A stretch of DNA of 64,000 bases from an uncultured Flavobacteriales bacterium (GTDB taxonomy: Bacteria > Bacteroidota > Bacteroidia > Palsa-965). The notes under the pieces are model-generated. The model did no database searches and was not told the DNA's origin. It saw nothing but the letters and a program-made list of their open reading frames with translations. The stretch covers positions 1,289-65,288 of the forward strand of contig CALJIF010000032.1 in NCBI GenBank assembly GCA_937974275.1. Direction: 5' to 3'. Below are positions 1 to 64,000 of this stretch, in pieces. The position numbers and the translations under genes are program-made. How positions within the stretch are numbered: position 1 is the first letter of the stretch; the number at the start of each line of letters is the position of its first letter.

Positions 1-918
1 GTTTATTTGGATTATGCAGCTGCTATTGAACGTTACGGAAAAATTCAGGCGAACAAACTCAACGAAACCAATGCTTCCAAGGATCGCATCATTGCTTTAG
101 GTAAAGATGTCGTAAAAGAGAAGTACGGGAACTTGTTTGAGATGTATGAAAAAATTACCGGCGAAAATCCTTACGAAGTTCCGATGCGTATTTACCCTGC
201 TGTTCACTATACCATGGGCGGTCTTTGGGTCGATTACGAATTGCAAACTACTGTTCCCGGATTGTATGCATTAGGTGAAGCGAACTTCTCTGATCACGGA
301 GCGAACCGTTTGGGTGCATCTGCACTAATGCAAGGTTTGGCTGACGGGTACTTTGTAATTCCGTACACCATCGGTTCTTACCTCAACACACAAATCCGTG
401 AAAAGTTGGTAAGCACTGACCATGCGGCTTTTGAAGAAGCAGAAAAATCTGTTAAAGACACCATCAATAATCTGATCAACAATAAAGGATCAAAAACAGT
501 TGACCACTTCCACAAGCGTTTGGGTAAAATCATGTGGGACAAATGTGGTATGGCGCGTAACGAGCAAGGATTGAAAGAAGCGATTCAGGAAATCCGTCAA
601 TTGCGTGAAGAGTTCTGGAAAGAAGTACGTGTTCCGGGAAGCGCTAACGAAATGAATCCTGAATTGGAAAAAGCAGGACGTGTTGCTGACTTCCTTGAAT
701 TGGGCGAGTTAATGTGTATTGACGCATTAAACCGTAATGAATCTTGCGGTGGACACTTCCGTGAAGAATTCCAGACAGAAGAAGGTGAAGCACTGCGTGA
801 TGACGCCAAGTACTCGTATGTTGCGGCATGGGAATACAAAGGCAACGGCAATTACGACTTGCATAAAGAAGACTTGAAGTACGAGCGCATCAAAGTTTCC
901 GCACGTTCTTATAAATAA
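1..918 (+). CDS. sdhA: succinate dehydrogenase/fumarate reductase flavoprotein subunit, C-terminal part (5' end outside window)
   Basis: The frame is open from base 1. Motifs [30 protein letters not shown] and [11 protein letters not shown] are typical of SdhA/FrdA. The Fe-S subunit gene follows directly. Confidence 0.9.
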
Positions 919-953
919 TTGATTTCTCAAACAGCATTTAAATCCACAGCACT

Positions 954-1697
954 ATGAATCTTACGCTGAAAATCTGGAGACAAAAAAATAGTAAGGAAGC
1001 CGGAAACTTTCATACCTATCAGGTTCCCGACATCTCCCCTGATATGTCATTCCTTGAAATGTTCGATGTATTGAACGAACGTTTGATTGAAAAAGGTGAA
1101 GAACCTATCGCTTTCGACCACGATTGTCGTGAAGGAATTTGCGGTATGTGTTCCATGTACATCAACGGGCAACCTCATGGCCCTTGGAAAGGAACAACAA
1201 CCTGCCAGTTACACATGCGTGCGTTTAAAGATGGAGACACTATCACGGTTGAACCATGGCGCGCAAAAGCATTTCCGGTTATTAAGGACTTGGTTGTTGA
1301 TCGTTCTGCATTTGACAAAATTCAGGCTGCGGGCGGATTTATTTCCGTTAATACAGGAAACGCACAGGATGCCAACAACATTCCTGTTCCAAAAGATGAT
1401 GCGGATAAAGCGTTTGCTGCTGCTGCTTGTATCGGTTGCGGTGCTTGCGTTGCAGCGTGCAAGAATTCATCTGCAATGTTGTACGTTTCTGCAAAAGTTT
1501 CGCAGTTTGCCTTATTACCTCAAGGTCGCGTAGAACGCACAGAGCGTGTATTAAATATGGTACGTGAAATGGACGTACAAGGCTTTGGAAACTGTACGAA
1601 TACAGGTTCTTGCGAAGCAGAATGCCCGAAAGAAATTTCATTGGAGAATATTGCAACAATGAATCGCGAATACCTGATGGCGAACTTGAAAAAATAA
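954..1697 (+). CDS. sdhB: succinate dehydrogenase/fumarate reductase iron-sulfur subunit
   Basis: Three Cys clusters are present: [11 protein letters not shown] (2Fe-2S), [11 protein letters not shown] (4Fe-4S) and [12 protein letters not shown] (3Fe-4S). The gene starts 36 nt after sdhA. Confidence 0.92.
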
Positions 1698-1715
1698 CAT
1701 CGCCTTTCATAAAAC

Positions 1716-1748
1716 AAAACGGCTGCAAGTATTTGCAGCCGTTTTTTA
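1716..1748 (+). terminator. intrinsic terminator after sdhB
   Basis: An 8-bp stem CGGCTGCA / TGCAGCCG (1720-1727 / 1734-1741) with a 6-nt loop is followed by TTTTTT. Confidence 0.7.
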
Positions 1749-1799
1749 TTTCATCAAAAATCGTACCACGAAAAATAAATCATCGTATCTTAGGAGTGT

Positions 1800-3311
1800 A
1801 TGCTGAAACAGTCATTACATCAGAAACTCCTCCAGAAGTTGTCCCCGCAACAAATTCAGTTGATGAAAATGTTGCAGTTGCCAACTGTTGCCCTGGAACA
1901 GCGTATTAAAGAAGAAATGGAAATTAATCCTGCACTTGAAGAAGGCGAGGAACAGGATGAAGAGGATGTAAACGATGAGTTAAATGAAGATGAGGACGAC
2001 ATTTTCGATGAGGATGAAGAAAGCAACGATTCCGATGACGTAACCGGTGATGATGAAGGCGAAGAAGAGCGCGCCTCGGATGAAGATTTCTCGTTGGACG
2101 AATACATGGATGAAGATGAAGGCTACGATTATCGGGAGCAAGTCAATAATTCAAGTCCGGATGAAGAGCGTAAGGAAATGCCTTTATCGCAAGGACCCGG
2201 ATTTCAGGATCAGTTGCTTACACAGCTTGGTTTGCAGCCACTCGATGATGAGCACTATCAAATAGCCGCATACATTATCGGCAACATTGATGAAGACGGA
2301 TACTTGCGACGCGATTTGGACGCGATAATTGATGATCTCGCTTTCACGCAGAACATAACAACAACTCTTGAAGATCTGGAAGAATTGCTTCAGATGATTC
2401 AAACCTTCGATCCTCCGGGAGTTGGAGCAAGAGACTTACAAGAGTGCTTGTTGCTGCAACTCAAACGGAAACATCCAAAAACGCCGGAGATTATTTTGGC
2501 GATGCGTGTGGTTTCGGAGCACATGGAAGAGTTCTCGAAAAAGCACTATGAAAAAATTTCGCGGAAACTCGCTGTTGACGACGATTCTTTAAAGCGCGTC
2601 ATCAATGAAATTACGCATCTCAATCCGCGCCCGGGAAGTGCCGGCGATGGAAACGCAGTAGTGGCACAAGACATTGTTCCTGATTTTATCGTGTATAATA
2701 ACGATGGTAAATTGGAATTGTCACTCAACGAACGTAACATGCCTGAACTTCGTGTTAGCGGCATGTACAATCAAATGTTACAGGAGTACGCAAAAAGTAA
2801 AGAGAAGAGTAGCAAGGAAGCTGTCACTTTTATCAAACAAAAAATAGATTCCGCAAAATGGTTCATTGATGCGCTGAAACAGCGTCAGCAAACATTATTG
2901 CTCACCATGCATGCCATCATGGATTATCAGCAGGCTTACTTTTTGGAAGGTGACGAAACATCGCTGAAACCAATGATCCTGAAGGATATCGCAGACCGTG
3001 TTGGCCTGGATATTTCAACGGTTTCTCGCGTTGCCAACAGCAAATATGTGCAAACGCAGTTTGGAACATTCTTATTAAAAACATTTTTCTCGGAGTCACT
3101 TTCTACCGATTCCGGTGAAGAGGTTTCTACGCGCGAAGTGAAAAAGATTCTCTCCGATTGTATTGAAAGTGAAAACAAGAAGAAACCCATTACCGATGAT
3201 GGTTTGGCGCGCGTACTGAAACAAAAAGGTTACAACATTGCTCGACGCACCGTTGCCAAGTACCGTGAACAGTTAGGAATTCCTGTTGCACGATTAAGAA
3301 AGGAGCTGTAA
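1800..3311 (+). CDS. rpoN: RNA polymerase sigma-54 factor
   Basis: Gln/Leu-rich region I (LKQSLHQKLLQKLSPQQIQLMKMLQLP), a long acidic region II, and the C-terminal RpoN box ARRTVAKYR. Confidence 0.93.
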   Translation: MLKQSLHQKLLQKLSPQQIQLMKMLQLPTVALEQRIKEEMEINPALEEGEEQDEEDVNDELNEDEDDIFDEDEESNDSDDVTGDDEGEEERASDEDFSLDEYMDEDEGYDYREQVNNSSPDEERKEMPLSQGPGFQDQLLTQLGLQPLDDEHYQIAAYIIGNIDEDGYLRRDLDAIIDDLAFTQNITTTLEDLEELLQMIQTFDPPGVGARDLQECLLLQLKRKHPKTPEIILAMRVVSEHMEEFSKKHYEKISRKLAVDDDSLKRVINEITHLNPRPGSAGDGNAVVAQDIVPDFIVYNNDGKLELSLNERNMPELRVSGMYNQMLQEYAKSKEKSSKEAVTFIKQKIDSAKWFIDALKQRQQTLLLTMHAIMDYQQAYFLEGDETSLKPMILKDIADRVGLDISTVSRVANSKYVQTQFGTFLLKTFFSESLSTDSGEEVSTREVKKILSDCIESENKKKPITDDGLARVLKQKGYNIARRTVAKYREQLGIPVARLRKEL

Positions 3312-3313
3312 CA

Positions 3314-3925
3314 GTGTCTGCTGTTCCAAAAATTCTGGCAACGCTTTTTCATCCGCTGTTAATGACTACTTATGGCACAGCTGCCTACGTATTCATTGTT
3401 CGGAGAATCGATTTTCTTGCGGCCGGCAATGTTAATTGGTTAATTCTTGGCCTAATCTTCACCAGCACATTTCTGCTTCCGCTGATTTCTGTTTTTATCA
3501 TGTATCGGTTCGGCATGATAGGGAGCATGGAAATGCACACCGCCAAAGAACGCAACTGGCCACTGATTCAATCCACTGTCATTTATTTGGTCGCGCTTTT
3601 CGCTATGAACACGCGGATTATTCCAACATTCATTCAACTTCTCACATTAACAGCAGCCGTGTGTATGCTCGAGGCATTGATCATTAACCTGTGGTGGAAA
3701 ATCAGTTTACACATGATTGGAATTGGAGGACTTTGTGGAGCGTTAATCATAACAGCACGCAACGATAGCAATGTGCCGCTCGGATTATTAAGTGCTGTAT
3801 TTGTTATCGCCGGCATAATTGGCACTGCCCGCATGATTAGCGGAGCGCACAACATTTTACAAATTACAGCAGGATTTTTATTGGGAATAGTAAGCGCGTC
3901 AGTGCTATTTGCGCTGATAGGATAG
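3314..3925 (+). CDS. polytopic membrane protein, degenerate PAP2-like
   Basis: GTG start 3 nt after rpoN and about 6 hydrophobic helices. The C-terminal ARMISGAHNILQITAG resembles the PAP2 SRx5Hx3D motif but has Q in place of D. Confidence 0.55.
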   Translation: MSAVPKILATLFHPLLMTTYGTAAYVFIVRRIDFLAAGNVNWLILGLIFTSTFLLPLISVFIMYRFGMIGSMEMHTAKERNWPLIQSTVIYLVALFAMNTRIIPTFIQLLTLTAAVCMLEALIINLWWKISLHMIGIGGLCGALIITARNDSNVPLGLLSAVFVIAGIIGTARMISGAHNILQITAGFLLGIVSASVLFALIG

Positions 3926-3927
3926 CG

Positions 3928-4176
3928 CTATTTAGCTTCCAACAAATCTTCTACTTTGTCAAAAGGAACATTAACTACATATTCCTTCCCGTTAGTTAAG
4001 ATCATCTTGGTTCCTTTCCCGAAACGTGCCACGGATTGAATATGTTGCTTTTGAACAAAATGCTCTCCGATTTTAAGGAGAATAATGATCTCGTCCTTGT
4101 GTAAACGTTGTTCCTCTACCACGGTTTTTCTATATTTATAGAGGCAAAAGTAAGCACACTTTGAGGTATTCCACAT
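3928..4176 (-). CDS. small hypothetical protein (start uncertain); C-terminal half resembles the end of a LytTR-type domain
   Basis: The track ORF is 3928..4302, but its first 42 codons overlap the adhesin signal-peptide region, so I shortened it to ATG 4176. The motif FVQKQHIQSV...MILTNGKEYVVNV is only loosely LytTR-like. Confidence 0.3.
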   Translation of the reverse strand: MWNTSKCAYFCLYKYRKTVVEEQRLHKDEIIILLKIGEHFVQKQHIQSVARFGKGTKMILTNGKEYVVNVPFDKVEDLLEAK

Positions 4177-4249
4177 TTCGATGTTAATCTTTAACACGAT
4201 ATGGGGAATTGACATTGCAGTTATTTGTGCACTTTTACTGATAGTAAGC

Positions 4250-7200
4250 ATGAGAAAGACCCTATTCCGGTTACTGAGTACGATCGTTTTATTATTGGGC
4301 ATACACCTTTCGGTGAGTGCTGATACCTTTTTGTGGGTTGGTACTTCAGGTAATTGGAACGACGCTCAAAACTGGGAAAGTGCCATTCAGGGCGCTATAC
4401 CCGGCAAAGAAGATGATGTTGTCATTAATTCTACAGGGACAGAAATCATCATCGACGGCAGTGTTTATTGCAAATCGCTGACTACAGCATTTCCAAGCAG
4501 CAACGGTTATTATCTAAACACAAACAGTTCCAACGGAATTAAAATTACCGGAGCAGGTACAATTCATGTTTATGGAAACATTGAATTGAATGCACCATTC
4601 AGCGAGTCAGGCGATCTCAAGTGGAAGCTTTCTTCCAATGCAACAACTACTCGCATTCGTTCCAATGGTCATGTGTTTTCTAACTCGATGACTATTACAA
4701 CTGAAAGCGACGTTATCATTGAAGATCACCTGTACGTTAATGGTAATTTGAAAATTCAAAGCGGGATTTTGCAGACGCAAGAGTATTCATCCGTTGTTGC
4801 CGTGCAAATAGAAGGCGCAGAAAAAATTCGCGGAGGACAGGTACTTCGTATTGGGGACCCTGTCAATCCTCTAAGTCATACTGTTACTACAGTTGTAGTT
4901 CCCAACTTATGTAACGGTGAGTGTAATGCAACTGCGACTGCCGTAGTTGTTGGTGGTTCCGGTAATTTCAGCTACCAGTGGAGTACAGTTCCTCCCCAAA
5001 CGACTGCCACGGCAACCGGTCTTTGTGCAGGAACTTATTTGGTGGTTGTAACCGATTTGGTTGGTGGTGATCAGGTTCCCGCATTTGCAATTGTTGTCGA
5101 TCCTCCTCCATTGGTAATTTTCTTCTCTAATGTTCCGCCATTATGTAATGGTAATTGTAATGGATCGAGCACGGCAAGTGTTGCAGGCGGAACACCCGGC
5201 TATACTTTTTTATGGTCACCCGGCAATCAAACTACCAATACGATTACCAATCAATGCGCAGGGACGTACACGCTAACGGTTACCGACAACAACGGCTGTA
5301 TTGTAACGCAACAATCTGTCATAACCCAGCCTGCACTACTTGCAGATAACGGAAGTAGCACTAATGTAACTTGTAATGCAGCCTGTGACGGCACCGCATC
5401 GGTTGCGCCAACAGGAGGTATAGGACCTTATTCATTCTTATGGGCACCCGGAGGTCAAACAACACCGGCGGTTACCAGTCTCTGTCCCGGCACTTACACT
5501 TGCACAATTACAGACGCGAACGGATGTCAGGATACTTATGTCACCACAATAACACAACCACCTGTGTTAACAGCGCAAGTTGCTGTTACCAACGCAACAT
5601 GTTTTGGTTTATGTAATGGCGCAGCTACAGCCACTCCATCCGGAGGAACAGCACCATATACTTTTTTATGGCAGCCCGGAGGACAAACCACAGCCGGTAT
5701 AACAGGACAATGCGCAGGCTCTTACACACTAACGGTTACAGACAATAACGGCTGTACTTTTCAGCAAACTGTCAATATCACTGAACCTCCTGTTCTTGCG
5801 AGCATCCCGACATCAACAAACATTTCTTGCTTCGGTGCATGTGACGGAACTGCTGCGGCCAATGCTACCGGCGGGACACCAAACTATACTTATTCGTGGG
5901 CGCCAAGTGGAGGAAACGGACCAACTGCTTCCGGACTATGCCCCGGAACATACACTGTTACTGTAACTGATGCGAATGGTTGTACAACTAATGCACAAGT
6001 TACAATCACAGAACCGGCAATACTGCTTACCGGATCATCAAGCACAAACGTTACTTGCTTTAACGCTTGTGACGGAACTGCTACTGCCAATCCATCAGGC
6101 GGTACTGGCCCTTACACCTACAATTGGTTGCCGGGAAATATCACGACACCGAGCATTTCTAATTTGTGTCCCGGAACATATACCATTACAGTAACTGACG
6201 CTAACAATTGTACTGCTCAATCCACGATTACGATCACACAACCCCCACAACTTCTTGTTAATGGCACAGGTACCAATGTTTCGTGCAATGGATTTTGCGA
6301 TGGAATTGCTACCGCCAATCCGAGTGGTGGTACAGGACCATATACATACGTGTGGGCACCCGGAGGACAAACAACACCAAGCATTAACGGACTGTGTGCC
6401 GGACAGTATACAGTAACCGTAACTGATGCCAATGGTTGTCAACGCAACCAAACTATTACGATTACTCAACCTAATATCCTGAGCGTAACAACAACCGCAA
6501 CACAGCTCCTATGCAACAATGCCTGCAGCGCTACGATCTCTGCTAACGTCTCAGGCGGTACAGCAGCGTATACATATAGCTGGAGTCCGGGAAACCAAAC
6601 CACGCCAAGCATCACTAACCAATGTGCAGGCACTTACACAGTTGATGTTACAGATGCGAATGGATGTACCAGTAATAGCGTGATATCCATTACACAGCCT
6701 GTACCATTTCAAATCAGCATCACGAGTAATGATGTAAGTTGTAACGGATCGTGTGATGGTAACATTCAGGTTGTAGTTAATGGAAGTACTCCGCCATATA
6801 CATACAGTTGGTCTCCAACCGGACAAACAACGCCAAATATTTCGGGTCTGTGTGCAGGAACATATAGCGTCACAGTTACGGATGCCAACGGTTGCGATAC
6901 CACATTGGCCATTAACATTACACAACCTCAACCGATCAACGCAGGAGTTACAACAGTTGCAGCAACGTGTTCAGGAAATTGCAACGGCTCGGCTACATCG
7001 AATCCGACAGGAGGCACCGGACCGTATACATTTTTATGGATGCCGGGCGGACAAACCACTTCTTCGGTTACGGGACTTTGTGCGGGCACGTACACACTAA
7101 CGGTTACTGATGCCAATGGATGTACAACCAATCAAACGGTAAGTATTACACAACCTCAGCCGCTCTCCGCTCAAATTACCGGAAGTACCGCAAGTTGTAA

Positions 7201-10200
7201 TATTTGTAATGGAACGGCTACAGTATCTGTCAGTGGCGGTAACTCACCGTATGCATATTTCTGGACACCCGCCGGTGGAACCAACCCTACTGCCACCAAC
7301 TTATGTGTCGGCTCTTACACGTGTACCATAACAGATGCACAAGGTTGTACTACAACAGCAACAGTAAATATCAACCAAGTAGTTAATATTTCTATCACCA
7401 GCTCGGGAAGTACACCAACATGTTTTGGAGACTGCGATGCCGTTGCCAGTGCGAATGCCTCCGGTGGTGCAAATCCATATACATATGTTTGGCAGCCCGG
7501 AAATATCGTTAACCAGAACCTTACCAATGCCTGTGCAGGAACATACACCGTAACAGCTACTGATGCAAACGGATGCTTTAGTTCATCTGTAATAACATTC
7601 GGAAATCCTCCACAGATTACAGCCACATCTAATTCAACTAATGCATCTTGCCATGCATTATGCGACGGCACCGCGAGCGTTACTGCCTCAGGTGGAACAG
7701 GAACGTTATCCTACTTGTGGGCGCCGGGAGGTCAGACGACTCCTGCTGTTAACGGTCTATGCGTTGGAAGCTACACCTGTACAGTAACAGACCAAAATGG
7801 TTGCGATACGACAATTGTGTTCAACATTACCGAACCTGCACTTATACTTGCTAATGCTGTTGTTTCTGATGCCAATTGCACCTTGTGTGATGGAGGGATC
7901 GTTACATCTGCAAGCGGTGGCGTTGGACCATACACGTATTTGTGGGCACCGGGTGGACAGACAACTCCGAACTTGTCTTCATTATGTCCGGGCATATACA
8001 CGGTAACTATTACAGATGCATCCGGATGTTCTGAAAATATTCCAATCGCCGTTGGAAACATTAACGGACCAACGGCTACAATGGCTTTCACCGATGCTTC
8101 GTGTCAAGGTGTTTGTGATGGAACGGCAACAACTACCGTAACAGGAGGAACCGGACCATTTACTTTTGATTGGACACCCGGAACACCAACAGGTGATGGA
8201 ACACCTTCAGTGAGCGGTTTGTGTGCAGGATTATATTTTGTTCAAATAACGGACGCTGTTGGTTGTATTACTTTCCAAAACGTAACGATAACAGAGCCGA
8301 ATATTTTGACTGCTCCGGCAACATTACAAGTTCCTTCATGCAACGGAATATGTGACGGATCAATTACTGTTACACCAACCGGAGGTACAGCTCCTTACAC
8401 GTTCTCCTGGAGCAGCGGTGGTAACGGACCAACCGAATCGGGTTTATGTGCGGGCAATTACAGTGTTGATATTACTGATGCGAATGGATGCATAGGGACA
8501 TTTACATTTAGTTTAACGCAGCCCGGCGCAATCGGACTTGCTGTTACATCGACTAACATCACATGCAATAGTTTCTGCGATGGAACGGCAACCGCAACAG
8601 TAACGGGCGGCACAACTCCATACTCCTACGTGTGGTCATCAGGTCCGATTGTTCCAAGCACTGTTAACTTGTGTCCGGGCACATATACGGTTACAGTTAC
8701 AGATGCATCGGGATGTTCTGTTGTTGATTCTGTTACGATAACACAACCTCCTTCCATAGTTGTGAATTTAACTTCCACAAATGCTTCGTGTAACGGCGAT
8801 TGTGATGGAACGGCGGCTGTAGTTGCATCGGGTGGAATACCGGGATATACGTATTTATGGTCGCCGGGAGGACAAACAACACCAAGTGTAACCGGACTGT
8901 GCGCAGGTGCATATAGCATCTCAACAACGGATGCGAACGGATGCGAAAATATTCAGTCTGTTACAATTACTGAACCACCTACTATTGTTGCCACTGCTTC
9001 TTCAACAAGTCCAACTTGTTTTGGAGATTGTGACGCAACATCTTCATTAACCGTTAATGGCGGAACACCGGCTTATACATACAGCTGGGCTCCGGGCGGA
9101 CAAACAACACCTGTAGTTACCGGCTTGTGCGCAGGAGTTTACACCGTAACGATTACAGACGCGAACGGATGTGATATTCAGATTAACTCCACGATTACAC
9201 AGCCTGCTCAGTTACTCGCGAATACCTCCTTCACTTCTCCATCATGCGGAAACACTTGTGATGGTAGTGCTACTGCAAACCCGATCGGAGGAACCGGACC
9301 TTACACATTCTTGTGGGCGCCGGGTGGACAAACTACTGCAACAATCACCAATCAATGTGTTGGAACATACACGGTAACTGTTCGCGACAGCAGAGGTTGT
9401 ATTGACATTCAAACCGTAACAATATTACCGGCACAAAACCTCAACCTATCTGTTGCATCAGCACCCGCTAACTGCGGCGTATGTAACGGCACGATTAACG
9501 TGACTCCTTCCGGCGGTACTGCACCATACACGTATGCGTGGTCCGGCGGATTGCCCCCACAACCTAACCAAACCAATGTGTGCGCCGGCCTTTATACGGT
9601 TCTCGTTACGGATGCATCAGGATGCCAAAGTACATTCACGGTAACACTCAACAACAACGGAGGCCCTACAGGTGAAACAATCACGTCTGCAGATGCAACA
9701 TGTCCTAACACTTGTGACGGCAGTGCTACTGTACTTCCGATTGGAGGAACAGCGCCATACACCTACCTGTGGATTCCGGGCGGACAAACGGTAAACAGTT
9801 TGACCAATATGTGTGCAGGCAGTTATAATCTGGAAGTAACCGATGCTAACGGTTGTATTCGTTATTCTCCTGTTATCATCAATGGTCCTCAGCCCATCAT
9901 CGGCAATCAGTTTGTTACCAATGCAAATTGTGTAAACAGTTGCGATGGCGCAATCAGTCTTAACCCATCCGGCGGAACAGGTCCATACAGCTATCTTTGG
10001 GCTCCGGGAGGACAAACTACCGCTTCAATTTCCGGGCAATGTGTTGGAACGTACACTTGCACTATTACAGATGCGAATGGATGCACCCAACAAGTGATTG
10101 CAACTATCAATGCATGGAATATAATTGCTGCAACAGTTACCTCTACTTCGGCGTCTTGCAATGGAGATTGTGATGGTACCTTAACAGTTAGTGCAAGCGG

Positions 10201-12475
10201 CGGAACTGCTCCGTTTGTTTATCAGTGGAATGATCCGTTAGGTCAAAACAATGCAACTGCATCCGGACTTTGCGCAGGAACATACAGCGTTATCATCACC
10301 GACGCTCAGGGATGTACAACAACTGCAACAGGTAACATCAGCGCGCCAAATAGTATTGCACCAAATGCAACTGTTAACAATACAACATGTGGTCAGTGCG
10401 ACGGATCAATATTCCTAAACCCAACCGGTGGTGTGGCTCCATACTCTTACTTGTGGAACACCGGCGCAACAACATCATCTTTGAATACATTGTGCAACGG
10501 AGTGTATAGTGTATTGATTACCGACGCTACGGGTTGTTCGCAGCAGTTTAACGTTATCATGAATAGTAACGGAGGACCAACGGCTTCTAATGCAAATATT
10601 ACAAATGCAAGCTGCGCATCTACTTGCGACGGCACTATCAGTTTGAATCCATCAGGCGGAACCGGACCTTACACCTTTAACTGGTTGCCGGGAGGCCAAA
10701 CTACCGCATCAATCAACGGGCAATGTGCAGGCGGATACACGGTACAAATTACCGACGCGAATGGATGTGTGTTTATTGACACGTTCTCAATTACTGCTCC
10801 ACCTGCTATTCAACTCAATCAGCAAATTACAAATACGGATTGCGGATTCTGTTCAGGAACTATTGCCTTGAACGTTACAGGTGGTAATGGTCCGTACACG
10901 TACAACTGGCTGCCGGGCAATTTAACGACATCAACCATCAACAACTTATGTGCAGGACTTTATACCGTTACGGTTACTGATGCTTCAGGTTGTTCGTTAA
11001 CGCAGGCTATTCCGGTAAGCAACATTAACAGTACAATTGTTCTCAATACATCGTCAACTCCGATAAGCTGTAACAGCAGTTGTGATGGTTCCGCAACAGC
11101 TAATATTGTTTCGGGTAGCGGGCCATTTACTTACTCCTGGAGTAACGGAGCTACTACTTCTACAACTTCGGGACTGTGTGCAGGAACATATGTTGTTCAG
11201 GTAACAGATGTTATGGGTTGCGTGTCTTCAGGAGTTGTCAACCTAACACAACCTGCTCCGTTAAGTACTTCCAATTTATTTGTTCAGGATGAGTTGTGTG
11301 CGAACACCTGCGATGGGTTTATAAGTGCTATTATTTCCGGTGGAACGTTACCGTATACATACAGCTGGAGCAATTCACAAACAGGATCGACAGCAACCGG
11401 ATTGTGCGCAGGAACATATACAGTTACTGTTACGGATGCTAATGGATGCACGGCAACACAAAATGCAACTATTGTTTCTCCCGTTGTACTTGTGCTGAGC
11501 AATAGTGCTGTTACAGATGCAAGTTGTAATAATGTTGCCGACGGCGCGATCGACGTTACAGTAACAGGAGGCACGACGCCATATACTTATGCATGGTCAG
11601 GTCCTAACGGATACACATCAGCAACTGAGGATCCAACAGGATTGTTCTTCGGATCGTACACTTTGATAGCTACTGATGCTAACGGTTGCAGCATCACATC
11701 AACATTTGTTGTAAGTCCGTTGATTACATTGAATGCCAATGCGGGCAGCGACACTTCACTGTGTGCTTCAGGATCATTAGTACTCGATGCAAGTGCAAGC
11801 ACGAACGCAACAACATTCGCATGGTTTATCCTTCCTGCGAATACGCAAATCGGAAATCAATCATCCGTTAACATTTCTGTGCCACTTGGAACTACTTCAT
11901 ATGTAGTAGTTATTACGAACGGCGGTTGTACCGATGCAGATACAGTTCAGGTTGTATCACTTCCGGGACCAACTGCTGATGCGGGAGCAGATCAAACCAT
12001 TATCACAGGAATGACCGCAACAATTGGCGGATCTCCGACAGGTCCTTCGGGTTCAACATATGTTTGGGGTCCTACGGTAGGATTAGGAGACCCGAACTCA
12101 GCAAATCCTGTTGCTTCACCGGCAGGAACTACAACGTATGTCGTACAGGTTACCGACACTGCAGGATGTTCAAGTACGGACACCGTAGTGGTATCGGTAG
12201 TTCCGATGATCGATTTCCCGAACGGCTTTACTCCTAATGGTGATGGCGTTAACGATTACTGGCAGATCGACAATATTCAACTATTTGAAAATTGTGAAGT
12301 AGAAGTATTCAATCGTTGGGGTGAGCGTTTATTCTACTCACGTGGTTATGTTACTCCGTTTGATGGACACTTTAACGGAGAGCCATTGCCGGTTGGAACT
12401 TACTACTACATCATTAAGCTGAACGATCCGTTATTCCCTGATACGTACACCGGACCAATAACCATTTTACGCTAA
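4250..12475 (+). CDS. giant T9SS-secreted cell-surface adhesin with ~30 SprB-type repeats and a type B C-terminal sorting domain
   Basis: ATG 4250 gives the signal peptide MRKTLFRLLSTIVLLLGIHLSVSA. About 30 units follow the pattern C-x2-C-(D/N)G-x-A...GG(T/S)xPY(T/S)(Y/F)xW.PGGQTT...LC.G.YTVTVTDANGC. The C-terminus FPNGFTPNGDGVNDYWQI...VFNRWGERLF...GTYYYIIKL matches the gliding-motility C-terminal domain (CHU_C / type B CTD). Confidence 0.93.
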   Translation: MRKTLFRLLSTIVLLLGIHLSVSADTFLWVGTSGNWNDAQNWESAIQGAIPGKEDDVVINSTGTEIIIDGSVYCKSLTTAFPSSNGYYLNTNSSNGIKITGAGTIHVYGNIELNAPFSESGDLKWKLSSNATTTRIRSNGHVFSNSMTITTESDVIIEDHLYVNGNLKIQSGILQTQEYSSVVAVQIEGAEKIRGGQVLRIGDPVNPLSHTVTTVVVPNLCNGECNATATAVVVGGSGNFSYQWSTVPPQTTATATGLCAGTYLVVVTDLVGGDQVPAFAIVVDPPPLVIFFSNVPPLCNGNCNGSSTASVAGGTPGYTFLWSPGNQTTNTITNQCAGTYTLTVTDNNGCIVTQQSVITQPALLADNGSSTNVTCNAACDGTASVAPTGGIGPYSFLWAPGGQTTPAVTSLCPGTYTCTITDANGCQDTYVTTITQPPVLTAQVAVTNATCFGLCNGAATATPSGGTAPYTFLWQPGGQTTAGITGQCAGSYTLTVTDNNGCTFQQTVNITEPPVLASIPTSTNISCFGACDGTAAANATGGTPNYTYSWAPSGGNGPTASGLCPGTYTVTVTDANGCTTNAQVTITEPAILLTGSSSTNVTCFNACDGTATANPSGGTGPYTYNWLPGNITTPSISNLCPGTYTITVTDANNCTAQSTITITQPPQLLVNGTGTNVSCNGFCDGIATANPSGGTGPYTYVWAPGGQTTPSINGLCAGQYTVTVTDANGCQRNQTITITQPNILSVTTTATQLLCNNACSATISANVSGGTAAYTYSWSPGNQTTPSITNQCAGTYTVDVTDANGCTSNSVISITQPVPFQISITSNDVSCNGSCDGNIQVVVNGSTPPYTYSWSPTGQTTPNISGLCAGTYSVTVTDANGCDTTLAINITQPQPINAGVTTVAATCSGNCNGSATSNPTGGTGPYTFLWMPGGQTTSSVTGLCAGTYTLTVTDANGCTTNQTVSITQPQPLSAQITGSTASCNICNGTATVSVSGGNSPYAYFWTPAGGTNPTATNLCVGSYTCTITDAQGCTTTATVNINQVVNISITSSGSTPTCFGDCDAVASANASGGANPYTYVWQPGNIVNQNLTNACAGTYTVTATDANGCFSSSVITFGNPPQITATSNSTNASCHALCDGTASVTASGGTGTLSYLWAPGGQTTPAVNGLCVGSYTCTVTDQNGCDTTIVFNITEPALILANAVVSDANCTLCDGGIVTSASGGVGPYTYLWAPGGQTTPNLSSLCPGIYTVTITDASGCSENIPIAVGNINGPTATMAFTDASCQGVCDGTATTTVTGGTGPFTFDWTPGTPTGDGTPSVSGLCAGLYFVQITDAVGCITFQNVTITEPNILTAPATLQVPSCNGICDGSITVTPTGGTAPYTFSWSSGGNGPTESGLCAGNYSVDITDANGCIGTFTFSLTQPGAIGLAVTSTNITCNSFCDGTATATVTGGTTPYSYVWSSGPIVPSTVNLCPGTYTVTVTDASGCSVVDSVTITQPPSIVVNLTSTNASCNGDCDGTAAVVASGGIPGYTYLWSPGGQTTPSVTGLCAGAYSISTTDANGCENIQSVTITEPPTIVATASSTSPTCFGDCDATSSLTVNGGTPAYTYSWAPGGQTTPVVTGLCAGVYTVTITDANGCDIQINSTITQPAQLLANTSFTSPSCGNTCDGSATANPIGGTGPYTFLWAPGGQTTATITNQCVGTYTVTVRDSRGCIDIQTVTILPAQNLNLSVASAPANCGVCNGTINVTPSGGTAPYTYAWSGGLPPQPNQTNVCAGLYTVLVTDASGCQSTFTVTLNNNGGPTGETITSADATCPNTCDGSATVLPIGGTAPYTYLWIPGGQTVNSLTNMCAGSYNLEVTDANGCIRYSPVIINGPQPIIGNQFVTNANCVNSCDGAISLNPSGGTGPYSYLWAPGGQTTASISGQCVGTYTCTITDANGCTQQVIATINAWNIIAATVTSTSASCNGDCDGTLTVSASGGTAPFVYQWNDPLGQNNATASGLCAGTYSVIITDAQGCTTTATGNISAPNSIAPNATVNNTTCGQCDGSIFLNPTGGVAPYSYLWNTGATTSSLNTLCNGVYSVLITDATGCSQQFNVIMNSNGGPTASNANITNASCASTCDGTISLNPSGGTGPYTFNWLPGGQTTASINGQCAGGYTVQITDANGCVFIDTFSITAPPAIQLNQQITNTDCGFCSGTIALNVTGGNGPYTYNWLPGNLTTSTINNLCAGLYTVTVTDASGCSLTQAIPVSNINSTIVLNTSSTPISCNSSCDGSATANIVSGSGPFTYSWSNGATTSTTSGLCAGTYVVQVTDVMGCVSSGVVNLTQPAPLSTSNLFVQDELCANTCDGFISAIISGGTLPYTYSWSNSQTGSTATGLCAGTYTVTVTDANGCTATQNATIVSPVVLVLSNSAVTDASCNNVADGAIDVTVTGGTTPYTYAWSGPNGYTSATEDPTGLFFGSYTLIATDANGCSITSTFVVSPLITLNANAGSDTSLCASGSLVLDASASTNATTFAWFILPANTQIGNQSSVNISVPLGTTSYVVVITNGGCTDADTVQVVSLPGPTADAGADQTIITGMTATIGGSPTGPSGSTYVWGPTVGLGDPNSANPVASPAGTTTYVVQVTDTAGCSSTDTVVVSVVPMIDFPNGFTPNGDGVNDYWQIDNIQLFENCEVEVFNRWGERLFYSRGYVTPFDGHFNGEPLPVGTYYYIIKLNDPLFPDTYTGPITILR
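4905..11720 (+). repeat. about 30 tandem coding repeats of ~225-234 nt (SprB-type repeat array)
   Basis: The block CC(C/G)GG(A/C/T)GG(A/T)CA(A/G)AC(A/C/G/T)AC recurs at 5450, 5677, 6359, 7044, 7726, 7951, 8866, 9094, 9321, 9776, 10007 and 10690. Spacings are multiples of ~228 nt, and the peptide motif TDANGC recurs ~30 times. Confidence 0.85.
12200..12472 (+). other. type B T9SS C-terminal sorting domain of the adhesin
   Basis: Peptide VVPMIDFPNGFTPNGDGVNDYWQIDNIQLFENCEVEVFNRWGERLFYSRGY...GTYYYIIKLNDP. Confidence 0.85.
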
Positions 12476-12476
12476 C

Positions 12477-13409
12477 ATGAAGAAGCTGCTCATACTTATC
12501 CCGGTTGTTGCCTTCCTCTGGAGTGTTGAAGGAAGCGCACAACAGTTGCCGCATTTCTCGCAGTACATGATCAACGATTATGTGTTAAATCCTGCGATTG
12601 GTGGCAAACAAGATTACTTCATGGGCATGTCTGCAAATCGTTATCAATGGAAAGGAATAACGGATGCGCCACGCACTTACATGCTGAGTGTTAATGGACC
12701 ATTGAAATATGATCACATGGGTGTTGGAGGACAATTATTCACAGATAACGTTGGTCCTACTCGACGAACAGGTTTCTATTTGTCCTACGCCTATCATGCA
12801 CCGTTAACGGAGAAGTTAAAACTCTCGATGGGAATATCCGCAGGCATTTTGCAGTTTATGATTGATGGACATAAGATCAACTTGCATGATCCCGGAGATC
12901 TTGTTATTACCAATTCTGTCCAGTCTGTTTTAACTCCTGATTTTTCTGCAGGATTTTATCTGTACAACGATAAATTCTGGGTGGGTTTTTCCGCGTTACA
13001 GATTCAGCAAAGCAAATTGAAGTTCTTCGACTACATGTCAAACACCACCAGTGTATTGAATCGTCATTACTACGGAATGGCAGGTTATCGTTTCAACCTG
13101 GGTGATGATTTTATTCTGGAGCCCAGCATTTTAACGAAGTACGTAACTCCTGTGCCCTTCCAATTTGATGCAGGAGCTCGTATTATTTACAAAGACAAAA
13201 TTTGGTTAGGTGGCGCTTATCGTCATCTGGATGCTATCACCGCTTATACCGGATTCGTAATACGCGAAAACTTGCAAATTGGTTATGCGTTTGATTTTAC
13301 CTCCACCAATCTGCGTAATTACAGCAGCGGTACGCACGAATTAATATTGGCAATTCGTTTCAATAAAAATGGACTGACTTCGGGCTCTTCAGCTCCACAG
13401 TTTAACTAG
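12477..13409 (+). CDS. PorP/SprF family type IX secretion system membrane protein
   Basis: The ATG lies 1 nt after the adhesin stop. It has a signal peptide and the family-typical N-terminus QQLPHFSQYMINDYVLNPAIGG, with beta-barrel-like alternating sequence. Confidence 0.88.
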   Translation: MKKLLILIPVVAFLWSVEGSAQQLPHFSQYMINDYVLNPAIGGKQDYFMGMSANRYQWKGITDAPRTYMLSVNGPLKYDHMGVGGQLFTDNVGPTRRTGFYLSYAYHAPLTEKLKLSMGISAGILQFMIDGHKINLHDPGDLVITNSVQSVLTPDFSAGFYLYNDKFWVGFSALQIQQSKLKFFDYMSNTTSVLNRHYYGMAGYRFNLGDDFILEPSILTKYVTPVPFQFDAGARIIYKDKIWLGGAYRHLDAITAYTGFVIRENLQIGYAFDFTSTNLRNYSSGTHELILAIRFNKNGLTSGSSAPQFN

Positions 13410-13896
13410 TCCTGTGCTTGCTCCATATCTGCGAGTCCCACCAACGTTCGTGATAATAGTTGTTTCGAAACAGTGCTTCCGAAGCAAATCCTAGTTTGGT
13501 TAGCACTTTCGCCGACGCGTGATGTGAAGGGTCAATATTTGCTTCAATACTTTGCAAATTAAATTCAGTGAGCAACAACTGCGTCATAGCGGAAAGTGCT
13601 TCTGTCATGATTCCCCGATTCCAGAATTCAGGAAGCAGATCATAACTTATCTCCGCCCGCTTGTGCTGTAAAGAAATCTGTTTGGCTCCACACGTACCAA
13701 TTAATTTCCCCTCCATTTCAATTCCCCAGCGCACACCTTGATTCAGAGCGAAAGCCTGTCTCCATTTAAAAATCAACTGCTCCGCATCGTTCAAATCCAT
13801 CATAGGTGCAACACCTCGCCATAAAATAACATCCGGATCACTATTTAAACGATAGATCACAGCAGCATCGGCACTCATGATTTCACGCAAAATCAA
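13402..13896 (-). CDS. GNAT family N-acetyltransferase (RimJ/RimL-like)
   Basis: 164 aa with the RimJ-like pattern ...WGIEMEGKLIGTCG...YDLLPEFWNRGIMTEA....KLGF. Confidence 0.85.
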   Translation of the reverse strand: MILREIMSADAAVIYRLNSDPDVILWRGVAPMMDLNDAEQLIFKWRQAFALNQGVRWGIEMEGKLIGTCGAKQISLQHKRAEISYDLLPEFWNRGIMTEALSAMTQLLLTEFNLQSIEANIDPSHHASAKVLTKLGFASEALFRNNYYHERWWDSQIWSKHRTS

Positions 13897-14053
13897 TCAG
13901 GAGGTAAATATTCGCGGGACCTGTTGCACGAAGTGTTGCATAAGGAAAGATACGCGTTCCTTTTAACTTTTTATAGGAACAAAGTCCGGCAACACGATCC
14001 GCCACTTTCAATAATTAGATCCGTTCTCACTAACTTTATCAAAAAATCGGAAT

Positions 14054-15445
14054 ATGCATATTGAACAATTATATACCAACTGTCTTGCCGAAGCCGCATA
14101 TTGGATTGAATCTGATGGCGAAGCTATTGTTATTGATCCGCTTCGTGAAACAGAACCCTATCTGGCAAAAGCCAAAGAACGTGGCGTGAAAATCAAGTAC
14201 GTTCTTGAAACACACTTTCATGCCGACTTCGTTAGTGGACATATTGATTTAGCGAAAGCTACAGGAGCAACAATCGTTTACGGTCCAACTGCCGAAACGA
14301 ACTACGCTACACACATTGCAGCAGACAATGAAATGTTGCAATTAGGAAAAATAAAAATCAAAGTAATGCACACGCCGGGGCACACGCCCGAATCAACGTG
14401 CTACTTGTTGTTGGATGAACAAGATCAACCACACGCTATATTCACCGGTGATACACTTTTTGTAGGCGATGTAGGACGACCTGATTTGCTGGACGGCAAA
14501 ATGACCAAAGAAGAATTAGCCGGGATGATGTTCGAGTCACTAAAAAAACTGAAGGCGTTGCCCGATAGTGTAACCGTATATCCTGCGCATGGTCCCGGCT
14601 CTGCGTGCGGGAAAAATATCGGCAAAGAAACCTGGTCAACCATCGGCCAGCAAAAACAAACGAATTACGCGATGCTGATCACCGACAAAACGGAATTCAT
14701 TCGCACTGTAACGGATGGACTTTCTGCACCGCCGCAATACTTTTTTGAAGATGCGATGATTAATAAGCGCGGTTATGAAAATATTGACACCGTGCTGGAG
14801 CGCAATTCGAAAGCATTAAAACCTGAAGAGGTTATGGCTGCGATACAACAAGGCGCACTGGTTTTGGATACACGAACTCCCGACGAATTTGAATCCGGTT
14901 TTATTCCCGGTGCTTTAAATATCGGACTTGATGGCACGTATGCTGTTTGGGTAGGAACATTAATTGATATTACTAAGCCACTAATTGTAGTAGCTGCTCC
15001 GGGTAAAGAACGTGAAGCTGTATTGCGTTTGGCGCGCGTCGGCTACGAAAATGTTGTTGGCTATGTTGATGGCGGGATGCCTCAGTGGATTGCATCCGGA
15101 ATGGCAGTAGATAAAGTACATTCAATTAATCCGGCAGAATTTGCTGCTGATGTGCGTTCGGGTAATCATCGTAAGATTGTGGATGTGCGTCGTCCCGGAG
15201 AATTTGAGTCGGGACATGTGGAAGGCGCACAATTGATGTGTCTGACACAGTTTGGTAATACCGAGAACTTAAAGGCACTTGAACCTACCGAGCCCATCTA
15301 CATTCATTGTGCAGGCGGCTATCGTTCCATGATTGCGACTTCCATTTTGAAGCAACACGGATTTACGGATATCATCAACGTGCGTAAAGGTTGGAGCGGT
15401 ATTAAGAATGAAGATCTGCCGAAGGTAATTCCCACAACTGCTTAA
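14054..15445 (+). CDS. MBL-fold metallo-hydrolase fused to two rhodanese domains (persulfide dioxygenase-like)
   Basis: Metal motif ETHFHADFVSGH, then HTPGHTPES. The C-terminal rhodanese carries the active-site loop IHCAGGYRS, while the first rhodanese lacks the Cys. Confidence 0.85.
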   Translation: MHIEQLYTNCLAEAAYWIESDGEAIVIDPLRETEPYLAKAKERGVKIKYVLETHFHADFVSGHIDLAKATGATIVYGPTAETNYATHIAADNEMLQLGKIKIKVMHTPGHTPESTCYLLLDEQDQPHAIFTGDTLFVGDVGRPDLLDGKMTKEELAGMMFESLKKLKALPDSVTVYPAHGPGSACGKNIGKETWSTIGQQKQTNYAMLITDKTEFIRTVTDGLSAPPQYFFEDAMINKRGYENIDTVLERNSKALKPEEVMAAIQQGALVLDTRTPDEFESGFIPGALNIGLDGTYAVWVGTLIDITKPLIVVAAPGKEREAVLRLARVGYENVVGYVDGGMPQWIASGMAVDKVHSINPAEFAADVRSGNHRKIVDVRRPGEFESGHVEGAQLMCLTQFGNTENLKALEPTEPIYIHCAGGYRSMIATSILKQHGFTDIINVRKGWSGIKNEDLPKVIPTTA

Positions 15446-16053
15446 AGTAACTCGAAGTTATAGCCTTGTTCCTTACAATACTTGATGTATTTGGGCAAGG
15501 CCGGTAACATGCGTTCAGCAGCTTTCGCACTGTCGTGCCATACTACAACAGATCCCGGACGTGTGGCTTTACACGTTGGTTTCAAGCAGTCTTCTGCAGT
15601 TAAAGTTTGATCAAAATCATACGACAACACATCCCACATGATGATGCGATAGTGCTGCTTTAACGCATTAAATTGTTGACGCGTAATTCTGCCGTACGGC
15701 GGGCGAAACAAATCGGATGCAACCAACTGCTGACAAGCAACAACTTCTTTAAGATAATCACGCAACGGTGTTTTCCAGCCGTCCTTGTGGGTCATGGTGT
15801 GATTGCCGACGTGATGACCTTCCTGTAAAATACGGTCGTAACAACTGCGATACTTCTCAACGTTGGCGCCAACACAAAAGAAATTCGCCTTTACATCGTA
15901 CTGTTTCAGAATTTCCAACACAGCCGTTGTAATCTCAGGATGTGGTCCATCGTCGAACGTGAGATACACTGATTTATCGGAAACAGGAACCCTCCACTGA
16001 GCACCGGAATAATATTTCCTGATGATCTGTGGAGGGCGTGTGATGCGAATCAT
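15442..16053 (-). CDS. polysaccharide deacetylase family protein (NodB-type)
   Basis: NodB motifs TFDDGP and HVGNHTMTH. Confidence 0.85.
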   Translation of the reverse strand: MIRITRPPQIIRKYYSGAQWRVPVSDKSVYLTFDDGPHPEITTAVLEILKQYDVKANFFCVGANVEKYRSCYDRILQEGHHVGNHTMTHKDGWKTPLRDYLKEVVACQQLVASDLFRPPYGRITRQQFNALKQHYRIIMWDVLSYDFDQTLTAEDCLKPTCKATRPGSVVVWHDSAKAAERMLPALPKYIKYCKEQGYNFELL

Positions 16054-16063
16054 TCGCTAAAGT

Positions 16064-19000
16064 TTAGCGCTTGGTTGGAGGTAAACTTTCCGGAGTTGGA
16101 GGAATTGTTTCCGTACGCAACTTCTCTAATAAAGTATCAAACGGCAATTTCGGTTTCTGCTGACGAAACTGATTCGGCGACTGAATACCCAACTTTCCTA
16201 AACGCCCATCGTATTCTGTCATCATATCGGTATGACCATAATCACCGGCATATTGCGCCAACATTTGCATAGCAGACTGCAAACGATTCACATCCGATTT
16301 GTAATCGCCACGTTTATCGTTGAGACCTTTGTAGAACACATATTCCTCTTCGCACATGTCGAACAATTGACGCGATAACTTCTTGCCTTTATCAGCAGCA
16401 CCCGCAGTGAAATAACCTTGAACCATGTACACCATTGCAGGCTCGTATGGCACGTGCTTTTCAGGCATAACAGCTAAACACTTATCCAAAACCTGTACTG
16501 CTTTCTGACCCTTGCCTTCATCGTTCAGCAACTTCGCAAGTGTCATCATTTGCAAACGCTGGTTCGTAGTGAAACGCAAATTGTTTTCATCCATGTAGAT
16601 GTTCTTTGTCGTGTCATCTAAACCTCCCCAAACAAATTGGTTCATGATTTTATCGTACATGATATCCGTATCACATCCAACAGGTTCACCGAACATGCCT
16701 TCCTGCGAAGCTTTCAACGGCACAAGACGATACGCCAAACCTTCGAGACGGAAGAAATCTTCCAAATCCAGGTATGCGCCTGAACCTGCAGTTACTGCGA
16801 AGTAAATAGGACGCTTCCAGTTATTGGTTGCTAATAAATCCAACATCATCAAATCTGCTTTCAACAGATAACGCTTGTTGATCGTCCATTCGATACGATC
16901 CAAAATCAGGCTGTCAGGAGTGTTAGCAGGAACAGTTCCATTAGCTTTCACCAACTTCTTGTCCACCGGAATCCAAACACGATTTGTAGGTAATGTATAT
17001 ACGGTATCAGTATACATTTCGTTGTTGTCGTCCTGACCTGTCCTCACTTCAGTAACCTGAGGATCGTTGTTAATGATCATGTCGATCAACTGACGCGCGC
17101 TCATTGCAGGTAATGCTGTTCCTTCCGGAACTTCCGGGAAGAACACTTGCTCTGCAGAACCCTGACGGTATTTGTGTGCAGGTAACGAGAACGGCACAGG
17201 ATCAGAATCATAAGCCTTACGAACGGATTGTTCAATGTACCAATCTGTATTCAACAGCGACAAGTTTAACACGCGTACATCCGTACGATAACCTTCTGCT
17301 TCTTGCGCGTACCACAATGGGAACGTATCGTTATCACCATTGGTAAATATTACACCGTTCTTATCAACGGTTGACAAATAATTCTTAGCGAAGTCGCGTG
17401 CGGTATAACGGTATGAACGGTTGTGATCATCCCAACCCTGAGCCGCCATAATATATGGAACCGTACAGCTGGCAACAGTTGCAATTCCAACACCTGCAAT
17501 GCCCGCCATTTTCGCGTAACGTGCCAGGAAATCATATATAGCGTATACGCCAAAACCAATCCACATCGCAAAAGCATAAAACGATCCTGCATAAGCGTAG
17601 TCGCGTTCGCGCGGTTGCAACGGATATTGGTTGAGGTAGAATACGATGGCCAATCCTGTAAACAAGAACATCAGCGTTACCACCAAGCCATTCTTCCAAT
17701 CTTTAGAAACCTGGAAGAACAATCCAATTAAACCAAGAATTAAAGGCAGCATGAAGAACTTGTTGTTCGCAGCATTTTCGCGAAGACGTTTAGGCGCTTT
17801 GCCCATATCAATTTTGTCCGTTGCAGATAAACCGGATTGCCAGTTACCGTCTGTAATATTTCCATGGCCCTGAATATCATTTTGCTTTCCTGCGAAATTC
17901 CACATGAAATAACGCATGTACATCCAACCAATCTGGTAGTTGAAGAAATACTTCAAGTTTGCTCCAAAACTCGGACGGGTTAAGGTTGTAGTTTGCAAAC
18001 CTTCAGCAGTGCGCACCTGCACTTTAACGCGTACGTTGTTGCGCTTTACGTCTCCCCAATGCTCGTATTCACGCTTATGGCTGGACTGATTCATTTCCCA
18101 CATACGCGGTAAAATGGTGCTCATTTCCGGAGCCCAGTTATACTTTGTTTGTTTGCGATGATCGATGATCTGATAATCACCGCTTGACGCATTCTTAGCA
18201 TATACCGGATTGCCATCATCAGCAGGATTGCTATAATCTAATGTAGCATTGTAGTAAGGACCGTACAATAACGGCCAGTCTCCGTATTGCTCGCGTTGCA
18301 AATACGACAACAAGCTGATGGCGTTTTCAGGGTTGTTTTCATCCATCGGTGTATTAGCCTGAGAGCGGATAACCAACACAAAGAATGTGGAATAACCGAT
18401 CAACATTACACTAAACGACAAGAGGATGGTGTTGAGCAAATGACGATTGTCTTTGAAATAATAAATCAACGCCGCAACGCCACCCGCAGTAATGAAAGGC
18501 AACGCCACAGATGAATACATCAATGCAGCGATCACGGTAATTCCGAAGAACGCACCCGTAACATAAATAAAGCGCTTATATAATTTTTCACCACCTGCAG
18601 ATGTGTATTGCATTCCTGTAACAATCATACCGATCAACAACAAGAAATAAATTATAGTACCGAAGTTGAATGGTAATCCGATGGTATTCACAAAGAACAA
18701 CTCATAGTTGGCGGCAGCACTTACAACACCCGGAATAATTCCGTTCTGAATTACGCCCAATAATCCAACCGCTACTAATAAAGAAATGATGAGTCCTTTG
18801 AATGTGTATTCGTATTTTTTGAAATACACAATCATGACAATAGCAGGAATAGCCAACAAGTTCAATAAGTGCACACCGATAGATAATCCCATCATAAACG
18901 CGATAAACACAATCCATTTATCAGCACGCGGCGTATCGTCGGCATCCCAGCGCAATATTGCCCAGAAAACTAAAGCGGTAAAGAATGACGACATCGCGTA

Positions 19001-19441
19001 TACTTCGCCTTCAACTGCCGAAAACCAGAAAGAATCTGAAAACGTGTAAGCCAAAGAACCGATTGCTGCACTGGCAAAAACCGCGAACATTCGGGCATCA
19101 TTTAACTCCTGGCCCATGGAAGCCACCAATTTGCGACCTAACAGCGTTAACGACCAGAACATGAACAGAATGGTGAATGCACTGGACAATCCCGACATGA
19201 TGTTAATCATAGCTGCACCTCCGTCAGCTCCGGAGCCGAACAAGGAGAAAAAGCGCCCAAACAACAAGAATGTCGGAGCTCCCGGCGGGTGACCTACCTC
19301 CAGCTTTAAACAAGAAAGGATGTACTCGCCACAGTCCCAGAAGCTTGTGGTTGGTTCAATGGTTGAAACATAGGTAAATGCCGCGATAGCGAACACCACC
19401 CAGCCGATAATGTTATTAAGCAGTTTGTACTTGGAAACCAT
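16064..19441 (-). CDS. DUF2723-type large polytopic membrane protein (GT-C-like glycosyltransferase candidate)
   Basis: 1125 aa. The N-terminal SFWDCGEYI motif and ~12 TM helices are characteristic of DUF2723 proteins, and the C-terminal domain is soluble. Confidence 0.82.
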   Translation of the reverse strand: MVSKYKLLNNIIGWVVFAIAAFTYVSTIEPTTSFWDCGEYILSCLKLEVGHPPGAPTFLLFGRFFSLFGSGADGGAAMINIMSGLSSAFTILFMFWSLTLLGRKLVASMGQELNDARMFAVFASAAIGSLAYTFSDSFWFSAVEGEVYAMSSFFTALVFWAILRWDADDTPRADKWIVFIAFMMGLSIGVHLLNLLAIPAIVMIVYFKKYEYTFKGLIISLLVAVGLLGVIQNGIIPGVVSAAANYELFFVNTIGLPFNFGTIIYFLLLIGMIVTGMQYTSAGGEKLYKRFIYVTGAFFGITVIAALMYSSVALPFITAGGVAALIYYFKDNRHLLNTILLSFSVMLIGYSTFFVLVIRSQANTPMDENNPENAISLLSYLQREQYGDWPLLYGPYYNATLDYSNPADDGNPVYAKNASSGDYQIIDHRKQTKYNWAPEMSTILPRMWEMNQSSHKREYEHWGDVKRNNVRVKVQVRTAEGLQTTTLTRPSFGANLKYFFNYQIGWMYMRYFMWNFAGKQNDIQGHGNITDGNWQSGLSATDKIDMGKAPKRLRENAANNKFFMLPLILGLIGLFFQVSKDWKNGLVVTLMFLFTGLAIVFYLNQYPLQPRERDYAYAGSFYAFAMWIGFGVYAIYDFLARYAKMAGIAGVGIATVASCTVPYIMAAQGWDDHNRSYRYTARDFAKNYLSTVDKNGVIFTNGDNDTFPLWYAQEAEGYRTDVRVLNLSLLNTDWYIEQSVRKAYDSDPVPFSLPAHKYRQGSAEQVFFPEVPEGTALPAMSARQLIDMIINNDPQVTEVRTGQDDNNEMYTDTVYTLPTNRVWIPVDKKLVKANGTVPANTPDSLILDRIEWTINKRYLLKADLMMLDLLATNNWKRPIYFAVTAGSGAYLDLEDFFRLEGLAYRLVPLKASQEGMFGEPVGCDTDIMYDKIMNQFVWGGLDDTTKNIYMDENNLRFTTNQRLQMMTLAKLLNDEGKGQKAVQVLDKCLAVMPEKHVPYEPAMVYMVQGYFTAGAADKGKKLSRQLFDMCEEEYVFYKGLNDKRGDYKSDVNRLQSAMQMLAQYAGDYGHTDMMTEYDGRLGKLGIQSPNQFRQQKPKLPFDTLLEKLRTETIPPTPESLPPTKR

Positions 19442-19527
19442 GCCTGAATTTTGTGAATGATATGCGGGCGAAGATAGGAAATTGCGGGGGAGTCGCAGTG
19501 TTAAATAAGCAGATTCCCAACTAAAAT

Positions 19528-19558
19528 TTTGTGAAAATGAAATAACTTTTTACTTTTG
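19528..19558 (+). promoter_or_regulatory. Bacteroidota-type promoter for tRNA-Gln
   Basis: TTTG (19528-19531), a 19-nt spacer, then TACTTTTG (19551-19558) matching the TAnnTTTG -7 consensus. The tRNA starts 26 nt downstream. Confidence 0.45.
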
Positions 19559-19583
19559 TCGCCCATTGCTGAAATGCAATTGA

Positions 19584-19654
19584 TGCCCGATCGTCTAATG
19601 GCAGGACTTCAGATTTTGGTTCTGACTGTGTTGGTTCGAATCCAGCTCGGGCAA
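19584..19654 (+). tRNA. tRNA-Gln (anticodon TTG)
   Basis: Folded by hand: acceptor TGCCCGA/TCGGGCA, D stem GTCT/GGAC, anticodon stem TCAGA/TCTGA with loop TT-TTG-GT, T arm GTTGG-TTCGAAT-CCAGC, discriminator A; 71 nt. Confidence 0.9.
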
Positions 19655-19655
19655 C

Positions 19656-19682
19656 AAAGCCACCTCTAAGGGTGGCTTTTTC
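19656..19682 (+). terminator. intrinsic terminator after tRNA-Gln
   Basis: A 7-bp stem AGCCACC / GGTGGCT with loop tctaag is followed by TTTTT. Confidence 0.65.
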
Positions 19683-19740
19683 ATTTTTCGCTTGCTCCTG
19701 ATGGAACTCCCCTTTGGATAATTAAGCTACCTTTGCGCCA

Positions 19741-20094
19741 ATGCAAATTCAAGTCATGAAATCAAAGATTCACCGCGTGAAAGTAACGCAGGCGGATCTG
19801 AACTACATCGGCAGTATTACCATCGACGAAAATCTGATGGACGCTGCCAATCTTATCGAAAACGAAAAGGTGCAAGTCGTTAACATTAACAACGGCGAAC
19901 GTTTGGAAACATACGTCATTAAAGGCGGCAGAGGAACCGGAACAATTTGTTTGAACGGCCCTGCGGCTCGTAAGGTGGCTGTCGGCGATATCGTTCTCGT
20001 TATTTCATACGCGTTAATGGAAGTGGAGGCAGCGAAATCGTTCACGCCTACAGTCATTTTCCCGGATGAAAACACCAATCAATTAAAATCCTGA
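19741..20094 (+). CDS. panD: aspartate 1-decarboxylase
   Basis: [24 protein letters not shown] contains the Gly-Ser self-cleavage site. At 117 aa the size is typical of PanD. Confidence 0.93.
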
Positions 20095-20098
20095 TACA

Positions 20099-21106
20099 TT
20101 GAAAGGACGCGCGGGTCAGATCATACAGTTTGTCCTGTTTTTCGGACTTGGAGCGGGTTTGCTGTGGTGGCAATACAGCCGTTTCACAGATGTACAACGT
20201 GAACAGTTTCTAAACAGCATTCGCAATGCAGACTATTACTGGTTTGCGGTGGCGATGGGAATTGGTGCATTGTCGCATTTGTTCCGTGCGTTACGTTGGG
20301 AAATGCTGTTGCAACCACTCGGGCACAAATCAGGTTTGGGCAATCGATTTACGGCTGTAATGGTGGCTTATCTCGCTAACTACGCTTTTCCGCGTCTCGG
20401 TGAAGTATCGCGTTGCGGCTTAATTAAACGCACCGATAACATTCCGTTCAGCGAAGCATTCGGCACCGTTGTCGTAGAGCGCATCATTGATGTTTTGTGC
20501 CTCGGATTAATTTTCGTCCTGGTATTGTTGTTCCAATTTGCCGGACTAAAAAGCTTGTGGCTGGAATACATCTGGGATCCGGCTGCAGTAAAGCTAAGCG
20601 CCTTGTATGCACAGCCCGTAAAATTTTACATCGCATTAGGAAGTGTAATCGCCATTGTAAGTGCAATATATTGGTTCCGAAAAAAAATTGTCGGTTTGTT
20701 TTCTTCCAAAGCGCTCGCTTTTCTGAAAGGTATTCGTGATGGCGTGTTATCGGTAAAGCAAGTGAAACAACCTATTCTGTTTATTGTGTATTCGCTTGGC
20801 ATTTGGGGCGGATATTTACTGAGCTTGTACGTTTGTTTTTTCTGTTTTCCCGAAACACAACACTTAACCATGAACATGGCGTTGATCTTGCTGTTGTTCG
20901 GCACGTTTGGTGTGGCTTTTACTCCGGGAGGAATTGGTGCTTATCAACTTATAGTAACCGCGCTTATGATTCGGTTAACTCCCGAAACAGAACCGGCGGC
21001 GGCTTCGTTTTCCTGGTTGTGCTGGGGATCGCAAGTAGCTACGGTTGTAGTATTTACGGGCATTGCATTTCTTATTCAACCATTGCTAAATAAAGTAAAA
21101 GCATGA
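20099..21106 (+). CDS. flippase-like / lysylphosphatidylglycerol-synthase TM-domain family membrane protein (UPF0104)
   Basis: Apparent TTG start and about 8 TM helices. The ALRWEMLLQPLG motif is typical of the family. Confidence 0.72.
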   Translation: MKGRAGQIIQFVLFFGLGAGLLWWQYSRFTDVQREQFLNSIRNADYYWFAVAMGIGALSHLFRALRWEMLLQPLGHKSGLGNRFTAVMVAYLANYAFPRLGEVSRCGLIKRTDNIPFSEAFGTVVVERIIDVLCLGLIFVLVLLFQFAGLKSLWLEYIWDPAAVKLSALYAQPVKFYIALGSVIAIVSAIYWFRKKIVGLFSSKALAFLKGIRDGVLSVKQVKQPILFIVYSLGIWGGYLLSLYVCFFCFPETQHLTMNMALILLLFGTFGVAFTPGGIGAYQLIVTALMIRLTPETEPAAASFSWLCWGSQVATVVVFTGIAFLIQPLLNKVKA

Positions 21107-21597
21107 CCTACCACGAAATTATCAGTGCTAAAATTTTTTCACGCGAAGATTTGGTGCGTAAAGTCCAACGCCTGCAGTACTTCGGAAAGAAGGTCGTTTT
21201 TACCAACGGGTGTTTCGATTTGCTGCACCTCGGGCACGTGGATTACTTGGCAAAAGCTAAAGACTGTGGCGACTTTTTAATTGTCGCAGTTAATGCCGAT
21301 GAATCTGTTAAGCGTTTAAATAAAGGGGATAGTCGCCCGATACAAGACGAACATTCCCGTGCGATGATTATTGCCAACCTGCATGTAGTTGACGCGGTAA
21401 TTGTTTTTAACGAAGAGACGCCGTACGAACTGATTGCTGCACTTGTTCCCAACGTATTAGTGAAAGGAGCCGATTATCGTGTGGAGCAAATTGCAGGACA
21501 TGATGTTGTTTTGCAACACGGCGGAAAAGTGGAATTGATTGAATTGGTGCAAGGATATTCTACCAGCGCCATCGAGAAAAAAATTAAGGAAGCGTAA
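21103..21597 (+). CDS. rfaE2: D-glycero-beta-D-manno-heptose 1-phosphate adenylyltransferase-like cytidylyltransferase
   Basis: FTNGCFDLLHLGHVDYL carries the nucleotidyltransferase HxGH signature. The start overlaps the upstream stop by 4 nt. Confidence 0.82.
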   Translation: MTYHEIISAKIFSREDLVRKVQRLQYFGKKVVFTNGCFDLLHLGHVDYLAKAKDCGDFLIVAVNADESVKRLNKGDSRPIQDEHSRAMIIANLHVVDAVIVFNEETPYELIAALVPNVLVKGADYRVEQIAGHDVVLQHGGKVELIELVQGYSTSAIEKKIKEA

Positions 21598-21612
21598 ATT
21601 TCGATACGCCAC

Positions 21613-22983
21613 ATGGCTAAAACAAAAACTCAATTCTTCTGCCAGAACTGCGGCACTTCATCTCCGAAATGGATCGGCAAATGTCCGTCCTGCGGCGAAT
21701 GGAACACGTACGTGGAAGAAATTGTAGCCAAATCGAATGATCCTCGCTCCTCTCCGTTCTCTTCAAAAAGCACAGCTCGTGCGCCAAAACCATTGAAGTT
21801 AAATGAAATCAGCGGCACGGAAGAGCATCGTATTCCATTGATTGATCAGGAACTGAACCGTGTTCTTGGCGGAGGATTGGTACCCGGATCGTTGATATTG
21901 TTTGGCGGTGAGCCGGGCATCGGCAAATCGACTTTAATGTTGCAACTCGCCACGCAGGAAAAGAACCTTCGTGTGTTGTATGTTTCCGGCGAAGAAAGTG
22001 AGCAACAAATAAAAATGCGTGCGGAGCGAATCGGCATTGCGAATGAAAATTGTTTTGTGTTGACAGAAACGAATACACAAAACATATTTCAACAGATTGC
22101 GCAGATAGAACCACAACTGCTTATTGTTGATTCCATTCAGACACTGCATACCGCACATGTTGAATCGTCGCCCGGAAGTGTTTCTCAGGTTCGCGAGTGC
22201 GCCGGCGAATTGCTGCGCTATGCGAAAGAATCAAATGTTCCTGTTTTTCTGATCGGTCACATCACCAAAGAAGGATCGCTTGCCGGACCGAAAGTATTGG
22301 AACACATGGTGGATACCGTGTTACAATTCGAAGGCGATCGCAATCATGTGTACCGACTTTTGCGCACGATTAAAAATCGATTTGGCTCAACGAACGAATT
22401 AGGCATTTATGAAATGCAAGGCAGCGGTTTACGTGAAGTAGCCAATCCGTCCGAAATATTAATTACTGCGCGCGATGAACAAGTGAGCGGCGTAACGATC
22501 GCCGTATTGATGGAAGGCTTACGTCCTATGCTGATTGAGACACAAGCCTTGGTGAGTACTGCTGCGTACGGCACACCACAACGTTCTTCCACAGGATTTG
22601 ATCTTCGTCGATTAGCGATGTTGTTGGCTGTTCTCGAAAAACGATGCGGCTTTCGTTTAGGCACTAAAGATGTATTTCTGAATATAGCGGGAGGATTAAA
22701 AGTGGAAGATCCGGGAATAGATCTGGCCGTAGTTTGTGCCGTGCTCTCTTCCAACGCAGATATCCCCATTCACAACAGTATTTGTTTTGCCGCAGAAGTC
22801 GGACTGAGTGGAGAAATTCGTCCCGTGCAACGCATTGAGCAACGCATTACGGAAGCTGAAAAATTAGGATTTAAGGAAATTTATATTTCGAAATACCACA
22901 AAGGATTGAAAGCCGGTGATTACGGTATTCAGTTGCGACAGATGGGAAAAATTGAAGAAGTGTTTGCCGGATTATTCGGTTAA
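21613..22983 (+). CDS. radA: DNA repair protein RadA
   Basis: Zn finger CQNCGTSSPKWIGKCPSCGEW, Walker A GEPGIGKST, KNRFG motif and a Lon-like C-terminal domain. Confidence 0.95.
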   Translation: MAKTKTQFFCQNCGTSSPKWIGKCPSCGEWNTYVEEIVAKSNDPRSSPFSSKSTARAPKPLKLNEISGTEEHRIPLIDQELNRVLGGGLVPGSLILFGGEPGIGKSTLMLQLATQEKNLRVLYVSGEESEQQIKMRAERIGIANENCFVLTETNTQNIFQQIAQIEPQLLIVDSIQTLHTAHVESSPGSVSQVRECAGELLRYAKESNVPVFLIGHITKEGSLAGPKVLEHMVDTVLQFEGDRNHVYRLLRTIKNRFGSTNELGIYEMQGSGLREVANPSEILITARDEQVSGVTIAVLMEGLRPMLIETQALVSTAAYGTPQRSSTGFDLRRLAMLLAVLEKRCGFRLGTKDVFLNIAGGLKVEDPGIDLAVVCAVLSSNADIPIHNSICFAAEVGLSGEIRPVQRIEQRITEAEKLGFKEIYISKYHKGLKAGDYGIQLRQMGKIEEVFAGLFG

Positions 22984-22985
22984 CG

Positions 22986-24497
22986 TTAACTCTTCAGCAC
23001 AATACGGAATGTAGTGCCTTTATTGGGCTCGGAGCTTTTCACAAATATTTTCCCGTCATGATATTGCTCGATTATTCGTTTGCACAACGATAATCCCAAG
23101 CCCCATCCGCGTTGCTTTGTAGTAAAGCCCGGTTCGAAAATTGTCTTCTGCTTCGAACGCGGAATACCCTTACCGTTATCTGTAATGTCGATATATACAA
23201 ACTGTTGCTGATCGAAAACATCAATCGTGATTTTACCTTTTCCGTCCATCGCATCAACAGCATTCCGCATGATATTTTCAATTACCCAACCGAACAAAGC
23301 AACATTCACGGACGCCATCTTCACACCTGTTCCCGTGTATTCAATTTCCACTGTTTTGGGTGTTCGTGCACGCATGTATTCGATAGCCGTAGCAAGAACT
23401 TCTACCATGTTTTCGTTATTCAACTTGGGCTGAGAACCAATTTTCGAAAAACGTTCGGTAATCATTTCCAGTCGCTGAATATCGCGGCTCATTTCCTTCA
23501 GCATTGACTCCTCAACACCTTTCATTTTCAAATATTCTACCCACGCAATAAGAGAAGAAAGAGGTGTTCCCAATTGATGGGCTGTTTCCTTCGCCATACC
23601 AACCCATACCAGATTCTGTTCTGCACGGCGTGATGTACTGAACATCAAATACGCCACTACCAAAAACATACCGATAACAACAAATTGAAATACCGGGAAA
23701 TATCGTAACTGTTGCAATTGCGGTGATTCCATGTAATAAATTACATTCTTTCTCCCCGCAGCCAATGTAACATTGATCGTATCGCCCTTTTCGCGCAACG
23801 TCTGAAACATGGTTTTCAAATAATTTGCCGAATCGAGGCGGATTTGTGCTGTGTCCAAATTTCCATAAGCCAGGATTACGCTCGACAACGAGTCGGTATA
23901 AATTGCCGGCGCCGACGCAGGATTAGAAGCAACTTCCTTAATAAAAGATCGTTCGTTGTCCTCGAATGATTTACGAATGTCTTCGAAAACTTCCGAGTCT
24001 TTATAAAACAAATAATGCTGCACTCCCGGACTGATTTCAATTCGAATTGAATCGTGTTGTTTTCGCATTAATTCCAGTTGCTCCAACAAGTATTCTTGTT
24101 TTGAGTCGGATGCATCATCCAGATTCCTGAAGAGTAAAATTTTACCTTTGCTATCCGTAAGAATTACAGGAACTGTTTCGTTTTCTCGGATTACCTGAAA
24201 GACGAAACCCAAAGCGGGGCTTGAATCATCAACTTGTGCTAACAGCCGATTGGCTTCAGCCCACAACTCTACTTTCTTGCGTTCTTCACGTGCAATTTTC
24301 GTGTACAATTCGCTGGTGGCTTCCATCATTAAAGCCTTTCTCCGCACCGCTTCGGCCCACAATTCAACATTACGCTTTTCGCTTTGGGCAATTTTCTGTA
24401 CCAGCTGTGATGAATACCACAAGGAAACACCAACAATGATCAATGCCGCGATCAGCAATAACCATTTCCATTGTTGTTTGCGGGAATAAATATTCAT
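22986..24497 (-). CDS. membrane sensor histidine kinase
   Basis: H box AHQLGTPLSSL, N box ENIMRNAVDAM, G boxes DNGKGI and GWGLGLSL, plus two TM segments. Confidence 0.88.
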   Translation of the reverse strand: MNIYSRKQQWKWLLLIAALIIVGVSLWYSSQLVQKIAQSEKRNVELWAEAVRRKALMMEATSELYTKIAREERKKVELWAEANRLLAQVDDSSPALGFVFQVIRENETVPVILTDSKGKILLFRNLDDASDSKQEYLLEQLELMRKQHDSIRIEISPGVQHYLFYKDSEVFEDIRKSFEDNERSFIKEVASNPASAPAIYTDSLSSVILAYGNLDTAQIRLDSANYLKTMFQTLREKGDTINVTLAAGRKNVIYYMESPQLQQLRYFPVFQFVVIGMFLVVAYLMFSTSRRAEQNLVWVGMAKETAHQLGTPLSSLIAWVEYLKMKGVEESMLKEMSRDIQRLEMITERFSKIGSQPKLNNENMVEVLATAIEYMRARTPKTVEIEYTGTGVKMASVNVALFGWVIENIMRNAVDAMDGKGKITIDVFDQQQFVYIDITDNGKGIPRSKQKTIFEPGFTTKQRGWGLGLSLCKRIIEQYHDGKIFVKSSEPNKGTTFRIVLKS

Positions 24498-24538
24498 CAG
24501 GAAGGTTAAAGATAATCAATCACCATATTGCGTGGCGA

Positions 24539-25123
24539 TTAAATTCCGGCGTGTGTGCGGAATAGTTTCACGGCGATAGCAAGCAGTATTATTCCGAACA
24601 CTTTGCGTAACACCGCAACGCCACCAACACCAAGAAGTTTCTCCAATCTGCCGATGTTTCTTAAGACCACATATATAACACCCACATTAACTACAACACC
24701 AATGATAATCGAGAGTAAATCAAACTCTGCACGTAATGAAAGAATCGTCGTCAGTGTGCCCGTTCCGGCTAACAAAGGGAATGCTAATGGCATAACGGAT
24801 GCTGTTGCAGGAACTTCGTCTTTGTACAATCGTATTCCTAAAATCATTTCCAAAGAAAGAAAGAACAACACAAAAGAACCTGCAATGGCAAAATCAGAAA
24901 CGGTAATACCGATAAGTGAGAGAATCGGCTCGCCCACAAACAGAAAACCAATCATAATAGCGAGTGAAACCAGCGATGCTTTTTCAGCATTTAAGTCGCC
25001 AACTTTTTGTTTTAGACCAATGATAACAGGAATAGAACCTACCACATCGATAACGGCGAAAAGCACCATCGTTACAGTTCCAATTGCTTTCAAATCAAAT
25101 TCCATAGCAGCTATTTTGGACAA
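24539..25123 (-). CDS. MarC family integral membrane protein
   Basis: 194 aa with six hydrophobic helices. The N-terminus VLFAVIDVVGSIPV is typical of MarC/UPF0056. Confidence 0.82.
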   Translation of the reverse strand: MSKIAAMEFDLKAIGTVTMVLFAVIDVVGSIPVIIGLKQKVGDLNAEKASLVSLAIMIGFLFVGEPILSLIGITVSDFAIAGSFVLFFLSLEMILGIRLYKDEVPATASVMPLAFPLLAGTGTLTTILSLRAEFDLLSIIIGVVVNVGVIYVVLRNIGRLEKLLGVGGVAVLRKVFGIILLAIAVKLFRTHAGI

Positions 25124-25175
25124 AGGTAATCGCTACAGATAGACGAGCCAATTCCTGCTTATATTTACAGAAGCT

Positions 25176-26417
25176 ATGTTCGCCCGGATACTGTTATCGT
25201 TATTCCTGTTCCTCATTACCGCTTCTTCATGGGCGCAGGGCGATTTGCGTTTTTTCGGAACGGCAACGAAAGCAGGAAAACCATTAGCAGGAGCAACTGT
25301 CAACGTGCAGATGGATGGAAGAGAAATCATCAATCTCACCACCGGGAAAAATGGAAAATTCAAATTCACCATTGATATCGGCCACCAGTATAAAATTACA
25401 TATCGTGCACCCGGCTGTGTGGATATGTACATGACGATGGACTTACGTGTACCACCGGAAAAAGCGTGGATCTATCCCGACTACGTTACAGAAATTCCAT
25501 TTTTCTCTCCGGGCGATCAGGCGGTGAAAACAGAACTGTTCGGTAAGAAGCCATTCATTAAAGTTATATTCGACGGATCGAAAGGTTTTTATGATGATCC
25601 TTCGTACCGCTTTGTTGATGAAATATTAAAGGATCCTTTCGAAGAACAACGTGCCGCGCAAGCCAAAAAAGATGCAGAAGACAAAGCGCGTAAGGAAGCA
25701 GAAGAGCGCGAACGACTTGCGCGTGAATTGGATTTAAAAAATCAGGAAGCAGAACGAGAGCGCAAGGAACGTGAAGAGCGCGAAAAAAACAACAACCCTC
25801 AAAATACATCTAGCGGAAATCCGATTCGTGAATCCGAGGGCGTGGAACTTCAGCGCGAGAAAGAAGAACGTTTGCAACAAGAACGACAGAATAAAGTAGT
25901 GCGCGCACAATACGAAAACAACTTGCTGAAATTGGTAGCAGAAAGTGAAAAGAGGACGAATCTGCAACGTTATAATAAACGCAAAGAAGAAAGCGAGAGC
26001 AACTCTGTGGTTCAGGCCATGCGACGTGAAGCGGATCGCAAAGCACAAAGTGATTACTTAATTCAACTGCAAAAGGAACGTGAGAAAAAACAACTCGCTA
26101 ACAAACAAATAAAAGCGGAGCATATTCGCAAATTGGTAGAAACTGTTGCACGCATAGAACGTGACGTGCATGCGGGCAAATTAAAACCTGTAGCGTCTGT
26201 ACAAGGATTGAACTATTCTCCACATCCGCATCGTGTAGTTGCTGTTGCAAGTAATTGGTTTCGCACGCTGGAGAAAGTAGTATTCTTTTGGCCCGGAAGC
26301 CGCATGATTGAATTGAAGCAAGTTAAATACTGGTGGAGCACTTACTACTACATCGGAGAACGAGAAGTAACCGAAAAAGAATATTATGATGAGATGGCGC
26401 GCTACGATCGTCATTAG
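25176..26417 (+). CDS. secreted protein with a CarboxypepD_reg-like N-terminal domain and a long Glu/Arg/Lys coiled coil
   Basis: Signal peptide MFARILLSLFLFLITASSWAQ, the beta-sandwich-like segment GATVNVQMDG...GKFKFTI, and a charged ~200-aa repeat-like helix. Confidence 0.72.
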   Translation: MFARILLSLFLFLITASSWAQGDLRFFGTATKAGKPLAGATVNVQMDGREIINLTTGKNGKFKFTIDIGHQYKITYRAPGCVDMYMTMDLRVPPEKAWIYPDYVTEIPFFSPGDQAVKTELFGKKPFIKVIFDGSKGFYDDPSYRFVDEILKDPFEEQRAAQAKKDAEDKARKEAEERERLARELDLKNQEAERERKEREEREKNNNPQNTSSGNPIRESEGVELQREKEERLQQERQNKVVRAQYENNLLKLVAESEKRTNLQRYNKRKEESESNSVVQAMRREADRKAQSDYLIQLQKEREKKQLANKQIKAEHIRKLVETVARIERDVHAGKLKPVASVQGLNYSPHPHRVVAVASNWFRTLEKVVFFWPGSRMIELKQVKYWWSTYYYIGEREVTEKEYYDEMARYDRH

Positions 26418-29400
26418 TGTTTTGTTTGCTGCATTAAAGATGCACGCGCAAACTACCAGCTTCCTCTCTTACGGAGTGGAACAAGGACTTGTACAATCGC
26501 AGGTGCAAAGCATTGTTCAGGATAATGAAGGAAATATGTGGATTGGCACATTAGCCGGTTTATCACGTTATAATGGTCGTGGATTTGAAAATTTCACCCG
26601 TCGTAACGGACTTGCAGAAGATTGGGTCACCACTTCATATAAAGATGCTCAGGGAGACATTTGGTTCGGACATTGGGCCGGTGGTGTAAGTCGCTACAAT
26701 TCGAAAAGCAAAAAATTCGAAAGTCTTAATCTGGAAGAGTATACGCGGTTTCGATCGGTAACAGCAATAACGGAAGATCAGCAAGGCTTTTTCTGGATTG
26801 CTACAGAAGGCGCAGGAATATTTATCTATGATCCCGCAAAAAATAAAATGTTTTCTATTTCCGTGAAAGATGGACTGGCGAGCGAAAACGTTTATGATTT
26901 GTGCTTGGATGGAAACGGAAACATGTGGATTGCAACTGATCGCGGTGTTACCATTTGTGATACACGTGGCGACATCAGTTCACCAACGGCTTACACCGAT
27001 TTAAATGCTGAACGTGGTTTCCCATCGAATGCAATTACTGCCTTAGCCCTCATGAACAAAACATCCGAAATGTGGGTAGGCACTGCAGACAAAGGTGTTA
27101 TCGTGTTGCAACTACCAAACAATTTCATTGGACGCAATGCTCCTACATTGTTACCTAACCTGCGCGTTATCGGAGAAGAACAGGGCTTAACATCAAGTTT
27201 TGTTGAAGATATCTGCCCCGACTCCAGAGGCAACATTTGGCTTGGAACTACAGGAGGCGGCGCTGTTTTGATTACCCCGTTTCAAAGCTCGAATCGTCTT
27301 CAGGCAATTGATAAAGCTGTTGTTAAAGTTTACAACACGCGTCAAGGCTTGAATTATTTTAATGTGAAGAAGATCATCGAAGATCGCGAAGGAAATATTT
27401 GGATTGGCACAGATGTAGGTTTGAATTTATATCGCGGTGAACGATTTGTATTGTTCGACAAACGTGACGGACTCTCGAATGATATTGTATGGACAACACT
27501 CGTTGATAAATCGGGAAATGTGTGGTTGGGAACAAACGATGGATTAACACGACTTACGTTTGACGGAAATACATCAGGCAGTTCGTTTACAGTAACGAAT
27601 TTCGGAATTACTGAAGGACTGCGCAGTGCTGTTGTGCTTTCATTATTTGAAGATTCGCGTGGCACAATCTGGGCCGGAACCGGATTCGGTGGAGTGAGTA
27701 AACTGGAGAAAGGTTCTTCGCGTTTTGAAACATACACCACTTCGGAAGGACTTGCAGGAGATGTGGTGTATGCCATTAATGAAGACTTGCGCGGAAACAT
27801 TTGGGTTGGCACCAAAGAAGGTGTATCACGCATTGAAAATGGTAATGGTGCTATCCGCAACTATTCTACCGACGATGGACTCGGTGGCAATAACGTGTAC
27901 CGCATTTTCAGAGACAGCAAAGGAAATTTATGGTTTGGGGCTCTCGGTGGTTACCTTTCTGTGTATGATGGCAAAACGTTTACTCGTTACGATGAGACTA
28001 ATGGAATCATTCATCGTTTCATACTTTGTATTAACGAAGATGCACAACAGAACATTTGGTTAGGTGCGTATGGAGGCGGCTTGTATAAATACGATGGTCG
28101 TGTGTTTCGTAATTACACCACTAAACACGGCATGTCCACAGAAACGCCTTATGCTATAATTGCAGATGGCAACAACAAAATCTGGATTGGAAATTCAAGA
28201 GGACTCGATGTATTTAATCCGGTTGATTCCAGCTTCTCGCATTTCGGGAAGTCGGAAGGATTTAACGGAGTTGAAGTGAATCCCAATGCGGTGTTCGCTG
28301 ACAAGAACGGCAACGTGTGGTTTGGTACCATCATGGGCGCTGTTCGATATAGTCCCGGTGAGAATCGTTTAAATACGGTTGAACCTTTAACTACGTTAAC
28401 CGGTCTGAAAATTTTTATGCGTGATGCCGAGTTTCCAGAGAGCGCAGCATTCAACTACGATCAAAACCACTTAACGTTTTTATTCAACGGGGTTAGTTTA
28501 GCCAATCCTGAAAAAGTACGTTATATATACAAACTCGAAGGCTTCGACAAGGATTGGTCTCCATTGCCAACCACACATCCGGAAGCGGTGTATTCTAATT
28601 TGCCTCCAGGCGATTATACATTTCAGGTTAAAGCTTGTAACAACGACGGCGTGTGGAATAAGGAAGCTGTAACGTACAAATTCACAATACATCCTCCGTT
28701 CTGGCAAACAGCATTGTTCTATGTTTTTGTTGTATTCTTTGTCGGATTTAGCTTGTTCGGATTCGACAAATGGAGAACACGAAAACTCAAACAACAAACA
28801 CGTATTCTTGAAGAGAAAGTTGCTGAACGCACCAAAGAGTTGGCGTTGAAGAACGAAGAATTGGCTCAGAAAAACATCGAGGTTACTGATAGTATACGTT
28901 ATGCAAAACGTCTGCAAGATGCCATGTTGCAACCGTCGAAAGATGTACGCAAATCGTTGCAGGAATCGTTTGTGTTGTACAAGCCTAAAGACATCGTTTC
29001 CGGGGACTTTTACTTCATGCGTCAGCACGGTTCACGTATCTATATTGCAGCTGTTGACTGTACCGGACACGGTGTTCCGGGAGCGTTCATGAGTATTGTT
29101 ACCAATGATATGCTGGAGTCTGTTGTGGAAAATAATCCGTCGGATGCTGCGGCTACACTGCTCGACAAACTCAATCGTTTGATGAGTGACAAGATGCACC
29201 ATACCATTGATGATATGCAGGTACGTGATGGTGTAGATATTGCGTTGGCTATTTTCAATACTGCGACGAACGAATTGCAATATGCCGGTGCATACAATCA
29301 GATGTATGTTTTTAAAGATCGTCGCTTTACAGAATACAAAGGCGATAAAGTCTCTATCGGAAGTTACAAGGAGTATCCGGACAAGAACTACACCAACTAC

Positions 29401-29634
29401 AACATTACATTAACAACCGGCGATAGTTTTTATCTGTTGTCTGATGGTTATGCGGATCAGTTTGGTGGACCACAAGGCAAGAAATTTAAACCTGCACAAT
29501 TAAAAGCTGTACTTCTAACTGTTCAGGATCATGAAATGTTTGAGCAATTACGTGTTCTGGACCAAACGATTGAAACATGGCGTGGTCACTTAGAACAAGT
29601 GGACGACATGCTCATCATTGGAGTGCGCGTTTAG
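26386..29634 (+). CDS. two-component-regulator propeller / Y_Y_Y / TM / SpoIIE(PP2C) phosphatase sensor
   Basis: Many W(I/F)GT propeller blades, the Y_Y_Y segment YKLEGFDKDW...GDYTFQVKA, one TM helix, and the C-terminal PP2C/SpoIIE segment SGDFYF...DCTGHGVPGAF...SDGYADQFGG. Confidence 0.88.
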   Translation: MMRWRATIVISVLFAALKMHAQTTSFLSYGVEQGLVQSQVQSIVQDNEGNMWIGTLAGLSRYNGRGFENFTRRNGLAEDWVTTSYKDAQGDIWFGHWAGGVSRYNSKSKKFESLNLEEYTRFRSVTAITEDQQGFFWIATEGAGIFIYDPAKNKMFSISVKDGLASENVYDLCLDGNGNMWIATDRGVTICDTRGDISSPTAYTDLNAERGFPSNAITALALMNKTSEMWVGTADKGVIVLQLPNNFIGRNAPTLLPNLRVIGEEQGLTSSFVEDICPDSRGNIWLGTTGGGAVLITPFQSSNRLQAIDKAVVKVYNTRQGLNYFNVKKIIEDREGNIWIGTDVGLNLYRGERFVLFDKRDGLSNDIVWTTLVDKSGNVWLGTNDGLTRLTFDGNTSGSSFTVTNFGITEGLRSAVVLSLFEDSRGTIWAGTGFGGVSKLEKGSSRFETYTTSEGLAGDVVYAINEDLRGNIWVGTKEGVSRIENGNGAIRNYSTDDGLGGNNVYRIFRDSKGNLWFGALGGYLSVYDGKTFTRYDETNGIIHRFILCINEDAQQNIWLGAYGGGLYKYDGRVFRNYTTKHGMSTETPYAIIADGNNKIWIGNSRGLDVFNPVDSSFSHFGKSEGFNGVEVNPNAVFADKNGNVWFGTIMGAVRYSPGENRLNTVEPLTTLTGLKIFMRDAEFPESAAFNYDQNHLTFLFNGVSLANPEKVRYIYKLEGFDKDWSPLPTTHPEAVYSNLPPGDYTFQVKACNNDGVWNKEAVTYKFTIHPPFWQTALFYVFVVFFVGFSLFGFDKWRTRKLKQQTRILEEKVAERTKELALKNEELAQKNIEVTDSIRYAKRLQDAMLQPSKDVRKSLQESFVLYKPKDIVSGDFYFMRQHGSRIYIAAVDCTGHGVPGAFMSIVTNDMLESVVENNPSDAAATLLDKLNRLMSDKMHHTIDDMQVRDGVDIALAIFNTATNELQYAGAYNQMYVFKDRRFTEYKGDKVSIGSYKEYPDKNYTNYNITLTTGDSFYLLSDGYADQFGGPQGKKFKPAQLKAVLLTVQDHEMFEQLRVLDQTIETWRGHLEQVDDMLIIGVRV

Positions 29635-29639
29635 TATTA

Positions 29640-30845
29640 TTAGCACTCGCAAATAAAGAGTTTCGAATCTTTGTTCCCTTTGTGTTTGTACAACGACTCG
29701 AATCCTACATCCGCTATAATAAAGTTGACTTTTGGAGAACGATATTCTTCCACCACGTGTTGAATGTCGAGATCACGCAATTCTTCTTTATCACCAAAAC
29801 GAATATACACACGTGTTGTAAAGTTCTTGTCCAGCAATTCGTTTCCTGCAATACGACCACCGTTGAGTGCGCGCAGCTTATTCAACTTCTTGTACGCGTA
29901 TTTGTAATTGTAGGTTAGCGCCGAAACATCCGACAACACTGCGCTTCCCGTCGGATGACTTCCCGCGCCTTTACCGACAAAACTTTGTTTACACGAAAAC
30001 GCTCCTTCTACTTCAATAGCGTTGTATTCGTATAGAATATTAAACAACTCATCTTCCTTACTGATAAAACGCGGCATCACGTACACACGAAATTTGTCTC
30101 CTGATTTCGCTGCACTGCCGATTAATTTGATGCGCAGCCCTTTTTCACGCGCATAGCGAATATCGTCGAACGAAATATTCTGAATGCCCAACGTAAGAAC
30201 ATCCTCCGGCTTCAACACAACTCCAAATGCATGCACAGACAACAAAATAGTTTTGTACATCGTATCGAATCCGGCAACATCCAACCACGGATCTGCTTCT
30301 GCAAAGCCGCTTGCTTGCGCATCTTTCAACACATCCCCATAATCTTTACTCTCCAATTCCATTCGGGTGAGAATGTAATTTGTTGTGCCGTTTAAAATGC
30401 CGCGTAAACTTCCCAGCAACTCATTGTCGTAATATTCCTCCAGTGTACGAATGATGGGAATACTACCTCCTGCAGCACCTTCATATATCAGTGCTTTGCC
30501 GGTTTCTTCCTGAACCTTGAACAGCTCCGCAAAATAGGTGGCCAACATTTTCTTACTGGCGCTTACTACATTCATTCCGTTGTTCATTGCAGTTTTCGCA
30601 ATGGCGTATGCCTCATCCGTATCGGTAATCATTTCAACTACAACATCCAGATCCTGACGGTTCAGAATATCATCTTTGTCATAAGTAATCAACGATGCAT
30701 CAACGCTTCGTTGCTTCTTCGGATCCTTTACTCCAATTCGGGCGATGTTCGCCTGCAACACTTCGGAATGATTTAATACATCGTACAAGCCCTGACCTAC
30801 GCAACCAAAGCCAAATAATGCCACTGAAATTTTCTCGTTGTTCAT
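29640..30845 (-). CDS. hom: homoserine dehydrogenase
   Basis: ATG 30845 gives MNNEKISVALFGFGCVGQG (NAD-binding fold). Typical central motifs are present, such as GILNGTTNYIL. It is the last gene of the sulfur operon. Confidence 0.88.
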   Translation of the reverse strand: MNNEKISVALFGFGCVGQGLYDVLNHSEVLQANIARIGVKDPKKQRSVDASLITYDKDDILNRQDLDVVVEMITDTDEAYAIAKTAMNNGMNVVSASKKMLATYFAELFKVQEETGKALIYEGAAGGSIPIIRTLEEYYDNELLGSLRGILNGTTNYILTRMELESKDYGDVLKDAQASGFAEADPWLDVAGFDTMYKTILLSVHAFGVVLKPEDVLTLGIQNISFDDIRYAREKGLRIKLIGSAAKSGDKFRVYVMPRFISKEDELFNILYEYNAIEVEGAFSCKQSFVGKGAGSHPTGSAVLSDVSALTYNYKYAYKKLNKLRALNGGRIAGNELLDKNFTTRVYIRFGDKEELRDLDIQHVVEEYRSPKVNFIIADVGFESLYKHKGNKDSKLFICEC

Positions 30846-30853
30846 AATTAAAT

Positions 30854-31510
30854 TTATAAGTGCAATCCACATTCTGTTTTCGATCTATTTACCCAACGTC
30901 CTTCACGCCCTCTACCCTTTACCGTACAGTGATAACATCCTACCGAATGGAACCCTTGCTTAATAAGCGGATGTTCCGGAAGTCCGAACTCTTTCATATA
31001 CGCTGCAGCTTGTGATTCCGTTAAATCAACAATCGGATAAAACTTTGTGATCTCTTCGCGGGGATCAAAAATATTCAACTGTTTACGAAACTTGTTCTGA
31101 GCGCCCATCAATCCGGAAATCCAAATTTTATAATTGGACTTGATTTTATCGAGTGGTTCAACTTTGTTAATGGAACAACACAAATCCGGATCCTTGCTCC
31201 ATGTTTGATCTTCACGCGTAAATGTATTTTTCCATTCTTCCGGTTGTAGTGTAATTACATTCAGTTCAAGCAACTTCGTCAAATCATCTTTATACTGAAG
31301 TGTTTCAGAAAAATGATACGTTGTATCCAAAAAATAAACAGGATGTTGAGGAGCAACGCGGTGCAACAAGTGCAGCAGAATCGCAGACGTTGTTCCAAAC
31401 GATGACGTAAACAAAATATCGCGCGCAGAAAACTCAGCGAACAGCTGCTTCATCCTTTGTTCCGGATTCAGAGACAAATAGGCGCGACTTTTCTCCACTG
31501 CAGCGATCAT
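30854..31510 (-). CDS. cysH: adenylyl-sulfate/phosphoadenylyl-sulfate reductase (thioredoxin-dependent); the CC...CxxC motif suggests the Fe-S APS-reductase type
   Basis: The C-terminal catalytic motif ECGLH is present. A Cys pair in DLCCSINK plus CYHC match the 4Fe-4S ligands of APS reductases. Confidence 0.88.
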   Translation of the reverse strand: MIAAVEKSRAYLSLNPEQRMKQLFAEFSARDILFTSSFGTTSAILLHLLHRVAPQHPVYFLDTTYHFSETLQYKDDLTKLLELNVITLQPEEWKNTFTREDQTWSKDPDLCCSINKVEPLDKIKSNYKIWISGLMGAQNKFRKQLNIFDPREEITKFYPIVDLTESQAAAYMKEFGLPEHPLIKQGFHSVGCYHCTVKGRGREGRWVNRSKTECGLHL

Positions 31511-32994
31511 AACCCCAACATGGTTTTTAAACTGATAATAACTACCAGAAATCCTACAAAGATGAGCCCATTACGCACCGAAATTTTAGTTGATAACCAG
31601 ATAGAAAGTGGTGCTGCTGCCATACCTCCAATCATTAATCCGACAATAATTGTCCAGTGTTCGATGCCGATCAAAAAGAAAAATGTGACAGTACTAATCA
31701 CAGCCACAAAAAATTTCGCCGCATGCGCAGAACCGATCGTGTAACGCAAATCGCGACCGCCGGCTAGTAATGTTGATGTTACAATTGGCCCCCAACCGCC
31801 GCCACCAACGGAATCCAGAAATCCACCTACAGCACCCAAAACTCCGATTCGCTTAATTTTTCGTTTCGGCTTCTTCACCATGATAGCCTTTCGGATAATC
31901 AAGATTCCCAAAAACAACGTATAACACGCTACAAAAGGCTTTAGCACCTTGAGATTAGCATTCAGTAATGATGCCGTTAATGCACCGAGCACAGCACCGA
32001 TCGCGCCGGGAATCAGTAATGAACGAAACAGTTTGCTGTTGATGTTTCGATAGCGCCAATACACCAGTGATGAAGTTCCGGTAGTTAAGATTTCGGAAGC
32101 ATGCATACTGGCACTTGCGACTGCAGGACTAACACCAAACGACATTAAAAATGTGGTTACACTCACTCCGTAGGCCATTCCTAATGCGCCATCGATCATC
32201 TGTGCAACAAACCCACCCAATATCCACCATAAGATCGATTGATCAATTTGCGCCGTTGCAATGGTGATTCCGTCCCAAATTTCGACTAATGGTATAAATG
32301 AAAAAAGTAAATGTCCGATCACCATCAAGCTCAGCACTGACAAAACATACAGTACAATTTTGTATTTCCGTTTTATCGCATGCTTGGGTGCAGCTTCTTC
32401 CACCAAAACTTTAGTGGCTTCGTTCAACACGCGTACTTTTTCTTTGAAGTCACCACGCAGATGATCGCGGAGTTGATTGAGCTGCTGAGCTGAAGTAATC
32501 GTTTCGTCGGGAATGTTTTCAGACAACACCTCTTTCAATCGCTTCGCCAAAGTAGGTGAAGTACCATTAGTACTGATTCCTATTTTTAACGGGCCCTTGC
32601 TCACCACTGCGCCTAAATAAAAATCACAATAATCGGGACGATCGGCGGCATTCAATAACAAACCGCGGGCATGAACATCATCACGAATTAACGCCGTTGT
32701 AGCGATATCATTCACACAGGAAATAACGATATGTTTTCCCTCCAAATCTTCAGGTGTGTAAGGTCTTTCCTCCAGAAAAACATTTCTATGCAAACGTGCT
32801 ATGCTGCCCACTTCTTCAATCACTTCCAACGCCACAATGGTAATTGTTACCGCCGGACTCTGTTGTAAGATATTATTCAACTTTTCTAATGCCACTGCAC
32901 CACCGCCAATAATCAACACGTGCAGGTGTTCCAATTTTAAAAAAACCGGAAACAACGTATTGTTCATTTTATCATTTGTGGTAGGTGTGCTCAT
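31507..32994 (-). CDS. fusion protein: siroheme synthase N-terminal module (precorrin-2 dehydrogenase/ferrochelatase, SirC/CysG-N) + TauE/SafE (TSUP) anion permease
   Basis: Residues ~15-200 read FPVFLKLEHLHVLIIGGGAVALEKL...GISTNGTSPTLAKRLK. Residues ~230-495 contain 7-8 TM helices with the DUF81 signature GVLGAVGGFLDSVGGGGWGPI. Confidence 0.85.
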   Translation of the reverse strand: MSTPTTNDKMNNTLFPVFLKLEHLHVLIIGGGAVALEKLNNILQQSPAVTITIVALEVIEEVGSIARLHRNVFLEERPYTPEDLEGKHIVISCVNDIATTALIRDDVHARGLLLNAADRPDYCDFYLGAVVSKGPLKIGISTNGTSPTLAKRLKEVLSENIPDETITSAQQLNQLRDHLRGDFKEKVRVLNEATKVLVEEAAPKHAIKRKYKIVLYVLSVLSLMVIGHLLFSFIPLVEIWDGITIATAQIDQSILWWILGGFVAQMIDGALGMAYGVSVTTFLMSFGVSPAVASASMHASEILTTGTSSLVYWRYRNINSKLFRSLLIPGAIGAVLGALTASLLNANLKVLKPFVACYTLFLGILIIRKAIMVKKPKRKIKRIGVLGAVGGFLDSVGGGGWGPIVTSTLLAGGRDLRYTIGSAHAAKFFVAVISTVTFFFLIGIEHWTIIVGLMIGGMAAAPLSIWLSTKISVRNGLIFVGFLVVIISLKTMLGL

Positions 32995-33692
32995 AGCGCG
33001 AGTTGGTGCTGGATAACAAATCGTATAATTCCGTGAGACTCAAATTCCGTTTCGGAACGACGCAACAACAGGTGCATTCCGGTAACAGTAACTCCCCACT
33101 GCTCATTGAACTTATATCCAAAACCACCAAATATTCTGTTTTGATCAAGGACAGCAAAGTTAATACGAGTAGCTGCAATAATGAGCTCGTTGCCCAGTAT
33201 TAAATAGGTGTTGCGTTGTTCGGTAATATAGCGATGCCATTCCGTTCGAAAGCGCGCGCGAACAGTAGCGAATTTGTAGTTCGTTTCCGGTGTTGCTATG
33301 AATCGTTGTTCAACACGCAAACGCTGTATGAACGTGTTTTTTGTTGATACCTGCTTAGCACCCCATTCTTGCCACAAGCGCCATTCACGGCGAAATGCTC
33401 CGTTATTGGGATTCGGGTACAAGTGAAAACGTGCGTAACCAATCATTACGGTATGATCATTTTTGAACTTGCGCTGAATTCCCTGGCGCCAAAGTATATT
33501 GAACCAGTCTCCATCGGTTAGTTCCAATCGGGCTTGCGCATCATTGAACAACTCCCACTTTTCGTTCAATACCAGGCGCTGCTGAAAACCGCCCCAAACA
33601 AGATAACGCGGAGTGATAGTGCGCTGCGCCAAAACCATCGCCGGCAACATCAGCATCCACGTTATCAATAGGATTATTGTAGTTCTTTTCAC
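32991..33692 (-). CDS. DUF2490-like predicted outer-membrane protein
   Basis: Signal peptide MKRTTIILLITWMLMLPAMVLAQ and aromatic/Arg-rich alternating sequence. It overlaps the next gene by 4 nt. The family assignment is from memory and tentative. Confidence 0.65.
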   Translation of the reverse strand: MKRTTIILLITWMLMLPAMVLAQRTITPRYLVWGGFQQRLVLNEKWELFNDAQARLELTDGDWFNILWRQGIQRKFKNDHTVMIGYARFHLYPNPNNGAFRREWRLWQEWGAKQVSTKNTFIQRLRVEQRFIATPETNYKFATVRARFRTEWHRYITEQRNTYLILGNELIIAATRINFAVLDQNRIFGGFGYKFNEQWGVTVTGMHLLLRRSETEFESHGIIRFVIQHQLAL

Positions 33693-33698
33693 GGTGAA

Positions 33699-34472
33699 TT
33701 AATTCAACAAATGATTTTCCAAAGCCAGCGTGTAAAGTGCCTGTGGATGTTTTCGTACCACTTCACCTACAACAATAACAGCAGGTGTTTTAATTCCTTC
33801 TTCTTGTACAACGCGCACAATAGTATCTACAGAACCGATGGCAACATTCTCAGTGGGTAACGATCCATTCTGAATTACGGCTACCGGTAAAGCACCCTTG
33901 CCGTATTGCTCATACACTTTTGTGATTTCCCGCAGTGAACTTAGGCCCATTAAAATGATCACCGTTGCTTCCGATTGCGCAGCCAAATGAATGTCATTAG
34001 GAATTTCTCCCGCAGAATTTCGTCCCGTCAGCACCCAAAAGCTTTCACTAATTCCACGATGCGTCACAGGAATACCTTGTAAAGCAGGAACACCTAGCGA
34101 ACTCGAAATGCCGGGCACAACTGCCGTTTCAATATTAAAGCGATCAGCAAATTCTAATTCTTCTGCTCCGCGTCCAAACACAAAAGGATCGCCACCTTTC
34201 AAACGAACCACGTGCCCGTGTGAAAAGGCATAATCAACGATGAGTGAGTTGATCTGATCTTGCGTTAGATGATGCGCACCTTTGCGTTTGCCAACAAATA
34301 TTTTTATGGCTTGATACGGTGCATACTTTAATAATTCGGGATTCACCAAAGCATCGTATAGAATTACATCTGCTTCACCCAACGCGTTAATTGCTTTAAT
34401 GGTTATTAATTCAGGATCTCCGGGACCAGCGCCGATAATAGTAAGTTTCGGTTGTTTATAATACGTATTCAT
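33699..34472 (-). CDS. cobA: uroporphyrinogen-III C-methyltransferase
   Basis: IIGAGPGDPELITIKA, VVRLKGGDPFVFGRG and VVPGISS are classic SUMT motifs. Confidence 0.92.
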   Translation of the reverse strand: MNTYYKQPKLTIIGAGPGDPELITIKAINALGEADVILYDALVNPELLKYAPYQAIKIFVGKRKGAHHLTQDQINSLIVDYAFSHGHVVRLKGGDPFVFGRGAEELEFADRFNIETAVVPGISSSLGVPALQGIPVTHRGISESFWVLTGRNSAGEIPNDIHLAAQSEATVIILMGLSSLREITKVYEQYGKGALPVAVIQNGSLPTENVAIGSVDTIVRVVQEEGIKTPAVIVVGEVVRKHPQALYTLALENHLLN

Positions 34473-34505
34473 GATTTCAAATTTTAGAAGTGATAAATTG
34501 TTGTT

Positions 34506-34574
34506 TTAAAAGGATGATTTGCAACAACAACATCGCATTCGACTATTCCGGAATAACTGAAGTCTTGATTTCAT
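34506..34574 (-). CDS. candidate mini-ORF MKSRLQLFRNSRMRCCCCKSSF between sir and cobA
   Basis: The ATG lies 4 nt after the sir stop. It has four consecutive Cys codons (TGT TGT TGT TGC, 34532-34521) and a stop 33 nt before the cobA ATG. It is below the ORF-track length cut-off. Confidence 0.35.
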   Translation of the reverse strand: MKSRLQLFRNSRMRCCCCKSSF

Positions 34575-34578
34575 AGTC

Positions 34579-36669
34579 TTAGTTGGTATGAATATTTTTC
34601 CTGTTCGCTAATCGCTTCTGAATAGTAGTATGTACAAACTCACGCGACTCCTTAAGGTACTTTTGCGTAAAGGATTGTGTGGGCTGTTGCTCTTTAATTT
34701 GCAACACTGCTTGTGCGAAGGCGTTGTCGGGGAATCCGTAAGCCACACCAAAGTGCGTTTGAAATTCGCTAATGACGGAAAACTGACTATTCACTTGTAT
34801 TCCATCATCTAACAAAACAGCTTTTGCTGCATGAATAATGGCATTGTAAGCATGGTAAGCAGCATCAGCAAAACGCGATTTATTGAACTGTTCTTCCGAA
34901 GCTCGAATTGCATCTTCGGCTTCATGTAACAATACAGTTACTAAGTCGATCTTCACTCCGGCGCATTCACCCACTCCCACAGCCAAAGCAAATTTTTTAT
35001 CGGAATTCCAATCGATGAGCAGATCATCCGAGATATCGTCGGTTTCCCCAAATGCTTTCAGCAATTGATAGAAATACATTTTACCCTGACGAAGAAAATA
35101 TTCGCGGTACGATTCGTCGGTTGCATTATGTTCGAAATCGTTAATTAAAACACGCAACACTGCAGGCGCGCGCTTGCTGGGGAACTTGATAATTTTTTCT
35201 GCTGCAACACCTTTTCCACCTCCAAGCACCAATTGTAACGCAGGAGCTACAGCACGTCCAATCTTCAGGGAACTTCCGTGAAAACCGATATCTGCCAATG
35301 CGTGCTGACCGCAACTATTCATGCACCCGCTGATTTTTATCGTTAAATCGCGTCTTCCGATGAAGTGCGGGAACTCATGTGCAACAACTTCTTCAAGCAC
35401 CGCAGCAACTCCGGTACTGTTGGAAATACCGAGATTGCACGTATCTGTACCCGGGCAAGATGTAATATCTCCTAATGCACTTCCTCCGGGCAAATGCAAA
35501 CCAAGAACTTGCAACGCCTGATACAAAGCGGGAACAGCCGATTCAGGAACAAAACGCAACAAAATACTTTGCTGAGGAGTTATGCGGCTATCTGATGACC
35601 GTGCATAGTGATCGATAACATCAGCAAGTGCTGCAGCGGTTGAGGAAGCTAAATCACCACGAGGAATGCGCACATGCACAGCCACATATCCCGGTTGTTT
35701 CTGAGCGATTACGCTGCTGCGTTTCCAAACATCGAATGCTTCAGAATTACTTTTCTTAAATGTGGTGAAGATACTTTTCGGTTCGTCTATGGCATTTTCA
35801 AAATCAGGAATGTTCACGTGTTGTGCTGCAAGTCCTTGTTTTTCTTCTTGCACCAAACGCAGCAATTCTTCGAGTCCGATTTTATGGAGTAAGTATTTCA
35901 ATCGTGCTTTATTTCTGTTGTTGCGCTCACCATGTCGGTCGAACACACGGAGCAAGGCTTCCGTGAACGGCACAATTTCACTTTCGGGAAGAAATTCAGA
36001 TGCGGTTTGCGCCGGAAATGGCTGTGCGCCGAGCCCACCGCCGATGACAACTTTGAATCCACGTTGCATGTTGCCGGTGACAATTTCGACACGCGGAATA
36101 AATCCGATATCGTGCATGAATGTAAATGCCGTGTCGGCTTCGGACGAGGAAAACGCAATTTTAATTTTCCGCCCCATGTCTTGACCAACAGGATTGCGCA
36201 GAAAATATCTGAAAAGAAAATCAGCGTACGGCGTTACATCAAATGGTTCACCGGAATCAATGCCTGCTTCCGGAGAAGCTGTGATATTACGAACTGTGTT
36301 ACCGCATGCTTCGCGTAATGTTAAATCGTCTTGCTCCAATTCCGCCCACAACGCAGGTGTATCATCGAGACTCACGAAATGAAATTGCACATCCTGACGT
36401 GTAGTTAAGTGTAAATTACCCGTCGCGTATTTATCGGATAATTTTGCCAATTGTCGCAATTGATTGGTGTTAAAACGCCCATACGGAATTTTTATGCGCA
36501 CCATTTGTACGCCTTGTTGGCGTTGTCCGTACACACCGCGTGCAAGACGCAGACTTCTGAATTTTTCGGGGTCAATTGCTCCGGAATGAAACTGCAGGAT
36601 TTTATGCTGCAGGTCGAGGATATCTTGTTCTACTATCGGATTTTCGAGTTCGGTTCTAAAGCTTTGCAT
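34579..36669 (-). CDS. sir: assimilatory sulfite reductase hemoprotein (ferredoxin-type NiR/SiR fold) with an extra C-terminal helical domain
   Basis: Siroheme/4Fe-4S ligands SCPGTDTC (Cx5C) and GCMNSC (Cx3C), with duplicated NiR/SiR ferredoxin-like halves. At 696 aa it is ~130-150 aa longer than the core. Confidence 0.9.
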   Translation of the reverse strand: MQSFRTELENPIVEQDILDLQHKILQFHSGAIDPEKFRSLRLARGVYGQRQQGVQMVRIKIPYGRFNTNQLRQLAKLSDKYATGNLHLTTRQDVQFHFVSLDDTPALWAELEQDDLTLREACGNTVRNITASPEAGIDSGEPFDVTPYADFLFRYFLRNPVGQDMGRKIKIAFSSSEADTAFTFMHDIGFIPRVEIVTGNMQRGFKVVIGGGLGAQPFPAQTASEFLPESEIVPFTEALLRVFDRHGERNNRNKARLKYLLHKIGLEELLRLVQEEKQGLAAQHVNIPDFENAIDEPKSIFTTFKKSNSEAFDVWKRSSVIAQKQPGYVAVHVRIPRGDLASSTAAALADVIDHYARSSDSRITPQQSILLRFVPESAVPALYQALQVLGLHLPGGSALGDITSCPGTDTCNLGISNSTGVAAVLEEVVAHEFPHFIGRRDLTIKISGCMNSCGQHALADIGFHGSSLKIGRAVAPALQLVLGGGKGVAAEKIIKFPSKRAPAVLRVLINDFEHNATDESYREYFLRQGKMYFYQLLKAFGETDDISDDLLIDWNSDKKFALAVGVGECAGVKIDLVTVLLHEAEDAIRASEEQFNKSRFADAAYHAYNAIIHAAKAVLLDDGIQVNSQFSVISEFQTHFGVAYGFPDNAFAQAVLQIKEQQPTQSFTQKYLKESREFVHTTIQKRLANRKNIHTN

Positions 36670-36725
36670 AAGTTTTATTGTAAGTTGTTTCGGATATATT
36701 TTTTTGAAAATCCGTGAGAACCGAC

Positions 36726-36760
36726 AATAAAAAAGCCCTCACGGAAATCCGGAGGGCTTC
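36726..36760 (-). terminator. intrinsic terminator / attenuator 2, ~57 nt upstream of the sir ATG
   Basis: Minus strand: AAGCCCTCCGG-ATTT-CCG(t)GAGGGCTT, 11 bp with one bulge, followed by TTTTTTATT. Confidence 0.7.
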
Positions 36761-36777
36761 GCTCAACACACCAACAA

Positions 36778-36888
36778 TCAACTGCACCATGTAAGCATAT
36801 ACCTTCCGGGCTTGCTGTTTGCACAGCAGCACATACACATGCACATACACATGTACGAGGAAAGGAAGGTTAATGCGGTGCGTTTCAT
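36778..36888 (-). CDS. candidate leader peptide 2: MKRTALTFLSSYMCMCMCMCCCANSKPGRYMLTWCS
   Basis: Translated by hand from the minus strand. Ten consecutive codons (36852-36823) are only ATG or TGT/TGC. The stop lies 17 nt before terminator 2, and an A/U-rich stretch precedes ATG 36888. Confidence 0.55.
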   Translation of the reverse strand: MKRTALTFLSSYMCMCMCMCCCANSKPGRYMLTWCS

Positions 36889-36907
36889 GTTGAAGTTCGG
36901 TTAAATT

Positions 36908-36944
36908 AATAAAAAAAGGCTTTCCAAAATCGGGAAAGCCTTTT
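36908..36944 (-). terminator. intrinsic terminator / attenuator 1
   Basis: Minus strand: AAAAGGCTTTCC-cgatttt-GGAAAGCCTTTT (12 bp) followed by TTTATTAATTT. The T tract is much weaker on the plus strand. Confidence 0.7.
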
Positions 36945-36961
36945 ATATAAATGCTATTCCC
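36932..36961 (-). promoter_or_regulatory. candidate antiterminator helix of attenuator 1
   Basis: GGGAA(T)AGC (36961-36953) pairs with GCTTTCCC (36939-36932), which is the 5' arm of terminator 1. That gives 8 bp, one bulge and a 13-nt loop. It starts 5 nt after the mini-ORF stop. Confidence 0.35.
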
Positions 36962-36965
36962 ACTG

Positions 36966-37016
36966 TCATGGATTCATGCAGCAGTTCATCATCATATTTA
37001 AGTTATTGTTCATCAT
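36966..37016 (-). CDS. candidate leader peptide 1: MMNNNLNMMMNCCMNP
   Basis: Translated by hand from the minus strand. Of 16 codons, 6 are Met, 2 Cys and 6 Asn. The stop lies 21 nt before terminator 1. Confidence 0.45.
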   Translation of the reverse strand: MMNNNLNMMMNCCMNP

Positions 37017-37057
37017 TGTAATGTGGCGCAAAGATATAGCGGAAATATTTTATGATG

Positions 37058-37065
37058 CAAATTTA
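37058..37065 (-). promoter_or_regulatory. candidate -7 promoter box for the sulfur-operon leader
   Basis: TAAATTTG on the minus strand matches TAnnTTTG and lies ~42 nt upstream of mini-ORF 1. No clean -33 TTTG sits at the expected spacing. Confidence 0.3.
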
Positions 37066-37150
37066 TTTTTGTTATCGCGTTAAAACCGCTTCGTTGCTGT
37101 GTTGTACGTCACTTTTAAAATAACCGTTCGATAAATTTATGCCGACACAT

Positions 37151-37642
37151 TTAGTTGGACGTACTTTTCGAGCGCGTCGCATTCAAATACTCCCGGGCAA
37201 CTTCCAGCAGCTCGCTCGACGTACAATTCGTATCCGCGGTATTTACCTTTCTTTCGTAATAGGAACGTGAGCCGTCATTGGCCCACTCTTGTACCACCAA
37301 ATACTTTTTAATGCCCCGCAAACCGGATCCCGGTGCCTCGGCATGCGAAAGATCTTCTTCTTCTAACGTGATATCCCGAATCAGTGTCCAGGGAATAGTT
37401 CTTTTATATCTCCGCAAGTAAACCCCTTCTTCACTAAAAACAATTTCATGTTTATTCCGTAATCGATTTACGACAATAACGATCAACACCAGTGCACTCG
37501 AAATCAGCCAAAACCACCAAAATTCGGGATTGCGCACTCGTTCAAAAATCAGCGCATAAGCACTGCCCACACACATGAATAACATGGGCGCACCAATAAC
37601 TACATCCATCGTAGAACTTCGTTTGATGTAGCGCGGCTTCAT
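37151..37642 (-). CDS. hypothetical membrane protein (two N-terminal TM helices + soluble C-terminal domain)
   Basis: ORF of 163 aa with two hydrophobic helices. I recognised no family. Confidence 0.65.
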   Translation of the reverse strand: MKPRYIKRSSTMDVVIGAPMLFMCVGSAYALIFERVRNPEFWWFWLISSALVLIVIVVNRLRNKHEIVFSEEGVYLRRYKRTIPWTLIRDITLEEEDLSHAEAPGSGLRGIKKYLVVQEWANDGSRSYYERKVNTADTNCTSSELLEVAREYLNATRSKSTSN

Positions 37643-37659
37643 GGGTTAAGAAAGGGGAA

Positions 37660-38067
37660 TTATCTGCGGTGTTCCTGCACGTATCCGTTGATATAATCAA
37701 CGATCGTTTTCGTATCCGTTCCCGGAGGAAACAACATGCCCACGCCGAGTTCGTTGAGCTTTTTCATATCGGCATCAGGAATGATTCCGCCGCCTGTCAA
37801 CAATACATCGTTCAAGCCTTTCTCTTTCATCAAGGTCATGATTTTCGGAAATACCGTCATGTGCGCACCGGATAAAATGCTGACACCGATTGCATCAACG
37901 TCTTCCTGCAATGCTGCATTGACAACCATTTCAGGGGTTTGACGTAATCCGGTATAAATTACTTCCATGCCTGCATCGCGCAGAAAAGAAGCGATTACTT
38001 TGGCGCCACGATCGTGACCATCCAAACCAACTTTTGCAATTAAAACTCGAACAGGACGTTGTTGCAT
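37660..38067 (-). CDS. stand-alone cobalamin (B12)-binding domain protein, methylmalonyl-CoA mutase small-subunit type
   Basis: [19 protein letters not shown] contains the DxHxxG B12 lower-ligand motif, and the C-terminus has the GGGIIP motif. 135 aa. Confidence 0.88.
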
Positions 38068-38094
38068 ACGGTGCTAAAGGTACGAATTGATCAT

Positions 38095-41000
38095 TTATTG
38101 TGAATCACCTTTACGAACCGGAATGGAAACATAAAATGTTGTTCCCGAACCTTTCGTGGTTTCAAAACGGATACGACCATTCACACTCTCCACAATACTC
38201 TTGACCATAGCTAGTCCAAGTCCCATTCCGCCCGATTTAGTGGTGAAATTCGGCACAAATATTTTATCGATCACTTCGTCACTGATGCCGGTGCCGTTGT
38301 CTTTTACGGTTACCACAAAATGCTGTCCTTCACGGCTCAACTTCACCTCAACAATTCCATCCTGCTCTTCCGGTATAGCCTGAATGGCGTTGCGAATCAA
38401 ATTATTAAATACACGCATCAACTGCTCATAATCGCCTTCCACATCAGCATGATCCAACATTCCGTGATCGTATGAAATTTTGATACGCTCTTCTGTTTCC
38501 TGAAATAAACTCACCACATTATCCAGCAATTCATGAAGATCCATTTCTTCAATTTGCGGCTTCGGCATTTTTGCGAAATCGGAGAATGCTGTTGCAATAG
38601 AAGAAAGCGTATCAATCTGCTCAATCATCGTTTTCGTCAAACGCTCCACCTTCTGATCGAGATCCGGAGCTTTATCGCGGTACGCACGTTCCAGCAGTTG
38701 CAAACTGAGTCGTATTGGTGTAAGGGGATTTTTAATTTCATGTGCTACCTGCTTCGCCATTTCGCGCCATGCACTTTCACGCTCGCTCTGTGCCAACAAT
38801 TCGGCACTATGCGCCAATTCAGAAATCATTCTGTTATACTCACGCACCAAACTTCCGATTTCATCGTTGGTTTCCCAGTTGATCGGGTCGTTTTTCTGAC
38901 CCAATGTAACAGCGCGCATCTTGTCCTGAATTAAACGCAAAGGTTTCGTCAGGTAATTCGAAATAAATATCGCTGCTATAACCGATAATGAGAACAGCAG
39001 CACGTACACATTAATTAATGCCACAAGGAAAGAAGATATTTCTTTCTCCAAATCGTTCTGCTTCGCGAAATACGGCAAACTCAAATAAGCAATTAATTCA
39101 CCCGATTTATTCTTAACCGGTAAATACGCCGACAAATAAGCCAGATTACCCACGTTCTCGTCATGTACAAACTCCGAACGTTTATTTATATGCAATTGCA
39201 AATACGCTTCCGGATTCATCTTGCGTGAAACCAAACCTTCATCAAACACTTTCCCTCTGGACGTGGCAAACAAATTACCTTCCAGATCATATAGGTTGAT
39301 ATCCGTAAAGAACACATTCGAAAACTTACGTAAGAGATAGGTGGTGTATTCCTTGTATGGCGCTGTCAATTTGTTATCCTCAATTTTGGATTCAATTTCC
39401 AACGATACGGAATGTGCCTTCTCACTTATAATTTCGGAGTTTTTAGTTTGGTATTGCTGTTGGATGTAGTAAATGGATCCACTACCGAATAAGGTTAACG
39501 ATGCCAGAACGATCAACACCAACACCAATTGAATACGATACTTAAATGTTAACTGACTGAATGCATTACCCGCAACAATAACCTGACGCAGGAACAACGC
39601 CAACATCAACAGCAAACTATATAATGTAAATATGTACGAAAATCCTGTAGTGATGCTCAACCAACCTTCCTGAGGCTTGCTGAGTACAACCGCTGTCTCG
39701 TTGTCCGGAGAATATACTAAATGCTCGTAGTGCTCTTGCACAACAAATTCATTCTTTCGTGCTGCAGCCAGATATTGTTCGGGCGATAAACTGAATTGAA
39801 ACTTCCCGGCATGATTTAACAATACGCCATTCTTATATTTTGCATACGAATAATTCAGCAATCGCTGGTTCACTGTCAATTCACGATCGAGCAACAATTC
39901 CGGGAAACCCACTTCTTCGTTCATCAACTTCGAATCCAATTCCAGAATCAACGTTCCTTGTCCTAAAAACTTCTCTCTACCCGGCCATTGTAATACCAAC
40001 TTCGCGACATACGAAATGCGACCGTCACCTTTTGTCCTGAAATAAAAATGTTCTGTTTGTGTCGGTTCGCATTGACGATGCACAATCTCTTCCATCAGCG
40101 TGAAGTTGTCGGAATACGTGGCAGCATGGCGCAATAAAGGCACGCACATCGTATCGAAAAATGCCACTTTCACATCATACTTTTCCCAATAACCGCTGAA
40201 GTATTGTTGCACCACACGTTTCTCAAACGCATTCAGATCCGCTTCCGGACCCTGAGATAATTTAATCAGCACGGTATCGTACATCAATTTATCGCGCAAC
40301 TCGATAAAGAAATGTTCTGCTATCGGATCTTGTTCAGCAGCCAGTTTTTCAGCCAATAATTTTCGCGAGTCGTGTTCTTTGTAACGCGATTGTTTCCCGA
40401 TCATGTGTGTGGTGTAGAACGAAAATAAAAACACCAGTAAAACAATCAGCGAAAAAGGATAACGGCTTTCTTCCGTATCTGTAGGTCGTTGAAATAACAC
40501 GAAAAGAATGGCAAAAGGCCAATACACCGTAATCATATCTACGTTGCCCTGCAGTGCGCATACCACGGTGAATAAAGCAGCAGCCAGAATAAACAATGCG
40601 AGTTGTTCAACAAACTTCAACTGCATGCGTTTAATTTGAAAAACTGCGTGATCTGCGAGTAAGAAAAACGTTGCAACAAATAATGCCAGCAACAACAGAC
40701 CCAGATAGCTGAAAACGGATAAATCGAAAATGTTATTGACATTAAATGAGATGTCGGAGTTCTGCACCAGATCTTGAATCATTTGATTGATCAGCCAACC
40801 ACCGGCGACAGGAACCGCCATCATGAAAAGTGCCAACAAATAGCGTGATGCACGTTGTTGAGGAAAATTGATGACGAGTGATTTAGGATGACGTAGCACG
40901 TAAATCACACCGAACAACAACAGCAAGGCATTCAGGAAGAAGTCGCCCAGATTGGAGTTCCAAAACGATTCTGCATCGCCGTAATGCAACGGACTAAACA

Positions 41001-41823
41001 ACTCGGAGCTGTAAAACGTATCCGGGAAGTGCAACAACAACATTACAAAGCGCAATACAGCAAGAACAGCAAGAAAGAGAATTACTTTCCATCGTATACT
41101 CAGTGTGTCCGGCAGTGCGTGCGTTTCTTCATGCAGGTATTTGATTAATAAAACAAAGCCGAACAAATTGAGCACTACATTAATAATGCGCCACCATAAA
41201 GGAACGATAGGTTGTGAACTCAGTTTGTGATCGAGCGAAAACAGATACGTTCCATCTGCGGCTACAACAGCGTTAACCGATCCGGGATCATTAGTTTCAA
41301 TATTCGTTTCGGGAGGAACATTATAGTCGCGCCAAAATTCATTGACGAGATAACGATTTTGATACGGATATGCCGATCGAATTAATGATAACCCGATATA
41401 TGTTCTTCCCGAGTTGTCGTGCTTGCGAATAACCTGAAACCAACCGTTGCGCAATCGCGCGAGGCGTTCATCCAGACACACTTCCTTCATGTAATTTTCT
41501 ACAGCAGCAGAGTTGTCTGACCAGTATTTTAATGTATCGCCCTCATACATTAACAATACAAAGCCCTTGTCATTGTACAGTGTTCGATGTGAAGCCGTGT
41601 TCGCTTTAAAAATAGCCTGAGGAGTTTGCCCGTTGGTTTTACGAATTAACGTGTCGAGATATGCTGCTAATTCCGATTCGCGTTGGTGCAATACACGATT
41701 GAATTGTTCGGCTGCCGGTGCGGGAGAACCTGCATCGCGAAGCACAATAATTTTCGCTAATGCCAGACACAGCAGTCCTGCAACCAAATACAAAAAGCGA
41801 GATCGATAAAATCGTTGCCACAT
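38095..41823 (-). CDS. large polytopic sensor histidine kinase (multi-TM sensor, HAMP, HisKA, HATPase)
   Basis: Start moved to ATG 41823 (MWQRFYRSRFLYLVAGLL...). H box AHEIKNPLTPI, N box NNLIRNAIQA, G boxes DNGTGI and GGMGLGLAMV. Confidence 0.87.
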   Translation of the reverse strand: MWQRFYRSRFLYLVAGLLCLALAKIIVLRDAGSPAPAAEQFNRVLHQRESELAAYLDTLIRKTNGQTPQAIFKANTASHRTLYNDKGFVLLMYEGDTLKYWSDNSAAVENYMKEVCLDERLARLRNGWFQVIRKHDNSGRTYIGLSLIRSAYPYQNRYLVNEFWRDYNVPPETNIETNDPGSVNAVVAADGTYLFSLDHKLSSQPIVPLWWRIINVVLNLFGFVLLIKYLHEETHALPDTLSIRWKVILFLAVLAVLRFVMLLLHFPDTFYSSELFSPLHYGDAESFWNSNLGDFFLNALLLLFGVIYVLRHPKSLVINFPQQRASRYLLALFMMAVPVAGGWLINQMIQDLVQNSDISFNVNNIFDLSVFSYLGLLLLALFVATFFLLADHAVFQIKRMQLKFVEQLALFILAAALFTVVCALQGNVDMITVYWPFAILFVLFQRPTDTEESRYPFSLIVLLVFLFSFYTTHMIGKQSRYKEHDSRKLLAEKLAAEQDPIAEHFFIELRDKLMYDTVLIKLSQGPEADLNAFEKRVVQQYFSGYWEKYDVKVAFFDTMCVPLLRHAATYSDNFTLMEEIVHRQCEPTQTEHFYFRTKGDGRISYVAKLVLQWPGREKFLGQGTLILELDSKLMNEEVGFPELLLDRELTVNQRLLNYSYAKYKNGVLLNHAGKFQFSLSPEQYLAAARKNEFVVQEHYEHLVYSPDNETAVVLSKPQEGWLSITTGFSYIFTLYSLLLMLALFLRQVIVAGNAFSQLTFKYRIQLVLVLIVLASLTLFGSGSIYYIQQQYQTKNSEIISEKAHSVSLEIESKIEDNKLTAPYKEYTTYLLRKFSNVFFTDINLYDLEGNLFATSRGKVFDEGLVSRKMNPEAYLQLHINKRSEFVHDENVGNLAYLSAYLPVKNKSGELIAYLSLPYFAKQNDLEKEISSFLVALINVYVLLFSLSVIAAIFISNYLTKPLRLIQDKMRAVTLGQKNDPINWETNDEIGSLVREYNRMISELAHSAELLAQSERESAWREMAKQVAHEIKNPLTPIRLSLQLLERAYRDKAPDLDQKVERLTKTMIEQIDTLSSIATAFSDFAKMPKPQIEEMDLHELLDNVVSLFQETEERIKISYDHGMLDHADVEGDYEQLMRVFNNLIRNAIQAIPEEQDGIVEVKLSREGQHFVVTVKDNGTGISDEVIDKIFVPNFTTKSGGMGLGLAMVKSIVESVNGRIRFETTKGSGTTFYVSIPVRKGDSQ

Positions 41824-41949
41824 AATGGAAAAGCCGTGCATTCCTACACGGGTGAAGTTACCACTTTCCCGATGATGCCCAAGCGGGTTTTCACACCACA
41901 CAAATCCTGCCACAACGGAATCACGCTTTTTTGTAGATTCGTGACACCT

Positions 41950-44196
41950 ATGAGCAAAGCAGACCGTAAATCGAAAACAGCGAAAAGTTCGTCGAAAGCA
42001 ACGTCTTTTACTTTACCGGAATTAAGTGGTAAAGGATGGTTTTTCACCACCGATTTTCGCATTCAGGCTGTGGCTGTAGCCCTTATCGCCGTGTTGTTTT
42101 ATGGGAATTCATATAAAAACGAATACGCGCTGGACGATGATATCGTGATGCGTCAAAACACATTTGTACAGAAAGGATTTTCGGGCATTTGGGATATCAT
42201 GGCCAACGACGCTTACAAAAGCTTTTATGCCAGCATGGGTGTAAATGAACAATTGGAAGGTGGTCGTTATCGTCCGTTGTCGATTGTGACCTTCGCTATA
42301 GAACAGCAGTTGTTTGGCGAATGTTATGGTGAACGTTATGAAGAAGTGCGCGATTCCGTATTAGCATTGCGCAACGCCTCTATTCCGGATCCGACAACAC
42401 TTTCACGATTAGTTGCCGAACAAAATGATCTTGATGTCAAGATCAAAGCAACCACCATGGAATTGGCTACGGTGCGACACATCGTGAATATCGTTTTATA
42501 TGCGCTACTGTGCGTTGTTTTATTGTGGTTCTTGCGCGAATGTGTATTCCGCACCAACACAGATCTTGCGTTGCTATCTGTGGCGCTGTTCGCCATTCAT
42601 CCTATTCATACGGAAGTGGTGGCCAACGTGAAAAGTCGTGATGAAATCATGTCTTTACTGTTCATCGCATTAACGTTCATTTATTTCTTCCGATTCGACA
42701 TTTCCCGCAACAGGAAAGACTTGACAAAAGGCGCTGTGTTTTTCTTGCTCGCATATTTATCAAAAGAATACGCGATTGCCCTACTGGCGCTAATTCCATT
42801 GGGCTTGCATTTATTTCACAAGCGCAGTTTTTCGAACATGGTTCCGCACGGCACCGCCATTGTTCTGGTTACGATTTTGTACGCGATGATTCGATTATCT
42901 GCTACTGCAACAGAAGGGCCACGTGTACCGAAAAATCGCAACGCCAGTGATCCGTTGAACGAACCGTACATGTTTGCAAAAGGCGATCAGGTCGTTGCAA
43001 CAAAAATTAACCGACTTGATGATTACCTCGTCTTGTTGGTGAAGCCGTATCCGTTGGTGTCCGATTATTCGTATCAACATTTCCCGTATGTGCACATCTA
43101 TCACTGGCAAGTGTTGTTGTCAATACTTATTTATGGACTTTTGATTTATGTGCTATGGCGTTGGTGGAAACAACAACATCCTTTGGCATTTGCATTGCTC
43201 CTCTACTTCGGCTTTTTCGCCTTGATCTGCAATTTGCTGTTTGATATCGGAGCAACCATGGGTGAACGTCTGATCTTTCATTCATCGCTCGGATTTTGCA
43301 TGATCCTCGCATGGGGCATTGTTGCCGGAATGGAACGATTCAAAATTGCTACACCTGTAGCTTCCATCATTTTTATCTTGATTTCTGTTCCTGCATTTAT
43401 GATTACTACGGAACGAAACCTCGAATGGAAAAATGATGCTTCGTTGTTTATCAGTGATGTCCAAAAACATCCGGAAAGTGCTTTGTGTAATGGCAACGCG
43501 GGCGCACGATTCATGGATCGCGGCGTAGAGTTTCTGGGCAAAGACAGTTTGAAGGTGTATGCCTATGCAGATACTGCCATTCAATATTTGACGAAAGCCA
43601 CGACGTTACACCCGCGTTATGTTAACGGTTGGTTAAATCTGGGATTAGCGTACTATCACAAAAAAGATTTTGATCAGTCGGCTGCAGCATGGGCAAAAGT
43701 GAGCCCGATATTTCCGCGCAACCCGATTTTGCTCAACTACACACAGATGTACATTAACACGGCGAATAGTTATGCGCAAAAACAGGATTATGTAAATGCG
43801 GCGCGCTATTTAGGCTATGCAGCGCGTATGAATCCGCAGGACAAAGGAGCATGGGCAGATTATGCGGGAGCAAGTTTTATGAGCAGACAATTTGGAACCG
43901 CGAAAGAAGCGTTCATTAAAGCGATAGAACTTAACCCTGAAGCTAAAGACCAATTGCAGGGTGGATTAAATGCTGCGGCTTCCAACGAGTTGGCGTTGAA
44001 CAATTGGAGGGCAGATTCGGCGGACGTTACGAAAACTTTGATTCTTGCCCGGAACTATACCGGAACCGTTGCATTTTATCCCGAATCACGCAGACTTATA
44101 AATAAAGTGTTGCAGGTAAATCCGAATGAAGCGTATGCATTGAAATTGCAAGACAGTTTGAGCGGATTGGAACGTAAAGTATCGCTGCCAAAGTAA
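41950..44196 (+). CDS. TMTC-like membrane protein: N-terminal polytopic GT-C/DUF1736-like domain + C-terminal TPR repeats
   Basis: Start moved to ATG 41950 (MSKADRKSK...). It has the motif YALDDDIVMRQN near the first loop, ~10 TM helices and C-terminal TPR-like repeats (WLNLGLAYYHKKDFDQS...). Confidence 0.8.
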   Translation: MSKADRKSKTAKSSSKATSFTLPELSGKGWFFTTDFRIQAVAVALIAVLFYGNSYKNEYALDDDIVMRQNTFVQKGFSGIWDIMANDAYKSFYASMGVNEQLEGGRYRPLSIVTFAIEQQLFGECYGERYEEVRDSVLALRNASIPDPTTLSRLVAEQNDLDVKIKATTMELATVRHIVNIVLYALLCVVLLWFLRECVFRTNTDLALLSVALFAIHPIHTEVVANVKSRDEIMSLLFIALTFIYFFRFDISRNRKDLTKGAVFFLLAYLSKEYAIALLALIPLGLHLFHKRSFSNMVPHGTAIVLVTILYAMIRLSATATEGPRVPKNRNASDPLNEPYMFAKGDQVVATKINRLDDYLVLLVKPYPLVSDYSYQHFPYVHIYHWQVLLSILIYGLLIYVLWRWWKQQHPLAFALLLYFGFFALICNLLFDIGATMGERLIFHSSLGFCMILAWGIVAGMERFKIATPVASIIFILISVPAFMITTERNLEWKNDASLFISDVQKHPESALCNGNAGARFMDRGVEFLGKDSLKVYAYADTAIQYLTKATTLHPRYVNGWLNLGLAYYHKKDFDQSAAAWAKVSPIFPRNPILLNYTQMYINTANSYAQKQDYVNAARYLGYAARMNPQDKGAWADYAGASFMSRQFGTAKEAFIKAIELNPEAKDQLQGGLNAAASNELALNNWRADSADVTKTLILARNYTGTVAFYPESRRLINKVLQVNPNEAYALKLQDSLSGLERKVSLPK

Positions 44197-44290
44197 TCCG
44201 ATTGGCTGTTAAGGAACGGTTAACATGTTCGTGTTGAAAATTACAACACGGTACGAGTAACTTTTCGGGGCATTTACTCGTTACATTTGC

Positions 44291-44560
44291 ATGAATAATA
44301 TGGCACTCCGTAACGACATACTTAAACAATACTTCACCAAAGCATCAATTGGCGGTGTTGTGAGCATCAATGATTTGCGTGATCGTGAATACAGCGGTGA
44401 AACGCTTTCCGCTGATGAGATTAAGGCGTTGCGCAATTTCGATAAATATCGTTTGGATCAATTGAACAACATTCAGAACGACAAAGAATTCCACGAGAAG
44501 TACCGCCAGATTCAGGTAATGGCGAACCTCGGCGACTGGAAGGATTTTCTGAATCTGTAA
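44291..44560 (+). CDS. hypothetical small protein
   Basis: ORF of 89 aa followed by a terminator, with no recognised family. The start could be the second ATG at 44300. Confidence 0.5.
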   Translation: MNNMALRNDILKQYFTKASIGGVVSINDLRDREYSGETLSADEIKALRNFDKYRLDQLNNIQNDKEFHEKYRQIQVMANLGDWKDFLNL

Positions 44561-44574
44561 AATCTATAGATAAA

Positions 44575-44609
44575 AAGAAAGGCTGATCGATGGATCAGCC
44601 TTTTTCTTT
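44575..44609. terminator. bidirectional intrinsic terminator between convergent genes
   Basis: AAAGGCTGATC-gatg-GATCAGCCTTT is flanked by an A run upstream and a T run downstream. Confidence 0.7.
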
Positions 44610-45125
44610 TTAATGGTGATGACCCCCCGGTCCGTGAACGTGACCGTGATCCAACTCTTCTTGTGTTGCAGGACGCACCTCAACAACTTCTCCAACAAAG
44701 TGTAATTCTTTGCCGGCCAATGGGTGATTGAAATCCATACCTACATGGTTAACACCGATTTCGGTAACGCGACCCCAAAGGCGATTGCCTTCGCTGTCCA
44801 CCATAGGAACGTTCTTGCCAACAGCAATCATTTCCGTATCTAATTTACCTGCTTCGTCCAAAAAATTCTCGATAGGCAACTTAACGATATGGTCTGCCAT
44901 ATACTCGCCATAACCGTTTGCTGCGCTGATGCGGAAATCGAAAGCGTCACCAACACGCTTTCCGTGCAGGTTACCTTCAAATTCCGGCAATAACATCCCG
45001 GCTCCAAAAAGGAATACCATAGGATCTTCGGGGCGTGTTTGTTCGATTGTGTCTTCCCCGCCATTTTCGCCGGGTACTGTGAGATGGTAACTCACTGCTA
45101 CCACGTGCTTGTCAGTAATGATCAT
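44610..45125 (-). CDS. slyD: FKBP-type peptidyl-prolyl cis-trans isomerase, SlyD-like, with His-rich tail
   Basis: An FKBP core with an insert-in-flap region (VAVSYHL...FLFGAGMLLPEFE...GMDFNHPLAGKEL) and the C-terminus HGHVHGPGGHHH. Confidence 0.88.
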   Translation of the reverse strand: MIITDKHVVAVSYHLTVPGENGGEDTIEQTRPEDPMVFLFGAGMLLPEFEGNLHGKRVGDAFDFRISAANGYGEYMADHIVKLPIENFLDEAGKLDTEMIAVGKNVPMVDSEGNRLWGRVTEIGVNHVGMDFNHPLAGKELHFVGEVVEVRPATQEELDHGHVHGPGGHHH

Positions 45126-45273
45126 TTATTAATTGTATTAGAATGAGTTACAAAGGTAACCTATTTGAAGCAGGAAAGCGCTATCAGCGTTAAACTTAGG
45201 TTAACTAAAACGAGCAAAGGCGCGGAAACATTGCTAATTTTATGCACGTTCAACAACCTCAAGTACTTTATAT

Positions 45274-46431
45274 ATGCCTGAATTTACAGGAACACTTGGA
45301 TCCAAATTGCCCCGCGTGGGAACAACGATATTTACCGTAATGTCAAAGCTTGCGGGCGAACATCAGGCCATCAATCTTTCTCAGGGATTTCCGGACTTTG
45401 AATGCCCGAAGCCTTTACGCGAACTCGTGAATGATGCGATGAAAAAAGGGCATAACCAATACGCGCCCATGCCCGGTATTCTACCCTTGCGGGAGCAAAT
45501 AGCCATAAAAACAGCCGAACTCTATCAAACCAACTACGATCCGGAAACGGAAGTAACAGTTACGGCAGGAGCTACACAAGCTATTTACACTGCGATTGGC
45601 GCAGTCGTGCGTGAAGGTGATGAAGTCATTATTCTGGAGCCGGCATACGATTGTTACGAGCCCGCTATCGAACTGAACGGAGGCAAAGCAATCTACGTTT
45701 CATTGAAAGCACCCGATTATACGATCGATTGGAATGCGGTGAAAAAAGTGATCAATCACCGAACACGAATGATCATCATCAACACACCGCATAATCCGAC
45801 CGGAGCCGTGATGAGCGCTGATGATTTGAAGCAGCTGGAAAAGTTGACTAAAAAAACCGACATCATCATTTTGTCGGATGAAGTATACGAACACATCATT
45901 TTCGATGGTCGCACACATGAAAGTGTGGCGCGATATCCCGGACTTGCCGAACGCTCTTTTATCGTTTCATCGTTCGGGAAAACGTATCACACCACCGGAT
46001 GGAAAATCGGGTATTGCCTTGCACCGAAACAGCTCATGGCAGAATTTCGCAAGGTGCATCAATACTTGGTATTTTCTGTTAATACGCCTGCTCAATACGC
46101 ATTGGCAGAATTCCTCAAGCAACGCGAGCACTATTTGGAATTGGGAAATTTTTATCAGGAGAAAAGAGACTATTTCATTCAACTGATCAAGGGTTCGCGA
46201 TTTGAATTCGTTCCTGCTCCGGGCACGTATTTTCAGTTGCTGAATTATAAAAACATCACAACAGAAAAAGACACCGATTATGCCGTGCGACTGATTAAAG
46301 AATCAGGTTTGGCTGCGATTCCGATTTCTGTTTTTTATCACAAACCCGTGCAGGATAACATGCTGCGTTTCTGTTTCGCCAAACGGAATGAAACCTTGGA
46401 AAAAGCAGCCGAGATTATCTGCAAATTATAA
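45274..46431 (+). CDS. class I/II PLP-dependent aminotransferase (methionine/glutamine transaminase, YbdL-like)
   Basis: INLSQGFPDF, NTPHNPTG and the PLP-lysine context SSFGKTYHTTGWKIGY. Confidence 0.88.
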   Translation: MPEFTGTLGSKLPRVGTTIFTVMSKLAGEHQAINLSQGFPDFECPKPLRELVNDAMKKGHNQYAPMPGILPLREQIAIKTAELYQTNYDPETEVTVTAGATQAIYTAIGAVVREGDEVIILEPAYDCYEPAIELNGGKAIYVSLKAPDYTIDWNAVKKVINHRTRMIIINTPHNPTGAVMSADDLKQLEKLTKKTDIIILSDEVYEHIIFDGRTHESVARYPGLAERSFIVSSFGKTYHTTGWKIGYCLAPKQLMAEFRKVHQYLVFSVNTPAQYALAEFLKQREHYLELGNFYQEKRDYFIQLIKGSRFEFVPAPGTYFQLLNYKNITTEKDTDYAVRLIKESGLAAIPISVFYHKPVQDNMLRFCFAKRNETLEKAAEIICKL

Positions 46432-46442
46432 CCGCGCTTATT

Positions 46443-47246
46443 ATGATTGCTGAAACCATTGGTATTGCCGCCGTTCAATCGTCACTCTATTGGGAAAACC
46501 GGGAGCGCAACTTAGAGCACTTTACACTCTTGCTGCGAAAAATTGATGAGCCTGTTGACGTGATTGTCTTACCTGAAATGTTTACAACGGGTTTCAGTAT
46601 GAATCCTGCTCCGCTGGCAGAAAAAACAGACGGCCCTACATTAGCCTGGATGCGGCAACAAGCCGTACTATATAATGCAGTTATAACCGGAAGCATTATT
46701 GCCGAAGAAAACGGCCAATTTATGAATCGCTTGTTTTGGGTTCGACCTGATGGCACTTACGAAACTTACGATAAGCGACACTTGTTTCGCATGGCGGGAG
46801 AAGATCAACACTATGCTTCGGGACAACAGCCGTTGATCGTGGATTTGAAAGGCTGGAAAATACGTCCGCTGATTTGTTATGATTTGCGATTCCCGGTATG
46901 GTCGCGCAATCGCTGGAATGCGGATGGAAGCGTGGCCGATTATGATGTATTGATTTATGTTGCCAACTGGCCGGAACGCCGATCGAATGTTTGGAAAACA
47001 TTGTTACAAGCCCGAGCCATGGAAAATCAGGCGTATGTGATTGGCGTAAATCGTATTGGTAATGACGCGCATCAGGTCTATCACACCGGCGACAGTGTGA
47101 TCTTGGATTTTAAAGGTGAGCCCATTACCTCGGCGCTGATTGCAACGGAAGAAATTTTAACATCGCGTTTATCGATGAAAGATCTCGTCGACTTCCGCGC
47201 ACATTTTCCTGTGGGTCGCGATGCGGATACGTTTACCGTATCATAA
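46443..47246 (+). CDS. carbon-nitrogen hydrolase family amidase (omega-amidase YafV-like)
   Basis: Nitrilase-superfamily catalytic triad contexts LPEMF (Glu), YDKRHLF (Lys) and ICYDLRFP (Cys). Confidence 0.85.
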   Translation: MIAETIGIAAVQSSLYWENRERNLEHFTLLLRKIDEPVDVIVLPEMFTTGFSMNPAPLAEKTDGPTLAWMRQQAVLYNAVITGSIIAEENGQFMNRLFWVRPDGTYETYDKRHLFRMAGEDQHYASGQQPLIVDLKGWKIRPLICYDLRFPVWSRNRWNADGSVADYDVLIYVANWPERRSNVWKTLLQARAMENQAYVIGVNRIGNDAHQVYHTGDSVILDFKGEPITSALIATEEILTSRLSMKDLVDFRAHFPVGRDADTFTVS

Positions 47247-47634
47247 CGCCCGGCGCGCCTAACAGAGGAACGGTCATCATGTTTCTTTCAATGATTGTTT
47301 CCGGCAGGAATACATAGCGCTTGTCGTATAGCTTATCGCCCATGTAAAAACTGATCCAGTATTCATTATTAATACCGAACGTATCTTCCATAATGGGCTC
47401 CACTTTCACGTAATCCAACGCAGAAATTTCTTCGAAGTAATGGCGCAGCTCCGAGGTCTTTCGCGGCTGACCATTTAACTCTCCATAACCGCGTGAATTG
47501 ATCAACACATTCTTCAAAGGCTCTTCATACAAGTTCAGTAAATACACGTTGTATTCTTTCACGCCTTTCTTTTCTTCCATTGCCACTGCAACTATGATAT
47601 CATCCACTTCCGGATGCTCAATATCTTTTCTCAT
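47233..47634 (-). CDS. hypothetical protein
   Basis: ORF of 133 aa on the same strand as, and 24 nt downstream of, the serine hydrolase gene. No recognised family. Confidence 0.55.
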   Translation of the reverse strand: MRKDIEHPEVDDIIVAVAMEEKKGVKEYNVYLLNLYEEPLKNVLINSRGYGELNGQPRKTSELRHYFEEISALDYVKVEPIMEDTFGINNEYWISFYMGDKLYDKRYVFLPETIIERNMMTVPLLGAPGVMIR

Positions 47635-47658
47635 AATGCGCTAATTTACGCATTCGTC

Positions 47659-48870
47659 TTATTTTGATTGAATGATCTGCCACGCAGCATCCAGATAGTG
47701 ATATACATCCTGCGGTGTGTCGTCGCTATCATTGGGTAAACGCTTTTGACCCAAACGCACCACGATCAGATCATCTTCCGGAACACACAAAACGTATTGC
47801 CCCAAAATTCCGCGTGCGTAAAAAACATATTTGCCCTTGTACTCCGGAATGAGCCACCAGGTTAAACCATAATTGGTATTCGGTGTCCCGTCGTCGTTCT
47901 TTAATCCTTGTGTCTTCACCGATTCCAGCGCATACCACTCCGGCACAATCTGCACACCATTCCATCTTCCGCTGTCCAGATACAACTTCCCGATGCGTGC
48001 AAAGTCGCGCGCGTTGGAATTCACACAACAAAATGCTTTTTCTTCACCCCCTTCATCATCCAGACTCCATAAAGCATCACGCTCACAACCCAAAGGCTTC
48101 CATAACTTTTCGGAAGCATATTCCGCAACCGATTTTTTTGTGGCGGCTTTCAAAACAAATCCGAGGAGTTGCGTATTCCCGCTCAGGTATTCAAAATATT
48201 TGCCGGGTGATAGTGTTGTGTCAGTGTAAGCAAAAGTCTGCTTTCGAAGATTTGTACCGTAATACGCTTCTGCAGGATATGCCAATGGATTTACATAGTC
48301 TTCATCGAATGCAATTCCGGAACTCATACTCAGTAGATGACGAATAGTGATGTTCTTGAATTGAGGTGTATTCATTTCAGGAACATACGTTACAGCAGGT
48401 TCATCGATGGATGCAATACTACCATCCTGCAAAGCACAGCCGATTAAAACACTCACGATAGTTTTCGCCATTGAAAACGAATTCGTTGCAGACGTATCGC
48501 TGAAATCCAATGCATACTTTTCAAACACCAGCGAGTCGTGGTGAATAACAACGAAAGAGCCGGTTTCCAGGGATTCTATTTTCTGCCACAGCGCCTGATC
48601 AAGAACTGCAGTATTGTATCGCTTTGTTTTTGGCCATACTTGAGGTGTTCCCGAAGCAATGCTGCGATTGTAAAAAATATGATATTCCATTGCTGACGGA
48701 CCCGAACGACCTTTCAAATACGTATTCGCTAATCCTTTGTACAAGTATGTTCTACCGGAGAAAATGATAAATGCATTCGCCGCAATCAGAACGATTGCTA
48801 AAGACCAAAAAAACACTTTGAAGAATTGGCGAATGAATTTCACAGTAGTTGTACGACTACTGCCGCACAA
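47659..48870 (-). CDS. serine hydrolase, beta-lactamase/transpeptidase-like family
   Basis: N-terminal TM anchor and the SxxK motif in FSMAKTIVS. Class C-like length. Confidence 0.83.
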   Translation of the reverse strand: MCGSSRTTTVKFIRQFFKVFFWSLAIVLIAANAFIIFSGRTYLYKGLANTYLKGRSGPSAMEYHIFYNRSIASGTPQVWPKTKRYNTAVLDQALWQKIESLETGSFVVIHHDSLVFEKYALDFSDTSATNSFSMAKTIVSVLIGCALQDGSIASIDEPAVTYVPEMNTPQFKNITIRHLLSMSSGIAFDEDYVNPLAYPAEAYYGTNLRKQTFAYTDTTLSPGKYFEYLSGNTQLLGFVLKAATKKSVAEYASEKLWKPLGCERDALWSLDDEGGEEKAFCCVNSNARDFARIGKLYLDSGRWNGVQIVPEWYALESVKTQGLKNDDGTPNTNYGLTWWLIPEYKGKYVFYARGILGQYVLCVPEDDLIVVRLGQKRLPNDSDDTPQDVYHYLDAAWQIIQSK

Positions 48871-48877
48871 AAGTTCG

Positions 48878-49591
48878 TTACGACTTTGAAATAAGTGTAC
48901 AGTCGAACTCCGTCTGAAAATGGCGCATCAATTTTTCCTGCACCTCATTCATGTCTACCACTCTTCCAAGCTCGTGCTGCAAGGAAGTCACGGCTTTATC
49001 GTCAATGCCGCACGGAACAATATGTTTGAAGTAATTGAGATCCGTATTGATATTGAACGCCCAGCCGTGCATGGTTACCCAACGACTGCTTCGTACGCCC
49101 ATCGCACAAACTTTTCGTGCTTTAATCGGGTCATTCGCATCAATCCAAACTCCGGTATAACCCGGATATCGCTCTCCGGCCACATTGTATTCCGCCAACG
49201 TTTTAATAATGACTTCTTCCAATGTGCGCAAGTAACGGTGAATGTCCGTGAAGAAACAATCCAAATCGAGAATAGGATAACCCACTAATTGTCCCGGGCC
49301 ATGATAGGTAATATCTCCACCACGATTGATTTTGTAATACTTCGCGTGTATATCACGAAGGCCCGATTCATCCACCAGCAAATGACTTTCCTTGCCACTT
49401 TTTCCCAAGGTGTACACGTGAGGATGTTCGCACAAAATCAGATGATGCTGCGTTGCGATCTGCTCCTGTTCCGGTAGATCGCGGTTACGAATTTTAAGAT
49501 CGATGATTTCTTTGAACCACAACTCCTGTTGATCCCAGCATTCCTGATAATCAACAAGACCGAGACGATGCAGTGCTACCGTTCTGTTCAT
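48878..49591 (-). CDS. lipB: lipoyl(octanoyl) transferase
   Basis: HPHVYTLG, RGGDITYHGPGQLVGYPI and the active-site context KVCAMGV. Confidence 0.92.
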   Translation of the reverse strand: MNRTVALHRLGLVDYQECWDQQELWFKEIIDLKIRNRDLPEQEQIATQHHLILCEHPHVYTLGKSGKESHLLVDESGLRDIHAKYYKINRGGDITYHGPGQLVGYPILDLDCFFTDIHRYLRTLEEVIIKTLAEYNVAGERYPGYTGVWIDANDPIKARKVCAMGVRSSRWVTMHGWAFNINTDLNYFKHIVPCGIDDKAVTSLQHELGRVVDMNEVQEKLMRHFQTEFDCTLISKS

Positions 49592-50580
49592 TATTGGTGT
49601 TTCGCCAATTCCCCTTTGAGGAAATTAATCACGTTCACCTCAACAGCATCAACGCCTCGAAGAGCAGCCAGTTCCACAGAAACCCAATCACCGAAGTGAA
49701 TCAGATACATTGTTTTTTCGATGGTTGAATTTCCTTTTGCATACACTTCCATGAAATGCGGTGTGTATTTACGAATGATTTCGGCATTAATTTCAATACG
49801 CAAATTATTGCGATCGTATTCCTGAGGGTCACGGAACAACACGACAGCGTACTCTTCACTTCCTCCGGCCCATCCCACTAATTCGTTGTGATTCATTTCA
49901 GGAATAACATGATGCCAGCACAACACTTTCGCATTCTCATTCAACTGCTGACGGAAACGAACAGACACGCCTTCATAATCCGAAGTGCTGTAAATTACCG
50001 GGATTCTACCGTGCAACATTTTTGCTGTAGTTGCCGCTAATTCTTTAATTGAAGTCGACTCCTGATTTAACAATGTTATCGATTGTTCAATGGATCCTAC
50101 TGCATCGGCAGGCAACAAACCAAAATGACGGAACACGTACACCAACTGCGTCAGCGAATAACCTAAGCACGAGCGCGGAGGCATTCCTCCCGGAACAATA
50201 AAGTGTTCTAATTTTTTTGCGGCAGCAATTTCTGCAACCTTTCCACCCGATGTGATTGCAATAACACGCGCACCAACAGCCATCGCTTGTTCCATGCACG
50301 CTAATGTTTCTTCGGTATTACCCGAATACGAGCTCACAATAACTAAGGTGTCGGAGTTAACAGATGCGGGAATGAAATAACCTTTGGTAATCTGCACGGG
50401 AACTTTGCTGCTTGCAAATGCCAACTCAGCAATAATACTACCGCCAATTCCCGAGCCGCCCAATCCGGAGATCACCACATTAGCAATTGATCCGGCAGGA
50501 TTCAACTGAACCTTGCTTCCAATTTCAAGAGCTTCCTTTAGTTGTGTGGTGAAATTTGCCACCAAATCGCGCATCTCCAT
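49591..50580 (-). CDS. bifunctional phosphoglucose/phosphomannose isomerase (SIS domain)
   Basis: SIS motifs ISGLGGSGIGG and VSSYSGNTEET. 329 aa, typical of the archaeal/bacterial PGI/PMI family. Confidence 0.83.
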   Translation of the reverse strand: MEMRDLVANFTTQLKEALEIGSKVQLNPAGSIANVVISGLGGSGIGGSIIAELAFASSKVPVQITKGYFIPASVNSDTLVIVSSYSGNTEETLACMEQAMAVGARVIAITSGGKVAEIAAAKKLEHFIVPGGMPPRSCLGYSLTQLVYVFRHFGLLPADAVGSIEQSITLLNQESTSIKELAATTAKMLHGRIPVIYSTSDYEGVSVRFRQQLNENAKVLCWHHVIPEMNHNELVGWAGGSEEYAVVLFRDPQEYDRNNLRIEINAEIIRKYTPHFMEVYAKGNSTIEKTMYLIHFGDWVSVELAALRGVDAVEVNVINFLKGELAKHQ

Positions 50581-50776
50581 GTTTTCCTATTTAGGGACGC
50601 CAAAGGTAAGGAAAAGTGTGTTTCATACACGATGGCCTGTATTTCAACAATTTACAGAATTCCGATTCGGCCTCGCGAGAATTAAAATGTTAAAATTGTT
50701 TAATCTTTTATCTTTTTCGTTAAACATTCTTTCGTGCGGTGTGTTGAATGCATGTATTTACATAAAACCCACTATT

Positions 50777-52495
50777 ATGAATAAACTAGCTACAATAGTC
50801 AGCGCCTTGTCACTAGCAGGCGCCCTTCACGCGCAAACGGCACGTTTACAAGTCATTCACAACTGCGCAGACGCTGCAGCAGCAACAGTAGATGTTTGGT
50901 TGAACAATACCTTGTTATTGGACGACTTCGCATTCCGCACCGCTTCTCCATTTGTTAATGCTCCGGCAGGAACTCCGTTCGACCTTACCATCTGCGGACC
51001 TAACAGCACCGACACAACTCAAGAAGTAATTCGTTTCAGCGGTGTAACACTTACGGCGAACGAAACTTATGTTATTACTGGAAATGGTATTGTATCACCA
51101 ACAGGTTATTCTCCTGCACAACCATTTGATCTGGACATTTTCGCATTAGGCCGTGAAACCGGGTCCAATCCTTCCAGCACCGATGTATTGGTATTGCACG
51201 GTTCAACCGATGCTCCAACTGTTGACGTAACTGCTGTAGGCGTTGGAACATTAATCAACGACATTTCTTACGGGGCATACACAGCGAACTATTTGAGCTT
51301 ACCGACTGCTGATTACAACGTACAGATTCGTAACAGCGCAGGTACAGATGTAGTTGCCGAATACTCAGCTCCATTACAAACATTGAACTTAGGCGGTGCT
51401 GCATTAACAGTAGTTGCTTCAGGTTTCTTGAATCCTGCAAACAACAGCAATGGTCCTGCGTTTGGGTTGTGGGTAGCATTACCTGCAGGCGGAAACTTGG
51501 TACAGTTGCCATCAGTGCCGGTATCTACAACACGTGCACAAATCATCCACAACTGCGCTGATGCAGCTGCTGCAACAGTTGACGTATGGTTGAACAATAC
51601 ATTACTGATCGACAACTTCGCATTCCGCACAGCAACTCCATTCGTTGATGCTCCTGCAGGAACTCCGTTTGATATCACCATCTGCGGACCTAACAGCACC
51701 GACACAACACAGGAAGTAATTCGTTTCAGCGGCATCACGCTGATGAACAACACGAAGTACATCATCACAGCAAACGGGATTGTATCACCAACAGGTTATT
51801 CTCCTGCACAACCTTTCACATTAGATGTATTTGCGTTGGCACAAGAAACAGGTGCAACACCAACAAACACAGACATTGTTGTATTGCACGGTTCAACCGA
51901 TGCTCCAATTGTTGACGTAGAAGAAGCGTTTACAGGCGCAACTTTAGTAGATGATATTGCTTACGGTCAATATACCGGCGCATACCTTTCTTTACCAACA
52001 GCAGATTACGCGATCAGCATTACAGATGCAACAGGTAACACCGTAGTTGCTTCATACGCTGCTCCATTGCAAACATTAGGATTACAAGGCGCATCATTGG
52101 CAGTGGTTGCTTCAGGTTTCTTGAATCCAGCGAATAACAGCAACGGTCCTGCATTCGGTTTATGGGTAGCATTACCTGCAGGTGGTAACATGATTCCATT
52201 GCCGGTAGTAACCTCAGTAGTAGAAAATACATCTAATGCCGCTATCACTTTATTCCCAAATCCTGCAACAACAGAAATGAACGTGAACATTGATGCAGTG
52301 ACTCCGATTGCAAACGTAGTAGTACGTGTAATGGACATGACCGGACGTATTGTGATGAACGATGATTTGGGTGCGATCGGAACAGGAAACTTCCGCCATA
52401 CCATGAACACTACTTCATTGCAACAAGGCGGATACATCATCGAAATCGTAACAGACGGTGCGGTGCAGCGTCAGCAGATTCAGATTGTACGCTAA
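50777..52495 (+). CDS. secreted DUF4397-like protein with an internal duplication and a type A T9SS C-terminal sorting domain
   Basis: ATG 50777 gives the signal peptide MNKLATIVSALSLAGALHAQ. Two 230-aa copies follow, and the C-terminus reads ITLFPNPATTEMNVNI...GGYIIEIVTDG...IVR. Confidence 0.85.
   Translation: MNKLATIVSALSLAGALHAQTARLQVIHNCADAAAATVDVWLNNTLLLDDFAFRTASPFVNAPAGTPFDLTICGPNSTDTTQEVIRFSGVTLTANETYVITGNGIVSPTGYSPAQPFDLDIFALGRETGSNPSSTDVLVLHGSTDAPTVDVTAVGVGTLINDISYGAYTANYLSLPTADYNVQIRNSAGTDVVAEYSAPLQTLNLGGAALTVVASGFLNPANNSNGPAFGLWVALPAGGNLVQLPSVPVSTTRAQIIHNCADAAAATVDVWLNNTLLIDNFAFRTATPFVDAPAGTPFDITICGPNSTDTTQEVIRFSGITLMNNTKYIITANGIVSPTGYSPAQPFTLDVFALAQETGATPTNTDIVVLHGSTDAPIVDVEEAFTGATLVDDIAYGQYTGAYLSLPTADYAISITDATGNTVVASYAAPLQTLGLQGASLAVVASGFLNPANNSNGPAFGLWVALPAGGNMIPLPVVTSVVENTSNAAITLFPNPATTEMNVNIDAVTPIANVVVRVMDMTGRIVMNDDLGAIGTGNFRHTMNTTSLQQGGYIIEIVTDGAVQRQQIQIVR
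50849..52228 (+). repeat. in-frame tandem duplication, 2 x 690 bp
   Basis: Copy 1 spans 50849-51538 and copy 2 spans 51539-52228. Exact shared runs of about 28-36 nt include CATCTGCGGACCTAACAGCACCGACACAAC and ATTGTATCACCAACAGGTTATTCTCCTGCACAACC. Confidence 0.8.
52244..52492 (+). other. type A T9SS C-terminal sorting domain (Por_Secre_tail-like)
   Basis: Peptide ITLFPNPATTEMNVNIDA...VRVMDMTGRIVMND...LQQGGYIIEIVTDGAVQRQQIQIVR. Confidence 0.75.
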
Positions 52496-52574
52496 TAAAT
52501 TTGGTTTGGTCTGTACCACGCAGAGTGGGATGCGACGCGGGGGATTAGTCGCGTGAGAAAGCGGTACAGGCAAC

Positions 52575-52607
52575 AAAAAAGGGACTCGATAACGGGTCCC
52601 TTTCTTT
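52575..52607. terminator. bidirectional intrinsic terminator between convergent genes
   Basis: A-run, then the stem AGGGAC-tcgataacgg-GTCCCT, then TTCTTTTT. Confidence 0.65.
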
Positions 52608-53273
52608 TTACTCCACCGATCCTTCCCTTGCCTTCGCTGCATCTACCTTCTTCTGCTGATCGTCGATTTCCTGTTGCTTCTTCTTCTGGTCTTCTTCGTT
52701 CTTTTTTAAATCCTCTTCCGCCTTTGCCAGTTTCGCTTTGTAATCTTCAATGTCTTTTTTCAAATTATCGTTCTTCTTTTCCAAATCGGACTTATCATCT
52801 TTCAACTCTTTCAACTTTTTGTTCTCCGCCTTGGTGATACCGGCCATTCCGTCCTTTGTCGTTTTGTTGGCAAAGTCCTTCACTATTTTTTCCGCAGCAT
52901 TGTAAGCGGCTTTATTTCCGGAACTGCTTAACCACGTTTCTCCCATCAAAAATCCAACTATCAATTTGCACTCTTTGTCGTTAACCTTCTCGACACGTGC
53001 ATATACGTCCACCGTATTTTCACTCATCGCCTTGATCATGGCATTGTCCGCGAAAATCTCATCCTTACCACTCACCTTCGCATCGTAATCTTTCATCAAC
53101 GATTTCCATTCCTTCTCAATATCATCCTTGTTCGAATCGTAAATAACTACAACCAGTGCGTTATGCTTACCGCCTCCAATATTTTCGTTTTGTTCTTCTA
53201 CTTTGATCTTAATTTTTTGCGCGAAGGCAAATGATGCAGTTAACAGCATCAGCAATGTAAAATACTTTTTCAT
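52608..53273 (-). CDS. secreted protein with a Lys/Glu/Asp-rich coiled-coil tail
   Basis: Signal peptide MKKYFTLLMLLTASFAFAQ and a C-terminal ~90 aa charged helix. Confidence 0.72.
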   Translation of the reverse strand: MKKYFTLLMLLTASFAFAQKIKIKVEEQNENIGGGKHNALVVVIYDSNKDDIEKEWKSLMKDYDAKVSGKDEIFADNAMIKAMSENTVDVYARVEKVNDKECKLIVGFLMGETWLSSSGNKAAYNAAEKIVKDFANKTTKDGMAGITKAENKKLKELKDDKSDLEKKNDNLKKDIEDYKAKLAKAEEDLKKNEEDQKKKQQEIDDQQKKVDAAKAREGSVE

Positions 53274-53875
53274 GGTTTATTGGTTTTAGGTTCGTCTTCG
53301 TCAATATCGGTAATACCTCCGGATACAATATACTTCATGGTATCCGCAGCATCTACGTCTAAAATTTCAATTTGTTTCATGGGCACCACCAACAATCGTC
53401 CGGAAATAGCATACGAATGAGGCACGTACACCGCAACATACTCCTTGTTGATCCCGAATTCATGCAAGTCATCATCGGTAATAAACCCAAACTCACGGAT
53501 GTTGCTCGCTGCATTTGTCGTTATCAAAACAGGTCGCGAGAATTTTCTCTTATTGCCGATAAATGCAGACGTCACGTCCTTTACCGGCGAGTAAATGTGT
53601 TTCACAATTGGAATGCGTTCCAGGATTTTCTCAAACTGTGACATGAACAACTGCGCCAACACGTTACTTGCAAAAGCGCCAATCACAGTAATCAGCAACA
53701 CTCCGATAAGAACAATGAGCAAAGGATCGGCATAAGGATGCACTATCGTATCCAGAGAAGTAAACAAGGACAACAGCCACAACACCACCCGATACAAAAT
53801 CAGTAGCGTGATTGCTCCCGGAATAACAACGATAATACCCTGAATAAAATACACCAACAACTTCTTCATACCCAC
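53270..53875 (-). CDS. DUF502 family membrane protein
   Basis: Two N-terminal TM helices followed by IPIVKHIYSPVKDV, typical of DUF502. The stop overlaps the downstream start by 4 nt. Confidence 0.78.
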   Translation of the reverse strand: MGMKKLLVYFIQGIIVVIPGAITLLILYRVVLWLLSLFTSLDTIVHPYADPLLIVLIGVLLITVIGAFASNVLAQLFMSQFEKILERIPIVKHIYSPVKDVTSAFIGNKRKFSRPVLITTNAASNIREFGFITDDDLHEFGINKEYVAVYVPHSYAISGRLLVVPMKQIEILDVDAADTMKYIVSGGITDIDEDEPKTNKP

Positions 53876-53898
53876 AAAGGTACGTCAGAATATAATTG

Positions 53899-54249
53899 TC
53901 AGGTTAGCAATCGCTGTTGACTCTTTGTAAGCGACGCGAATACCAGGTCGTACGAATGTCGGATCCACGTGTGCAACAATGAACGTTCCACCTGTTCGGC
54001 TTCATGAATGGTATTCCAATGCTTTTTGTTCATGTGATAACCCGGCGCAACAAAATCGTAACGTTCACGCAAACTAATGGCAAGTTCAGGATCGCATTTT
54101 ACATTAAATTGTAAAGGTTGAGATGAAATACTCACAAGAAGAAATATTTTTCCGCCAATGCGAAACACCAGCGTGTCTTCATCGAAAGGAAAGTCTTCGG
54201 TAACATGCGGAAGACTCAAACAATACTCGCGCAGTTCTTCGATATTCAT
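53899..54249 (-). CDS. MmcQ/YjbR family DNA-binding protein
   Basis: LREYCLSLPHVTEDFPFDEDTLVFRIGGKIF..., 116 aa. Confidence 0.78.
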   Translation of the reverse strand: MNIEELREYCLSLPHVTEDFPFDEDTLVFRIGGKIFLLVSISSQPLQFNVKCDPELAISLRERYDFVAPGYHMNKKHWNTIHEAEQVERSLLHTWIRHSYDLVFASLTKSQQRLLT

Positions 54250-54251
54250 GA

Positions 54252-54998
54252 CTACTTGATGATACGGAACAAGACCGGACGAGAAGGAGCTGCATCATTT
54301 TCGAAAGGCGCAAACTGCAGGTTCAGTAAATAATCGCCGTCAAAAATTTCATTGGGCACATAGATAAACTCTGTAATGGTGGCATCCATACGCGGGTTCT
54401 CGGAGACTTGCCAAAATGCATGATGACACAACAGTTTTCCTTCGTCGGATTCCCGATCCACAGAAGGCAAATCAATCAGCAGATGTTTCACACCAATTTG
54501 CGCGAGATAAGTTCCTGCCCCTTCCAACAAATAGGGGGGATTGGAATTGGACCAGTTCATGTGCAGCTTCGCAGGTGTATTTGTAATCGTGCGAATGATC
54601 ACAGCTTCCGGACGACGACCGTCAAGTGCAGTTTCGATCTGGTTTCGCGTAATTACGTAATCTCCGTTTTCCAAGGCCTCCGGTAAAATGGAAATGAGTG
54701 CCGCAATGAAAAAATATTGTTTTACATGCCGGTTCACGCTGTGTACTTCGGGTGTGATGTGTCCCAAACATTCGGTGTGTGTGCCGTGCCCGTGCGGATT
54801 AAAGAAGATATTTCTAAAGTTGACAGAACCGCCTTCAGCCACTGCTCCAATCCATTGTTCTGTGCGTACCGGCTCGATAGTCATTGGCTCTACATACCAG
54901 GCACGGGGTCCGTTGGAATTCATCGGAACAGAAATATCTATCGGTCGTGACAAATCGGTTTTGTACGTAAATCCTTTATGTTGAATAGTAGCGAGCAT
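54252..54998 (-). CDS. cyclase family protein (kynurenine formamidase-like fold)
   Basis: PHGHGTHTECLGH resembles the HxGTHxDxPxH metal motif. 248 aa. Confidence 0.7.
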   Translation of the reverse strand: MLATIQHKGFTYKTDLSRPIDISVPMNSNGPRAWYVEPMTIEPVRTEQWIGAVAEGGSVNFRNIFFNPHGHGTHTECLGHITPEVHSVNRHVKQYFFIAALISILPEALENGDYVITRNQIETALDGRRPEAVIIRTITNTPAKLHMNWSNSNPPYLLEGAGTYLAQIGVKHLLIDLPSVDRESDEGKLLCHHAFWQVSENPRMDATITEFIYVPNEIFDGDYLLNLQFAPFENDAAPSRPVLFRIIK

Positions 54999-55142
54999 AG
55001 AAATAGTATTGATGTTCGAAGTTACGACTAGTATTTTGTTTGCCGTTTTAGATGGAGTGATAATTCAACAATTTGGAGACTGTAATGTTATCTTTTAACT
55101 GTTTAAAATAATTTCATTCCGAACGCGACCTTAGCTACAGTT

Positions 55143-55964
55143 ATGAAAACAATATTCATTACAGGAACATCATCAGGAATAGGGCGAGCAACTGTACGTC
55201 ACTTCAGTTCTAACGGTTGGCGTGTAGTAGCAACCATGCGCAATCCCAACAAAGAAACCGAGATGCAACACTGGCCGAATGTGGTGTTGAAGCCTTTGGA
55301 TGTTACTCAACAAGATTCCATTGAACATGCGATCGCCGAAACCATTAAGGAGTTCGGGCAAATTGATGTGCTGGTGAACAATGCAGGATATGGCGCCATC
55401 GGAATTTTTGAAGCCTCTACTCCCGAACAAATACAGCGTCAATTCGACACCAATGTTTTCGGATTGATGAATGTAATTCGCGCTATACTTCCACATTTTC
55501 GCGGGCGCGAAAACGGTACCATCATCAACGTAACTTCCATCGGAGGACGGGTGACGTTTCCATTATACTCTGTGTACCACGGCACCAAATGGGCAGTTGA
55601 AGGATTTGCAGAATCGTTGCATTACGAATTGAAGCCATTTAATATTAAAGTAAAAAACGTAGCACCGGGTCCAATTAAAACCGATTTCTACGATCGTTCT
55701 CAGGATCTTTTCCGCAAAGAAGGTTTGAATGATTACAGGGAATACGAACAGCGTGTATTGGGCAATTCGAAGAATTTCGGAGCTAATGCCCCCGGGCCTG
55801 AAGTAGTTGCGAAAACTATTTGGAAAGCCGCTAACGACAACAACTTTCGATTACGTTATGCCTCCGACTTTTTAGGACGTTTTACACTGTTCACAAGAAA
55901 GTTGATTCCGTTAAGTTGGTTCTTCGGCATTATACGCATGCTTACGGAACGTAAAACAGCATAA
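55143..55964 (+). CDS. SDR family oxidoreductase
   Basis: TGTSSGIGRA (TGxxxGIG), NNAG and the catalytic YHGTK (YxxxK). Confidence 0.9.
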   Translation: MKTIFITGTSSGIGRATVRHFSSNGWRVVATMRNPNKETEMQHWPNVVLKPLDVTQQDSIEHAIAETIKEFGQIDVLVNNAGYGAIGIFEASTPEQIQRQFDTNVFGLMNVIRAILPHFRGRENGTIINVTSIGGRVTFPLYSVYHGTKWAVEGFAESLHYELKPFNIKVKNVAPGPIKTDFYDRSQDLFRKEGLNDYREYEQRVLGNSKNFGANAPGPEVVAKTIWKAANDNNFRLRYASDFLGRFTLFTRKLIPLSWFFGIIRMLTERKTA

Positions 55965-55978
55965 GTTCGCAGGTACAT

Positions 55979-56962
55979 ATGAGCAACATCCAATACGTTA
56001 ACAATCCCGAGTTACGCAGCATTCGCCCGGAATATGCAGGTACGCCGACAAGTAACGGTAGGTTCATGAATGAAGACGGTGAATTTGGTGCGGGATTCAG
56101 CGCAGTATTGAAATGGATGTTGACTCCCAATCCTCAAAAAGCCGAAAAGAAACGTCAACCATTTACGTTACCCGTTACAGAAGATCACTCCATATTTAAG
56201 GATGGTCCCGATGCATTCGTATGGCTTGGACATTCCACGTTTATCATTCGCATCAACAATCAACGCATTTTAACGGATCCTATTTGTTACGATTTGCCCG
56301 GTATTAAGCGCGCTTTTCGTTCGCCGTTTCGCACCCACGAAATCACGCCGATTGATTTGATCCTGCTGTCCCATTCACATCGTGATCATTTCGATCGTCG
56401 AAGTTTCAAAGAAATCGTAAAACGCAATCCCGATGTTATCGTGTATTGCCCGCTGCGAATGACACCATTGATTAAACGTGAAGGCGCCAAGACCATTCAC
56501 GAAGCCGGCTGGTATCAGCAATTTCCGGATCATGCACAACTTCCGCGTGTCAGTTTTTTACCTGCCAAACATTGGAATCGTCGTTACGTGCACGATACTA
56601 ATCGCGAGTTATGGGGCGCGTTTATGTTGGAAACAAATCAACACTGCATCTACTTCGCCGGCGATACAGCCTATCACACTCACTTTCGTGATGCTGCAGT
56701 AATCTTCCCCAACATTACTCATGCGTTTATGCCGATTGGCGCGTATAAACCTTCGTTCATGATGCAACAATCGCATGTTAATCCGGAAGAAGCAGTGCGC
56801 GGATTTGATGAATTGCGTGCACATAAATTTATTCCTATGCATTACGGCACGTATGATTTATCCGACGAGCCCATGCAGGAACCGTTGAATACACTGATAA
56901 CGATGCGCGATTGGAATAATCGTCTGTTCGCGCCAACACCCGGACAACTTACGCTCCTGTAA
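55979..56962 (+). CDS. MBL-fold metallo-hydrolase (NAPE-PLD-like)
   Basis: LLSHSHRDHFD carries the HxHxDH motif. 327 aa. Confidence 0.83.
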   Translation: MSNIQYVNNPELRSIRPEYAGTPTSNGRFMNEDGEFGAGFSAVLKWMLTPNPQKAEKKRQPFTLPVTEDHSIFKDGPDAFVWLGHSTFIIRINNQRILTDPICYDLPGIKRAFRSPFRTHEITPIDLILLSHSHRDHFDRRSFKEIVKRNPDVIVYCPLRMTPLIKREGAKTIHEAGWYQQFPDHAQLPRVSFLPAKHWNRRYVHDTNRELWGAFMLETNQHCIYFAGDTAYHTHFRDAAVIFPNITHAFMPIGAYKPSFMMQQSHVNPEEAVRGFDELRAHKFIPMHYGTYDLSDEPMQEPLNTLITMRDWNNRLFAPTPGQLTLL

Positions 56963-57035
56963 AACCCGTTCACAGCAGCGGAACAATCGCTCGAAGCGAT
57001 AAATTGGCTATTATTGAGCAAGTAATAGTTGTACC

Positions 57036-57950
57036 ATGAATGTTTTTGAAGAAAAGCGAACGCGCTCGGCAGTTTTCAATATGTATTTGAAGAACTGGAA
57101 AATTATTGTAATCACCGTATTGAGTTGCACGATATTATCGATTGTGGCGACCAGCCTCATGACAGAACGTTTTCGAGCAAAGGCCTCATTCTTTGTGCCT
57201 TACGAAGTTTCCCTCGAAAAAACCGTGGAAGATCCGAAACTGGGTTATGATACAGAAGCTGACCGTCTGTTACAAATATTGAATTCTGAGCGATTAAAAG
57301 ATTCAGTGGTTAAAAAGTTTGATTTGGTCAAGTATTTTAAAATTGACACCTCTGATCCAACATGGCCTGAACAACTAACCGACAAGTACCGTCAACGCGT
57401 ATTTTGCAATCGCACTAACATCATGTCCATTGTTGTAGAGGCAGAAACGTATGATCCCAAATTTTCGACTGAAATCGTGAATTACATTGTTGCGGTGGGT
57501 GGGCGTTTCAGACAAGAAATGTACAAAGCGAACACTAAAATGGCTGCAGATGTTTTTAAACAAGAATTAGATCGCAAGCAACTTGAATTAGACAGTTTGG
57601 CAGCAAAAATCGGCAATCTGCGAAAGGATAAACAAGGCAATTATCCATTACTGAAAAACATGATTATTGCCACACAAACAGGCAGCTCCAATCCGGAACA
57701 GGAAATACTTTCCCAACAATTTATTTACGAGCAGGAAATGCTCAGTGTAATGAAATCGCGGTATGAAAATGCCCGAAATATAGCGATGCGTCCCATCCCT
57801 GAATTTTACAACATCGATCCTGCATATCCGATTTACAAACCCGCATATCCTTTAGTAGGCTTTAACATTGCAATGGGGTTCTTCGGCTCGCTGTTTCTTA
57901 TTCTCGCTGCGCTATATTTCAAATATGTTGTGCAACAACTTCGTAAGTAA
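57036..57950 (+). CDS. Wzz-like polysaccharide chain-length determinant protein
   Basis: An N-terminal TM helix followed by FRAKASFFVP, a central coiled coil and a C-terminal TM helix. Confidence 0.68.
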   Translation: MNVFEEKRTRSAVFNMYLKNWKIIVITVLSCTILSIVATSLMTERFRAKASFFVPYEVSLEKTVEDPKLGYDTEADRLLQILNSERLKDSVVKKFDLVKYFKIDTSDPTWPEQLTDKYRQRVFCNRTNIMSIVVEAETYDPKFSTEIVNYIVAVGGRFRQEMYKANTKMAADVFKQELDRKQLELDSLAAKIGNLRKDKQGNYPLLKNMIIATQTGSSNPEQEILSQQFIYEQEMLSVMKSRYENARNIAMRPIPEFYNIDPAYPIYKPAYPLVGFNIAMGFFGSLFLILAALYFKYVVQQLRK

Positions 57951-57959
57951 TCAATACGC

Positions 57960-59414
57960 GTGAATTTCATCCGAAGCATACGTTATGAAATCTGGATCGC
58001 ATTGTGCTGCGTTGTGCTCTGCGCACTCTCCATGTTGGCTATTGCGACGAGTCGGTTTGTGTTAATTTATGCGCCAATTTTTTTAGGTTTTGGCTTATTA
58101 GTAGTTGGCTACTTTCTACTTCATAAAGCAAACTTATTGCGTGCTGCATTTTTGTTGGCCCCCCTTTCTGTTGGTGTATCGCTACTCGGCGAATCCGAAG
58201 TGCAATTGCCTACCGAGCCCATCATCGGAATACTCCTGTTGCTGCTTATCGCTTCCACAGCAGGCTTCGCAGGCTTGCGCAGTGATTTATGGAAAGGTGT
58301 GATTAATTCGCTTTTGGCTCTTGAGGTTATTTGGCTGATCGTATGTACGCTCAATAGTGAACTCATGCTGGTTTCTGCCAAATACACACTCATCAGAATA
58401 TGCTATACCGGCGTATTTTTCTATTTGGCGTTACAATGGATGCGCAAAGAAAAAAAGCCGGAACAATTGATTTTACTGTATCTCGCGGGCATGGCACTAC
58501 CCATTCTCAATACGATGGTTCGTCATAGCGCACTAGATTTTCTTCCGCAGACATCCTACTACATGCCGAAACCATTTTATAACGACCATACGGTATACGG
58601 CGCTTGCTTAGCGTTCATAATTCCAATGATAGCAATGCTGGCTTTCTATCATTTTCGCAACGCAACCGGCACATTGTTGAAATATGGTTTTCTTGTTGTT
58701 CTAATTCTATTGCTTGGAGTAGAATTCTTTTCGTATTCGCGTGCGGCATGGTTGAGTCTTGGCGGAGCATTGGGCCTGTATATCCTAATACGTTGGAAAG
58801 CCTCCGGCTCTGTTTTCTTAGCATTGCTTATTGCGGGGGGAGTTACACTCTTTGCTGCACAAGATTTGATCGTAGAAAAATTATCCGCTACTGAAGCCAT
58901 CAGTTCCAAAGGTGATGTGGAAGATCATTTCAAATCAATCACCAATATTGAAACAGACGCCTCCAACAAAGAACGCATCAATCGCTGGAAGTGTGCAGTT
59001 CGCATGGGTCTTGATCGACCCGTGTTTGGTTATGGACCAAGAACATATAAATACTTTTATGGTCGCTTTCAAGTGCGTGAGGATATGACGTACACCAGCA
59101 CCTTTAATGGAACCAAAGGTCATGCGCACTCCGACTATCTCGCCTTTCTGGCAGAATGCGGGTGGGTAGGTTTCTTGTTACACATTGCGTTATTTATTGC
59201 TGTTGTGATGAAAGGCTTAAACGTAGTACGGCGTTGTCGTTCGGAATACCACAGAACTATTGCGATCGGCGCATTACTGGGATTCTTCACCTACTTTATA
59301 CACGGTATTTTTAACGGTTTCATGGAAGAAGATAAAATGGCTTCTTTGGTATTCGTAAGTATGGCGATCATTGTGTATGTCGGTGAACAAGAGCAAGAAC
59401 AAACTGCACCATGA
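57960..59414 (+). CDS. O-antigen ligase / polymerase family membrane protein (Wzy_C)
   Basis: GTG start and ~11 TM helices. The FSYSRAAWLSLGG motif precedes the large periplasmic loop containing HAHSDYL. Confidence 0.8.
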   Translation: MNFIRSIRYEIWIALCCVVLCALSMLAIATSRFVLIYAPIFLGFGLLVVGYFLLHKANLLRAAFLLAPLSVGVSLLGESEVQLPTEPIIGILLLLLIASTAGFAGLRSDLWKGVINSLLALEVIWLIVCTLNSELMLVSAKYTLIRICYTGVFFYLALQWMRKEKKPEQLILLYLAGMALPILNTMVRHSALDFLPQTSYYMPKPFYNDHTVYGACLAFIIPMIAMLAFYHFRNATGTLLKYGFLVVLILLLGVEFFSYSRAAWLSLGGALGLYILIRWKASGSVFLALLIAGGVTLFAAQDLIVEKLSATEAISSKGDVEDHFKSITNIETDASNKERINRWKCAVRMGLDRPVFGYGPRTYKYFYGRFQVREDMTYTSTFNGTKGHAHSDYLAFLAECGWVGFLLHIALFIAVVMKGLNVVRRCRSEYHRTIAIGALLGFFTYFIHGIFNGFMEEDKMASLVFVSMAIIVYVGEQEQEQTAP

Positions 59415-60349
59415 GCGATGTTGTATCCCGTGAAATAAGTCGCCCAATAGTGGTAGTTGATGCCGGTGCCCGGAATGGGTTCCAATTAATTCCGCAACTG
59501 CATCGTCACTTGAGGTTGTTTGCATTCGAGCCGGATCCGAGATCTTATGCAACTCTCGTTGAACGTTACCGCAATTCGTCACAATTCCATTCCGCAAAAT
59601 GTTTCCCCGTTGCACTTGCTGATGAATTAGGCACTGCCACCTTATACAGCACGGCTCATCCAAGTATGAGTTCACTTATGCAAGCAGACAAAAAACTATT
59701 TGCATCCTATACCCAACGAATGGGTGATACAAAATCGTGGTCCGAAGGTTTTGAAGTTGTTGCACAACATGAAGTACAACAAACGACGTTGGAGCATTTG
59801 TGCGAAGAACAACAACTGCAACACATCGATTTTTTAAAACTCGACACTCAAGGCAGCGAATTGAAAATTCTAAAAGGAGCACAGGATTTACTCGACCGGA
59901 AAAAAATCGGCGTAGTGTTTACTGAATTCTGCATGGTGAACTATTATGAGAACCAGTCTTGCTTCAGTGAATTGGACCAATGGATGAAAGCAAGAGGTTA
60001 TCAACTTATTGACATCCGCACATATCCTGAAATTGCGAATCGCATGCATCATAGTGTATCCGGCAAAATCACAGAACAACCACGATTCGGAATGGTGGGT
60101 GATGCTGTTTACATCCCGAACAACGTTGACAACTACTATCATCCCGAAACTATTGCACTGCTTCTTGCTGCATTAGGATACTACAGTCACAGCGAAACAA
60201 TTTTCAAGACGCGTAATTGGAATGAACAAAAAATAGAGTCGTTATTTTGCCAACTGGATAAAAAAAGCGGCCGTGAAAAATGGAAGCAGTTCCTGCGCCG
60301 CTGGACACCACCAGGAATACATTATTGGTACAGCAAATTGCGTTCATGA
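59411..60349 (+). CDS. FkbM family methyltransferase
   Basis: VVDAGARNG, FAFEPDPRSY and FLKLDTQGSELKILKGA. It overlaps both neighbours by 4 nt. Confidence 0.85.
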   Translation: MSDVVSREISRPIVVVDAGARNGFQLIPQLHRHLRLFAFEPDPRSYATLVERYRNSSQFHSAKCFPVALADELGTATLYSTAHPSMSSLMQADKKLFASYTQRMGDTKSWSEGFEVVAQHEVQQTTLEHLCEEQQLQHIDFLKLDTQGSELKILKGAQDLLDRKKIGVVFTEFCMVNYYENQSCFSELDQWMKARGYQLIDIRTYPEIANRMHHSVSGKITEQPRFGMVGDAVYIPNNVDNYYHPETIALLLAALGYYSHSETIFKTRNWNEQKIESLFCQLDKKSGREKWKQFLRRWTPPGIHYWYSKLRS

Positions 60350-61920
60350 AATCGCTGCGTGATATACATTATTCGTTGTGGTTACCTTCTGCCATACTCG
60401 TCTTCGGATGCTGCGTGATTGTGTATTGTTATAATAAACCGTTGTCGGATTTTGCGAACTACTATTACGGAGCGCAACTTTTTAATTCGGAAGATCCACA
60501 AGCCGTTTATGATGTGCACAGGTTTAATGAAGCCGTGCAATCCTCCGGTGAATACAATGTGTTTCTGGATCACACTTCCGTTCCGCCACAAACACCGGCG
60601 TTCTATAAGCCTTTCACGCTGATAAAAAATCCATATACAGCACGAGCCGTGTTTAATGTCATTGGCTTATTCGTTTTCGTGTATATGCTGCATGCCTTGT
60701 TAAAACAATACTCATCCTACAACACTTGGCATGCTGTTGGATTTATGATCGCCATGCTTGTTCCGATCTATCAGAATATTTCCTTCGGGCAAACTTATCT
60801 TTTTATAACAGCACTTCTCATTGCAGCATGGCTGGCACATCTGCGAGGAAAATCAGTGTTAGCCGGTATCTGGCTTGGATTTGCAATTGTATTAAAAATA
60901 ACACCGGTTGTATTGGTGTTTTATTTCCTTGTGCGCAAACATTTTCGTGTTGCGATCTTCACTGCAATCACTTTCGTGCTGGCAACTATAGCTACTGCGT
61001 TCATAACGGGGAGCGAAGTATTAGAATTATACTTCATTGACCTCTTTCCCCGTATTGCAGATGGATACATCAATGATCCATACTCCAACAGCTACCACGG
61101 CTTAGTTGTTTTATTGCGTCATCTGGGGCAATACGATGCCATCTTAAATCCTGCTCCATATTTCCACTTTTCCCCTCAATTGATTGCGTCGGTGAATAGT
61201 ATTGTACTTTTTGTACTTCTTGGTATTGCTTTAATGCGCAGCACAAATGCACAACAACGAGATTCCGTTCCTCTTGCGCTGTTATTACTCCTACTCTACA
61301 TCGGATCAGGATATTCTTCAACGTATTCGCTACTCGTTCTACCGCCTTTTATCCTCATTACAACAACAAGAAAACAATTGCTGAGCGCAGTGCTTACCAT
61401 TTTAATTTGCGCACTACCACCTCGATTGCTCACTGATGCGCCTGTTTTTGTTCAACACTTCAAACTGTATCTATTCCTGGCGCTGTTTATTGTATTGGTT
61501 GCTCCCGGTATTCGCAATCTTCGTGCATCCGCGATCGTAACCGCAGTGCTGACACTATTCGGAATACTGCAAATCCAAAAAATTGTGACAGCGGATCAAC
61601 TTCCTAAATATGAATATTTCAAGAAGACCATTACACAGGACTACATCACCGATTTTTCCATTCATCACGACACGCTGACAGCAATTGCATACAGTATGCG
61701 CGGAAAGGAAATCGTTACAATTCCGCTCACACAAGAAACACCGTGTAGTCTTCCGCTAGAACCACAAAACTTCTATCGAGACCATCACCACCTACTTTAC
61801 AAAAACATCACCTGCCGAAACGATACAGTGATCTTTCTTTGTGACGTTGGTCGTGGCGTAGGACTCTACCATATTTTTGCAATGCCCAAAGCGCAGTTTC
61901 CTTTTGAACAATTAAAATGA
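60346..61920 (+). CDS. DUF2029 / GT87-like polytopic glycosyltransferase
   Basis: ATG 60346 forms an ATGA overlap with the fkbM-like stop. It has ~12 TM helices and the motif KITPVVLVFYFLVRK. Confidence 0.76.
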   Translation: MKSLRDIHYSLWLPSAILVFGCCVIVYCYNKPLSDFANYYYGAQLFNSEDPQAVYDVHRFNEAVQSSGEYNVFLDHTSVPPQTPAFYKPFTLIKNPYTARAVFNVIGLFVFVYMLHALLKQYSSYNTWHAVGFMIAMLVPIYQNISFGQTYLFITALLIAAWLAHLRGKSVLAGIWLGFAIVLKITPVVLVFYFLVRKHFRVAIFTAITFVLATIATAFITGSEVLELYFIDLFPRIADGYINDPYSNSYHGLVVLLRHLGQYDAILNPAPYFHFSPQLIASVNSIVLFVLLGIALMRSTNAQQRDSVPLALLLLLLYIGSGYSSTYSLLVLPPFILITTTRKQLLSAVLTILICALPPRLLTDAPVFVQHFKLYLFLALFIVLVAPGIRNLRASAIVTAVLTLFGILQIQKIVTADQLPKYEYFKKTITQDYITDFSIHHDTLTAIAYSMRGKEIVTIPLTQETPCSLPLEPQNFYRDHHHLLYKNITCRNDTVIFLCDVGRGVGLYHIFAMPKAQFPFEQLK

Positions 61921-63050
61921 AATATTCTGTTATTGTATTTCTAATTTTAATTATTGCATTTGCGGGCATGCATTGCGAAGAACCTGCGCGTGCACCAATA
62001 GATCACACCATTAAGTTAAAGTGGCATAAATCGTATCCCTCCGAAAACTGGAACATGGCGCGTGAAGGATTACGCTGGACCTTGTCTTACGTCGGAGCAA
62101 CCTTGCCCAAAGACAGCTTCGATCAGGCTGTACCGTTCAACGATTCAATTACAATAACTCTCAACCTTTCTAGAGTTGGCTTTTCGGAATCAGCTTTGGG
62201 CGCATTGGACACCATCGTCGAAAGAATTAAACGCACTGAGGAATATCAAGAATCCGGTTTCATTGACTTGTCAAGATTTGTGGTGTTGTTAATCGGTGTT
62301 TCGGAAAACTATTACGCCATAACAGGAGTCGCTCCCACACTGGACGAGTTTATCCGCAACCATCAATTGGAAAATCCATTGCTATTCGGTGTAACAAAAT
62401 CAGCTGTCGGCAATCATCATCGGCTGATTGAATTTCGTGGCGACACATCCGACGTGATGAACTACGCCTTCATTGCTGTAGAAAGCAGCGGCAGTCTTGA
62501 TTCCGGGACATTTCGCGCAGAAGCATTTGAAGCATTCGACATTATGCCTAATGGTCAGTTACGTTTTGCAGTGTACGATGCACAAGGAAAGCTTATTGAG
62601 GGATCGCCAAAAAAATTGGGGGAAGCCGGCAAACCCGCAAAATGTATGTGGTGTCACGAAATTCAAATTGCAACCTTATTTGTACCTAACGTTGCCGTTG
62701 CAGGAATGTTAACTAACGAAGATTTTACTTTTTGGAGAAGTGCTTTTCAACGCAACTTAGACAAGTATCGAACACAACTACAGGACGACCTCGACTACAA
62801 TAAAACACAAGACCATACCCTGATGGAATTGTTATACATCAGCTTCATGGAACCTTCCCCGATACGCTTAGGTAACGAATGGAACATTTCACCGGAGGCA
62901 GCGCAAGAGAAAATGGGTAGTGCTCCCGACCACGAGTACCATGAGTTTCCGCATTTGGGTAAATTGTATTATCGCTATTACGCAGATAGTGTGGCCGGAA
63001 TTAAATCACTTCTCGTGCCTGCATCAGTACGTGAGATGTACAATAACTAA
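61917..63050 (+). CDS. hypothetical exported protein with a single CxxCH motif
   Basis: N-terminal hydrophobic segment MKYSVIVFLILIIAFAGMHC and KCMWCHE at about residue 245. It overlaps the upstream gene by 4 nt. Confidence 0.68.
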   Translation: MKYSVIVFLILIIAFAGMHCEEPARAPIDHTIKLKWHKSYPSENWNMAREGLRWTLSYVGATLPKDSFDQAVPFNDSITITLNLSRVGFSESALGALDTIVERIKRTEEYQESGFIDLSRFVVLLIGVSENYYAITGVAPTLDEFIRNHQLENPLLFGVTKSAVGNHHRLIEFRGDTSDVMNYAFIAVESSGSLDSGTFRAEAFEAFDIMPNGQLRFAVYDAQGKLIEGSPKKLGEAGKPAKCMWCHEIQIATLFVPNVAVAGMLTNEDFTFWRSAFQRNLDKYRTQLQDDLDYNKTQDHTLMELLYISFMEPSPIRLGNEWNISPEAAQEKMGSAPDHEYHEFPHLGKLYYRYYADSVAGIKSLLVPASVREMYNN

Positions 63051-63055
63051 GTTGA

Positions 63056-63973
63056 TTACTTGGGTTTAATCTCGTACACCACATAGTTCTCAGCCTGCAC
63101 TGCTGCTCCCGAGAATCGAATCAATTCAAACAATTCGAACTTCTCGTGTTCAAGCGACAACGGCACGGCTGTAGCAATAAACATTGGACGATTCATATTT
63201 TTTTGTTGTTGCAGACAGCGCTCCCACATTGTTTCTTCATCAATATAAAACTCGTTCAGCATCCAAGAAGCGAAAGTTCCGTAAGTATTTCTTTCAGCGT
63301 AAAATATAGGCGCTCCGATATATGCTGCCACTGCAGGTCCTGCATACTGCGGATATACACACAATTGATTAGCAGAAATTCCCTTTTGAATGATATAATC
63401 CGCGACAGATTTTGCATGAGAAAAGGTTGTGTTGCGCTCCCGGTAAATTGCAATTCCCGCGGCTCCTATTTGAACAACAAAAAACAAGTTGAGTGCTACG
63501 TTTCGAATTGTATTCCATTTCCCGCTTTCAATTCGTGATTGTGAATCGGCTCGGCTCAACCACATACACACCAGAAATGCAACGATAACGAAACCACAGT
63601 GTCGCAACGAGATGGGCATAGGCGTGAGTCCGATAGCAACTACTAATGCGAACAACATTATTGCAAATAGGATGACATATTTCCGTTTACCGCCGAAAAG
63701 ATAGAAGAACGGGAATAACCATCCCAAAGTACCAACCATCACTGCAGCGGGCTTCCAATCGGGTAATAACAAATTGCTGTTCCACCATTGTGTTGAAGTA
63801 AATTGGGGAACGTGAAAAAATGCCTTAAACGGGATGAGAAACATAGAACCCAATCGGCGCAAAGAGTGCACTTCCGCGCTGTGATATTCAAATACAAAAT
63901 GATCCGTCTGCGGCCGCGAACAATATATACCTATTGCCAATAACAACGTAAAGAGTATTACCGGGATAATCAA
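63056..63973 (-). CDS. polytopic membrane protein, hypothetical (start near window edge, may be longer)
   Basis: ORF of 305 aa with ~7 hydrophobic helices and a soluble C-terminal ~110 aa. It is convergent with the glycan locus. Confidence 0.6.
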   Translation of the reverse strand: MIIPVILFTLLLAIGIYCSRPQTDHFVFEYHSAEVHSLRRLGSMFLIPFKAFFHVPQFTSTQWWNSNLLLPDWKPAAVMVGTLGWLFPFFYLFGGKRKYVILFAIMLFALVVAIGLTPMPISLRHCGFVIVAFLVCMWLSRADSQSRIESGKWNTIRNVALNLFFVVQIGAAGIAIYRERNTTFSHAKSVADYIIQKGISANQLCVYPQYAGPAVAAYIGAPIFYAERNTYGTFASWMLNEFYIDEETMWERCLQQQKNMNRPMFIATAVPLSLEHEKFELFELIRFSGAAVQAENYVVYEIKPK

Positions 63974-64000
63974 CGATACACGATGAACACTATGACGGGA

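Follow-up and report, generated by a model that had tools for sequence, protein, structure and literature searches.

The leader of a sulfite reductase (sir) operon in an uncultured Flavobacteriales bacterium probably contains two ribosome-mediated transcription attenuators in series, each multivalent for cysteine and methionine. We base this assignment on the sequence of the window, i.e., the whole 64,000-nt stretch of DNA that was analyzed (contig CALJIF010000032.1, assembly GCA_937974275.1), and on its comparison with related loci. The 481-nt leader had been read in a first-pass annotation as a -7 box, mini-ORF 1, terminator 1, mini-ORF 2, terminator 2 and then sir. Sequence reading, the list of open reading frames and RNA folds placed all of these elements, in this order, on the minus strand (Table 1). 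The distance from stop codon to terminator stem, previously given as 17–21 nt for both modules, was measured as 21 nt in module 1 and 17 nt in module 2.

Table 1. Features of the sir leader and adjacent genes (positions in the 64,000-nt window).
Feature	Positions	Strand	Basis	Description
-33-like TTTG of Bacteroidetes-type promoter	37058..37061	-	Direct sequence reading	21 nt 5' of the -7 box
-7 box TATCTTTG	37029..37036	-		Consensus TAnnTTTG; 12 nt ahead of the ORF1 ATG
Leader ORF1, short-tail type	36966..37016	-	Sequence, ORF list, shuffle test	MMNNNLNMMMNCCMNP, then stop
Hairpin, module 1 (candidate 1:2 helix)	36960..36984	-	MFE and centroid folds	CUGCUGCAUG (Cys-Cys-Met codons) with CAUGACAGUGG (spans the stop codon)
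Module 1 antiterminator (predicted)	36931..36962	-	Ribosome-masked folds	UGGGAAUAGC with GGCUUUCCCG (5' arm of terminator 1)
Intrinsic terminator 1 (predicted)	36907..36944	-		Stem 36944-36914, 12 bp, 7-nt loop, dG -15.4 kcal/mol, then U7
Leader ORF2, long-tail type	36778..36888	-	Sequence, ORF list, shuffle test	MKRTALTFLSSYMCMCMCMCCCANSKPGRYMLTWCS, then stop
Module 2 antiterminator segment (predicted)	36800..36810	-		CCCGGAAGGUA, codons 27-30; complements terminator 2 arm GCCCUCCGG
Intrinsic terminator 2 (predicted)	36727..36760	-		Stem 36760-36732, 1-nt bulge, dG -19.4 kcal/mol, then U6
sir, assimilatory sulfite reductase haemoprotein	34579..36669	-	Pfam NIR_SIR, NIR_SIR_ferr	First structural gene; ATG at 36669
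Third mini-ORF	34506..34574	-		MKSRLQLFRNSRMRCCCCKSSF, then stop; contains CCCC; starts 4 nt past the sir stop, ends 33 nt ahead of the cobA ATG

The regulatory codons of ORF1 are Met8-10, Cys12-13 and Met14 (36995-36975). The hairpin formed by the Cys-Cys-Met codons and the segment spanning the stop codon is a candidate for the 1:2 helix of module 1, acting as an anti-antiterminator or a pause structure. The predicted antiterminator formed in folds that placed a masked ribosome on Met10, Cys12 or Cys13 before synthesis of the terminator's 3' arm; a ribosome placed on the ORF1 stop codon blocked it. By itself this duplex is weak (-6.5 kcal/mol, z -0.7). Relative to shuffled sequences, the folding z-scores of modules 1 and 2 were -4.1 and -5.7, respectively.

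An A/U-rich spacer of about 25 nt separates terminator 1 from ORF2, which reads ...YMCMCMCMCCC... with the Met/Cys run at codons 13-22 (36852-36823). The predicted module 2 antiterminator duplex had an energy of -12.7 kcal/mol (z -2.4), and in the MFE fold the same segment pairs with an alternative 1:2 partner, ACCUUCC at 36870-36864. At the nucleotide level, ORF2 is homologous to the only module of L001, the closest genome relative, where compensatory changes preserve the pairing (CGGGAGG/CCUCCCG). Equilibrium folds of module 2 with one masked ribosome did not select the antiterminator, and long-range helices joining the 5' and 3' parts of ORF2 dominated. Hence, the model needs co-transcriptional kinetics or trailing ribosomes for this module. 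Terminator 2 was seen in the MFE fold and in a dedicated scan; a simple scan missed its stem because of the 1-nt bulge.

The leader precedes a sir-cobA-DUF2490-sirC/TauE-cysH-hom operon that extends to 29640 and whose gene order is kept in related loci. Pfam matches downstream of sir were TP_methylase, DUF2490, NAD_binding_7 together with Sirohm_synth_M and TauE, PAPS_reduct, and Homoserine_dh. As the operon provides sulfide and siroheme and also carries hom, it serves the synthesis of both cysteine and methionine. The genes just upstream of the leader encode a 163-aa protein, which had no significant Pfam match, and a protein with a B12-binding domain. The 163-aa gene was considered as part of the regulatory unit and rejected: it is absent from all relatives, and in a 97% identical relative (L081) the identity begins just upstream of the -33 TTTG, the DNA beyond being unrelated.

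A poly-Cys mini-ORF between sir and cobA had also been described and counted with the two leader ORFs. This third mini-ORF is real, but it is longer than described and no terminator follows it. Lacking a terminator and being translationally coupled to sir, it is a different kind of element. A poly-Cys ORF starting 0-4 nt past the sir stop was present in 10 of 159 loci, and the CCCC mini-ORF after sir is kept in nine loci besides the window. Its segment UGUUGUUGUUGC can pair with AACAACAA upstream of cobA (z -2.0 in the window); across nine loci, the z-score of pairing between the Cys codons and the cobA region ranged from -2.0 to +1.3 and was not significant overall.

Met/Cys-rich ORFs of this type are rare in shuffled DNA. 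At least one comparable ATG-initiated ORF with a Met/Cys window appeared in 0.06% of 5000 dinucleotide shuffles of the leader, and two appeared in none. A Met/Cys-run ORF was found upstream of sir in 47 of 67 genome loci, whereas the reverse strand gave 4 and shuffled sequences 2.5. Cysteine is rare in ordinary proteins, as the first-pass annotation had stated: the long ORFs of the window contain 1.5% Cys and 2.2% Met. In 75 distinct leader peptides, these values were 14.4% for Cys and 12.3% for non-initiator Met. AUG beside UGY codons creates self-complementary CAUG and UGCA motifs, and part of the Met enrichment could thus reflect RNA structure instead of sensing. Cys-clustered mini-ORFs also occur elsewhere in the window, inside long genes (e.g., 59707-59826 and 40905-40931); these lie out of frame or antisense within the genes and were set aside as background.

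The architecture is widely conserved. Of about 160 related Bacteroidota sir loci, those whose spacer was usable carried a Met/Cys-run mini-ORF together with an intrinsic terminator in about 70% of cases. Such ORF and terminator modules occurred at 46 loci from genomes and 47 from metagenomes, many of which are mutually related, so that these counts overstate the number of independent events. Of the 93 loci, 69 had a -7 motif no more than 70 nt ahead of their first leader ORF (5 expected from shuffles), and in many Sphingobacteriales loci the leader ORF is apparently leaderless. Where another gene stands ahead of sir, the module or modules are placed upstream of that gene, keeping to the 5' end of the operon. 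In two loci (L045 and L124), a tRNA-Cys gene lies between terminator 2 and sir.

The antiterminator is likewise a property of the family. In 51 modules, the 5' arm of the terminator is complemented by a segment located 2-35 nt downstream of the final Cys codon, with a mean z-score of -1.7 relative to shuffles. Native partners paired better than swapped ones by about 2 kcal/mol (permutation p<1e-4). The two segments co-vary, with compensatory pairs such as GGAAGAG/CTCTTCC in L083 and GGAAAGCC/GGCTTTCC in L086. This co-variation is based on alignment-free duplex and swap tests, as a MAFFT alignment of 11 module 1 sequences was out of register in the stems. In the window itself, the distance from -7 box to ORF, the cluster of Met and Cys codons and the terminators are all as expected of a leader-peptide attenuator, and the masked folds of module 1 agree with the antiterminator seen across the family.

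The co-occurrence of the two modules, which the first-pass annotation had proposed to look for in other genomes, was found in 11 distinct divergent loci, always with the short-tail module first and the long-tail module second. Sir proteins of five of these tandem loci share 54-66% identity. In the 10 tandem loci other than the window, the homologous short-tail ORFs end in ..CCMMC[I/A/N], and long-tail ORFs hold the second place in every case. The two designs differ. In module 1, the Met/Cys run closes a short ORF, whose stop codon is immediately followed by the antiterminator; in module 2, the run is succeeded by about 6-15 further codons, and this tail includes the antiterminator. The two complete units of ORF, antiterminator and terminator follow a single upstream -7 box in the window, and in five tandem loci that were inspected the stretch separating terminator 1 from ORF2 contained no full -7 match. 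Both modules would therefore lie on one transcript.

The first-pass annotation had further suggested a steeper or AND-type response, with a possible weighting of the first module to Met and of the second to Cys. The comparison does not support this weighting. Met and Cys codons are mixed in both modules of the window and of all tandem homologues (among the latter, e.g., CGCCCMMC and CCMMC in module 1 and MCMCCCCM in module 2), and no consistent Met-first/Cys-second partition was found among the tandem loci. Hence, the arrangement indicates repeated sensing of the same two signals and not a two-input AND gate. The proposal of two checkpoints in series fares better: given the full anatomy, the single promoter and the recurrence in 11 loci, we consider serial checkpoints that multiply read-through to be a reasonable inference, without different inputs for the two modules.

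Based on this anatomy, the leader would work as follows. RNA polymerase would initiate at the promoter near 37029, and a ribosome would then translate ORF1. With Cys-tRNA and Met-tRNA well charged, the ribosome would reach the stop codon and mask the segment just 3' of it, allowing terminator 1 to form. A ribosome stalled on the Met/Cys codons would leave this segment free to pair with the 5' arm of terminator 1, and transcription would go on. ORF2 and terminator 2 would then repeat this decision, with the antiterminator segment located within the tail of the ORF. The sir-cobA-sirC/TauE-cysH-hom genes would be reached only by transcripts that pass both terminators; the read-through probabilities would therefore multiply, resulting in a lower basal level and a steeper response to a shortage of sulfur amino acids. 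Stalling at the Cys and Met codons, its effect on termination and the multiplicative logic are the parts of this scheme that we infer. We know of no studies of transcription–translation coupling in Bacteroidota.

A bolder elaboration, which we put forward only tentatively, is a three-tier translation-based sensor: two unlike serial attenuators would replace a repressor, the third poly-Cys ORF would tune the distal genes, and the Met codons would sense Met-tRNA. Here, the short-tail and long-tail modules would differ in stalling thresholds or kinetics, the third ORF, through its coupling to sir translation, would adjust the siroheme, cysH and hom genes, and the Met codons would be evolutionarily interchangeable with a SAM riboswitch. 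The RNA of about 110 nt released at terminator 1 might also act in trans.

We consider it unlikely that only module 2 works, with module 1 being a decaying duplicate, a terminator of upstream transcription or the source of a small terminated RNA with its own function. The closest genome relative, which has the same promoter and a homologue of module 2 and lacks module 1, points in this direction, as do the weak module 1 antiterminator and the single modules that suffice in most loci. Selection on the leader argues otherwise. The leader is under purifying selection: its 308-nt core shows no change between the window and L081, compared with 55 changes at the 697 third-codon positions of sir (7.9%), when about 24 changes would be expected under neutrality (calculated P ~1e-11). 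Module 1 is thus 100% kept, and the L081 ORF1, which has lost its first ATG, is retained from the second ATG. Moreover, in the 10 other divergent tandem loci the first position is held by a short-tail module whose antiterminator and terminator are its own and co-vary, and the promoter is upstream of ORF1 with none at ORF2. In the L006 locus the upstream gene is divergently oriented, so that terminator 1 cannot serve that gene.

Control by a small-molecule riboswitch, an RNA-binding protein or a DNA-binding protein such as an Rrf2 regulator, with the mini-ORFs being incidental, appears quite improbable. Of 82 single-module loci, 40 do have an Rrf2 gene immediately ahead of the leader, and the Pontibacter leader includes a SAM-I riboswitch. 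However, a tblastn search found no Rrf2 gene directly upstream of any two-module locus, the window included. Rfam models matched only a tRNA (19584-19654) in the window at the gathering threshold, and the best match in the leader at a permissive threshold was RcsR1 with 26 bits versus a gathering cut-off of 60, none being near the cut-off. Across orders, conservation concerns the ATG, a Met/Cys run in frame with it and the placement of the stop with respect to the antiterminator, and not a common aptamer-like fold.

The same Rfam search on 25 homologous loci returned only SAM-I, in the Pontibacter clade, and tRNA-Cys. In Pontibacter and Botryobacter, the SAM-I riboswitch stands ahead of the leader ORF. 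The peptides preceded by SAM-I, an association limited to a single clade, contain 6-8 Cys and 0-1 Met near the run, compared with an average of 3.0 Cys and 2.5 Met in the other peptides (p=5e-6). The low Met content beside SAM-I fits a role of the Met codons as a Met sensor where a SAM sensor is absent. Three natural variants were thus observed: one module with an adjacent Rrf2 gene, two modules without an adjacent Rrf2 gene, and a SAM riboswitch with a Met-poor poly-Cys ORF.

Functional Cys-rich peptides encoded by the mini-ORFs, i.e., metal-binding or redox peptides or RiPP precursors, are highly improbable. Cys-rich peptides are conserved as a class, and action in trans of the terminated leader RNA and peptide is possible, for which peTrpL and rnTrpL in Sinorhizobium are a precedent. 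The peptides, however, range from 14 to 49 aa with nothing in common outside the Met/Cys run, and their place is always at the 5' end of the sulfur operon, together with an antiterminator and a terminator. Finally, coincidence of ORFs and hairpins in an AT-rich spacer, for which the out-of-frame Cys-clustered ORFs inside genes of the window might speak, has a negligible probability in view of the shuffle statistics, conservation, co-variation and purifying selection.

The serial attenuators thus look like an undescribed, widely conserved tie of sulfur assimilation to cysteine and methionine supply in these bacteria. We found no published description of this leader element, the cross-phylum attenuator survey of Lopatovskaya et al. 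2010 (Mol Biol 44:128) being outside the scope of the search. Nor did the literature searched contain a described control of sulfate/sulfite assimilation in Bacteroidota. If the assignment is correct, the phylum's main cis-regulator of sulfate/sulfite assimilation would be a terminator-based attenuator keyed on cysteine. The conserved two-module form would be a natural system for studying the benefits of serial attenuators, including dynamic range, steepness and noise filtering, and the three natural variants would make the logic testable by comparison and reporter swaps. For annotators, the element would provide a simple signature of sulfur regulons and of unannotated mini-ORFs in Bacteroidota genomes. 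To our knowledge, no leader peptide using methionine codons as sensors has been known before.

Classical leader-peptide attenuators control the trp, his, phe and leu operons and, in multivalent form, the thr (Thr and Ile) and ilv operons of Proteobacteria. The leader described here shares with them a short ORF containing codons of the end product, a terminator before the first gene and a ribosome-dependent antiterminator. It differs in its Cys and Met codons, its target in sulfate/sulfite assimilation and its two complete units in series, as well as in its Bacteroidetes-type promoter and a 5'UTR that is very short or absent and without a Shine-Dalgarno sequence. Leaders of the his and ilv type have been predicted in Flavobacterium psychrophilum (PMC9723704).

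According to Canestrari et al. 2020 (bioRxiv 10.1101/834739), attenuation by cysteine uORFs was undescribed before their study. The mycobacterial polycysteine leaderless sORFs concerned (Ms5788A), predicted in Seliverstov et al. 2005 (PMC1262725), act at the translational level, through base pairing of the Cys tract with the Shine-Dalgarno sequence of the following gene, and lack an intrinsic terminator (bioRxiv 10.1101/834739). Both systems have consecutive Cys codons in a 5' mini-ORF ahead of sulfur or cysteine genes, read as sensors of Cys-tRNA charging. Unlike Ms5788A, both modules of the window have predicted terminators and antiterminators as well as Met codons, and the predicted terminators set the leader modules apart from the Ms5788A type. 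A weak resemblance to the mycobacterial design is limited to the third mini-ORF (34574-34506). The uORFC-8-2 motif upstream of cysS in Rhodobacterales, a predicted attenuator, combines tandem Cys codons with a terminator (PMC8632094). In contrast to the window leader, it controls cysteinyl-tRNA synthetase, has two Cys codons and no Met, and forms a single module in another phylum.

Two attenuation units in one leader are known from the mgtCBR operon of Salmonella, whose short ORFs mgtM and mgtP were called a 'singular example' (Lee & Groisman 2012, PMC3641672). They sense ATP and Pro-tRNA, with independent and additive effects (PMC3641672). As in mgtCBR, the long leader in the window contains a pair of short ORFs that each belong to an attenuation unit of their own; unlike mgtCBR, both ORFs have the same Cys and Met codons and are each followed by a predicted canonical intrinsic terminator, in an arrangement that is kept across orders. 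Tandem riboswitches, such as two TPP or two SAM units, or SAM with AdoCbl on metE, give a steeper or a two-input response. The window leader resembles them in having two sensor and terminator units in series, its sensors being translating ribosomes and not aptamers. The nearest mixed case is the combination of a SAM-I riboswitch with a poly-Cys leader ORF in Pontibacter found in this analysis.

The sir leader of the window contains two modules in series, as the first-pass annotation had claimed, each comprising a mini-ORF with a Met/Cys run, a predicted antiterminator and an intrinsic terminator. All elements were located on the minus strand, the orientation of every gene in this part of the window, and the reported distances from stop codon to terminator stem were borne out at 21 nt in module 1 and 17 nt in module 2. 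Among 5000 dinucleotide shuffles of the leader, 0.06% yielded one ORF with a comparable Met/Cys window and none yielded two; Cys and Met account for 1.5% and 2.2% of residues in the long ORFs of the window. Both modules folded far better than their shuffles (z = -4.1 for module 1 and -5.7 for module 2). Other Cys-clustered mini-ORFs in the window are situated inside long genes and count as background.

Positions of the sir leader elements and of associated features in the window and in comparison loci
Feature	Locus	Position	Strand	Detail
sir leader spacer	window	37150-36670	minus	481 nt
Promoter TTTG element, Bacteroidetes-type	window	37061-37058	minus	
-7 box	window	37036-37029	minus	TATCTTTG (TAnnTTTG)
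ORF1	window	37016-36966	minus	MMNNNLNMMMNCCMNP, then stop
Terminator 1	window	36944-36907	minus	12-bp hairpin, then U7; dG -15.4
Terminator 1-ORF2 spacer	window		minus	~25 nt, A/U-rich
ORF2	window	36888-36778	minus	MKRTALTFLSSYMCMCMCMCCCANSKPGRYMLTWCS, then stop
Terminator 2	window	36760-36727	minus	bulged hairpin, then U6; dG -19.4
sir ATG	window	36669	minus	
Sir	window	34579-36669		
Third mini-ORF	window	34574-34506	minus	MKSRLQLFRNSRMRCCCCKSSF; start 4 nt after sir stop
Siroheme-synthase/TauE fusion	window	31507-32994		495 aa, single ORF
SAM-I riboswitch	L009	3498-3603		
SAM-I riboswitch	L100	1338-1438		
tRNA-Cys(GCA)	L045	3870-3941		
tRNA-Cys(GCA)	L124	510-581		
Inverted repeat hairpins	L001	~3870-3985		

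Based on Pfam matches, the operon 3' of the leader comprises sir (NIR_SIR), cobA (TP_methylase), a DUF2490 gene, a SirC-type/TauE fusion, cysH (PAPS_reduct) and hom (homoserine dehydrogenase). At its C terminus, Sir has an extension of ~130 aa in which residues 579–634 match a HEPN domain (E 3.5e-7); its homologues are equally long overall (about 680–710 aa). The fusion joins siroheme-synthase N-terminal domains (NAD_binding_7 and Sirohm_synth_M) to a TauE/SafE sulfite-exporter-like membrane domain; of the related loci that were inspected, several (e.g. L001, L027, L045, L055) matched it over ~1.4–1.5 kb and others over the first ~600 nt only.

The comparison set of 80 genome and 80 metagenome loci encoding Sir relatives came entirely from Bacteroidota, at 51–59% identity with the exception of L081 (97%). 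Among the 67 genome loci whose spacer measured 150 nt or more, 47 had an ATG-initiated mini-ORF with a Met/Cys run no further than 400 nt upstream of sir, against 4 on the reverse strand and 2.5 in shuffles. Mini-ORFs followed within 70 nt by a terminator (dG ≤ -9) were present in 46 genome and 47 metagenome loci, with peptides such as MNFNFIPKQLTAKQMMCCCCKTQ in Pedobacter, MGNTVSVRMNMRMCCWSVSTD in Chitinophaga and …MMYCCMQGDN in Mucilaginibacter. In loci that have an aldo-keto-reductase gene ahead of sir, the mini-ORF or mini-ORFs lie upstream of that gene, so the element is tied to the 5' end of the operon and not to sir as such. Of 93 loci, 69 (5 in shuffles) had a TAnnTTTG box no more than 70 nt upstream of the first leader ORF. 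The box ends just 4 nt before the leader-ORF ATG in 21 loci, most of them from Pedobacter (e.g. L028); this short gap suggests that the mRNAs in question may be leaderless, like the mycobacterial polycysteine sORFs. In L001, the closest genome relative, the spacer between terminator and sir is filled by repeated inverted GTCAGGAG…CTCCTGAC hairpins, which resemble insertions of small repeat elements in the leader.

Nearly every module had a segment 2–35 nt 3' of the last Cys codon that was complementary to the 5' arm of its terminator. The segment/arm duplex had a mean z of -1.7 relative to shuffles (51 modules, 23 of them below -1.64). In an alignment-free swap test with double centring on 30 de-duplicated modules, native segment/arm pairs were ~2 kcal/mol better than non-native ones (permutation p<1e-4). 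The window pair CCGGAAGG/CCCTCCGG has compensatory counterparts in other loci: GGAAGAG/CTCTTCC (L083), GGAAAGCC/GGCTTTCC (L086), CGAAAGGG/CCCTTTTG (L045), ACAGAAG/CTTCTGT (L010) and CGGGAGG/CCTCCCG (L001). When the ribosome footprint was masked at Met10, Cys12 or Cys13 of module 1, UGGGAAUAGC paired with GGCUUUCCCG at the stage at which the 3' arm is still missing; UGGGAAUAGC is covered when the ribosome sits on the stop codon, and without a ribosome the Cys-Cys-Met codons were paired with the stop-codon region. This predicted behavior is the textbook attenuation scheme. The complementary segment of module 2, CCCGGAAGG, had a z of -2.4 and a competing partner, ACCUUCC, upstream. Equilibrium folds with one masked ribosome did not select the module 2 antiterminator, and long-range helices persisted; support for the proposed mechanism of module 2 comes from comparison, not from the fold.

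The survey for co-occurrence proposed in the first-pass annotation recovered two modules, each with its own terminator, in 11 distinct loci: the window (with L081), L006, L010, L014, L015, L027, L045 (with L124), L083, L084, L086 and L093. Five of these that were compared share 54–66% Sir identity and resemble one another no more than they resemble single-module loci. The order was invariant, with the short ORF first and the longer ORF second. In the first, the run lies 1–3 codons before the stop (terminal …CCMMCI or …MMCCMMCA) and the antiterminator 4–6 nt past it; in the second, ~6–15 codons follow the run and contain the antiterminator. Five tandem loci inspected had a -7 box upstream of ORF1 and no full match to it between terminator 1 and ORF2. 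L001 shares the promoter of the window and has a nucleotide-level homologue of module 2; module 1 is absent there. Between the window and L081, sir differed at 75 of 2091 nt (55 of 697 third-codon positions) and the leader at 6 of 385 nt. The leader core, which begins at ORF1 codon 2 and extends 26 nt beyond the terminator 2 stem, differed at 0 of 308 nt, where ~24 changes would be expected at the sir third-position rate (P about 1e-11 by our calculation). Selection acts on the series arrangement, which is conserved.

Similarity between the window and L081 starts at the promoter, and the DNA further upstream is unrelated. Across window positions 29640–38067, amino acid identity to L001 was 92% for the flanking B12-binding protein and 87% for Hom, and far lower in the operon core (Sir 59%, CobA 69%, SirC/TauE 52%, CysH 65%). 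Recombination between relatives appears to have exchanged the sulfur cassette. In L016, L020, L028, L059 and many other Sphingobacteriales loci, an Rrf2-family regulator gene (146–149 aa; PF02082, E 7e-36) adjoins the leader upstream on the same strand. Such a gene accompanied 40 of the 82 single-module loci and none of the 13 two-module loci, counts that are confounded by phylogeny; a repressor and a second attenuator may trade off against each other.

The 75 distinct leader peptides were enriched in both Cys (14.4%) and non-initiator Met (12.3%). The suggested division of labor, Met in the first module and Cys in the second, was not conserved, since both residues occur in both modules of every tandem locus. 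An Rfam search placed a SAM-I riboswitch (RF00162, 60–75 bits) upstream of sir in every Pontibacter and Botryobacter locus plus one metagenome locus (L002, L004, L005, L007, L008, L009, L013, L018 and L100) and in no other locus; some 8 nt separate its end from the start codon of a poly-Cys leader ORF (…CCCCCCSC). These would be mixed series of riboswitch and leader peptide; several have a second Cys-containing mini-ORF further downstream. Near the run, their peptides have 6–8 Cys and 0–1 Met, compared with averages of 3.0 Cys and 2.5 Met in the other loci (Mann-Whitney p about 5e-6 and 2e-6, respectively), an association that counts as one evolutionary event because it lies in a single clade. 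The contrast fits a role of the Met codons as sensors of Met status where a SAM sensor is absent. That cysteine and homocysteine can both be made from sulfide provides, together with hom in the operon, a rationale for dual Cys/Met sensing. Terminator 2 and sir are separated by a tRNA-Cys(GCA) gene in L045 and L124, which places this gene within the unit that Cys-codon stalling apparently controls.

Poly-Cys ORFs starting 0–4 nt after the sir stop, like the third mini-OR­F of the window, were found in 10 of 159 loci (loci with such an ORF include L044, L055, L066, L082, L085, L112, L120 and L151), several with the common motif …IKF[DE]SCCCCMIMI. No terminator was found 3' of these ORFs. Pairing of the UGU/UGC run with an ACAACAA stretch that precedes the cobA start is possible in the window and in some of the other loci, and recalls the mycobacterial translational attenuator. 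With z-scores from -2.0 to +1.3 across loci, not significant overall, this pairing is suggestive in the window and unproven. The third mini-ORF may control cobA and the genes beyond it through translation or polarity.

No Rfam family matched the leader, and no published Cys/Met leader in Bacteroidota was found in the literature searched, whose coverage excluded one possibly relevant 2010 survey. The attenuator reading of the leader modules, whose function we infer from sequence, draws strong support from the comparisons between loci, and their design is one of classical leader-peptide attenuation. Leaders of his and ilv have been predicted in flavobacteria (PMC9723704), as has a Cys-codon leader upstream of cysS in Rhodobacterales (PMC8632094); the cysteine-codon leaders of mycobacteria act translationally, without a terminator (bioRxiv 10.1101/834739). 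The sole tandem ORF-based attenuators described are those of mgtCBR, which sense two different signals and were termed singular (PMC3641672). The attenuation mechanism is already known; new here are the amino-acid pair, the phylum, the pathway and the conserved two-module architecture.

Follow-up and report, generated by a model that had tools for sequence, protein, structure and literature searches.

Background

In the enterobacterial trpL, hisL, thrL, leuL and ilvL systems, a short open reading frame (sORF) carries clustered codons for the end product of the operon, and these classical attenuators comprise regions 1 to 4, which form mutually exclusive antiterminator and terminator structures, with multivalent codons in thr (Thr and Ile) and ilv (Ile, Leu and Val). 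Firmicutes have tandem riboswitches, tandem T-boxes and S-box (SAM) control of sulfur genes. Bacteroidota initiate translation without a Shine-Dalgarno signal that could confirm the starts of sORFs. The regulation of sulfur assimilation in this phylum is, to our knowledge, essentially uncharacterised; as far as we know, it lacks the enterobacterial CysB paradigm and is for the most part without the S-box and T-box systems of Firmicutes.

Several leaders come close to the system considered here. Mycobacteria have attenuators with leaderless polycysteine sORFs, which constitute a 'Cys ribulon' (Canestrari et al., bioRxiv 10.1101/834739), and leader peptides of Actinobacterial cys operons were predicted by Seliverstov et al. 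2005 (PMC1262725). In Rhodobacterales, cysS is preceded by the uORFC-8-2 motif (Brewer et al. 2021, PMC8632094). From Bacteroidota, a trp leader is held in Rfam (Bacteroid-trp; Weinberg 2010), and ilvE and hisG leaders were predicted in Flavobacterium psychrophilum (PMC9723704 supplement). No description of a Bacteroidota Cys/Met leader was found in the full-text literature, and Naville & Gautheret 2010 do not mention one.

The locus described here is from an uncultured Flavobacteriales bacterium, and its six-gene sulfur operon is most probably gated by a tandem pair of ribosome-mediated leader-peptide transcription attenuators. It has in common with the mycobacterial and Actinobacterial leaders the upstream Cys-codon runs before sulfur or cysteine genes at several loci, with cysteine sensed by stalling. 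However, the mycobacterial type is leaderless and unmasks a ribosome-binding site without a terminator, whereas here terminators follow both leaders, forming terminator/antiterminator pairs, Met codons are interleaved and the elements stand in tandem. The uORFC-8-2 motif, too, is predicted to attenuate transcription through the ribosome, with Cys codons inside a stem and a U-run at the terminator, but it is a single element of Alphaproteobacteria with only two Cys codons and no Met, and its target is cysteinyl-tRNA synthetase; its tandem Cys codons sit in the first stem, ahead of cysS, whereas our locus has another architecture and sir downstream. The Bacteroid-trp, ilvE and hisG leaders share the phylum and the inferred mechanism, but concern other amino acids and operons, and our locus has no Rfam match to Bacteroid-trp and a single Trp codon in the leader, outside the run. 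Serial terminators that would sharpen the response, and control of sulfur genes at transcription elongation, recall the tandem systems of Firmicutes, although the sensor here would be the translating ribosome and not an aptamer or a tRNA-binding RNA. With the trpL/hisL class the locus shares codon-clustered leader ORFs, exclusive structures, the placement of stop codon and region 2 relative to the ribosome footprint, and mixed codons; unlike that class, it would sense Cys and Met in a phylum that initiates without Shine-Dalgarno pairing, it has two complete attenuators in series, and there is no sequence homology.

Rfam, searched at permissive and gathering thresholds, gave no family for the locus or for 20 related loci, and the window (the whole stretch of 64,000 nt that we analysed) showed neither a riboswitch nor a T-box. 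A match to RcsR1 over 36729-36842 scored 26 bits against a threshold of 60 and was taken as chance. The novelty claimed in the first-pass annotation of this DNA stands in its narrow form (Bacteroidota, sir), but not for Cys leaders as such, which are described in Actinobacteria and for alphaproteobacterial cysS. The mechanism itself is textbook; the tandem Cys/Met class in Bacteroidota is new as far as the literature found.

Results and discussion

The sulfur operon and its candidate promoter

The operon carries genes for sulfite reduction and sirohaem synthesis, together with those of PAPS reductase and homoserine dehydrogenase. Its genes, assigned by ORF call and Pfam, are as follows.

34579..36669, minus strand: sir, assimilatory sulfite/nitrite reductase haemoprotein, 696 aa (Pfam NIR_SIR and NIR_SIR_ferr), first structural gene
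34472-33699, minus strand: cobA
33692-32991, minus strand: DUF2490 gene
32994-31507, minus strand: sirohaem synthase-TauE fusion
31510-30854, minus strand: cysH, PAPS/APS reductase
30872-29640, minus strand: hom, homoserine dehydrogenase (the genes after sir span 29640..34472)
37029..37061, minus strand: candidate Bacteroidetes-type promoter (pattern match), TTTG (-33), 21-nt spacer and TATCTTTG (-7)

The gene after the operon is convergent, and the flanking genes are unrelated sensor kinases. The leader region (371 nt) folds at -122 kcal/mol, with z = -6.8 relative to shuffles. The promoter-like motif TTTG-N21-TATCTTTG, which was matched to the consensus of Bacteroides promoters, ends 13-16 nt upstream of the leader-1 ATG, and a short 5' UTR is therefore implied. 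The motif alone is not significant, because the window contains 3 matches when 2.5 are expected. A TAnnTTTG box occupies the same place before leader 1 in L014, L083, L084, L086, L093, L027, L006, L045 and L171.

Two leader ORFs with Cys/Met codons and their terminators

Two sORFs, each followed by an intrinsic terminator, lie in series between this motif and sir.

36966..37016, minus strand: leader 1 sORF, MMNNNLNMMMNCCMNP and stop codon, with the Cys/Met cluster C-terminal
36908..36944, minus strand: terminator 1 (hairpin 36944-36914), perfect 12-bp stem AAAAGGCUUUCC/GGAAAGCCUUUU, 7-nt loop and U-tract
36778..36888, minus strand: leader 2 sORF, MKRTALTFLSSYMCMCMCMCCCANSKPGRYMLTWCS and stop codon, with 6 Met and 7 Cys and with homologues elsewhere
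36823..36852, minus strand: Met/Cys run of ten codons, read from the sequence
36727..36759, minus strand: terminator 2, 8-bp plus 3-bp stem with one bulged U, loop AUUU and U-tract, -20 kcal/mol

When all ATG-initiated sORFs of 6-70 codons in the window (n = 957) were scored for Cys/Met codons, leader 2 came out on top (10 of 10 codons) and leader 1, which sits 130 nt upstream of it, was the next best (6 of 10). The first-pass annotation had described a single leader, corresponding to leader 2, and its account of that leader proved sound: the position, translation and composition of the sORF were exact on re-reading, and the ten-codon run, the small hairpin TGCTGT-GCAA-ACAGCA at 36828-36813 and the terminator AAGCCCTCCGG-ATTT-CCGTGAGGGCTT at 36759-36733 with its T-run were all found again, except that the hairpin begins 18 nt, not 17 nt, after the stop codon (36780-36778). 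It underestimated the architecture, which is a tandem pair of attenuators from a family that would also control hom, cobA and tRNA-Cys elsewhere. Leader 1, the terminator of leader 1, the promoter motif and a third sORF (see below) were missed. Terminator 2 ends about 58 nt upstream of the sir ATG.

The conserved start of leader 1 is probably the second ATG, at 37013. In close relatives leader 1 reads MNNNLNMMMNCCMNP (L081) and MNKNLNMMMNCCMKP (L169), and homologous leader-1 types ending in CCMMC, then I, N or A and the stop codon, occur in L014, L083-L086 and L093. The homologues of leader 2 include MKFTNNQNLNSYMMCMMMCCCMRSDAGGYLAE (L001), MRRTAKTFLSTCMCYMCMCCCMSSSREGYVSR (L171) and MKTLNYKPETLSCMMCMCCCCMYDTEREDLAAMCS (L084).

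Alternative structures of the leader transcripts

The following elements could pair in competition with the terminators.

36864..36870, minus strand: region 1, ACCUUCC, in leader-2 codons 7-9, which pairs with region 2 without a ribosome (MFE structures)
36749..36809, minus strand: leader-2 antiterminator, in which region 2, CCGGAAGGU (36809-36801), closes on the 5' arm of terminator 2, CCCUCCGG (36756-36749)
36932..36961, minus strand: leader-1 antiterminator, in which GGGAA (36961-36957) pairs with UUCCC (36936-36932) within the 5' arm of terminator 1

Region 2 of leader 2 lies within the ORF, 13 nt past the run. The complementarity between CCGGAAGG (36809-36802) and CCCTCCGG (36756-36749), named as a possible antiterminator in the first-pass annotation, is indeed present and is the outer helix of the fold that forms once the run is occluded: the MFE of 36822-36746, with the run removed, is the antiterminator at -21.9 kcal/mol, which is similar to the -20.0 kcal/mol of the terminator. 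When the run was removed in the same way from other loci, region 2 closed on the terminator arm in 12 of 12 diverse and 10 of 10 block-sharing loci (MFE; the block is described below), so that an antiterminator sharing a strand with the terminator is found in 22 further loci. CCGCAACG is a designed mutant form of region 2 (CCGGAAGG), with CCCUCCGG as the partner arm.

Masking one ribosome footprint did not flip the MFE structure in the window, because the pairing of regions 1 and 2 persists around the mask. The model must for this reason invoke steric exclusion, trailing ribosomes or co-transcriptional kinetics, and the RNA downstream of the stalled ribosome was folded instead. Region 2 of leader 2 ends 22 nt ahead of the stop codon and would not be covered by a terminating ribosome; termination after leader 2 in replete cells would therefore have to rely on re-pairing of regions 1 and 2. 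In leader 1, GGGAA begins 5 nt past the stop codon, and its antiterminator is seen in the MFE structure of a transcript cut before the terminator 3' arm. This pairing is weak in the window (duplex z = -0.8), but the equivalent one is far stronger in L083, L084, L085, L086 and L093 (z -3.2 to -7.3).

Among the 70 unique leaders, the post-run segment beats its dinucleotide shuffles for complementarity to the terminator 5' arm in 65 (mean z -1.76, Wilcoxon p 3e-12, for sequences which are not independent), and the complementary segment begins, in the median, about 12 nt past the end of the run. A leader's own segment also pairs with its own arm better than do segments of loci with unrelated arms (median rank 0.16, where 0.5 is expected). 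As to the changes in the stems that the first-pass annotation had expected of an orthologue alignment, the terminator stem covaries (99.2% of cells in the homologue alignment are paired, with two-sided changes in 4 of 7 pairs, which 0 of 500 shuffles reach), while covariation of the antiterminator is only modest (82% paired in an unbiased MAFFT alignment; 26 and 45 of 500 shuffles reach the observed values).

Occurrence across Bacteroidota

Taking at least 5 Cys/Met codons in 10, within 600 nt upstream of sir, as the criterion for a run, we found such sORFs in 38 of 78 Bacteroidota genome loci, compared with 0 of 78 reverse complements, 3 of 780 shuffles and 1 of 78 inside coding sequences. 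Many metagenome loci also have them, often as a tandem of leader 1 and leader 2. The prediction that orthologues of sir would be preceded by an sORF whose Cys/Met run is kept while the remainder drifts was borne out in several lineages, and run sORFs occur in Pontibacter, Chitinophaga, Pedobacter, Mucilaginibacter, Flavobacteriales MAGs and unclassified Bacteroidia MAGs. A hairpin with a T-run follows 43 of 53 run sORFs; the 10 leaders for which no intrinsic terminator was detected are mostly from Pontibacter. In the leader alignment, gap lengths are multiples of 3, and Cys is encoded by both codons (TGT:TGC = 199:119). When loci were sought with the cysH protein, with a wider regulon in view, only two near-identical relatives came up.

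The same attenuator is also found upstream of hom (L163/L164/L166) and of cobA (L170), and a tRNA-Cys gene lies directly behind it in three independent lineages (L045/L124, L085 and L168). Pontibacter has a genuine SAM-I aptamer (SAM riboswitch) in series with, and immediately next to, a pure poly-Cys leader, and the aptamer ends about 8 nt before the leader start codon.

Proposed mechanism

From the sequence elements, their alternative structures, conservation, positional regularity and covariation, we infer that the sORFs are translated, that ribosomes stall at the run and that transcription of the operon is regulated as a consequence. Transcription would start a few nt upstream of leader 1. 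With ample Cys-tRNA and Met-tRNA, the ribosome would run through the Cys/Met codons of each leader; in leader 1 the stop codon would put it over the antiterminator strand (region 2), and in leader 2 it would translate through region 2, which would then re-pair with region 1 upstream of it. Either way, the terminator hairpin would form and RNA polymerase would stop. If charged tRNA-Cys or elongator tRNA-Met runs short, the ribosome would stall in the run and leave region 2, 4-20 nt downstream, free to pair with the terminator 5' arm while the 3' arm is still to be transcribed, so that polymerase would read through. Attenuators in series would be expected to give a steeper response with lower leak. 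With mixed Met and Cys codons the operon would answer to both sulfur amino acids, whose synthesis would draw on the sulfide and homoserine that the operon supplies. The proposal of a Cys/Met-sensing leader-peptide attenuator, which the first-pass annotation had made, is supported at the level of sequence comparison, where its predictions came out as expected.

A conserved block and the possibility of a trans-acting sensor

One element is more constrained than its surroundings.

36751..36779, minus strand: 29-nt block GAUUGUUGGUGUGUUGAGCGAAGCCCUCC, invariant (alignment) in relatives with a sir protein identity of only about 56%

An exact 21-nt core of the block is present in 9 genome loci. The inner helices of the leader-2 antiterminator draw on the block, whose inner pairing partner varies between loci, and the attenuation model explains the constraint only partly. 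Such constraint is unusual for a simple helix strand, and one could suppose that attenuation is real, but that the sensor is an RNA-binding protein, an sRNA or a tRNA acting in trans on GAUUGUUGGUGUGUUGAGCGAAGCCCUCC, the sORF being auxiliary or incidental. We regard this as improbable, since the block is limited to one Bacteroidia sub-lineage and most Cys/Met leaders do without it (those of Pedobacter, Chitinophaga, Pontibacter and L083-L093 lack the block, yet keep the logic of sORF, region 2 and terminator), neither a T-box nor any other Rfam family matches, and the in-frame clustering of Cys and Met codons would be left unexplained. The block also has no complementarity to tRNA-Cys: a T-box-like pairing was rejected, as 214 of 300 shuffles were at least as good. 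Pairing with the presumed 16S 3' end was rejected as well (19 of 300 shuffles at least as good).

A third sORF, and alternative outputs and functions of the leaders

Within the operon, a further Cys-rich sORF separates sir from cobA.

34506..34574, minus strand: third sORF, MKSRLQLFRNSRMRCCCCKSSF and stop codon, containing CCCC, between the sir stop codon and the cobA ATG

It is possibly an intra-operon sensor, and we assign it to the system only tentatively. In 13 of 158 loci, a CCCC-containing sORF starts at the sir stop codon, and this family has the conserved non-Cys residues Y-I-x-I-K-F-E/D-x before CCCC. Pairing of its Cys codons with an ACAACAA box before cobA was considered and rejected; it reaches z = -2.6 in the window, where it is significant as in two other loci, but it is not significant across loci.

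The third sORF has no clear terminator in the window, Pontibacter leaders often have no detectable intrinsic terminator, and the mycobacterial Cys attenuators sequester a ribosome-binding site. These observations would fit a system in which the ribosome does sense, but the output is Rho-dependent termination, mRNA stability or control of translation initiation. For the window we consider this very unlikely, as canonical GC-rich hairpins with U-tracts follow both leaders, and region 2 competes with the terminator 5' arm and not with the sir start region, which is about 58 nt further downstream.

Still less credible is that the sORFs are functional Cys-rich micro-proteins (metal- or redox-active peptides, or RiPP precursors), expressed along with the sulfur genes and followed by ordinary terminators. 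Cys-rich small peptides are known in nature, the position of the sORFs is conserved, and the third-sORF family has its conserved non-Cys residues. Outside the run, however, the leader peptides (14 to about 50 aa) share almost no sequence while the regulatory codons are kept, and Met clusters with Cys: in leaders picked for their Cys codons only, 22.8% of the non-Cys residues that lie up to 3 codons from a Cys are Met, but 3.5% of those further away in the same peptides. No peptide modification enzymes were found among the neighbouring genes (Pfam, flanking ORFs), and a terminator between peptide gene and operon, with an antiterminator positioned by the run, is what a sensor would need and not a product.

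Least likely of all is a chance origin, with the run a TG-rich microsatellite made by slippage in a long 5' UTR and the hairpins insulating from upstream read-through: the run does begin with 24 nt (36852-36829) in which the 12-nt unit ATGTGTATGTGC is exactly duplicated in tandem, and the promoter motif is not statistically significant alone, but the comparative data already contradict this origin, since the elements are conserved across Bacteroidota orders with different nucleotides and the same in-frame codon content, the reverse-strand, shuffle and CDS controls are near zero, and the elements are linked with the SAM riboswitch, tRNA-Cys and hom.

A possible wider Cys/Met system

The tandem leader-peptide attenuators may be one part of a phylum-wide, multi-layer 'Cys/Met ribulon', combining multi-sORF operons, a shared module, the Pontibacter SAM/Cys gate and a block-binding factor; that all of these hold together is doubtful. 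Each operon may contain up to three ribosome-sensing sORFs, namely the two attenuators and the Cys sORF before cobA, and the module may be deployed on sir, hom, cobA and tRNA-Cys genes. The Pontibacter riboswitch may gate translation of the leader peptide and so act as a logic gate for SAM AND Cys, and in the lineage of the window the 29-nt block may be the site of an extra trans-acting factor, in a hybrid of ribosome and factor sensing.

Significance

The tandem attenuators provide a concrete, testable mechanism, apparently present in many soil, freshwater and plant-associated genera, including Pedobacter, Mucilaginibacter, Chitinophaga and Pontibacter, and in many MAG lineages. They would add Cys and Met to the amino acids sensed by leader-peptide attenuation, in a phylum that initiates without Shine-Dalgarno pairing, and would be a natural example of leader-peptide attenuators in tandem. 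The SAM riboswitch and poly-Cys leader of Pontibacter would be a rare case of two RNA sensing principles substituting for each other at one operon. The family could also be used to annotate dozens of overlooked sORFs, and Cys/Met-responsive parts for genetic tools in Bacteroidota may be possible.

Organization of the leader region

The minus-strand operon comprises sir (assimilatory sulfite reductase), cobA, DUF2490, a sirohaem-synthase/TauE fusion, cysH and homoserine dehydrogenase, and is flanked by unrelated sensor-kinase genes. The first-pass annotation had proposed a Cys/Met-sensing attenuator built on a small ORF (sORF), here leader 2, whose position, six Met and seven Cys residues and Met/Cys-only codons at 36852-36823 agree with the strand reading and the small-ORF listing. 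Because an unnoticed sORF (leader 1) with its own terminator and a promoter-like motif lies upstream, we regard leader 2 as one half of a tandem attenuator. Within the window, the promoter-like motif is followed by leader 1 and its terminator, then by leader 2 and its terminator, and finally by the operon.

37061-37029, minus strand: promoter-like motif TTTG-N21-TATCTTTG (pattern match), before leader 1
37016-36966, minus strand: leader 1 sORF MMNNNLNMMMNCCMNP, Cys/Met density score 6, 130 nt upstream of leader 2
36944-36914, minus strand: terminator 1, perfect 12-bp stem after leader 1 (leader-1 element, 37016-36908)
36888-36778, minus strand: leader 2 sORF MKRTALTFLSSYMCMCMCMCCCANSKPGRYMLTWCS
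36759-36733, minus strand: terminator 2 hairpin AAGCCCTCCGG/ATTT/CCGTGAGGGCTT, followed by a T-run (sequence reading)

This element is most probably a tandem, multivalent (Cys and Met) leader-peptide transcription attenuator, of which the elements, alternative pairings, conservation, spacing and covariation were observed. The leader sORFs would be translated, the ribosome would stall at the Cys/Met codon run, and stalling would set the regulatory response of the operon. An Rfam search of the window detected no riboswitch, T-box or other family at the leader. The promoter-like motif agrees with what we take to be the Bacteroides -33/-7 consensus; its count within the window did not exceed chance, and a TAnnTTTG box occupies the same position before leader 1 in nine divergent relatives. 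The tandem pair also occurs in the related loci L006, L014, L027, L045/L124, L083-L086, L093 and L171, and in tandem loci the run lies at the C-terminus of leader 1 and mid-ORF in leader 2.

Codons 13-22 of leader 2 (36852-36823) read ATG TGT ATG TGC ATG TGT ATG TGC TGC TGT. When 957 ATG-initiated sORFs of 6-70 codons in the 64-kb window were scored by their densest Cys+Met stretch in 10 codons, leader 2 scored 10, the next 6 and the rest at most 5. The first 24 nt of the run (36852-36829, minus strand) are an exact tandem duplication of the 12-nt unit ATGTGTATGTGC, which suggests lengthening of the sensor run in this lineage by slippage or duplication.

Conservation of the leaders among relatives

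Using the sir protein as query, we collected 80 genome and 80 metagenome loci, and searched the 600 nt before sir for sORFs holding a 10-codon stretch with five or more Cys/Met codons, the initiator not counted. Such an sORF was found in 38 of 78 genome loci, compared with 0/78 reverse complements, 3/780 shuffles and 1/78 within the sir coding sequence; a chance arrangement of the leader is much less likely than a tandem attenuator. The earlier expectation that sir orthologues would keep the run in a short ORF while the remainder drifts was thus borne out, as the following leaders share no relatedness beyond the run.

Pontibacter: ...CCCCCCCSC
Pedobacter: MNFNFIPKQLTAKQMMCCCCKTQ
Chitinophaga: MGYKVSMMMNMCMCCWEHSTD
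L001 (a related locus): MKFTNNQNLNSYMMCMMMCCCMRSDAGGYLAE

Synonymous changes occur inside the run of Pedobacter leaders, the window leader aligns to that of L001 with gap lengths divisible by three, and Cys codons in the leaders comprise 199 TGT and 119 TGC. That the sORFs encode functional Cys-rich micropeptides is, next to the attenuator, much less probable. In leaders chosen on Cys only, Met accounted for 22.8% of non-Cys residues within 3 codons of a Cys and for 3.5% of those farther off in these peptides (odds ratio 8); therefore, the Met codons belong to the signal and are no accident of the TG-rich repeat of the window.

Terminators and alternative pairings

A stable hairpin with a T-run follows 43 of 53 Cys/Met sORFs. 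In the window, the hairpin and T-run of terminator 2 stand as described earlier, but the hairpin starts 18 nt, not 17 nt, past the leader-2 stop codon; about 58 nt lie between the end of the element and the sir ATG. Across 19 aligned leader-2 elements the stem was 99.2% paired, and the compensatory changes sought there appeared as two-sided changes in four of seven pairs, a result equalled by 0/500 shuffles. An output other than intrinsic termination is much the less likely reading.

Compared with shuffles, folding of the 371-nt leader region gave z = -6.8. In the ribosome-free fold, ACCUUCC (36870-36864) and GGAAGGU (36807-36801) form a helix that encloses the run, and terminator 2 is present. 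When the run and everything upstream were treated as occupied, the RNA from 36822 to 36746 formed a long antiterminator of -21.9 kcal/mol, terminator 2 by itself being -20.0 kcal/mol. The antiterminator pairing of the first-pass annotation reappeared as its outer helix (CCGGA.AGG with CCU.CCGG), and the inner helices come from sequence directly before the terminator. The same closing helix was the minimum free energy (MFE) structure in 12/12 diverse leader-2 loci and 10/10 loci with the conserved block described below. Masking one ribosome footprint did not switch the equilibrium MFE of the window leader. Since region 2, which pairs with region 1 or with the terminator-2 5' arm, sits 22 nt upstream of the leader-2 stop codon, termination in replete cells would presumably require the 1:2 helix to form again once the ribosome has passed. 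In leader 1, GGGAA, 5 nt past the stop codon, pairs with UUCCC of terminator 1, weakly in the window and much more strongly in relatives.

We scanned the run-to-terminator RNA of 70 unique leaders for the complement of the terminator 5' arm; in 65 it was more complementary than dinucleotide shuffles (mean z = -1.76). The complementary segment starts at a median of about 12 nt past the last run codon, just beyond the footprint of a run-stalled ribosome; it lies 0-8 nt past the stop codon in short leaders, within reach of the terminating ribosome, and inside the ORF in long ones. A locus's own segment paired better with its arm than did segments taken from loci whose arms are unrelated (median rank 0.16). 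Compensatory changes, also expected here, were visible by eye in L006 (GGAAAGG with CCTTTCC), L105 (AGAAGGG with CCCTTCT) and L045 (GAAAGGG with CCCTTTT), but the raw MAFFT alignment, with several misaligned rows, gave 82% pairing and only modest covariation.

Conserved block and distribution of the module

A 29-nt block, GAUUGUUGGUGUGUUGAGCGAAGCCCUCC (36779-36751, minus strand), is invariant among relatives, including L163-L171, that share only about 56% identity in their sir proteins. The block (GATTGTTGGTGTGTTGAGCGAAGCCCTCC) is the 3' half of the antiterminator, and its inner pairing partner varies between loci; no complementarity to tRNA-Cys was found. A trans-acting factor on this block as the sensor is much less likely than a stalled ribosome. 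Its 21-nt core matched nine genome loci in a sequence search. The leader/terminator module with the block precedes sir (L165, L167, L169, L171), homoserine dehydrogenase (hom) alone (L163, L164, L166), cobA and a 1-Cys peroxiredoxin (L170), or tRNA-Cys, peroxiredoxin and hom (L168); therefore, it follows sulfur-amino-acid genes and not sir as such.

In three independent lineages, the attenuator terminator is followed directly by a tRNA-Cys(GCA) gene, with the next gene beyond it. The Cys-only leader of Pontibacter has a genuine SAM-I aptamer (75 and 69 bits) ahead of it, with about 8 nt separating the aptamer end from the leader ATG. Because the riboswitch has no terminator of its own in this gap, it may control whether the poly-Cys leader is translated; in these leaders, which have no Met codons, RNA takes over the sensing of a Met-derived signal.

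tRNA-Cys(GCA): L045 2870-2941; L124 510-581; L085 1320-1392; L168 7176-7248(-)
SAM-I aptamer: L002 2320-2424; L009 2498-2603; L018 about 2385-2480 (by eye)
Palindromic repeat CAGTCAGGAGnnAACTCCTGACTGGAC: L001 about 2830-2990; L101 about 1180-1490
ORF with DGPIAMVPCASLNFYHKCDEC: L016, L020, L025, L049, L051, L066 and others, 250-600 nt upstream of sir

Pontibacter has a further Cys-ending sORF between the poly-Cys leader and sir. Two features of relatives are absent from the window. One is the roughly 30-nt palindromic repeat, inserted in three to six copies after the attenuator terminator and ahead of the sir ATG. The other is the conserved ORF, whose 3' end immediately precedes the leader in Pedobacter, Mucilaginibacter and some MAGs; it may resemble Rrf2-family regulators.

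Other features of the operon

The sir product (696 aa; gene 34579-36669, minus strand) has NIR_SIR and NIR_SIR_ferr domains, and a HEPN-domain Pfam match (E = 3.5e-7) in its C-terminal extension (residues 579-634), which seems to be conserved, the orthologues all being about 680-696 aa. One ORF (31507-32994, minus strand) joins NAD_binding_7 and Sirohm_synth_M (sirohaem synthase) to a TauE/SafE sulfite-exporter-like membrane domain.

34574-34506, minus strand: third Cys sORF MKSRLQLFRNSRMRCCCCKSSF (CCCC), beginning right after the sir stop codon and occupying the sir-cobA gap

Of 158 related loci, 13 have a CCCC sORF that begins at the sir stop codon, and several of these sORFs share the motif Y-I-x-I-K-F-E/D-x-CCCC. 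The idea that their Cys codons pair with an ACAACAA box ahead of cobA found no significant support when tested across loci.

Relation to known leaders

The window attenuator has its mechanism in common with trpL, hisL and thrL. Leaders with Cys codons have been predicted before Actinobacterial cys operons (PMC1262725) and before cysS in Rhodobacterales (PMC8632094), and demonstrated experimentally in mycobacteria, where, unlike here, they are translational and leaderless (bioRxiv 10.1101/834739). For Bacteroidota, leader peptides of trp, ilvE and hisG have been reported or predicted (PMC9723704 supplement). Full-text literature searches turned up neither a Cys/Met leader before Bacteroidota sulfur-assimilation genes nor any Met-codon leader, and no Rfam model matches. 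The novelty claimed earlier thus holds for Bacteroidota sulfur assimilation but not for Cys leaders in general, already known in Actinobacteria, mycobacteria and Rhodobacterales. This family is set apart from known leaders by its tandem arrangement, by runs that mix Cys with Met codons, by its exchange with a SAM riboswitch and by its link to tRNA-Cys.

Follow-up and report, generated by a model that had tools for sequence, protein, structure and literature searches.

The region 37061-36903 on the minus strand probably forms unit A, the promoter-proximal member of tandem ribosome-mediated (leader-peptide) transcription attenuators. These would control the operon for assimilatory sulfate reduction and for siroheme and homoserine synthesis of an uncultured Bacteroidota bacterium, a reading to which we assign a probability of about 0.8. 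It builds on the sequence features of unit A, their conservation, the placement of the promoter, the complementarity of the strands and their spacing, all of which were computed from the window (the whole stretch of 64,000 nucleotides that was analysed) and from related loci.

Layout of unit A and of the genes downstream

The elements are given below in the order of transcription, all on the minus strand.

37058-37061, minus strand: -33 element TTTG, the 3' end of TAAATTTG (37065-37058); part of a TTTG-N21-TAnnTTTG pattern that recurs in relatives
37029-37036, minus strand: -7 box TATCTTTG, a TAnnTTTG box as known from Bacteroidota; ATG 37016 follows after 12 nt and ATG 37013 after 15 nt
36966-37016, minus strand: mini-ORF A with its stop codon; the peptide is MMNNNLNMMMNCCMNP, or MNNNLNMMMNCCMNP when read from the conserved ATG 37013; at least 13 other loci have a homologous Cys/Met-rich ORF in this place
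36975-36995, minus strand: putative regulatory codons ATG ATG ATG (36995-36987), AAC, TGC TGC (36983-36978) and ATG (36977-36975), read from the sequence
36953-36961, minus strand: predicted antiterminator 5' strand GGGAAUAGC, beginning 7 nt past the first base of the stop codon (from folds)
36914-36944, minus strand: intrinsic terminator A hairpin, AAAAGGCTTTCC/cgatttt/GGAAAGCCTTTT; its 5' arm GCTTTCCC (36939-36932) is also used by the antiterminator (terminator scan and fold)
36903-36913, minus strand: T-rich tail of terminator A, TTTATTAATTT (sequence and terminator scan)
36778-36888, minus strand: leader mini-ORF B, MKRTALTFLSSYMCMCMCMCCCANSKPGRYMLTWCS, 25 nt past terminator A, with no promoter box of its own
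36732-36760, minus strand: intrinsic terminator of unit B (terminator B)
34579-36669, minus strand: assimilatory sulfite reductase, the first structural gene, 696 aa, with Pfam NIR_SIR domains
29640-34472, minus strand: remaining co-directional genes by Pfam matches, namely a uroporphyrinogen methylase-type TP_methylase, DUF2490, a siroheme-synthase N-domain/TauE fusion, PAPS reductase and homoserine dehydrogenase

Leader ORFs A and B lie directly upstream of the sulfite reductase gene. Because the structural genes share one orientation and their junctions are short or overlapping, they would be transcribed as a single operon. Judging from the Pfam matches, the products of the regulated genes are sulfide, siroheme and homoserine, that is, precursors of Cys and Met. 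A 64-aa ORF that is called over unit B appears to be a spurious gene call. It was also observed that a third, Cys-rich mini-ORF begins at the stop codon of the sulfite reductase gene, ahead of the siroheme genes; folding of this region gave no unusual structure (z = -0.54).

Mini-ORF A reads ATG ATG AAC AAT AAC TTA AAT ATG ATG ATG AAC TGC TGC ATG AAT CCA TGA (37016-36966, minus strand), and MMNNNLNMMMNCCMNP is composed of 6 Met, 2 Cys and 6 Asn, among other residues. The leader ORF is thus enriched in codons for the products of the pathway, with 5 Met and 2 Cys among the 15 residues past the first start codon. When the mini-ORFs of the 64-kb window (957, both strands counted) were ranked by Cys+Met density it came second, and the first place was taken by the adjacent ORF of unit B, whose peptide contains MCMCMCMCCC. 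It should be noted here that mini-ORF A holds just two Cys codons and encodes the shortest peptide of the family. The original prediction had placed the mini-ORF, the terminator, the antiterminator and the TAAATTTG motif where they are indeed found, and it described the ORF as one of 16 codons. The ORF is present, but its first ATG (37016) is CTC in a relative that is 97% identical (L081), and the translation start is therefore probably the second ATG, at 37013.

Terminator A starts 21 nt past the stop codon. The terminator scan gave 12 pairs, of which 5 are G-C, and a 7-nt loop followed by TTTATTAATT, and the fold energy is -15.4 kcal/mol. Thus an intrinsic terminator (36944-36903) stands between the leader ORF and the genes downstream, as it does in every homologous unit. 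When the 3' arm of the terminator is omitted, the minimum-energy fold is a helix of the strand GGGAATAGC (36961-36953) with GCTTTCCC (36939-36932), which bears out the folding expected for the antiterminator in the original prediction. At the RNA level the computed pairing joins GGGAAUAGC to GCUUUCCC (36939-36932), and in using the 5' arm of the terminator it excludes the terminator. The antiterminator of the window consists of 8 bp and a bulge, at about -9.6 to -9.8 kcal/mol as against -15.4 for the terminator; it is the weakest in the family, taken by itself it beats shuffled sequences only modestly (p = 0.037), and the minimum-energy fold of the full-length leader is the terminator. The statistical weight for the antiterminator therefore comes from the relatives and not from the window alone. 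A conserved anti-antiterminator (1:2) pairing was not found in the window or in the relatives. A hairpin CUGCUGCAUG/CAUGACAG lies inside mini-ORF A; it neither overlaps nor competes with the antiterminator strand, and an equivalent is not evident in the relatives.

Conservation of the unit and of its promoter

Comparison with relatives revealed the layout of the first unit in at least 14 independent Bacteroidota loci. In these the order is a promoter, a short Cys/Met-rich ORF, its stop, an antiterminator strand 6-8 nt later, a terminator of the GGCTTTCC type, a second leader ORF with its terminator and the sulfite reductase operon, with units A and B in tandem. The GGCTTTCC 5' arm is common to nearly all first-module terminators of the relatives. 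Among the 157 loci of relatives with enough upstream sequence, 100 have at least one Cys/Met-rich mini-ORF with a terminator ahead of the gene, although a number of the matches look spurious. Single units are seen in the cultured genera Pedobacter, Chitinophaga, Mucilaginibacter and Pontibacter. Some genomes carry a tRNA-Cys gene that is inserted downstream of the attenuators.

In the MAFFT alignments of the stop-to-terminator segments (A1, A2) the terminators were aligned and the antiterminator strand fell out of register, because the length of the spacer varies. Duplexes were therefore predicted locus by locus and compared with shuffles, and covariation was judged from these duplexes and not from column counts. 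The strand begins 6-8 nt past the first base of the stop in 9 of 10 loci and 11-18 nt past the last Cys/Met codon; the window is typical in this respect, with 7 nt from stop to strand and 16 nt from the last Met codon to the strand. The duplex with the 5' arm of the terminator is 8-12 bp long and beats the shuffles in all ten loci (per-locus p 0.0005-0.05; Fisher combined p 3e-15). In a row-by-row display the antiterminator strand mimics the 3' arm of the terminator in 14/14 loci, and the paired core is largely invariant among loci. The relatives thus support what the original prediction had proposed, a translated Cys/Met-rich leader ORF that has its own terminator and a stop-adjacent antiterminator within the cover of a ribosome, as well as the conservation of the mini-ORF that its comparative check demanded.

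A further comparison is with L081, in which the sulfite reductase is 97% identical, the 163-aa upstream gene is absent, and the promoter and both units are kept. Its leader differs from that of the window at 2 of 359 nt, where about 28 differences would be expected at the rate of third codon positions (7.9%; p about 8e-11). Both differences remove the first ATG only. The absence of any change from ATG 37013 through terminator A at such a third-position divergence indicates that purifying selection on this segment is ongoing.

The peptides themselves point to the signal that may be sensed. In the family 16% of the non-start residues are Cys and 13% are Met, and the Cys codons are TGT in 24 cases and TGC in 23; this equal use argues that the amino acid is conserved and not a nucleotide motif. 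The remainder of the peptide is variable. Outside the Cys/Met run the homologues, 15 to 28 residues long, share little beyond a start rich in N/T/K and A. The runs of first-module peptides are mixed, as in MMCCMMC or CCMMC, which argues that both modules would read Cys and Met and not one amino acid each. The family thus appears to sense Cys plus Met, and the term Met-rich, under which the ORF had been predicted, describes the six Met of the window, apparently a local peculiarity.

A TAnnTTTG promoter had also been predicted, with TAAATTTG (37065-37058) as its -7 box. The motif is there, but the spacing conserved in relatives speaks against this assignment; more likely TATCTTTG (37036-37029) is the -7 box and TAAATTTG supplies the TTTG of the -33 element. 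In the whole window the strict pattern TTTG-N19-21-TAnnTTTG has just two occurrences, at unit A and directly before a tRNA gene, and TTTG-N19/21-TAnnTTTG also precedes the first-module ORF in seven relatives (L006, L014, L027, L083, L084, L086 and L093). The promoter motif (37061-37029) ends 12-15 nt upstream of the short ORF, which therefore lies between promoter and first structural gene. With the box so placed, transcription is expected to start at about 37022-37025 instead of the approximately 37050 proposed at first, leaving a 5' UTR of about 6-12 nt. A single weak sigma-70 match (9/12) at 37075-37047 was set aside, because the TAnnTTTG boxes conserved in relatives indicate another type of promoter.

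Such a box was found 7-21 nt ahead of the ATG in 9 of 10 first modules, in none of the 8 second modules of tandem loci and in 69 of 85 single modules; the background frequency is 1.9% of 44-nt windows (Fisher p = 4e-4 for the box counts). The contrast between first and second modules supports the placing of unit A as the first element of the operon transcript, as had been proposed. As the -7 box ends so close to the ATG throughout the family, its 5' UTRs are suggested to be very short. From what is generally known of Bacteroidota, ribosomes would be expected to initiate even on so short a 5' UTR (about 6-12 nt), which has no Shine-Dalgarno sequence.

Proposed mechanism and alternative explanations

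In the proposed mechanism transcription would begin a few nt past the -7 box TATCTTTG, and translation of the 15-codon ORF would set in close to the 5' end. With Cys-tRNA and Met-tRNA amply charged, the ribosome would reach the UGA and cover GGGAAUAGC, the hairpin 36944-36914 would form and transcription would stop at about 36910. When Cys or Met is scarce, the ribosome would stall on AUG AUG AUG, UGC UGC or AUG, 16-34 nt upstream of GGGAAUAGC, which could then pair with GCUUUCCC, the terminator's 5' arm, and so let the polymerase continue. A ribosome reaches about 12-15 nt 3' of its A site. By this reach, a ribosome at the stop would mask the antiterminator strand, and one at the regulatory codons would leave it free. 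Unit B, with its MCMCMCMCCC leader and terminator, would then repeat the test. Since both types of codon are present in both units, a shortage of either amino acid would open both gates, and two gates in series would lower the basal read-through.

It could also be that unit A is a decaying copy of an attenuator, one that still terminates but switches poorly and acts mostly as a constitutive damper, the sensing being left to unit B. Its antiterminator, bulged and at -9.8 kcal/mol, is weaker than any other in the family, its peptide is the shortest, its ORF contains just two Cys codons, and the full leader folds into the terminator. We consider this unlikely, as decay is hard to reconcile with a segment from ATG 37013 to terminator A that is identical in two genomes 7.9% apart at third codon positions, and with distances from stop and last Met codon to the strand that are usual for the family. 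Less probable still is that the hairpin 36944-36914 serves only to end transcription of the upstream genes (either the 163-aa ORF or the gene with a B12-binding domain together with a histidine kinase), the mini-ORF and the complementary strand having arisen by chance. These genes are co-directional with the operon, the stretch from 37151 to 36944 yielded no further minus-strand terminator, and the antiterminator of the window alone is barely better than shuffles. However, the unit of ORF, antiterminator and terminator recurs in at least 14 loci with differing neighbours. In L006 and L083 the upstream neighbour is divergently oriented, and terminator A is therefore not simply the end of an upstream gene. 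In addition, a promoter box separates the upstream gene from the ORF in 9 of 10 loci, L081 keeps the unit unchanged where the 163-aa gene is missing, and only one of the 957 mini-ORFs surpasses this one in Cys+Met density. The hairpin of terminator A would stop read-through from the upstream genes as well.

The remaining two explanations are both very improbable. One takes the mini-ORF as the gene of a functional small Cys/Met-rich peptide, metal-binding or the precursor of a modified peptide, and not as a sensor. Short Cys-rich peptides can have functions of their own, and the C-terminal Cys/Met cluster is conserved; but little else is shared by peptides whose length ranges from 15 to 28 residues, every ORF is coupled to a terminator and a stop-adjacent antiterminator, and no genes for maturation or export are adjacent. 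The other is an RNA switch that binds a ligand or a protein (e.g. SAM or a sulfur metabolite) and uses the same terminator and antiterminator, the ORF being incidental. The alternative fold that such a switch needs does exist. Yet no Rfam family lies at or near its gathering score, the segment from promoter to antiterminator is essentially just the ORF and holds no conserved structured region of aptamer size, and what is conserved is the reading frame with its Cys/Met codons, the choice between TGT and TGC being free. Leader-peptide attenuation remains the reading that we prefer.

Relation to known systems and significance

At gathering scores the Rfam scan of the whole window matched no family except one tRNA, and the curated leader families (Trp, His, Thr, Leu, Phe, Bacteroid-trp) were unmatched. 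In a permissive scan of 36400-37400 none covered the element; the best hit overlapping unit A was McaS at 22 bits (gathering 42), and Phe_leader reached 20 bits (gathering 55) on the opposite strand. In the full-text literature searched, the coverage of which does not extend to the survey of attenuation across bacteria by Lopatovskaya et al. 2010 (Mol Biol 44:128), no Cys/Met leader peptide was found for Bacteroidota or ahead of a sulfite reductase gene, nor did a Met-codon attenuator turn up. The mechanism proposed for unit A is classical leader-peptide attenuation; for its conserved Cys/Met design we found no prior description.

Enterobacterial attenuators (trpL, hisL, leuL, thrL, pheL and the ilv leaders) consist of a run of end-product codons, a terminator and an antiterminator strand just past the leader stop. 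Classical attenuators are reviewed in Gollnick & Babitzke 2002, as cited in PMC9723704. Unit A resembles the enterobacterial leaders in its end-product codons, in a terminator placed before the genes, in an antiterminator that shares the 5' arm of the terminator and in the predicted masking by a ribosome at the stop. It differs from them in that Cys and Met codons are used jointly, no conserved 1:2 pairing was found and two complete units stand in series; it also has a Bacteroidota -33/-7 promoter, a predicted 5' UTR of a few nt, no Shine-Dalgarno sequence and no sequence or Rfam similarity that was found. Within the phylum, attenuators have been reported as the Bacteroid-trp motif (RF01692; PMC2864571), and hisG, ilvE and aromatic amino-acid leaders were mapped in Flavobacterium psychrophilum (PMC9723704, supplement). 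Like the present element these have a codon-enriched short ORF in a structured 5' region followed by a terminator; unlike it they sense Trp, His, Ile or aromatics, are single units, and none has to do with Cys, Met or sulfite reductase.

Sensing of Cys codons has been described or proposed in other phyla. In mycobacteria, polycysteine leaderless sORFs control cysteine and sulfur-assimilation operons at several loci by stalling on Cys codons at the 5' end of the mRNA; the stalled ribosome frees a downstream ribosome-binding site, so that control is translational and no terminator is involved (bioRxiv 10.1101/834739; first predicted in PMC1262725). The present units differ from these in the intrinsic terminator and T-run that follow each leader ORF, in place of sequestration of a ribosome-binding site, in the Met codons of the run and in the tandem arrangement. 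In Rhodobacterales uORFC-8-2, a tandem-Cys uORF upstream of cysS with a terminator stem and U-run, was proposed to be a ribosome-mediated attenuator (PMC8632094). Unlike the present units it controls the gene of Cys-tRNA synthetase, contains two Cys codons but no run of Met, is single, belongs to another phylum and is unrelated in sequence. Tandem riboswitches and T-boxes also place two units of termination control in series, and this is generally thought to sharpen the response or to lower the background. These sense a ligand or uncharged tRNA by RNA binding, whereas the present units would sense through the translating ribosome.

A wider reading can be offered only tentatively, and we regard it as doubtful: that assimilatory sulfate reduction in Bacteroidota is mainly under undescribed, phylum-wide ribosome sensors of Cys and Met codons, and that one lineage has built them into a three-stage cascade on a single mRNA, with the serial attenuators A and B, of different architecture, and the third Cys-rich mini-ORF. 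Here the antiterminator of unit A may lie just past the stop and that of unit B inside the ORF. If true, this would be the first case of leader-peptide attenuation dependent on Met codons and the first family of tandem leader-peptide attenuators.

Gene callers miss Cys/Met leader ORFs, and annotation would gain from a covariance or profile model built for the family. We know of no described regulators of sulfur assimilation in Bacteroidota. If the attenuator reading of unit A is true, the element would give an explanation of the control of sulfur assimilation in this phylum that requires no regulatory protein, and it would extend leader-peptide attenuation to a combined Cys and Met signal. It would also be a natural case of two serial terminators sensed by ribosomes, useful for studying the dose-response of gates in series.

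The leader and its operon

The leader precedes a string of minus-strand genes whose products provide the inputs for Cys and Met: sulfide, siroheme and homoserine. On its upstream side are a 163-aa ORF without Pfam match, the gene of a B12-binding-domain protein and that of a large histidine kinase. No Rfam family was found over the leader, either in a scan of the leader region or in one of the whole window.

Features of the leader and operon (all minus strand)
37036-37029: -7 box TATCTTTG, TAnnTTTG type, with TTTG (37061-37058) 21 nt before
37016-36966: leader ORF A
36944-36914: terminator A
36888-36778: leader ORF B, the second leader ORF, downstream of unit A
36760-36732: terminator B, belonging to ORF B
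36669-34579: sulfite reductase, 696 aa, NIR_SIR
next: TP_methylase (uroporphyrinogen methylase type)
next: DUF2490 protein
next: siroheme-synthase N-domain/TauE fusion
next: PAPS reductase
next: homoserine dehydrogenase

Within 29640-32994 (minus) the 495-aa fusion joins siroheme-synthase N-terminal domains to a TauE/SafE sulfite-exporter-type membrane domain, the PAPS reductase gene comes next and the homoserine dehydrogenase gene overlaps its end; this string ties sulfur reduction to the Met branch. The sulfite reductase is extended at its C terminus, where residues 579-634 weakly match a HEPN domain (E = 3.5e-7); the relatives' enzymes are of similar length (~680-696 aa). The public gene call for the contig includes neither leader mini-ORF. 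It has a 64-aa GTG-started ORF at 36656-36850 (minus; L161 1320-1514) overlapping leader B, terminator B and the sulfite reductase start, which is probably spurious.

ORF A reads ATG ATG AAC AAT AAC TTA AAT ATG ATG ATG AAC TGC TGC ATG AAT CCA TGA and gives MMNNNLNMMMNCCMNP, so the sequence and coordinates of the original prediction were accurate. As a chance check, all 957 mini-ORFs of the window (either strand, ATG start, 6-70 codons) were ranked by Cys+Met density; the neighbouring MCMCMCMCCC ORF came first and ORF A second. The terminator A hairpin, AAAAGGCTTTCC-cgatttt-GGAAAGCCTTTT, lies 21 nt past the ORF A stop and is followed by TTTATTAATT. The 12-bp terminator that had been proposed is indeed present: it is listed by the terminator scan (12 pairs, 5 of them G-C, 7-nt loop) and dominates the minimum-energy fold of 37050-36900 (z = -3.05). 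With the terminator 3' arm omitted, GGGAAUAGC (36961-36953) and GCUUUCCC (36939-36932) are paired in the minimum-energy fold (-9.6 kcal/mol), which is the antiterminator pairing that had been claimed.

Conservation of the unit among relatives

Relatives were found with the sulfite reductase protein in 80 species-representative genomes, apparently all from Bacteroidota and with no more than 57% identity, and in 80 metagenome contigs, one of which (L081) is 97% identical. A simple search, several of whose matches look spurious, covered the 157 loci in which the upstream sequence was long enough; in 100 of them the sulfite reductase gene is preceded by one or more Cys/Met-rich mini-ORFs with a terminator behind. 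The typical peptides hold MMCCC, MCMCC or CCCCCC runs. At least 14 independent loci show a two-unit arrangement like that of the window, and the recurrence of Cys/Met-rich first-unit peptides in them answers the doubt, raised beforehand, that the mini-ORF could lack conservation.

Loci with tandem units
Directly upstream of the sulfite reductase gene: window/L081, L006, L014, L027, L045/L124, L083, L084, L085, L086
Farther upstream, with another gene between: L010, L015, L090, L094
Counted among the 14, first unit alone detected: L093

First-unit peptides have 15-28 residues (for example MNNNFTYTLTTSNSPMMCCMMCA, MNKTSNKSYAICSTCCMMCI and MKTTAFHTANVPAMMCCCMPVA), with an N/T/K-rich start and, except in L006, a Cys/Met run 0-3 residues from the stop codon. 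Their Cys codons are TGT (24) and TGC (23) equally, which indicates that the amino acid is what is kept. The implied division into an upstream Met unit and a downstream Cys unit finds no support across the family, as both units hold both codon types; the Met bias is a trait of the window's unit A.

Every first unit has, 3' of the stop codon, a strand similar to the terminator 3' arm (GGAAAGCC, GGAAGAG, GGAGAGC and others); in a row by row comparison this strand copied the arm over 7-11 positions in 14/14 loci. Pairing of 29 nt around the stop codon with the terminator 5' arm was examined by RNAduplex in 10 loci against 2000 shuffles. Duplexes of 8-12 bp were obtained (-9.8 to -18.1 kcal/mol), with p = 0.0005-0.05 per locus and a Fisher combined p of 3e-15; no other helix in the set is as weak as the window's (8 bp, one bulge; shuffle p = 0.037), a caveat for unit A. 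In nine of the ten loci the strand starts 6-8 nt beyond the first stop-codon base, while in L006 it overlaps the last codons of the ORF, and 11-18 nt separate it from the last Cys/Met codon.

It had been named beforehand as a refuting case that the hairpin could be only the terminator of the 163-aa gene. L081 does not have the 163-aa ORF; there the same promoter, with both units behind it, lies ~25 nt past the B12-binding gene, so the hairpin is not tied to the 163-aa gene. The upstream neighbour is divergent in L006 and L083, which excludes a mere upstream-gene terminator role for the family, and such a terminator combined with chance carries low weight as an explanation of unit A. Between the window and L081 the sulfite reductase gene differs at 75/2091 nt, 55 of them at third codon positions (7.9%), whereas from the -33 element to past terminator B only 2/359 nt differ (p ~8e-11 at the third-position rate), indicating purifying selection on the whole leader. 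Both differences turn the first ATG into CTC, so the conserved start is the ATG at 37013. Beside this conservation, a decaying copy that switches poorly is given little weight. The strand copies the 3' arm even where the arm differs (GCCUUCC in L006, GCUCUUCC in L083). We consider it improbable that ORF A encodes a functional Cys/Met peptide or that unit A is a ligand-binding RNA.

The 163-aa ORF (37151-37642, minus) has no Pfam match and is missing from L081. The two genomes become similar again only a few bases before the -33 element (~37069), which places an indel of ~600 nt right beside the leader promoter.

Promoter and additional Cys-related elements

The element TAAATTTG is present at 37065-37058 (minus) as had been described, but it is probably not the -7 box. 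Its 3' end supplies the upstream TTTG, and the -7 box is more likely TATCTTTG, ~28 nt downstream. A start upstream of ORF A stands, with its predicted position moved from ~37050 to ~37022-37025; a 5' UTR of only ~6-12 nt is expected from the sequence.

TAnnTTTG boxes 7-21 nt upstream of the ATG
First units of tandem loci: 9/10
Second units of tandem loci: 0/8
Single units: 69/85
Random 44-nt windows: 1.9%

That first and second units differ in this way (Fisher p = 4e-4) upholds unit A as the first element of the transcript. The gap between terminator A and ORF B is only 14-28 nt in several tandem loci, which leaves no space for a separate unit B promoter. The TTTG-N19/21-TAnnTTTG layout is likewise seen in L006, L014, L027, L083, L084, L086 and L093, and its strict form (N19-21) has only two matches in the 64-kb window. 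The second match (19528-19558, plus) lies 26 nt upstream of a tRNA gene (19584-19654, plus) and serves as an informal positive control.

Beginning 5 nt past the sulfite reductase stop there is a third Cys-rich mini-ORF, MKSRLQLFRNSRMRCCCCKSSF (34574-34506, minus), whose end is 33 nt short of the TP_methylase gene. Counterparts such as MKKYYPYIKFDSCCCCMIMI and MNRKYYIHIVFEYCCCC occur in 14/159 relatives' loci, starting -8 to +4 nt relative to that stop in 12 of the 14. Its Cys codons are able to pair with downstream AACAACAA, no notable fold was found around it (z = -0.54), and it may be an intra-operon Cys sensor. Some relatives carry a tRNA-Cys(GCA) gene in the same orientation, 116-181 nt ahead of the sulfite reductase start. 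It immediately follows the second leader terminator in L045 (3870-3941; L124 510-581) and L085 (2820-2892), and it is in front of the sulfite reductase gene in L098 (2885-2956), where no leader was seen. These are 4 of only 7 tRNA genes found in all 161 loci; the window has no tRNA-Cys gene in such a position.

Proposed attenuation by Cys and Met codons

Leader-peptide attenuation is a textbook mechanism. A ribosome reaches ~12-15 nt 3' of its A site; hence one at the ORF A stop codon would cover the antiterminator strand, whereas one stalled on the Cys/Met codons would leave it uncovered. The best explanation of the sequence data is that unit A works as a ribosome-mediated transcription attenuator and stands first in a series of two; it would respond to how well tRNA-Cys and tRNA-Met are charged. 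Termination should multiply across the two gates, and basal expression should be lower. In first units the stop-adjacent strand is placed as region 2 is in the classical trp leader. However, no conserved 1:2 pairing was found, so that without translation this leader, unlike that of trp, may read through by default.

Earlier reports of leader-peptide attenuation in Bacteroidota concern Trp (Bacteroid-trp, RF01692; PMC2864571) as well as His, Ile and aromatic amino acids (PMC9723704 and supplement). Cys-codon sensors are known in mycobacteria, where control is translational and no terminator is present (bioRxiv 10.1101/834739, PMC1262725), and upstream of cysS in Rhodobacterales (PMC8632094). 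Outside the survey of Lopatovskaya et al. 2010, neither Cys/Met leaders in Bacteroidota nor Met-codon attenuators nor tandem leader-peptide attenuators were found described in a full-text literature search or in Rfam 15. Unit A is well supported as a conserved feature and its principle is ordinary. To our knowledge sulfur regulation in Bacteroidota is little studied, and what stands out here is the dual Cys/Met specificity, the tandem layout and the spread across the phylum.
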